The notes: a model not told the origin generated them from the letters alone. A DNA stretch of 35,109 nucleotides from Vitrella brassicaformis CCMP3155 (GCA_001179505.1 CDMY01000661.1:1-35109); one strand, 5' to 3'; counted from the first letter of the stretch, positions 1 through 35,109 are shown. Made by a program: numbers and translations.

Positions 1-1661
1 CCTGGAAGCTGCAAAGAGAGGCCGTACACACATACATGCGACCAACCGTACACCCACAACAATGTCTGTGTTTTTCTGTGTGTCTGTCGTGGCTGCCATG
101 CCTTGCGTTTGCGTCCTCTCCCTTGCGCAGCGCCAGCAGCAGCTGACCCACATCAATCGTGCCTGAACCACACAGAGGGAGACAACGCATGCCTGTGGTA
201 TGATGTCTCGTGCCCACATTCGCACCTCTGCGTTTCTCGTCTAGGACGTTGAACAAGTGGATGAGGTTCTTTTCGACCGTCTCCCTGTCAGGAGCAGCCC
301 CCTACACCCACACCCACATACCACACCCGTGATGTCCCCCCTACTTTGACAACCCTCTCGCACAGACACACTGACTGACTGACCCGTTCCTCGTCGCTCT
401 CTTCGTCTTCCTCCACGTGTCGTGACTTAAGCCGCACGCCACCCGTCAGCCCCTGCAGCTCCTCCAACTCAGCACGCTCCTGCTCGTCGGCCTTCTCCCT
501 GGCTAGCTGGTCAGCCAACTCGCGGAACCGCTGTGTGTCGAACAGCTGGCTTATGGCCGTGCACGCCACGCGGAGGAAGGAGCGGCAGTCGACTTGGCCA
601 TAGGGGTCGGGCATCAGGATCGACAACAGCACCTGTGCATGTGTGGGTGGGTGCAGGGTGAGGAGCACGCGTCTTTGTGTGTGGACTTATGGGAGATTGT
701 GTGTGTGTGCCTACGTGTATTTGGATTCTGGAGAGGCAGAGCTGTGATGCGTTGAAGAGGATGTCGCGAATTGTCCAGATCGGCAGTTTGAAGTCATAGG
801 TCACCTGAGACTGCAGGGGACGACCAGACAGGTAGAGAGACGTGCAGATGAGACACGCGAACACACAGGCAGTTTGTACGCACCTTCTTGATGAGCTGCA
901 CGAGGTGGTCTGAGGCCCCGCAGGTCCGTCTCGACCAACGCATTGTGGAACGCATCACGCCTGACGAGACAAGTGCATCCATCCATCCATCCACCGACTC
1001 CGTGTATGTTGATTGATCTGCATGGCATGGCTACCTGAGTTTCTGCAGCTGCCCGAAGATGCCACTGTACGGCATTCGTCCGTCTTCCTCCTCCTCGACC
1101 ATCTGCATCAACATCGTCACCTCCTGCGGACTGAACCTGCATAAAAAGGGAGCGGAGCTGGGTCTCTGGTGGGTGCTTTCCGTGAGGTGAGTATCTACTC
1201 ACCTGTCGCTTCTCTGTTCGATGCATTGCCTGAACTCGTGTCTCGTCAGCATTCCCGTGCCAGCACTGTCAACATTGCGAAACGACTCCTCTATTAACCT
1301 AAAGATGAACAGTCACCCACAGCATAAACACGCACTGGAGACAAGGGGTCGCTCCTTCTGCTGATCTACCTTACCTGGTGGTCTCCTCAAGCCCAAAGCA
1401 CAGTATGATGGCCTCGTCTGTGACCTCGGCCGCAGGCAGTCCGCGAGGTTCATACGCCTCGCGACGTTCCTGCAAAGCTGAGATGACCATTGGGGCCGCC
1501 TGATGGGTCGATGGATGGATGGTATGCATATGGCAGTACGTATCCTGCACGAGCTTGCTTGTCAACTTGCTTACTTCAACGAAAGGGAGGTAGTCGATGT
1601 ATCCGTCGGCGTTTTCCATGGTAGTTGTCAGCAGCAGCCGAATGTCCCAGTCGGTCAGGCC
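1..1661 (-). CDS. Multi-EF-hand protein, multi-exon, partial (3' end runs off the window; 5' end unresolved; apparent +1 frameshift near 910)
   Basis: Spliced exons give EF-hand-like loops: GLTDWDIRLLLTTTMENADGYIDYLPFVE, FRNVDSAGTGMLTRHEFRQCIE, MPDPYGQVDCRSFLR, LFNVLDEKRRGTIDVGQL; exons are flanked by GT/AG and microsatellite introns. Confidence 0.6.
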
Positions 1662-2269
1662 AAGAGGCGTCGCGTTGGGTGCAGATGACAGACAGACAGT
1701 GTTGACAGTATGTGTGTGTGCCTTGATTGCTCCTGGCGGTTGGTGGATTGACGAAACACATTTCTGGGTCAGAGAGGGTGAATGAGCACATTTATGCGCG
1801 TGTGCCTGGCTTCATCCACGCATGGACCTGTCCCACTCCCACTCCCACTCCCACACACGGACGCCAAATGGATGTCCTTGCACCTATCTACGACACGCAA
1901 GCCCCAACAACACACACAGTATGCCGACACACTTTACACCACAGACTACAACAGAGGTGCCGGGAAAAAAGTCCTCAGGCACCCACAGAGACAGAAGGGC
2001 AGACGGACAGACAGACGGATGAACTCACACACTAATTACGCCTCGGCGCGTACTCAGACACACACACTTGGAAACACTGCTAGCAACACACAGGGAGAGA
2101 GAGAGATGGATAAAGGCTCTCTCTATACCATCACAAAACACGTGCACTCATACACAGACACAGATCTAGACACAGACAGGCATTGCAAAAAGCCTCGCAC
2201 AATGAACAACACACACACACACACACACAGCCCCAGACACAGCGGAAGACAGACAGGCACTCCGGCAGG

Positions 2270-3571
2270 TCAGACAGGCGAGCCCCCATCGATTGAGCTG
2301 TCGGACGAGCCGGGCTGCGGTGTGGGGGGCGACGCCGCATAAACGTCCTCACTCTCGGTGGCGGGGGTGATGGCCCCCACCTTGTTATTGCCAGACTTGA
2401 GCTGGGGGGTCGCCTCACCGCTGGTGCCGTTGTCATGCAGATCGTCCTGCATGTCGACACTCAGCAAGGAGGATGCCTTGGCGGGAGGCAGGCTGTCTTC
2501 GCCACGCTGAGAGGGAGAGAAAGACACATGAGTTTTGGATGGTGGGGGTGATGTGCACTATGGGGTGGTGGTGGTGGTGGGTGTGTACCATTTCCTCTTT
2601 CTCCATCCTTCGCTCGGCCGCGTAGTCCTCTTCACTGCACACACACACACACACACGGGCACATAGCAGCGGCATCGTAGAGGCTCAGGGCATTCAATGT
2701 CGGTAGGTGGTACGTCTTGGGCAGAATGAGGTTGAGCGTGACAGTGATGAGGAAGGCCAGCACGAGTTCTGAGCTGATGATCAGGTAGGTCGCCCGCCAC
2801 AGGGTGTTGACGGTGAAGCTCAGGTCCCGCAGCTTGCACACCCTCGTGCCGTCCTCATCGATGTATCTGTCGTCCCGCACGGCGATGTCAAGAGCGTTGA
2901 TAGCCTGCAGGTAGTGGGCCGTCTCGTCGGCACCTTCGCAATTCCACGCCGCCTAAATGCATCAATGCCCACACAAACACACACATACAGATACATACAT
3001 TGGTGGAGAGGGGAGGAAGGGCCGTCTTCGTGTGTNNNNNNNNNNNNNNNNNNNNNNNNNNNNNNNNNNNNNNNNNNNNNNNNNNNNNNNNNNNNNNNNN
3101 NNNNNNNNNNNNNNNNNNNNNNNNNNNNNNNNNNNNNNNNNNNNNNNNNNNNNNNNNNNNNNNNNNNNNNNNNNNNNNNNNNNNNNNNNNNNNNNNNNNN
3201 NNNNNNNNNNNNNNNNNNNNNNNNNNNNNNNNNNNNNNNNNNNNNNNNNNNNNNNNNNNNNNNNNNNNNNNNNNNNNNNNNNNNNNNNNNNNNNNNNNNN
3301 NNNNNNNNNNNNNNNNNNNNNNNNNNNNNNNNNNNGGGGGGGGGGGGGGGGGATTACGAGTGAGTTTGGATGGACTGTTCCGGCGAATTTGATGCCTGCG
3401 CTGATGCCGATGGCACATGCAAGGATGAACATCTTCCGCTGGGTGAAGCCACCGTGAGCCACCATCGACAGACCTACACACACACACACACACAGAAACA
3501 CACACACACACGGACAAACATACAGACAGAGAGACGCGCTCCAGATGCGTTGTCCTATCCTCTTCTCTCTC

Positions 3572-3608
<37 letters not shown>

Positions 3609-5619
3609 TGTGTGTGTTGCAGGTGCTGACACTGACCTCCGATGAGCATGAGTCCGAAGCAGATGGTGAGGGCCGCGCCGATGACTGGCCAGGGGATCAG
3701 CACAAAGGCCGCACCGAACTTGCCAAACAGACCTGTGTGACGGGTGGGCGGCAGGATGGCATGGCATGTGGCCGTCTTTTGGTGTGTATGGTACCCAGGA
3801 ATACGAGCAGGAAGCCCACCACAACGCCTGCACGGCGAGAGGCTACACGCTGATGAGAGAAAGACAAGACAACAGCCAAGGCGAGAACATGACGATGGTT
3901 GAACTCATGAGAGCAGATGGGTCACCGTCATTGCAATGATGCCGTTGTTCTGAAAGGAAGAGAGACAATTGACAGGGAATGACAGACACATTTTTCGCTC
4001 CCGTGTGTGTGCCTGTCTCTGCTCGCGGCTCGCGTACCCCGCTGTAAGTGATGTTGGGAAATGCCGTGAAGATGGCGCAGAACAGACTCGAGAAGGCATC
4101 ATTCAGCAGACCACCCTGCACACAAACGGAGAAAGCAATGGCATACGGGTCGGGGCCTCTGTTGGTTGAACGACGAACCTGCAGGATGAGATTGAAGCGG
4201 TCGCCTGCAGTGGGCAGGCCGCTGTACTTGGCCGTGGCAGTGAGGTCGCCCATGCACTCTACACCAGACACGATGTAAGCGATGATCATCGGCAGCAGCA
4301 GAGACCCGTCAAACGCCACACCGTACCTGCACGAGCCAGACACGTCTTTCTCTCTCTCTCGGTTCTCCTCCTTCTCTGCTCCCTTCCTCCCTCCCTGACT
4401 CTCACTTGAACAGGTGTGGGTATGTGAACCAAGGCGCATCCGCGAGACCATTGTTGCTGATGTCCATGTTGATGAACCCGTCACACCCCCAAGTCGGCCC
4501 GTGCGCACACCGCCTCGTGCCGAAAAAGAGAGCGAAGATGGTACCGAATAGGATGCCGAAGAAGACGGCGGCTGACTTGAAGATGGGGATGGAGTACTTG
4601 GCGCGGACCCAGTAGAAGCCGACGATCATGCAGATGGTGAAAAGACCCAGACAGACCCCACTCGTTGGGCGCCCCGTAGGCGTCGAACGGTCCCACATTG
4701 CCCGCCAGGTTGTTGACGCCCACATAGAGCAGGGACAGCCCAATCATGAACACCACAGTGCCCTGCACACACGAACGGACACACAGACAGAGAGAGAGAG
4801 GATCGGCACCACATGGGTGGAGTGTGTCGTTAGCGGCTGGATTACCGTGACGAGTGGCGGGAAGATGGCCTTCATCTTGGTCGGACAAAAAGACATGAAG
4901 GCCTCGACGATCCAGCATATCATGGCCCCCACAAAGATGGCAGCCAGCCTGACGACAGACAGACAGACAACAAATGGCGCCATACATACACACAAAATGG
5001 TCCATATACGTGTGTGTGTGTACCTCTGATGCGGTGTGAGGGAGCGGTCGACGTTGGACGCTATCACAACAAACGTGAATGACGTGCCCATGACACTCAA
5101 CATCCCTGACCCCAGAGCGATTCCCTGAACAACACACACACACCCGGCCGACCACCGGGCGGGCCGGCAACGTAAAGCCATGTGCGTGCCGTGCTGTGCG
5201 TGGCAGTACCAGAGGGAAGCCGGGCAGCGGAGGTGTTCTGAACTGGTAGACGTGGATCAGCGTGCACACCCCAGACGTGAAGACGCTCATGCTCACGAGG
5301 TAAGGGATCTCATCAAAATTCTCAGTGGCAATGCCGATGAGTGTGGCGGCGGTGGGGAGTGACCCAAGCATCACGAGAGCATGCTGCAGGCCGAAGAAGC
5401 ACGCCAAGTGCCACGGGATCTTCTCGTCGGGCTTGATCAGCCGGTCTTGACCTGCAAACACCAAGCGAAAAGGCATCAGATCATTCAAAATCTTCATGTT
5501 TGGCTTCACGCATGCGCACCTCTGAACATGTTGACCCTTGCCGGCTGTGCATTCTTGACGGCCGAAGGGTGCTGCTTCAGGGGCGCCTCCGACTCAGTCA
5601 TGGCCTCACTCATGCTCAT
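2270..5619 (-). CDS. NAT/NCS2 xanthine-uric acid/uracil permease family (UapA-like) transporter, multi-exon; interrupted by a gap (3036-3335) and an apparent 4-bp-duplication frameshift at about 4649-4656
   Basis: gccaccATG at 5619; TM1 GLQHALVM (QH motif), TM3 SVMGTSF, PPLVTGTVVFMIGLSL, TM8 VECMGDLTAT, signature PNITYSGNNGIIAMTRVASR, last TM LITVTLNLILPK; stop TGA at 2270-2272. Confidence 0.9.
3036..3335. other. Assembly gap (300 N) inside the permease gene, flanked by a poly-G run
   Basis: N run seen directly; same length as the second gap, suggesting a placeholder size. Confidence 1.
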
Positions 5620-5786
5620 GGTGGCAAAGGCAACGCCCCTTGACTCCTCCCGGAGGCGCTTTGCCGGTTCAGAAGAGGTCGTAGATCTATCGCCGGAATC
5701 GGCCGGATGGTCCGACGGTGAAGATCTCGTGAAATGTCGTGAAACACATCACTCATGAGCTAGCTCGCTCCGGCAGGGGGAGCAAA
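5620..5786. promoter_or_regulatory. 167-bp bidirectional promoter/5'UTR region shared by permease and dioxygenase
   Basis: Divergent ATGs at 5619 (-) and 5787 (+); contains TCGTGAAA direct repeat (5727-5734, 5737-5744) and palindromes CTCATGAG (5752-5759) and GAGCTAGCTC (5757-5766). Confidence 0.6.
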
Positions 5787-7315
5787 ATGACGGCGAAGGT
5801 GCCTGTCATAGATCTGCTGCTTCCCGAGGAGGAGGTTGTCAAGGCCATCCGCAAAGGATGCGAGGAGGTGAGCGGAGCAAACAGGAGAGGACGCGTCTGC
5901 GCCAATCTCGTTCATCGTCTTGCTTGTCTGGCGGACACTGCAGATTGGCTTCCTCTGCATCATCAACCATGGCGTTGACCCAGCTGTCGTGGCGGGCGCC
6001 TTCAAGGCGATGCACGACTTCTTCACCCTGCCCCTTGAGACCAAGATGAAGAGCAAAGGAACACCTGCAGGGTGCGACAGGCAGCCGCAGAAACAGTCTT
6101 GGAGCCCGTCACACACTCTCTGCGCGTGTGTGTGTGTCTGATCAGCTACATGCCACTGCAAGCTCAGACGCTGGACCCTGGTACGCACAGACAGGCAGAC
6201 AGACAGACAGACAGCTGAATGCCCCCTGTCCATCTGTTTGTTCTTTGGGCAGAGAACCAGACCGAGCCAGACCAAAAAGAGGGCTATGGCATGGTTGAGG
6301 AGGTGCCCGCCGGGCACGATCCCAACGAGTTTCCCTTCCACGGCAAGCGTGTGTACCCGGACGACAGCGACGTGCCGGGCTGGCGGGAGGCCGTCATGGG
6401 TTACTATGGTGCGGTGCGGTCGCTGGCGATGCGGATGCTGCGGTACATCGCCTTGGCCATGGAGGTGCCCGACGCCGACGCATTCATAGCCAAGAACTTC
6501 GAGTGAGCGGACGCTCAGCAGCCTTGTTGGGCGTGGTCGACCGATATATGTGTCTGTTCGTGCCCATGACAGGTTCCCCATCTTCCACATGCGGATGCTT
6601 CGGTATGAACCGCGGGCGTCCAATCCGGCAGAGGGGCGACTCGCGGCGGGCGCACACACTGACTGGGGTGAGAACAGTTCAACAGATGTGACCCTCATAA
6701 TGAATGCACGGTGGGGTGTGGTCTGTGTGTCTGTGTTTCTTGTAGGGTTGATAACACTGCTCAAGACGGATGGCGGGGAAGGACTGCAGGTGCAGCCGCG
6801 CAACTCTTCTGAGTGGCTCGACGTCGAGGAGCCGGCCAATGCCTTCGTTGTCAACCTGGGAGACCTGCAGCAGGTGCGTCAGCCACGTGGCCCCAACTGA
6901 TTTTGTCATATGTGTGTGATGCCCGCGGGGCTCTGTGTTTGTCTGTCAGCGGTGGACCAATGATGTGTTCACTTCCCGGCCGCACCGAGTGATGCTCAAG
7001 TCTGACAAAGTGCGATATAGGTAAAGGCCCCTGTGCACACAGACCTGACAAAGACACACACACACACACACACATATGCGAGCTTGGCCTTCTGTGTGTG
7101 CGGCGTGGCGTTGCAGCATAGCCTACTTCTGTGATGCGGACGAGCGCGCATTGGTCGAATGTCTGCCGTCGTTCCAGTCGCCCTCCCGCCCTCCCCGGTA
7201 TTCGCCCATTACGCAAGCGGCCTACCTGGCGGCCAAGTATGAGCAGACGATCAAGAAGGAATTCAATGTCGTGAGCGCCAGTGTCGAAAGGGTGGAGGAG
7301 AGTGCCGTTGTGTGA
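5787..7315 (+). CDS. 2-oxoglutarate/Fe(II)-dependent dioxygenase, IPNS/DIOX_N + 2OG-FeII_Oxy type, 8 exons
   Basis: VPVIDL...IGFLCIINHGV N-terminus; Fe ligands AGAHTDWG (HxD) and SRPHRV (distal His); 2OG-binding RYS; VVNLGDLQQRWTND; all introns GT-AG and in phase. Confidence 0.93.
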
Positions 7316-7672
7316 TTGACTGATATGCATGATGGGTAACGCATCGCGGCCTTTTTGCCGCTGATGGCGACCTTGTATGGCAATGGTGTTCATGATGATG
7401 CACTGCGTGGTTTTTTCTTTTTCTGTTTGTTTTCCCTTAGCGGCTGTGTCGGTTCTGTCTCGTGGCCGTCTCGTGGTGATGTGTTTGCATCAATCGGAAG
7501 GGAAGCCATTCAATTGTCACATGTGGATCATGATGAGGGGAGGCTATCGATCTTTCTCTCCAGTCTGTCCAGTCGTTGGTCTATATCTATCAGACGATTC
7601 TCGAGTCGACGCGATGCTGACACATAGGCACACACACACACACACAGACATATTCCCTGTGCCAGAGTGCCA

Positions 7673-8647
7673 TTACTGTGAACACCTACTCAGTTCCATC
7701 TCTCTCATGAACCACACCAAATCGTAAGAACCTGTGCGAAGGAGAAATGTCACAACACGCGCCAAAGTGAGAGAGGATACATTTGATGCACCCCCCACCC
7801 ACATCCCCAGCCACTCGCCGCTCACCGAGGAAGAAATTGTTGTCTTGGAATATATCATCAGACTGCTCGAGAGGCCGGACATACTTGCAGCCATCCAGCG
7901 TATCGCAATCGTGCTCCAAGATGTCTTCCAGGCTGATGTACGACCAGAATGCGCTCTTGTCCGGGTCGAACTCACGCGGCGTGCGTCCCGTGGCCCCAAA
8001 ATAAAGTTCTGAATGACGAATAATCAGGACCATTCTGTCCAGGTCAACGTAGTAGAGGAAACCGTGGAGGCCCCGCCCGTAGGTTCCATCATTGACTACC
8101 CCGAGCTGCAGCACCCTTTCCAGCGACCTGTTTTCCCCTCGAAGAAGAATGGGTCATCGCCTATCTCTTCGTAGACCGTCTTCAGCTGCGCAACCTGGAC
8201 ACAAGACAAACAGCGCATCCAAGACTTGACGGGCAATGCATGACCTGATCTCACTCACTGACTGACTTGTCGCTTCCATCTTGCCAGCGAAGGGTCTTCC
8301 TTCAAAGCCGCCTTGACCTCACTTAATACCGAATCTCCGAGGCCCGAAGGATACCCATCATAGTTCTGCAGCAGACAGAAGCGCACAGGCTGCATGGACG
8401 ACACGAGAGAGGGAGGCAACCGACGGAAACCGCCTACGGTGTGAAAGCAGTACTTTCTTCCTTGATAGAGGAACCCAGCGGTGCCGGGCATCGTCATCCT
8501 CACACACGAGCGACGCCTAAAGCGGTATGGTGGCCTCACAGGACGGCTGCGGACGGCATCGAGGCCTCTGGCGGATGAGGGATGAGTCGGCAACAGTGAG
8601 AAGCCGTCAATGAGGGGAAGAAACGGCAAGAGAAGACAGATGCGCAT
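7673..8647 (-). CDS. Predicted plastid-targeted protein of unknown function (G-F-L-Y-x-G-x-K-Y...NYDGYPSGLG...YYVDLD domain); junction at 8106-8176 unresolved
   Basis: MRICLLLPFLPLIDG|FSLL signal + Arg/Ser-rich transit-like leader; exons MTMPGTAGFLYQGRKYCFHT / NYDGYPSGLG / LQLGVVNDG...GFLYYVDLDRMVLII / GSYDLVWFMREMELSRCSQ*. Confidence 0.7.
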
Positions 8648-9057
8648 CACAGACGACGGGGAAGAGGGCGATAAAGCAGCCGAAACGAGTGACTTCCAGA
8701 ACGACAGAACGAGTGACTTCTGATCGAACTCATTGCAGATGGTTCTCTTCTCTCTTGTTCCTTTCTAATCTTTGCGAACGGCATGAAGGCATTCCATCCG
8801 CTCAGAAACCGGTTCGTTCGACCCCGAGAAGTCATTTTACGTAAACCGAAAAGTGGGAACTCACTACACGCCACGGTGTCGGCTTTCGGGCGTTTCTCTG
8901 GTGTCCGAAAGTCTGGTATCGGAACACACGAATGCGCACGCCAAACCGATGCATGTGTCAGGAGATATCCCATCGGCTGCCTTCATTGCATTCACAGGCC
9001 ACAACATTGTGGGGCTCGCACCAACTAAGCAGACCCCTCTCCTCTCCCATCGTCAGC

Positions 9058-10144
9058 TCAGCTGACCATCTCTCTTTTCACCGGATACAGCGGCTCACAC
9101 CCGTTCAGCCGCCATATGTCACACACAAGCACTGTGGCCACACTCAGCCACATAGTCTGCGGCAAGAGGATCCAGCCAGCAATCGGCAAAGCAGCGAAGT
9201 ACAGGCGATTCGCGGCGATGCTGCTCGCCAGGACAAGCAAGACGACCGATGCTGCCGTCCCCCGTCTCCTGTCCACGTTCTGGATCGTGTTCCAGGTGTC
9301 ACCTGAAGACACTCAACGACAGACAACACACGCCCGTCCGAAGTGACAGGCATATGCGCTTTCATACTCACTCACCGATGGAGAGATGCAGCATCAGCGC
9401 AGCGATGGGAGGCGTCAGGAAGGCACCTGCCTGGCGCCTGCAGAAGGCATCAAGACATGAATGAGGCAGCAGCAGCAGCAGCAGCAGCCATTTCCACTCA
9501 CCATATCAATGTCGACGAAAGCGTCCGCAGCATGGCGATGGTGCCCCACACAAAGGGAAACACGATAGGTGGCGGCATCCATGAGGGCCTCGTCCCTTCA
9601 GCAATTTCTTTCCGCTCGCTCAGCGGAGTTGGCCGCTGGTTGTTCAGCACCGAGAACAGACGTGATCTCACCGCCATCAGCGCGAAGAAGGAGGCAGTGA
9701 GGGCCGTCGGGACGAAGGACGGCAGGGATGAGGGCAGGAGGGGCATCCCCCGGTCAAGGGCGGCAAGAGTCACCAGAATGCATGCCCACTGTAGTGCTGC
9801 AGGCCACATGCTGGTGCCGAAATGTGTGATCTGCTCATCTGTTGTGTGCATTGCTTACCCGTTGCGAGTAGGTACTTCGCCGTCGCACCGATATCCCATT
9901 CTTTCCTGACAACTGCCTTCGTTTGTGCGGATGGCTCACTCACCGCTGTGGAAGCAGCTCTCATCTCGCTTCCAGTCCGCCGTCCTGCACACTGAACTGC
10001 TGCTGCAAACGAGGGGATCTGATTGAGGCATCTTCTCGGCGTGAGAGGTGCGCTGGGAACGGTCTGAGGTGATGAGTGAAAGGCGAGAGACGAGGACAAA
10101 GCGGCGATCCATACACACACGAGGGTCCAGCTGCTAGGCGCCAT
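9058..10144 (-). CDS. tspO: TspO/MBR tryptophan-rich sensory protein, cyanobacterial-type long form, bipartite plastid leader, 4 exons
   Basis: RPSWMPPPIVFPFVWGTIAMLR, HLSIGDTWNTI, WLSVATVLVCDIWRLNGCEPLYP motifs; leader MAPSSWTLVCVWIAALSSSLA|FHSS. Confidence 0.88.
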
Positions 10145-10626
10145 CGTCGGTGTGTGTCTTTGGAGCGTCGTGAAACAGAGTTTAACTGCGAGCTAATCCC
10201 GCAGACCTGTTTTCAGTTTCGATATATGAAGGAGTTGGTTGCTAGGATGACACAGGAGGGCAGCTGAGAGGCTTTTTCTGCAGTCAGATTCAGCACTCGT
10301 CATTGCCCGGCGGAGAAAGCAGTTGGACCTCCCTCCGGTGAGCCAGCCGTCTGCTGCCGACCACTGGGCTGCCACGGTCGTCACATCAACACCCATAACA
10401 CATCACCTCCAAGGTGAGGGGTCGACTCGACGGCATATCGGTGATCGTCTTCTCCCAGCGTCGGCACGCAGAGAGCCTCTATACGCAGAGCAAGGCTCAC
10501 CGATAGTGTCCTGGTGTGATTGTCTGCTTCCTGCAGGTCGTTTGGTGACTGTGTCCGCCATCTATCCGTTGCTCGGACTTCTCTCCCACTTCTCTCCCGT
10601 GTGATTGTGAGTGTGAGTGAGGCGGC

Positions 10627-11565
10627 ATGGCGACCGACGGGTTTGACATCGCCGTCGACGACTTCTCGCGCATCGTCAACGCCTATGTGGCCAGAACTGT
10701 CACCGAAGACCTCGATGAGATCAAGAACCTCGGTAGCTACTACAGACACAGCCAGCCAGCCGTCCATCCATCTATCCGTGTGGTTGGCCTGCACTGCACC
10801 GCAGGTGGGCAGAAGGGCATTATGGAGAAGCTGCGGACGGACCAGCACACCGGCCTCTCGCAGAAGGCCGATGACAAGGCCGACCGGAAGGCAACTTTCG
10901 GCGTCAACAAGCTGCCAGAAGTACCACCGACGCGTACGCCGCACTCACACACGGAGAGGGATCTACTGGATGCTGAACAGAAGAATGATTGGGTCTCTCT
11001 TTTGTGTGTCCGTATGTGTGTGTGTGTGTGCAGCATTTTGGCGTTTGATAATAGCTGCGTTTGAGGATTTCACGTTGCGCATCCTGGCTGTGTGTGGCGT
11101 GGTGTCACTCATCCTCGGCGTGGCCGCCTCGGAACACCCTGAGATTGGTACGTCACACACACACACATACAGAGGGACACAGAGCCAGCCGATATTCCGA
11201 TGGATTGGTTGGTTCAGAGTGGATTGAGGGTTTTGCCATCTTCGTGGCGGTGTTTGTGGTGGTTCTGGTGACGGCATGGAACGATTGGAACAAGGAGAAG
11301 CAATTCAAGAAGCTCAACGAGATCAAGGTAGATAGACTAGACACACAACCAGCCGCACACACACCATCCTCTCTCTCTGTGTGTTTGTGTGTGTGCGTCT
11401 ACGCCAACAGGAGCAGAAGGACTGTTCGGTGATCCGCAACGAGGCCAAGCACAAGATATCCGTCTTCGACCTCGTGGTCGGCGACATCATCGCACTCGAA
11501 ACAGGCGACGAAGTGCCCGCAGTAAGTGCGCTGCTGACTCCTCGACGCGGCTGCGTCAAATCCCT

Positions 11566-11601
<36 letters not shown>

Positions 11602-14600
11602 TGTGTGTGCCACTTACAGGACTGTTTGGTGATGCGGAGCTATGACGTCAAGGTGGACGAGTCGTCGCTTACCGGCGAGACAGAGCAGATCGTCAAGGCG
11701 CCGTACGACACGTGTGTGGAGCAGATCGAGCAGAGGCAGGAGAAGCTCAACAACACCACGGGCAAGAAGCACCACGTCGTCGACAGCCCGGTGGTGCTCT
11801 CCGGCACCACACTCACACACGGCAGCGGGACCTTCCTGGTCGTCTCGGTGGGAATCAACTCACAGGTACGCAGGCAGGTCGAAAAAGAGAGCGATGGTGT
11901 CTGTATGGGCGTCTCGTCTCTGTGTGTGTGTGTAGGTGGGTCGCCTGATGCAGCTGCTACAGACGGCTCCTGAAGCGACCCCGCTCCAACGTGAGCAACA
12001 CACTCGCCGACTCACTCACAACACGGATGCCATCCCTTCGTGTGCGTGTGTGATGTGTTATGACATCAATCAGAGAAGCTCGAGAAGATCGCCCGCGACA
12101 TCGGCAAGGCCGGTCTTGCCGCAGCCCTTCTCACGCTGCTCGCGCTGTTGCTCCAGTAAGCCAAGCCAACCACACACACACACACAATGCACCCAGCCAC
12201 TAAGTCTGCGTGTATGTGATGGCAGGTACTGGATCATTTATGCGCTGGCTGAGCCTGAAGACCGCGACGATGCCTCGAGCATAGCCTCGGAGCACGTCGA
12301 CTTCTTCGTTGTGGCGGTAAGCAGCCAGCCAGCCAAGCTGATCCCATTCCCCTCACACCTGTCCTGTGTGTGACCTGTGTGGATGGATGGCCGGCCGCCC
12401 CATCCTCTGTGTGTTCTGTTCTGTGTGGTGTGCAGATCACTGTGGTGGTGGTTGCCGTGCCTGAAGGCCTGCCCTTGGCCGTCACCATCTCCCTGGCGTA
12501 CTCGATATCCAAGATGCTCGCAGACCAAAACTGGGTGGGTCGAAAGAGCCGACAGACACATCACACTGCAAAAACCGAGGAGGCAAGATAAGATACCCCT
12601 CTCTGTGGGTGTCTCAGGTGCGTCGTTTGGCCGCGTGTGAGACCATGGGCGGTGCGAATGAGGTCTGCTCCGACAAGACGGGCACCCTTACCAAGAACAG
12701 AATGACAGTGCAGGTGAGACGGACACACGCAGAGAGAGAGAGAGAGAGAGACGAGTGTCCGCACGCACGCACCGTTTCTCCTGTGTGCGTGTGTGTGTGT
12801 GTGTGTGGCCTCTCTCTCTTTGCAATAATCAGGCGTTTTGGAACGGCAGTGTGCTGAATGAGTTTGAAAACACCCAAGAGAACCGGTGTGACCTCAAAGA
12901 GCCCTACATGCAGGTCTGTGCGTGAGCATCTGTCCATCCATCCATCCCTCCATCCATCCATCCATGTGTGCGTGTGCGTGTGACACACATGTTTTCACAA
13001 TCCACAGATTCTGATGGACGGTCTGGCTGTCAATTCGACGGGCTACCTGGAGATCGACAATGTCGCCATTATGGACGGCACGGGGAGAACCAAAGAGGTC
13101 GGTCAGGCAGCTCAGGCAGCCAGCCGTTGTGTCCGCTGACGAGAGTGTGTGTGCGTGCGTGTGTGTGTGTGTGGTCAGGTGATCAACCACGTGGGCTCGC
13201 CCACCGAGTGCGCTTTGCTGCAATACATGAGGGTCAGCGGCACCACACCATACACACACGAGAAGGAGAGCAGCATACACACGAATTGTGGTGTGTGTGT
13301 GTGTCCATCCATCGGCCTCCCAGATGCTCGATTACGACTACTCCGCCATCCGCAAAGACTACGAAGACAAGGTAGGTACCATCCCTCTCCCTCCACACAC
13401 GCGCCTCACACACACACACGAGTCGATCTGTGTGTGTTCGTTCGTCTGTCCGTCTGTCCATCGACCCATCGGTTGATCAGATTGTGCACCAGGAGCAGTT
13501 CACTTCTGACCGCAAGATGATGACCACCGTCGTCCGCCTCCCCGACGGCAAGCTGCGCATCTTCACCAAAGGCGCGTCTGAGCGCGTCCTCAGGCTCTGC
13601 AGCAGCCGGATCGACCAGGCCGGCAACCTGCACAGGCTCGGCATGATGGAGATCGAGCGCATCGAGCAGGCCATCATCCAGAAGCTGGCCTCTCAGGCCC
13701 TCCGCACCATCGCCATCGCATACCGAGACATCGACGAGAACGCGTTGCCCGACTGGCGCGACCCCGACCCCAACACGGGCTTCTTCAAGATGGAGAGCGA
13801 CATGACCATTCTGGGGATCACAGGCATCCGCGACCCTGTCCGCGACGAGGTGCCTGAGGCCGTCCGGCGGTGTCAGCGGGCCGGCATCAAGGTGCGCATG
13901 GTGACGGGCGACAACATCGAGACGGCCAAGCAGATCGCCATCAAGTGCAACATCTACAGACCAGAGAACCACGGTCTCGCCATGCTCGGCAAGGAGTTCT
14001 ACGCCATGGTAACCAACCACACCCACACCAACACACGCAGGCAGCGACGCCATTCTATTCGCAAACAAACACGCGTTTCTTGGTTGGTCGGTGGGTCGAT
14101 CAGGTGGGTGGCGTGATCTGTGAGCTGTGCCGGACTGAGACGTGTGACTGTGCCCGGGAGGCCAAGACAGCAGCAGCCGAGAACAAGAAGATCCGCAATG
14201 ACGTGCTGGGCAAGCCTGACGAGTTCGCACGGATCGCCCCGAGGCTGGAGGTGCTTGCACGGTCGCAGCCCTCCGACAAATACGCCCTCGTCACAGGTGC
14301 GTTCTGCGGATGGGGGCCCTCGTGTAGACTAGATGGGTGTTTCTGTCTGCTCGTCACACAGGTTTGAAGAACTTGGGTGCTGTCGTTGCGGTGACGGGGG
14401 ACGGCACCAACGACGCCCCTGCACTCAAAAAAGCCGGTGGGCAGATAAGGACCCTCACACACACACTCACACACACACACACACACGTATGGCCTTCCGG
14501 ACTGTGTATGTGTGTGTGTGTGTGTGTGGTCAGATGTGGGATTTGCAATGGGTTTGGCTGGCAAGGAGGTTGCCAAGGCTGCCGCAGACATCGTGCTGCT

Positions 14601-15341
14601 CGATGACAACTTCGAGTCGATCGTCAAGGTAAGCGGCACGCCCCAAGAGGCACATCCATCCACGGGGGCGAGATGGTCTCTGTGTGTGTGTGTAGGCTGT
14701 CAAGTGGGGCCGAAACATCTACGACAACATCCGCCGCTTCCTGCAGTTCCAGATCACCGTCAACATCGTCGCTGTCCTCACGGCATTCGTCAATGGTACC
14801 CAATGCGCACAAACAAACCGCCAAGGCGTCTATCGTTGTGTGTGATGGTGATGATGGGTATACCCATTCATTGTGTGCAGCGATCTTCATTGCCGAGTCG
14901 CCCTTGACGGCCGTGCAGCTGCTCTGGATCAACCTGATTATGGTGTGTGGCGCCCAGTCACCTCTCGATTGCCTGTGTCCATCTGTGTGTGAATGTGTGT
15001 GCGTCAGGACTCCTTTGGGTCGTTGGCTTTGGCGACTGAGCCGCCCACTGACGCACTGCTGGAGAGGAGGCCGCACTCGCGAGACGAGTACCTCATCTCT
15101 AAGGCGAGCACTCAAGGACGGACAGAGGAGGACCAGACAGACGGCTTGCCCCGTCCGACCCCCCCAATCAATCGGTGTGTGTGTGTTGTGTGTCTGCACG
15201 GATCGACAGACCATGTGGCGGAACATCATGGGCCACGCGCTCTACCAGTTCACTGTCATCAGTGTGTTTGTCTACCTCGGTACGGCCGACCCCCCCCAGT
15301 GGATGGATGGATGGACGGCGTCATGCTCATGCACTGCGCGG

Positions 15342-15372
<31 letters not shown>

Positions 15373-16230
15373 TCTGTGTGTGGGGCGAGTACAGGCGACC
15401 AGTTCTTGCCCGAGCGGACCTACGACGGGCAGTACCCCGGCGACGGACAGTTCCCACTCGCGGAATACAATGATTTCAGTCCTTTCTCCGGTAGGGTAGG
15501 CCCCCTCCACCCACAACAACACAACGAACGCATCATGCCCTGCCCTCCATTTGTCTGTCTGTCTGTCCGTCCGTGTGTCGACGTGTGTGTGCATTGATTG
15601 CATTCATCAGAGTATGGCGACGGCGAGTCGTACGTGCGCAGCGGGCGGCACATGAAGCTCGGCTGGTCTGACGAGAAGGACTACCTCAAGAGCTGGAAGA
15701 TGGTAAGTACTTACGCCCCATCAACCAGCCAGGGGGAGGGAGAGGGAGAGGGTGATTGATTCATCGTGTGTGTTGTGTGTGTGTGTGTGTTGTGTGTGTG
15801 GTGTGTCTACTGTGCAGGAGGGCAAGATCGGTCCGAGTCGGCACTACACGATGGTCTTCAACGTGTTTGTGTGGATGCAAGTCTTCAACCTCTTGAACGC
15901 CCGCAAGATCCACAACGAGTGGAACATCTTCGACGGCATCTTCAGGCACGCACACACACACACACACACGCAGCGAGCATCTGACACACGCAGAGAGAGA
16001 GGGAGAAACACGTCGTGCATGACGCAATCGATGGGTGGTGTGGCTGGGGTGTGTTGTGTGCAGGAATCGGATGTTCGTGTACATCTGGTTCCTCATCGTG
16101 ATACTGCAGTCCGTCATGGCCCAGTTCGGGAGCTTCGTGCTCAGCGCACACAAAGACGTAAGCACGGACGGACACGTCAACAAATCACAATCACACACAC
16201 ACACACGCGCGTCAAAACCCTGATCGATGG

Positions 16231-16267
<37 letters not shown>

Positions 16268-16848
16268 TGTCTGTGGATATGGCCCACCATGGCTTGCTGC
16301 ACCATACCATCCATCAGGGTTTGACATGGGAGCAGTGGCTTATCTGCATCGCATTCGGTGCGGGCGAGCTGGTCGTCCAAGTCCTTCTGAGACTCATACC
16401 CGTCAAAATCATGCCACAAACAGGTCACCCTCACCCTCACCCTCCAACACACACATCCACTGAGGAAACAAATGGCTATCTGTCTGTACCTCTGTGCCTG
16501 TGTGTGTGTGTGTGTGTTTGTGTGTGTGCAGGTGCCCAGCAGGTCGACCCAATGGAGGCGCCGCCGTCCATCGCCCAGATGTCGAGGGGCAGGATATCCT
16601 CCGACCGCATCGCAGACCGGCTCGGCAGCGGATTTGGCTCACATGGAGAGCACAGGAGAGCTCACACCATCGTGTAAGTACCAGAAGGAGACCGACACAC
16701 CCACCACACACAGGACAGAACATCCATCTCACTGTGAGTCGTTTGATTGGTCAGGGCATCATCGTTTTCTCGTGGTGGGAGTGACAGGGCGCTGGGGGCT
16801 GCGGTCATCAACATTCCACAGCCGTCAATACCCAAGTCACGACCCTGA
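10627..16848 (+). CDS. PMCA: P2B-type (PMCA-like) Ca2+-transporting P-type ATPase, many exons; stop at 16677 if the last intron is retained, 16848 if spliced
   Basis: [27 protein letters not shown] (phospho-Asp), [69 protein letters not shown]. Confidence 0.97.
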
Positions 16849-18143
16849 CCTTGATCTTGCTCATGACCCCTCTCTCCTCGCCTCCCTGCTATATATATAT
16901 ATATCTGGCCCTCTCCCTCCCTGCCTCCCTCCCTCTCTCTCTCTCGCACACCTCCGTGTTCGCGTGTGTGTTTGTGTTTATTATCGGAGGGGGGTCGGTC
17001 GGTCCGCCTGTTTGGTGGGGGAATGGGTGGGTTGGTGGGAGGGGGGGTGGGGGTCGATCTTGTCTGCTGTCTTATTGTACAGATTGTTTTTCAACCACTG
17101 GCTGATCGATATCATGCAGGGCGATGGGTGGCTGATGGGTAGGCCCCTTTGTTGTCGGGCCGGCGGCGTGTTTGTTGATGAGGGAGGGAGGGAGTGTATG
17201 CGGGTGTGTGTGTGTGTCGTTTCGACACTCGTTTGTTGTCTGGCCTGCTTCGACCATGAGCAGGATTTCTCCAAACCAATGCACTCACACACACAGACAC
17301 ACAGACACACACACATTCGTGTGTGCGTGTTGCCGTGTGAGTGTGTCAGCCCCATTGCTGTGCTCGTCAGTCCATGATGTGTGCCGTGCCTGTTGGTGTG
17401 GCCACAGTGTGTTGTCAACAAACAGACAGACACCAGGATGGTGAGAATGCGGCCGTTGTCTTGCCTCAATGTGCTTGCCGCTCGGACCTGATGCACACTC
17501 ACTCACAGACACGCAACTCGCAGACAGCCGACAGACAGAGAGAGAGAGAGCGAGAGAGAAACGCCAACCGGCCAAGACACACAGACACACACACAGAGAC
17601 AAGAGAGAGAGAGAGCGAGAGAGAGATCGAGGAGGTGTGTATATAGCTACCTACCTATCTATGAGGTGCGTGTGCCTGTGGGTGTGCCTGTGGTGTGCCG
17701 ACAGTGCAAGACAGAGAGAGAATGAGTCAATCTTTTTCACTGTGCCCTTTTATAGTGGACAGATTGAGATTGGTGTCCGCCCGTCTACTTACATAATTCG
17801 GTGGTGAATGAATGAGTCAGTCAGTGAGGCGGGCAGGTGGTTGCTGTGGCGAGGTGTTTTCTGAAGGCTTGTCGCGTCGCGCTTGCAGAGACAAACGAGT
17901 CTGAGCGACCCGCTTACCATGAGGGATTTTACTCATAGATAGTCAGTCGTTCGTGAGAATTTTTGGGTGTGTCTGCCTTGCATGCTGTTTGCACACACAG
18001 ACAGACAGACAGTCGCTGCAAGAACAATGAAACAAATCACCGTGATGGAGCCGACAGAAAAAATGGGGTAGAGCGCAATGACGCGTGAAACCTACCAGCA
18101 CTGCCTGGGCTTCCTTCCTCTCCCCACCCTGTGGTCTGCCGGA

Positions 18144-18873
18144 ATGCAGTTTGTCATCGTCTCAGCGGTCGTCGGCTGCCTGATGGCGCCCAGCCATGCC
18201 TTCACCCTCCCCTACTCCCCCTCCCACGCCACCCGGCCCTCACTCAGGCGAACCCTCGACGCGCGGAGACCCCCCACCTCGCTGCACATGTCCACCAAGA
18301 CAGAGGCGATCGTGGAAGGTGCGCATCTGCCACCACCGGCACTCGTCTCACATAGATCCACCCCAAGGGAAAGCTGTGTGTCGTGTGTGTGTGTGTGGTC
18401 TGCGTGTGTGTGGCAGAGCTGAAGGGGCTGACGCTTTTGGAGGCCTCAGAACTGGTCAAGCAGATCGAGGAGGCCTTTGGAGTGGACGCATCGGCGGCGG
18501 CGGCGATGCCTATGGGCGCCATGATGATGCCGGGTGCCGCTGGTGGGGCGGCAGAGGCGGAGGAGGTGGCCGAGCAGACCGAGTTTGACGTCATCCTTGA
18601 GGCTGTCGAGAACAGGTCAGCCAGCCTCAGCACACAGCTCACAGGCATGCTTGGCCTTTTGGTTTATCTCTTCTCTCTCCATCTGCCCGTCGATGGTGCA
18701 GGATTGGCGTGATTAAGGTGTTGAGGCAGCTGAACCCCGAGTTGAATCTCAAGCAGGCCAAGGAGTTCGTCGACGGGCTGCCCAAGGCCTTCTTCGAGGG
18801 AGTGCCAAAAGACAAGGCCGAGGATGCTAAGAAGAAGCTCGAGGATGCGGGAGCAAAGATCACCGTCAAGTAG
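18144..18873 (+). CDS. rpl12: Nucleus-encoded plastid 50S ribosomal protein L7/L12 with bipartite targeting leader, 3 exons
   Basis: [42 protein letters not shown]...[13 protein letters not shown]...[15 protein letters not shown]; leader [19 protein letters not shown]|FTLP. Confidence 0.95.
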
Positions 18874-19265
18874 ACAGACAGACAGACAGACGTATGTGCC
18901 TGCCTGCCTGCCTTGTGTGTGGGGGGTGGCGGGGATCTGTCGTGTGTGTATGGGCGAAGAGGGCGGTGCTTTTGCCCTCTGTCTGGGTGAGTTGAAGGGG
19001 CGGGTGGGTGTGTTGCATACACACACAGGCGATGCCTGTCGCTGTGCGTTTGAAGACGACCCGACGACTGACTGCCTGGCACATATACAAGCATGAACGC
19101 GTTGATCACGAGTTGAACACAACAAACACTGTCTTGGTAGGGTATCCTCCCGAAACAATGCCATTGCAGTGGCGTGTGTCATCCGATCCATCCATCCATC
19201 GACACAAACAAGGGTCTCTCTTTTAACATGCAATCACCACCCTGTCGGTCTGTCTGTCTGGCTGG

Positions 19266-21612
<2,347 letters not shown>

Positions 21613-21780
21613 GAGGAAAGCGATAGATGAGCTGACGCACAGACTCTGATGGAGTGCGCCCTGCTGTGAAACGGTATGAGTGAACGTTATATCGGGCTCA
21701 GGCGGCGTTAAGGGGGACGGGATCTACGCAACAACCGAAACAAAGCAACCGACAACAGATGGGCGGAAACTATCAACCGC
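21613..21780. promoter_or_regulatory. 168-bp bidirectional promoter/5'UTR region between RPT4 and the BTB-TLDc gene
   Basis: Divergent ATGs at 21612 (-) and 21781 (+). Confidence 0.55.
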
Positions 21781-23884
21781 ATGGACAACCTATCCCATTC
21801 GGGCTTCGCAGCCGCTGGCGGCTCTCCGGTGGAGCACATGAGCGGCGGATACAAGCGCCCATTGCCGGCGGCGGCGGATGGCGGCGATGGCGGCGGCCTC
21901 GCCTCTCAGCTCGCCGCAGTCCGACAGCAGGCGGCCCTCATCATCGAGGAGGCTGACAAAATCGACAGAGAGATCAGCGACAGGGTCACAGCGATGGGCG
22001 GCACTGCAGACGTCACGCAGCTGCCGGCAGATAGGATGGACGACAAGATCGACATCAATGTGAGCGGGGAGCTTCTTCGCGGTGTGAAGCGGTCGGCCCT
22101 CTGTGCGGTCAAGGGCACCGTGATGGCCACCCTGTTCGACGGCCGCTTCGACAGGGCCGTGCTGCGCGACTCGGAGGGTCGCATATTCCTTCCCGTGTAC
22201 CCTCCTGTGTTCAGCACGTAAGCAAAGAGGAGGAGAGCGACGGGATGCGTCACTGACCCATGTGTTCTGCCGCTGTGTGTGGACGTGGTTTGGTGTGGTT
22301 TAGGATGGTAGAGCAGTTGCAGGGCTACGAGCGTGGAGAGATCGATGCCATCACCCTACACGAGTCCAACCAAAGTGACCTGGCGTACAGGTGAGGCAGG
22401 CAGACGCAGTGCCGAGCCAAGATGGGCACTGTTTGTCGAAGTGTGCGGCGATTTATGTGCGTCAGCTACTGGTTTGGGCGGCTGATGCACAACCCCTTGA
22501 CCAAGCGGCCCAGGGCCGGCGGCGCGGGGGACGGTGACATGATGGACGACATCGGTGACGATAGCGGTGCCGGTGGCGGTGTGGTGGGTATGGGGAAGAA
22601 CCTGCTGGGGGAGTTGGAGGGAATAGATCACGAGAAGGCGGCCGAGATGGCCCGCCTGGACGCCATCGAGCCCATGCTCAAGACGGGCGACGTAGAGGAT
22701 GATCAGGTGGGTACAGACACGAGAGAGGTTAAATGCCATGGTGCATCGGTGCATCCTTCCGCCGTCGTGTGGTGGCGTGTTGTTTCAGTTGTTGTCGATT
22801 GTCCAGCAGACCCGCGGCGTTACGGTGACTATGACGCAGGCGGCGGCCAAGTCGCTGCCGGACGGCGAAAACAGCACACTCTACGGACGATTCACCAAGT
22901 AGGCGCAAACACCGATGGGGCGGTGTGGCCATCCATCCATCCATCTGTGGTGTCACTCAGGTATGATCCGTCGACTCAGTGTGGGCTGGACGATGCGCGT
23001 CGTGTGGTCGACATCGTGGTGCGGGCCCACCAGCAGCGGAGGGGCATCACGGCGGCTGACGTCCGGAAGGCCATGGGCAACACCAACCCGAAGCTGTTCC
23101 GCTGGGCCCTCGACGTGTTCGGCATCGACGCCGATGCTTTCCTCGGGCTGGCTGGCATACAGCACCTGCAGAACATCAAGCAGTGGGCGGCGCAGATCCG
23201 CAGCTTCCCTGCCTTCCCTGACATCCCCTTAGACGTTGGCGGGTCTGTCCTGCGCCTGTACAAGTGAGCTGACACGTTATGGCATCCCCCCTGTGGCACG
23301 CTATCCTTTCTCCTTCTCTATGTGTGTGTGTGTGTCTCAGGGCGAGCGTAGATGGATGGCGTTTCGGAGATCTGCTGGATTCGGTCGAGGCCCACGAGTA
23401 CGAGCTGCTGCTGCTGATCCTCCGCGCGAAGCGCACCGGCGAGCTGCTCGCGAGCGTCGTCAATGGCAAGATCGCCGTGACGGGGCCGGAGAAGAAGATC
23501 TACTCTTACGGTGCCCCGCATGCCTTCAACTTCAAGCTGACAGGCACTGCCGCACACCCACACGAAGGCTACATCGGAGACAGCGGCATCCACCTGGCTG
23601 GGCTGCAGGAGAAGCTGAAGATGGCCGACCTGGCCAACACTGCCGGGCCCGGCCTGCCGTGCGTCCTTTGCACGGGCCGCTTCGACATCGGCATCATGGC
23701 AGCCGGCGCGCAGGTCCCAGCAGCACCGGCGGACGTGCCGCTCAAGAGGTGCCAGGCATCTGTGCATAAGAGCGATGACCGCTGGGGGGAGTGGGAGAGG
23801 CAGGAGGCTAGGCGGTTTCTGCCTGTGTCTGAGCTGGGTTTCCAGTTCGAGCTAGATGAGATGGAGGTGTTAAAGCTGAGCTGA
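21781..23884 (+). CDS. BTB/POZ (KCTD-type) + degenerate second BTB + C-terminal TLDc-like domain protein, 6 exons (copy 1)
   Basis: IDINVSGE...TVMATLFDGRFDRAVLRDSEGRIFL (KCTD BTB); LYKASVDGWRFGDLLDSV...FELDEMEVLKLS* (TLDc-like start and end); exons join in phase with GT-AG. Confidence 0.75.
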
Positions 23885-24006
23885 GAGAAGGAGGGAGGAA
23901 GCAGGGAGGGAGGGAGGGGAGCGCTAGGTAGCCGGGGGCGGGCTGTAATTTTGGTACAACGGAACATTACGTAGGTAGTTTTTGATTCTGTTGCTCTTCA
24001 GCAAGG

Positions 24007-24306
24007 NNNNNNNNNNNNNNNNNNNNNNNNNNNNNNNNNNNNNNNNNNNNNNNNNNNNNNNNNNNNNNNNNNNNNNNNNNNNNNNNNNNNNNNNNNNNNN
24101 NNNNNNNNNNNNNNNNNNNNNNNNNNNNNNNNNNNNNNNNNNNNNNNNNNNNNNNNNNNNNNNNNNNNNNNNNNNNNNNNNNNNNNNNNNNNNNNNNNNN
24201 NNNNNNNNNNNNNNNNNNNNNNNNNNNNNNNNNNNNNNNNNNNNNNNNNNNNNNNNNNNNNNNNNNNNNNNNNNNNNNNNNNNNNNNNNNNNNNNNNNNN
24301 NNNNNN
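24007..24306. other. Assembly gap (300 N) separating the two tandem BTB-TLDc copies
   Basis: N run seen directly. Confidence 1.
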
Positions 24307-25538
24307 TGGACGCCATCGAGCCCATGCTCAAGACGGGCGACGTAGAGGATGATCAGGTGGGTACAGACACGAGAGAGGTTAAATGCCATGGTGCATCGGT
24401 GCATCCTTCCGCCGTCGTGTGGTGGCGTGTTGTTTCAGTTGTTGTCGATTGTCCAGCAGACCCGCGGCGTTACGGTGACTATGACGCAGGCGGCGGCCAA
24501 GTCGCTGCCGGACGGCGAAAACAGCACACTCTACGGACGATTCACCAAGTAGGCGCAAACACCGATGGGGCGGTGTGGCCATCCATCCATCCATCTGTGG
24601 TGTCACTCAGGTATGATCCGTCGACTCAGTGTGGGCTGGACGATGCGCGTCGTGTGGTCGACATCGTGGTGCGGGCCCACCAGCAGCGGAGGGGCATCAC
24701 GGCGGCTGACGTCCGGAAGGCCATGGGCAACACCAACCCGAAGCTGTTCCGCTGGGCCCTCGACGTGTTCGGCATCGACGCCGATGCTTTCCTCGGGCTG
24801 GCTGGCATACAGCACCTGCAGAACATCAAGCAGTGGGCGGCGCAGATCCGCAGCTTCCCTGCCTTCCCTGACATCCCCTTAGACGTTGGCGGGTCTGTCC
24901 TGCGCCTATATAAGTGAGCTGACACGTCACTGCATCCCCCCTGTGGCACGCTATCGCTTCTCCTTCTCTATGTCTGTGTGTGTGTGTGTCTCAGGGCGAG
25001 TGTAGATGGATGGTGTTTCGGAGATCTGCTGGAGGCGGTCGAGGCCCACGAGTACGAGCTGCTGCTGCTGATCCTCCGCGCGAAGCGCACCGGCGAGCTG
25101 TTCGCGAGCGTCGTCAATGGCAAGATCGCCGTGACGGGGCCGGAGGAGGAGATCTACTCTTACTGTGCCCCGCATGCCTTCAACTTCAAGCTGACAGGCA
25201 CTGCCGCACACCCACACGAAGGCTACATCGGAGACAGCGGCATCCACCTGGCGGGGCTGCAGGAGAAGCTGAAGATGGCCGACCTGGCCAACACTGCCGG
25301 GCCCGGCCTGCCGTGCGTCCTTTGCACGGGCCGCTTCGACATCGGCATCATGGCAGCCGGCGCGCAGGTCCCAGCAGCACCGGCGGACGTGCCGCTCAAG
25401 AGGTGCCAGGCATCTGTGCATAAGAGCGATGACCGCTGGGGGGAGTGGGAGAGGCAGGAGGCTAGGCGGTTTCTGCCTGTGTCTGAGCTGGGTTTCCAGT
25501 TCGAGCTAGATGAGATGGAGGTGTTAAAGCTGAGCTGA
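24307..25538 (+). CDS. BTB-TLDc-like gene copy 2 (5' part lost in gap); tandem paralog or unmerged haplotype
   Basis: Repeats 22657-23884 almost exactly; differences clustered around the last intron and start of the last exon. Confidence 0.65.
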
Positions 25539-25968
25539 GAGAAGGAGGGAGGAAGCAGGGAGGGAGGGAGGGGAGCGCTAGGTAGCCGGGGGCGGGCTGT
25601 AATTTTGGTACAACGGAACATTACGTAGGTAGTTTTTGATTCTGTTGCTCTTCAGCAAGGCTTGCTTTGCAAGTTCCCCCCATGCGGTGAGGAATCTAAA
25701 ACTTTTAGTGCCAGCTAAATAATAAGTTGCTCCGGCTGCACGTTTGGCTTGGTCTGGGCGGGTATTTGGTGCCTGTGTAGCTGCGTGGGTTTTTCTCATC
25801 GATGGTAGCTGCATGTGTTGCGTCGCGCACAGGGAGGGGCTAGAGGCAGGAGTTTAGTCTGTGGATGGATGGATGTGGTGGTCTGGGTTTGGCCCCCCTG
25901 TTGATACACATACACATGCTTAAGACGGCGATGTCACCCTTGCACGTGGCATCGACTCACTGACTAAA

Positions 25969-26151
25969 TTGGAGGAAGTGACGTGCCGGTGCGATGGATG
26001 CCCAGGCATCACTCGGGATAGCGCAAAGGCGTTTTGTGGTTGGTACTTCGGCTGCCTTTTACACAAAGTAGACAGACAGGCCACATGCTGGCAGGCAGGC
26101 ATTGAGGTACACTCACGTGTCACATGCGTGGCGTGGCACGGCACGGCGTAG
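25969..26151 (+). pseudogene. Degenerate TLDc-like relic in the 3' flank of copy 2
   Basis: Translation SAKAFCGWYFGCLLHKV resembles YKASVDGWRFGDLLEAV of the functional copies; the inverted counterpart continues into a diverged TLDc C-terminus. Confidence 0.4.
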
Positions 26152-26222
26152 ACAGGCAGATGCACAAGACAAACTCCCGACCGAGGGCATGCGCGTGGAC
26201 GCGCTGTGTGTGTATGTGTGTG

Positions 26223-27866
26223 TGTTGGCTGAAATGTTGCTCGACCACGATGTCCGAGCCGTTCGTTATCGTGAAACGGACTTTTTCTCAACTGATCGCT
26301 CTGCTCCAGTTGTAATGATAGTGATTCTGCAATGGAACGTGCCGCTGGATAAGGCATGAACGAACGAATCACTCTGTCATTCTCTCAAGTCACACAAGCG
26401 CGCGTGCGCTTGCATGTCAGTCAAGCAATGAATTCGAATCAATCAATGATGATCATTGTCATTCATTCATTCAGTGAATCACTGCCGTGATCCTGGCCTG
26501 ACTGGCCACGAGGTGGGTGGCCATGGGTGTCTCAAATCACCCATACGTGGTCACCATAGCGGCGGTGGCTTTATCCGCCCCTCCGCGCCTCCCTCTTCGC
26601 CTCTCGCGACGCCCACAGCACTCGCCACTCTCTCGCGACTAGGGGAACTTGGATCCGAACTTGGATCTTGGATCCTGGATTCTGGGCAGCCCCGGGCTCG
26701 CGCCAGCCGTCCCTTTCCCCCCTTGGATCTGCAACCAACCACCATGCCGGCGACAGCAGATCTCGAGCAGCCATCGTCTCTGCTGCCCCTCCTCGCTGGC
26801 GCCACCGCCGGCGTCGTCTGCCTCGTTGGCCTCGAGGAGGTTCTCCGCCTGCAGCGCAAGAAGCCCGCCAATGCGTCATCGAGCGTCGGTGGCAAGCAAG
26901 GTGGGCGACCGGACGTCCTGCGCCAGGTCACGCCAGAGGAGAAGGACAAGCTGTGCGAGGTGCCCCGTGTGAAGCTCACACCTATGGAGGCATTTGATGC
27001 GCTGCGCTCGGGGAAAGACCCGCACCTGTAAGTAGTTAGTAAGACAGCAAGCAGCGGCCTCGTTCGTATGCATGGATGGCGTTTGTGTGAGTGTCAGGAC
27101 CGAGAAGTGGCGTGACGAGCTCGACAGCGACGTCTTCTTTGTGCAGCTGCCCCTCGGCAAGCGCATTTATTTCATCACCGACACGACCTGCTGGGACACA
27201 CTTATCGGACCCGCCGGCCTCGAGAAATCCCACTTTCTTCGGCAGCTCGATCTGTTCGGGGAAGGCCAGATGACGCGCACGCGGAGCATCCTCACGCGCA
27301 AAACCAGCGGAGAGGGATGGCACGCGATCCGAAAGGCCCTCGCCCCGGCCTTCTCGTACGTATGCCTTGCGTCCACATTGACAGACAGACAGACAGACAG
27401 ATGAGGACGCATAATGGGCTGGCTGCATTGGATGTGCCTGCTTGTTTGGTTTGCTCGTTCAGCAACAAGTGCTTGGTGGCCAAGACGCCCATCTACCACC
27501 GAGTGCTGTCTAGCTTCTGCAAGGCCCTCGACGACGCTGCCGACAAAGGCATGGTCGTCAACATGCCCGAGTGGGGGCTGCGGTACACCATTGACATGAT
27601 CGGGGAGGTCGCATACAAGTACCCACACCACACCACACCACACCCACACACGCACAGGATCAGCCAACACAGAACGGCTCGGCTCATGTGTCGATGGTCT
27701 GTATGTGTGTGTGTCAGTTACAAGTTCCACGCCTTCGACGACGAGCGCAATGGCGAGGCCAAGGCCCTCCTCCGCGCCATTGACGTGATATTCCGTGAGA
27801 CCCGTTACTCGAACGTCAACCCATTCCGGTGCGCCAACCGCCCTGTGTGTGTGTTTGCAGCCGTCA

Positions 27867-27899
<33 letters not shown>

Positions 27900-30337
27900 T
27901 GCAGGCCTTACATGGTCTGGTGCAGTGAGGTGCGCGAGTATTACCAATCCATCCGGCTCTTCCGCGACGTGTGCCGCAAGATATACCGCCAGTTTCTCGA
28001 CACCCCACCGGACAAACAAGACGTGGGTGGAGTGAGGCTCAGCGCTCGCTGCGCTGACAATCGCACGCAGCAGAGTGTCTTCGATGGTGTGGTTGGTGTG
28101 TGGCCAGGCCACGTCGATCATCTCGTATATCCACAACAATCCTGGCTACCAGTGTGAGTTCGAGAAGCTCTGCGATATCTACAACCTCCTCTGGGCCGGG
28201 TAAGTGGGTGGGCACCACACACACACATGCACTCGAATGAATGCATCCACTATGGTGCCGTCGTGTGTGTGTGTGTGTGTGTCTGTCCCATCCATCCATC
28301 CATCCATCTAGGCACGACACGACTGGCTACACAATCTCTTGGGCTGTCTATCACTTGTCCAGCAATCCCCGTGTCCTCAAGAAACTCCAACAGGTAGCTC
28401 AGAGCACACACACACTCACACACAACACGACGGGGCAGGCAGACAGAGCGACCCCTGCAAGCAAGATGAGATGCAGGCGGCAGGCCTTGATGCGCTCGTT
28501 CGTGTGTGTGTGTGTGGAGTACAGGAGCTGGATGCGGCCACGTTTGCGGAGGAGCTTCCCTCGTACGACGAGCTGAACCACCTGCCCTACTTCAACGCCT
28601 GTGTCAAAGAAATCATGCGCATGTCAGCAACCAACCACAAAACACACCGAGATCGATCCATCCCTAATCTCTTGTTTGTGTGTGTGTGTGTGTGTGCAGC
28701 TCTCCCGTCGTGAGCAACGGCACCCGACGGCAGACAGAGAGCGGCTTCAAGGTCACCTCTCGTGGCGTGGACTACTGGATCCCGGGCGGCTATCAGATGC
28801 TCGCACCGTTGTTCGCCCGCGTCAGGGACGACCGAATGTATGCCAGCGACCGGGGGAGCAGACACACGACACGCATCAAGGGAACAAGTGCTTTGTCCAC
28901 TGCCTTCTTGTCGTCTGTGTCTGTGTGTGTGTGTGTGTGTGTAATGGCCTTAGTTGGGGCGATGGCAAGGTGTTTCGACCGGAGCGATGGCTTGAGGCCT
29001 CCGAGGAGCAGCTGACGGTCTACAACAAGCTGTTCCAGCCCTTCAGCATCGCCCCAAGATCTTGGTGAGTAAGAGCGTGCGACGGTCCAACACATTACAT
29101 CAGATCAGATCACACCTCTCTGGCTGGCCTGACTTGGCTGGCACTCTCTCGTCCGTCGGTTTGTTTGTGCAATGCAGCATTGCCCAACACTTGGCGCTGA
29201 TTGAGGTAACTCCGCACAGCTGCAGGGGGGACAATCGCTGCACACAGACAGAACGAAATGGTAGCGGTGTGGTGTGTGGTCTCCCTCTCTCTGGGGCTCT
29301 TCAGGTTCGCATGACAATCGCGGCCCTGTTCAAGGGTTATGAGTTCGAGATCACGACAGAGCCGGAGTTTTTCTACTCGATCACGTGACTGACTGACTCG
29401 CACACACATACACACCACAAATGGCCTGCCATTCCTTCCCGCGTGTTGTGTGTCCTTCCTCGTGTCGTGTCTGTGTGTGCAGCTACAAGCCCAGAGGCCT
29501 TATGGTCAAGCCCATCAAGCGGTCATGATCCGGCACAAACCCACACAGGCAGAAGGTTGCAGACAGACAGATGAGAGATTGGTTTTTCTACCAAATGTCG
29601 ACCTACCTGTGTCGCTGTGCATGCTGTAGTTTTCGATTGCTGCGATCCTCTCTCTGTTGTGTTGGTGTTCCGTGTGCCCTTTTTGCCCTTTTCGTGGACC
29701 GATCGAATCGCTGACCACTTCTTATTTTTGTGTCGGTCGTCTCGCTCATCAACCAATCAATGTGCAGGCCCTCTTTTTGGGCCATCCATCCATTTTATCG
29801 CCGTGTGCGCGTAGCGGGTGCGTGTGAGGGGATGTGTGATGTGTCCACGGCTGGTTTGTAGTTTTTCCTCTCATCAATCAATCAGTGTGCGTGAGCGCGA
29901 TGAACGAATGTCGTTTTTGTCTCTCGCCATCCGTCGTGTGTGTCGATCTAAACATATATTGACCGTCCGGTTGACTTCTCTCTCCGTCAATCGTTGCCTG
30001 CGGTGCCTGCTGAATCTCTCTCTCTCTCTCTGTGTGTGTGTCTGTCTGTGTGAGCCTGTCTGTGTGTGTGAGGGTGCGGGTGTTTTTTGCCATCTCAAGT
30101 GTCGCCCTGGCTGGTCAATCAGAGCAGCGGCACTCCTGCTGTGGGTGGGGGAGCGACTGGAAAAGGTCAGGGACTTCCTGTGGCTCCGACAGATCGATGG
30201 CCTGTCAATGTGACAGAGAGAGTGAGTGCATCTTGGTGCTGGGATGTCTATGGCCCGAAGTGCATCGTTGCATGAGAGCGAGGTGTGTGTGTGTATGTTG
30301 GCTGAAATGCTGCCCGACCACGATGTCCGAACCTTCC
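26223..30337 (+). repeat. Short (about 42 bp) direct repeat at 26223-26264 and 30296-30337 bracketing the P450 locus
   Basis: tgttggctgaaatgYtgcYcgaccacgatgtccgaRcc at both sites, each preceded by a GT microsatellite ending in gtatg/gtgtg. Confidence 0.8.
26744..29528 (+). CDS. Cytochrome P450 monooxygenase, N-terminal membrane anchor, multi-exon
   Basis: WHAIRKALAPAFS (C-helix), AGHDTT (I-helix), EIMR (ExxR), FRPERW, heme motif PFSIAPRSCIAQHLA with Cys codon split tg|c across an intron. Confidence 0.93.
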
Positions 30338-30525
30338 GCAAATTTAAGATGACTGCGAGAACTGCTGCGTCTCAACAAGACAAGTCATGATGTCATGATG
30401 CACTGACGGAATCGAGTAGATGTAGCCATAGCCCCATTGAATGAAGACATGCACGGCCATCAATTCTTTCGTCAACCGCGCACCCCTCCTCGGCTCACTG
30501 CACTCACCCCGCAACACATCCATGT

Positions 30526-33500
30526 CTATCGTGCCCTCATGTCAACATCGTCTTGTGTCAGTGGCCTCGGTCCGTCCTGGTCTGAGGGCACAAGAGCCCG
30601 TTTGAGCTGCCGCAGCTGCAGGAGTGAGACGTATGACCTCAGCGGCCGCGTGGCGAATCGCCGCTGCCGCTCCTGCTTGCCGCCTGTAACGCCCCTCCAC
30701 GGCTCCAACTCAGACCTGATAACATGACACGACGCATAAGGCACCGCACGGGGGGCGGCCGGTCATTGACACCAGCCTTGATTGATGTCGTTCTTACGTC
30801 GGCAGAAACAGGCCCTTATCTGTGGGGGGACGCACAAACACACGGAGAGGAGAGGCCCACATTATGAGACACCACCAGCTTTTCGCTGCCCGCTCTGTGT
30901 TTGCGCCTCCTCTCTCTTCCTCCCCCCCAGCGGTGCACCCACGTACCTTTGACGAATGCCCTGCTCTTCTCGCTGAACCGCAGCAAAGCCCTCCCGACCA
31001 TCTGCTGCGCCATCCTCTCGCCATCGCTGCCGCCCAGGTCCATGCCCAGCTCACCCGCCACTGCCGCCACATCGTCCACATCATATGCGCGCGCGAAGGT
31101 GACGGGTGTGATGGGGCCGATGACGGCGGGGAAGACCGCACCCTCGCGCAGGGACGCACCTATCACTGCACAAACAACCGGACAGGCAGCCCGATGGAAA
31201 GATGGCTGCACTCGAGCAGCTGCCGAGCGGCATGATGCGTACGTACCAGGGTTGATGGGCGGTCTGCCGGTCTTGTCGACGGCAGCGTGGCTTTGCAGGG
31301 CCGCCTCCTGAGGAATGAAGGAAGACAGCATGGCATATGATGTGTTGGTTGTGAGCAGCCATGCCATGGCATGCTGTGTCTTTGTGCGTATACTGACTGA
31401 ACACATACCCGCAGGAGTGAGTTTGGCAGCATGTGGATCTGACGCAGGAAGGAGATACACACATGGCATACACGAGACGGACGGACGGACAGACAGACAC
31501 ACGCAGCCCAGCCCCTCGTGCACAAGCAGATCTGCCCACCCACCCCGCCCATCCCCGCGCTCACCGATAGCTGCGAGTTGAAGTATATCTGAAAGCCCAC
31601 ACACGTACAAACACAGACAAATGGGAGGGAGATATACATATATATATATCACAATGAACGAAGGACTCTATCTATGCATCGCATCAAACGACTGCAGGCA
31701 GCCCTCTGCCCACCGTACCGTCTTGAGTCGTCTCCTGGCCAGCAGATCCAGCTCGGATCCGTGTACGATGAACCGATCGGGGTCGCATATGAAGACCAAC
31801 ACATCTCTGGTGGCAGGGTCGATAGCCACACAGTCGTCATAGAAGCTGGCTCGCTGCGAATCGACCGCGTAACACCTGGATGGGTGACACGGCAACACAA
31901 CACAGACACAGACACAGAACCACCGCAGCGCACATAAGGCAAGCCCAAATCAGGGAGAGAGAGCCCTCACCTGAGATGGCGATAGTCGCGGCATCGCAAT
32001 GGGGGCGCAGATGGGCCGTCAGTGTCTGCCTTTCCATCCATTAAGCCGAAGTTCTCCAGTGGCACGTCCACCATCCCATCTCTGACCGTCGGCTGCCCCT
32101 CATACCACCTCGCCCACAGGTCCCGCTGCCTCTCGATGGCCGCCCTCATCTCATGCATCACTTCGTCGGACAGGAACCGCGCAGAGAGGCGCTTCCGTGA
32201 CTCGGGCGACTGGGTGCCTGCGTCTGTGTCTGTGTCCGTCTTGTCGGCATCAGCATCAGGGATCCACCAGCCGGCCATTTCCAGGACATCGACGCCCCCT
32301 GCTGCTGTCACTGGCTTCTTGAGGCGCTTCAGCAGCTCCCGCACCTTAAATGGCGCCCCTGCAGACATCCACAGACAGAGGATGATTCCTCCCCAGAGTA
32401 TGTCTTCCGGCTTTCTCACCTTGCTTTGCTGCGGGAGTCGTTTCTTCGGCAGCTGTGTCATCATCGTCACTTCCATTTGCCGCGCCATTGGCAATGACAA
32501 ACAGCTCCAGCTGACGGAGCAGCGCCAAAACAGCGGGGTCGCTCGGAAGAGTTGACGACCCACTGCCTGTGCCGCTGCTCTCGGCTTCCTGACACGACCG
32601 AACATAGCTGACGGCCGCCTGTACCTCCCGGATGGCGGCCGTCGCCTCGTCAAGCGCCTTCCAGCCACCGATATAAACCGTCGTCACATTGCCCTCTTCG
32701 GACACGATCAAGCGTGACGCCACTCGCCGGAACGTGTGTGGCTCCCGCTGCACCATCATTGCTGTGGCCACGCGGAGAGCGCAGAGGGAGGTGGTGTCAC
32801 CCACTGTGTCGATGGGGGAATGCCAGATGAGCCCGGCCAGCTCACTGGACGTCAGGCGCTTGGCTTCAGGTCTGCCGATGGATGGGTTGCGGAAGAGCCG
32901 GCGCCACACGGTCGAGAGAGTCCACTCCGGTGCGAGGCTGCCCATCAGCTGCGACGCCTTCCGGTGAATGCTGGCCCAGTCGACCGCACCAGGGACATCC
33001 GACCAGCAGTCGGAGATCTGACCCACGTCAATCACCCTCCTCTCGATAGAGGCCGCGTCGTCTCGGTCGCTCCCCTCTTCAACAAGGGGCACGTCCACGA
33101 CCACCGCCAGCGATCGAGTCGAGTTGCGGAGCTCTGCAATGGTGCCGAAGGCCACAGATCTGTTGTCGTAGAACTCTATAGTGAGGCCAGGGCGCAGCTG
33201 GACGGCCTTGTGTTGGGTGTCGGCAGGCAGGTTGGGCAGTGGCTGCAGCGCCATCCTCTCCAGCTCGTGGCGTGACCGCAGAGGGAAGCCGCGGAAGCCC
33301 TCAATAGTGGCCACACTCGATGACGATGATGTTGATGTACTGCTGTACGGTGTTGTTGGTATCGGCTGTTCTCGTGTGGCGTTTCGCCGATGGTCAACAG
33401 GTGCAGCCTCGGCACTGGCATCGTCTGCTGCTGTGTTGGTGGATGCCTGAGGCTCCTCGCCGAGCCACACAATGCGCTTCAAGCGGTGTTGTCTGCGAGG

Positions 33501-33743
33501 CCTCCTCGTCTTGAGCTGAAGTAGAGACGATGTGCCTGCGCTGGGTGGCGCCTGCGGTGGCTGATCTTGCATGCGGACAGTGGTCGGCCGCCGTCTGTCG
33601 AGCACTCGCCAGGTCTGCGGCCTCAGCGGGGATGGTCGATGGTTGAATGTGCAGAATCCACACGAAGCTGGCTGGGCGCCGAAGAGCATCGGAGATCCAG
33701 CAGAAGTCGACACATCAACCATCATCTCCATCCCCAGCGCCAT
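30526..33743 (-). CDS. RNase II/RNB-family-like protein (cyanobacterial/plastid RNR1 architecture) with truncated RNB domain, possible plastid leader, 9 exons
   Basis: N-domain PGLTIEF...LSTVWRRL...ELAGLIW; LLKRLKKPVTAAGGVDVLEMAGWW; RDYRHLRCYAVDSQRASFYDDCV; VFICDPDRFI...ELDLLARRRLKTIYF; FATRPLRSYVSLLQLRQLK (motif IV-like); all splice sites canonical and in phase. Confidence 0.75.
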
Positions 33744-34276
33744 GGCAGCCACAGATCTCCGGACTCAAGCCAGGACACCCTCAGCGCTCAAGGAATCCCT
33801 GACGATCGTTCTTCGTTGAGCCAGCTGCTGCACCAGGCCGCATCACTGGGCTAAGAGGCGCCAAGGGACGTGCCAAGGGAGGAACAGCCGTCCAGAAGTA
33901 TAAGTTCGCAAAAAGCCGATGCCGATCAGGAAGCTTTTCGTTACAGGCTGGTGTTGGATGATGGATGTTTAGGATGGTGGTGGCTGCATGTGCCATAGTG
34001 CATCAAGGTCTGCAGAGAGCAATGATTCATACATAGCTCATTTCTGGCGGACAGACCTGGTCAGCACAGAGGAAATGGCCTCGCCGACACGTTCGCCGAC
34101 GTGACATGACGAGAAAACGTCCATTCATCCATCGAAGCGGATGGGTTTGGTCTTTGCGTGTCGGGTCGTTGTTTGTGCGGGCGGATCAGGCACTCATGGC
34201 GACATGCACCCAATTCACTCAAGGCATGCACATCATAGAGTCACTCAGTCTGTGTATCCCCCCCTCCCTCCCTCTC

Positions 34277-34584
34277 TCAGGCTAGCTTGAACACCTCGAT
34301 CTCATCTAGCTCGAAGTGGAAACGCAACTCAGACACAGCCCGATAGAATTGCACGGCAGTCTGCCTCTCCCACGCCGTGCCGTGCCGTGAGTGTACCTCA
34401 ATGGCTGCCTGCCAGCATGTGGCCTGTCTACTTCGTGCAAGAGGCAGCCGAAATACCAACCACAAAACGCCTTTGCGCTATCCCAAGTGATGCCTGGCCA
34501 TCCATCGCGCCCGCACGTCACTTCACACTTCCAATTAGTCGGTGAGTCGATGCCACGTGAGGGTGACATCGCCATGTCAAGCAT
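34277..34584 (-). pseudogene. Collapsed, frameshifted TLDc-like relic downstream of copy 3
   Basis: GWYFGCLLHEV in one frame, then WERQTAVQFYRAVSELRFHFELDEIEVFKLA* in another, matching the start and end of the TLDc exon with the middle missing. Confidence 0.6.
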
Positions 34585-34984
34585 ATCTGTATGTGTGTAT
34601 CAACAGGGGCCAAACCCAGACCACCACATCCATCCATCCATCCATCCATCCAGAGACTAAACTCCTGCCTCCAGCCCCTCCCTGTACGCGACGCAACACG
34701 TGCAGCTACCATCGATGAGAAAAACCCACGCAGCTACACAGGTACCAAATACCCGCCCAGCTCAAGCCAAACGTGCAGCCGGAGCAACTTATTATTTAGC
34801 TGGCACTAAAAGTTTTAGATTCCTCACCGCATGGGGGGAACTATGCTATAAAATGCTTTGCAAAGCAAAGCAAGCCTTGCTAAAGAGCAACAGAATCAAA
34901 AACTACCTACGTAATGTTACATTGCACCGAAATTACAGCCCGCCCCCGGCTACCTAGCGCTCCCCTCCCTCCTTCCTCCCTCTC

Positions 34985-35109
34985 TCAGCTCAGCTTGAAC
35001 ACCTCGATCTCATCTAGCTCGAACTGGAAACCCAACTCAGACACAGGCAGAAACCGCCTAGCCTCCTGCCTCTCCCACTCCCCCCAGCGGTCATCGCTCT
35101 TATGCACAG
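34985..35109 (-). CDS. C-terminus of a third BTB-TLDc-like paralog, inverted, continuing beyond the window
   Basis: VHKSDDRWGEWERQEARRFLPVSELGFQFELDEIEVFKLS*, near-identical to copies 1 and 2. Confidence 0.8.
   Translation of the reverse strand, partial: VHKSDDRWGEWERQEARRFLPVSELGFQFELDEIEVFKLS

What the first reader, a model, noticed from the sequence alone, without database searches (positions are those of the whole stretch)
2270..7315. Head-to-head NAT/NCS2 permease + 2OG-Fe(II) dioxygenase: candidate nucleobase uptake-and-oxidation module in a chromerid
Seen: the two start codons are only 167 bp apart on opposite strands, implying a shared promoter. Established: NAT/NCS2 proteins import purines/pyrimidines, and the IPNS/DIOX_N subfamily includes fungal thymine 7-hydroxylase and plant 2-ODD-C23 enzymes. 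From recall, bacterial members are often next to nucleobase transport or deaminase genes. Inference: a co-regulated two-gene catabolic/salvage unit for a modified nucleobase (thymine, methylated or oxidised purine) that I do not know to be described in alveolates.
Basis: partly seen in the sequence, partly recalled or inferred. Interest (0 to 1): 0.72.

Follow-up and report, generated by a model that had tools for sequence, protein, structure and literature searches.

The report
Broken nucleobase permease beside 2OG oxygenase
Two real, expressed genes of the alga Vitrella brassicaformis, a UapA-like nucleobase permease and an Fe(II)/2-oxoglutarate oxygenase, do start 167 bp apart on opposite strands. 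That spacing is normal for this compact genome, the pairing is not seen in relatives, and the permease message has a broken reading frame, so a dedicated uptake-and-oxidation module is unlikely.

Summary
The window is Vitrella brassicaformis CCMP3155 contig CDMY01000661.1. A 14-exon NAT/NCS2 permease gene (minus strand, ATG 5619, stop 2270) and an 8-exon DIOX_N/2OG-Fe(II) oxygenase gene (plus strand, 5787-7315, 328 aa) diverge from a 167-nt spacer. Both are transcribed and spliced. The assembly gap lies wholly inside a permease intron (2953-3357), because RNA contigs join its two flanks directly.

- The permease is UapA-like, but its mature mRNA has a one-base frame break in exon 5 (G-run 4656-4659), seen in two DNA and three RNA runs.
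- It also has Gly where 30 of 30 relatives have the substrate-binding Gln.
- The oxygenase is intact. It belongs to a eukaryotic "HxnY-like/At1g35190-like" clade of unknown substrate, not to T7H and apparently not to 2-ODD-C23.
- No permease lies beside five algal homologues or Vitrella's own paralogue. NCS2 lies within 10 kb in 1-3 of 80 bacterial loci.
- Bacterial sister-clade genes do often sit in operons with ABC importers and deaminase-like amidohydrolases, which keeps an N-heterocycle substrate plausible.
- The genome's median intergenic distance is 92 bp, with head-to-head pairs over-represented.

Verdict: most likely ordinary neighbours, one of them defective. Low interest.

The parts
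2270..5619 (-). NAT/NCS2 (UapA-like) permease gene with 14 exons: 5520-5619, 5210-5451, 5024-5124, 4846-4948, 4406-4762, 4179-4326, 4038-4115, 3926-3949, 3795-3849, 3637-3732, 3358-3473, 2714-2952, 2589-2634, 2270-2506. The ATG is at 5619 and the stop at 2270-2272.
   Evidence: Pfam and NCBIfam matches. Seven introns are seen as CT..AC joints in RNA contigs. The other six were placed by CT/AC sites that fit the arithmetic of RNA contig X10 record 10. The model is identical over 1659 nt to RNA contig L002. The nearest solved structure is UapA.
4655..4666 (-). Frame break in exon 5, at a run of four G (CCCC on the plus strand, 4656-4659). Frame 0 from the ATG reads to ...YGAPNEW. The homologous reading then continues in frame +1 (VCLGLFTICMIV...) to the stop at 2270. 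In frame 0 a stop follows at codon 276 (4481-4483).
   Evidence: The spliced length from ATG to stop is 1942 nt = 3n+1. The Pfam profile is covered at 4-147 in frame 0 and 159-384 in frame +1. tblastn with a Pseudomonas NCS2 protein switches frame here. There is no indel against DNA contigs X1 and X3 or RNA contigs X10 and X12. Two ORFs of 275 and 272 aa are called on RNA contigs of ERR558152 and SRR646408.
4572..4656 (-). An 85-nt stretch that the public 616-aa gene model must skip as an intron to stay in frame. It encodes the transmembrane segment that follows the break.
   Evidence: This is the only GT..AG removal of 85 nt that restores an open frame. The annotated product is 616 aa from 2270-5613. 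All RNA contigs keep these 85 nt.
2953..3357 (-). Permease intron 11, which holds the assembly gap 3036-3335.
   Evidence: RNA contigs of X10 and X12 join the flanks directly, with CT..AC ends. The frame runs on across the joint.
3926..4040 (-). NAT signature motif, split by intron 3950-4037. It reads G-N-N-G-I-I-A-M-T-R. The Gly codon at 4038-4040 stands where the family has Gln (UapA Q408).
   Evidence: Spliced model and RNA joint 3949/4038. Alignment to UapA. Gln is present in 30 of 30 relatives that carry the motif. The FQNNG seen in the raw frame is intron-encoded.
5620..5786 (.). The 167-nt divergent spacer between the two start codons. Most of it is 5' UTR of one gene or the other.
   Evidence: The permease RNA contig's 5' end is at about 5727. 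The oxygenase RNA contig starts at 5773-5775.
5727..5744 (+). Two direct copies of TCGTGAAA, 10 nt apart, lying between the observed 5' ends of the two transcripts. Possible promoter element, untested.
   Evidence: The same 8-mer occurs only twice elsewhere in the window, once in another divergent spacer at 10168. One 8-mer shared with the paralogue's spacer is what chance predicts.
5787..7315 (+). Fe(II)/2-oxoglutarate oxygenase gene with 8 exons: 5787-5867, 5944-6071, 6146-6180, 6253-6502, 6573-6667, 6746-6873, 6950-7020, 7117-7315. The product is 328 aa (P0001).
   Evidence: All introns are GT-AG and 70-96 nt long. RNA joints. P0001 is 100% identical to exon 4, 328 aa like the 8-exon model and annotated at the model's coordinates 5787-7315. 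RNA contigs L002 and L003 translate exactly to it. Pfam DIOX_N plus 2OG-FeII_Oxy.
6655..7015 (+). Catalytic residues of the oxygenase: H193 (6655-6657), D195 (6661-6663), H251 (6983-6985) and R261 (7013-7015), with S263 two residues further on. The aromatic pair W196 and F267 corresponds to T7H Tyr217 and Phe292.
   Evidence: These columns are invariant in alignment A1. Coordinates. T7H residue roles from PMC4787775, with the alignment.

Best explanation
These are two separate, ordinary nuclear genes of Vitrella brassicaformis that lie head to head because the genome is compact. They are not a dedicated uptake-and-oxidation unit. The minus-strand gene encodes a UapA-like NAT/NCS2 nucleobase permease. 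In the sequenced strain its fully spliced mRNA has one extra base (or two missing) in exon 5, so translation from the ATG ends after 275 codons, of which about the first 220 are permease sequence. It also has Gly at the position of the substrate-binding Gln. This copy is therefore probably inactive, and inactivated recently, because the remaining 458 codons are still open. The plus-strand gene encodes an intact, expressed Fe(II)/2-oxoglutarate oxygenase with a complete H-x-D...H and R-x-S site. It belongs to a eukaryotic clade (green algae and the land-plant 'HxnY-like/At1g35190-like' proteins) whose substrate is not known. The conserved aromatic pair (W196, F267) fits a flat ring substrate. 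Shown here: gene structures, expression, the frame break, family placement and lack of conserved linkage. Inferred: loss of permease function and absence of functional coupling.
For: Gene models and expression. Frame break in two DNA runs and three RNA runs. The public 616-aa model needs an 85-nt intron that no RNA contig removes. Gln replaced by Gly, against Gln in 30 of 30 relatives. UapA is the nearest solved structure (1.7e-30 and 5e-17), against SVCT1 at 9e-11 and UraA at 5e-9. Oxygenase: invariant H193, D195, H251, R261 and nearly invariant S263. The best relatives are green algae at 40-46% identity and plant hxnY-like proteins. In the tree, P0001 and the Vitrella paralogue P0013 are sisters (SH-aLRT 99) inside a eukaryotic clade (98) separate from the bacteria. 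No PF00860 neighbour was found for the paralogue, five algae, four marine contigs or one MAG. NCS2 lies within 10 kb in 1 clear and 2 weak of 80 bacterial loci. The median intergenic distance is 92 bp, and head-to-head pairs are over-represented and only modestly co-expressed (PMC4501334). Three of four head-to-head pairs in the two Vitrella loci seen here are 173-244 bp apart.
Against: A nucleobase permease beside a member of an oxygenase family that includes thymine-7-hydroxylase and the pyridine-pathway protein HxnY is a suggestive pair. Bacterial sister-clade genes sit in importer plus amidohydrolase operons in about half of 80 loci. One Pseudomonas locus has an NCS2 permease and a RutR-like regulator within 4 kb. 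In Aspergillus, hxnY is co-regulated with two transporters (PMC5746545). Co-expression in Vitrella was not tested. The 458 codons left open after the break show either very recent damage or continued use. All DNA and RNA come from one culture strain, so the break may be a culture artefact. Chromera velia, the closest sequenced relative, could not be examined.
Confidence: 0.6

Rival explanations
1. One reading: the pair is, or recently was, a co-regulated unit. The permease imports a purine, pyrimidine or other N-heterocycle and the oxygenase hydroxylates it. One bidirectional promoter drives both, making it a eukaryotic counterpart of bacterial importer-plus-oxygenase operons.
For: The spacer is 167 nt and the observed transcript ends are about 47 nt apart. 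Bacterial relatives abut ABC importers (26 of 80), PRK12393 amidohydrolases (12), Bmp/PnrA (7) or NMT1 (9) binding proteins and formamidase (5). Locus L041 has an NCS2 permease plus a RutR-like TetR near the oxygenase. The aromatic sandwich of T7H is conserved. hxnY is co-induced with transporters.
Against: The linkage is absent in all six eukaryotic relatives examined, including the sister paralogue. NCS2 is rare next to bacterial homologues. The bacterial operon genes form a separate clade at 33-39% identity. T7H's polar contacts are not conserved. The permease frame is broken and its key Gln is lost. In the RNA contigs the oxygenase contig is 4-7 times deeper than the permease contig, which is weak evidence only. 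Close head-to-head spacing is the genomic norm.
Confidence: 0.15
2. The permease is functional after all. Either the frame break is a mutation fixed in the CCMP3155 culture while wild cells carry an intact gene, or ribosomes shift +1 at the break. The Gly variant marks a changed substrate range rather than decay. This says nothing about coupling to the oxygenase.
For: 458 codons remain open in frame +1 after the break, while the unused frame has 15 stops in 646 codons. All 13 introns are still spliced correctly and the mRNA is present in three RNA runs. Other key residues are kept: the QH motif in TM1, E-x-x-G-D in TM8, and N, G, T, R of the signature.
Against: Every DNA and RNA data set laid shows the same sequence. 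No stop codon or known slippery motif lies at the break, so programmed shifting has no support in the sequence. No intact variant was found in JGI metagenome contigs, but that exact-pattern scan also found no copy of the known sequence, so it only shows the locus is not in that collection.
Confidence: 0.15
3. The oxygenase acts on an amino-acid or guanidino compound, as EFE and the plant 2-ODD-C23 homoarginine-6-hydroxylases do, and so is unrelated to the permease's cargo.
For: The best PDB match is 9OVH, a reconstructed ancestor of EFE-like bacterial IPNS-family proteins, followed by PaIPNS 6JYV. The sister paralogue P0013 lies head to head with argininosuccinate synthase, 222 bp away. 2-ODD-C23 enzymes occur in plants and green algae.
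Against: The functions of 9OVH and PaIPNS are unknown. The closest soybean proteins are LOC102661081 and GLYMA_01G008400, not the tested C23 gene LOC100789278. True EFE (9scf) is a weak match, at 8e-11. No C23 sequence was available to place in the tree.
Confidence: 0.1

Closest known systems
UapA, the uric acid-xanthine permease of Aspergillus nidulans (PDB 5I6C and later entries), and bacterial XanP/XanQ-type NCS2 permeases
   Same: Full-length Xan_ur_permease homology. UapA is by far the best solved match. Bacterial xanthine permeases are 38-44% identical over the C-terminal half. The QH motif, the E-x-x-G-D motif and N-N-G....T-R of the NAT signature are conserved.
   Different: Gly stands where UapA has Q408, which is Gln in 30 of 30 relatives. 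There is a one-base frame break in exon 5. A long loop lies before the last helix, and the C-terminal tail is acidic and Ser/Pro-rich. Transport was not tested.
Eukaryotic 'HxnY-like / At1g35190-like' 2-oxoglutarate oxygenases of green algae and land plants (NCBI names them after Aspergillus HxnY)
   Same: These are the best full-length matches, at 36-46% identity and E down to 1e-72. They share a clade with P0001 in the tree (support 98) and have the same domain pair and catalytic residues.
   Different: No member of this clade that I could find has a known substrate. HxnY itself has no assigned reaction (PMC9304392). P0001 and P0013 form a long separate branch. None of the algal genes has a permease neighbour.
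[quoted passage not shown]
   Same: Same fold family. The metal and 2OG ligands are conserved, as are the Arg190 equivalent (R172) and the aromatic pair Phe292/Tyr217 (F267/W196).
   Different: T7H scores only E = 3e-30, no better than TropC, TraH or H6H. The conserved residues are family-wide, not T7H-specific. Asn87 and Glu122, which hold the uracil ring, are Pro and Gly here, and Asn294 is Asp.
Plant 2-ODD-C23 homoarginine-6-hydroxylases (At3g50210, DIN11, rice ODD33) and bacterial EFE
   Same: Same superfamily. All are EFE-like in the broad sense, and C23 enzymes occur in plants and green algae.
   Different: These enzymes act on homoarginine or arginine and release guanidine. They are not nucleobase enzymes. 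The soybean proteins closest to P0001 are other loci than the tested C23 gene.
Bacterial IPNS-family oxygenases such as PaIPNS (PDB 6JYV), in operons with ABC importers and PRK12393 amidohydrolases
   Same: 33-39% identity over the full length. They follow the transporter-next-to-oxygenase theme.
   Different: They form a separate clade. The transporters are ABC systems, not NCS2, except in one locus. Their function is unknown.

Membership tests
NAT/NCS2 nucleobase-ascorbate transporters (Pfam PF00860, TIGR00801) | Sequence match to the family profile over its whole length | tested here: met
   Profile positions 4-147 (frame 0) and 159-384 (frame +1) of 389 are covered, with E = 3e-18 and 3.4e-39. 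TIGR00801 also matches.
NAT/NCS2 nucleobase-ascorbate transporters (Pfam PF00860, TIGR00801) | One uninterrupted reading frame encoding all 14 transmembrane segments | tested here: not met
   The spliced mRNA from ATG to stop is 1942 nt = 3n+1, with a frame change at 4655-4666. The same sequence is present in the DNA and RNA contigs.
NAT/NCS2 nucleobase-ascorbate transporters (Pfam PF00860, TIGR00801) | NAT signature motif [Q/E/P]-N-x-G-x-x-x-x-T-[R/K/G] (motif as I recall it from the UapA literature) | tested here: not met
   It reads G-N-N-G-I-I-A-M-T-R. The first position is Gly and the other positions are kept. Gln is present in 30 of 30 relatives.
UapA/XanQ-type xanthine-uric acid permeases | Closest similarity to characterised xanthine/uric acid permeases rather than to uracil or ascorbate carriers | tested here: met
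   UapA scores 1.7e-30 and 5e-17, against SVCT1 at 9e-11 and UraA at 5e-9. The nearest bacterial hits are named xanthine or uracil-xanthine permease.
UapA/XanQ-type xanthine-uric acid permeases | Transport of xanthine or uric acid | not testable with these tools
   This needs uptake assays in a transporter-null host.
Fe(II)/2-oxoglutarate oxygenases of the DIOX_N + 2OG-FeII_Oxy (IPNS-like) type | Both Pfam domains, the H-x-D...H iron ligands and the R-x-S 2OG ligands | tested here: met
   PF14226 and PF03171 match. H193, D195, H251 and R261 are invariant and S263 nearly invariant in A1.
Thymine-7-hydroxylase (T7H) | Specific relatedness to T7H | tested here: not met
   E = 3e-30, equal to TropC and TraH and behind PaIPNS-like proteins. 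The closest proteins overall are algal and plant.
Thymine-7-hydroxylase (T7H) | Substrate-contact residues Phe292, Tyr217, Arg190, Asn87, Glu122, Asn294 (PMC4787775) | tested here: inconclusive
   F267, W196 and R172 are kept, but they are invariant or nearly so across the whole family. Asn87 is Pro, Glu122 is Gly and Asn294 is Asp. The pairwise alignment is unreliable around Arg190, so the family alignment A1 was used there.
Plant/algal 2-ODD-C23 homoarginine-6-hydroxylases | Orthology to At3g50210, rice ODD33 or soybean LOC100789278 | tested here: inconclusive
   The nearest soybean proteins are LOC102661081 and GLYMA_01G008400, not LOC100789278. No C23 sequence was available for the tree.
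Co-regulated metabolic gene pair or cluster (as in the Aspergillus hxn cluster or bacterial operons) | Linkage conserved in relatives | tested here: not met
   No PF00860 gene within 8-10 kb of five algal homologues, the Vitrella paralogue, four marine contigs and one MAG. NCS2 is nearby in 1 clear and 2 weak of 80 bacterial loci. Chromera was not examined.
Co-regulated metabolic gene pair or cluster (as in the Aspergillus hxn cluster or bacterial operons) | Specific co-expression of the partners | not testable with these tools
   Only assembled contigs of four runs could be laid, and these cannot give expression levels across conditions.

The most novel reading that the evidence does not exclude
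The pair is a eukaryotic counterpart of the bacterial 'importer + IPNS-family oxygenase + amidohydrolase' operons: an alveolate N-heterocycle (purine-, pyrimidine- or pyridine-like) uptake-and-hydroxylation unit run from one bidirectional promoter of under 170 bp. The permease's Gly-for-Gln change would mark a new substrate range, and the frame break would be a recent accident of the culture strain.
Probability: 0.1. Interest if true: 0.55.

Novelty: new member of a known kind. Interest (0 to 1): 0.2.

Why it matters
If the module were real, it would be a rare case of operon-like pairing of transport and catabolism in an alveolate. It would also give a first substrate lead for a large uncharacterised oxygenase clade shared by algae and plants. 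As it stands, the value is practical. The public 616-aa permease model rests on an intron that no transcript removes, so it should be flagged as frame-shifted. The gap in the scaffold does not touch coding sequence. The bacterial operons found along the way are a better route to the substrate of this oxygenase family than the Vitrella locus is.

Tried and rejected
- Word search with permease exon 2 inside a 370-aa stop-free frame found nothing.
- Single exons against PDB or Pfam were too short to pass the filters, and one was sent in the wrong frame.
- tblastn of single exons against plasmids gave no hit for the permease and two weak rhizobial hits for the oxygenase.
- A look-up of earlier notes at this place was empty.
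- An exact-pattern scan of JGI metagenome contigs for the break region with a variable G-run found no match. Environmental alleles therefore remain untested.
- A shared promoter motif between this spacer and the paralogue's spacer was rejected: one shared 8-mer is what chance predicts.
- A real 85-nt intron at the break was rejected. Three RNA runs keep it, it encodes a conserved helix, and removing it would leave 13 helices.
- The 'FQNNG' reading of the NAT motif was rejected, because the F and Q are intron-encoded.
- NCBIfam gave no name for the oxygenase.
- I joined exons only inside local scripts, for frame bookkeeping and one local tblastn. Searches used exon references or stored ids (P0001, ORFs of L002).

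Full report
WHAT IS THERE

The window is the whole of contig CDMY01000661.1 of Vitrella brassicaformis CCMP3155. G+C is about 57% and introns are 60-100 nt long.

Oxygenase gene (plus strand). I read an 8-exon gene at 5787-7315, with all introns GT-AG and a 328-aa product.
- Exon 2 matches Pfam DIOX_N and exons 5-6 match 2OG-FeII_Oxy.
- A search with exon 4 alone returned P0001, 328 aa and 100% identical over that exon. The public annotation places P0001 at 5787-7315, the coordinates of my model.
- RNA-derived contigs from ERR558152 and from a JGI transcriptome translate exactly to it, so all seven introns are confirmed.

Permease gene (minus strand). Pieces of the Xan_ur_permease profile lie in order along 5593..3621, and TIGR00801 and pbuX also match.
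- Seven introns appear as CT..AC joints in spliced contigs of runs X10 and X12.
- I placed the other six by splice-site search and by the arithmetic of one 1767-nt RNA contig.
- The resulting 14-exon model is identical over 1659 nt to RNA contig L002.

THE GAP

X10 and X12 join 2951/2952 directly to 3357/3358. The gap 3036-3335 therefore lies inside intron 2953-3357, and the reading frame runs on across the joint.

THE SPACER

The start codons are at 5619 (minus) and 5787 (plus), with 167 nt between them.
- The permease RNA contig has a 108-nt 5' UTR that reaches about 5727.
- The oxygenase contigs start at 5773-5775.
- One contig from an RNA run covers the whole spacer.

A NEW POINT: THE PERMEASE FRAME IS BROKEN

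From ATG to stop the spliced mRNA is 1942 nt, which is 3n+1.
- Frame 0 carries the homology up to ...YGAPNEW. Frame +1 carries it from VCLGLFTICMIV... to the stop.
- Pfam covers profile positions 4-147 in frame 0 and 159-384 in frame +1.
- A Pseudomonas NCS2 protein aligned by tblastn changes frame at the same place.
- Bacterial relatives read ...FGSPRNLALGFF... straight through this point.
- The break sits at a run of four G (4656-4659).
- DNA contigs of two studies (X1, X3) and RNA contigs of three runs (X10 = SRR646408, X12, ERR558152) show the same sequence with no indel. Gene callers split the mRNA into ORFs of 275 and 272 aa.
- The public 616-aa model can only arise by skipping 85 nt (4572-4656) as an intron. 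That stretch encodes the next helix and is kept in every RNA contig.
- After the break, 458 codons stay open, while the unused frame has 15 stops in 646 codons. The damage is therefore recent, or the frame is still read in some way.

WHAT KIND OF PERMEASE

UapA is by far the nearest solved structure, at 1.7e-30 and 5e-17, against 9e-11 for SVCT1 and 5e-9 for UraA. Bacterial xanthine permeases are 38-44% identical.
- The QH motif, E-x-x-G-D and N-N-G....T-R are kept.
- The residue aligned with UapA Q408 is Gly (GGG at 4038-4040, the last codon of exon 7). All 30 relatives that carry the motif have Gln.
- From my own knowledge of the UapA literature, Q408 contacts the substrate. I did not check that in a paper here.

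WHAT KIND OF OXYGENASE

H193, D195, H251 and R261 are invariant and S263 nearly invariant in a 16-sequence alignment.
- The best full-length relatives are green algae (Myrmecia 46%; Chlamydomonas, Coccomyxa, Bryopsis, Mesostigma) and land-plant proteins that NCBI names 'hxnY-like'. Bacterial 'isopenicillin N synthase family' proteins follow at 33-39%.
- In a 59-row tree, P0001 is sister to a second Vitrella protein, P0013 (support 99). Both lie in a eukaryotic clade (98) apart from the bacteria. A Hibiscus protein labelled 'like AT1G35190' nests among the plant sequences.
- Against PDB the order is 9OVH (2e-39), 6JYV (6e-31), T7H (3e-30), TropC, TraH, H6H.
- 9OVH is a reconstructed ancestor close to PaIPNS (6JYV), whose function is unknown.
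- HxnY has no assigned reaction either.
The soybean proteins nearest to P0001 are different loci from the tested C23 gene.
- Of T7H's substrate contacts, the aromatic pair and Arg190 are kept, but they are kept across the whole family. Asn87 and Glu122 are Pro and Gly here.
The substrate stays open. A flat ring compound is plausible, and thymine in particular has no support.

IS THE PAIRING MEANINGFUL?

Evidence against:
- Vitrella's median intergenic distance is 92 bp. Close neighbours are head to head more often than chance, and such pairs are in general only modestly co-expressed.
- In the two Vitrella loci I saw, three of four head-to-head pairs are 173-244 bp apart.
- The sister paralogue P0013 faces argininosuccinate synthase, not a permease.
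- No PF00860 gene lies within 8 kb of homologues in Myrmecia, Coccomyxa, Bryopsis, Chlamydomonas eustigma or Symbiochloris, nor on four marine contigs or a Burkholderiales MAG.
- Among 80 bacterial loci with 10-kb flanks, tblastn with the Vitrella permease found one clear NCS2 gene (Pseudomonas kuykendallii, beside a RutR-like regulator) and two weak ones.

Evidence for:
- 41 of the 80 bacterial loci carry one or more recurrent partners, usually abutting on the same strand: ABC ATPase (26), permease subunits (14 and 8), PRK12393 amidohydrolase related to 8-oxoguanine deaminase (12), NMT1-type (9) or Bmp/PnrA-type (7) binding proteins, formamidase (5), amidase (5).
- That clade is separate from the Vitrella protein's clade, and its importers are not NCS2.

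Co-expression could not be tested. The laid runs are contigs, in which the oxygenase contig is 4-7 times deeper than the permease contig. The tool itself warns that this is a poor measure.

VERDICT

Most likely (about 0.6) these are ordinary neighbours in a compact genome, and the permease copy is defective in the sequenced strain. A true uptake-oxidation unit keeps about 0.15.

LIMITS

- All sequence comes from one strain.
- No C23, HxnY or T7H sequences were available to put in the tree.
- The joined, frame-corrected permease protein was not searched in the public databases (see referred steps).

Noticed in passing
L004:7446-11895 (Vitrella contig CDMY01000347.1): P0013, the sister paralogue of the oxygenase (378 aa, with an N-terminal extension of about 50 aa), lies head to head with argininosuccinate synthase, 222 bp away. 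Relatives of this superfamily (EFE, 2-ODD-C23) hydroxylate arginine or homoarginine, so this could be a lead or a coincidence.
   Followed up: partly
L016-L095, e.g. L069:9900-15500, L019, L059, L036: Bacterial IPNS-family oxygenases (function unknown, PaIPNS-like) recur in same-strand clusters. Partners are a PRK12393 amidohydrolase (8-oxoguanine-deaminase-like), a Bmp/PnrA- or NMT1-type ABC importer, formamidase and amidase. This looks like an uncharacterised catabolic operon for an N-rich compound.
   Followed up: partly
L041:4721-11687 (Pseudomonas kuykendallii): This is the one bacterial locus where the oxygenase is near an NCS2 permease. The permease is 40% identical to the Vitrella one over the C-terminal half. 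A RutR/YcdC-like TetR regulator, a LysR regulator and an alpha/beta hydrolase lie in the same locus.
   Followed up: partly
window 2270-5613 (public annotation): The deposited 616-aa permease product depends on an 85-nt intron (4572-4656) that no RNA contig removes. It also starts at the second in-frame ATG (5613). The protein was not returned by the word search, although exon 2 was the query.
   Followed up: yes
runs X11, X13, X15-X18: Marine sediment metagenomes of 2023 and 2025 hold from a twentieth to half of the sampled 31-mers of this stretch. This suggests Vitrella or a near-identical organism in sediments.
   Followed up: no
window 4636-4983 and 2548-2721: Depth in DNA contigs rises 3- to 5-fold, with many loose ends and odd joints (4474>4949, 4800>5082). 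These lie at (GACA)n and (CA)n tracts in introns, so they are dispersed microsatellite-like repeats, not copies of the gene.
   Followed up: partly
window 5727-5744 and 10168: TCGTGAAA occurs twice, 10 nt apart, between the two transcripts' 5' ends, and once more in the next divergent spacer (TspO gene / P-type ATPase gene).
   Followed up: partly
window 104-1619, 7528-9809, 10627-16848, 24007-24306: The neighbours are an EF-hand protein (minus), a TspO/MBR protein (minus, tail to tail with the oxygenase, 212 bp) and a P-type cation ATPase (plus). None is a purine or pyrimidine catabolic gene. A second assembly gap lies at 24007-24306.
   Followed up: partly
L098:4497-14051 (Bryopsis sp.): Three tandem copies of the oxygenase homologue lie in a row.
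   Followed up: no
If so, Vitrella has other permease genes of this kind.
   Followed up: no
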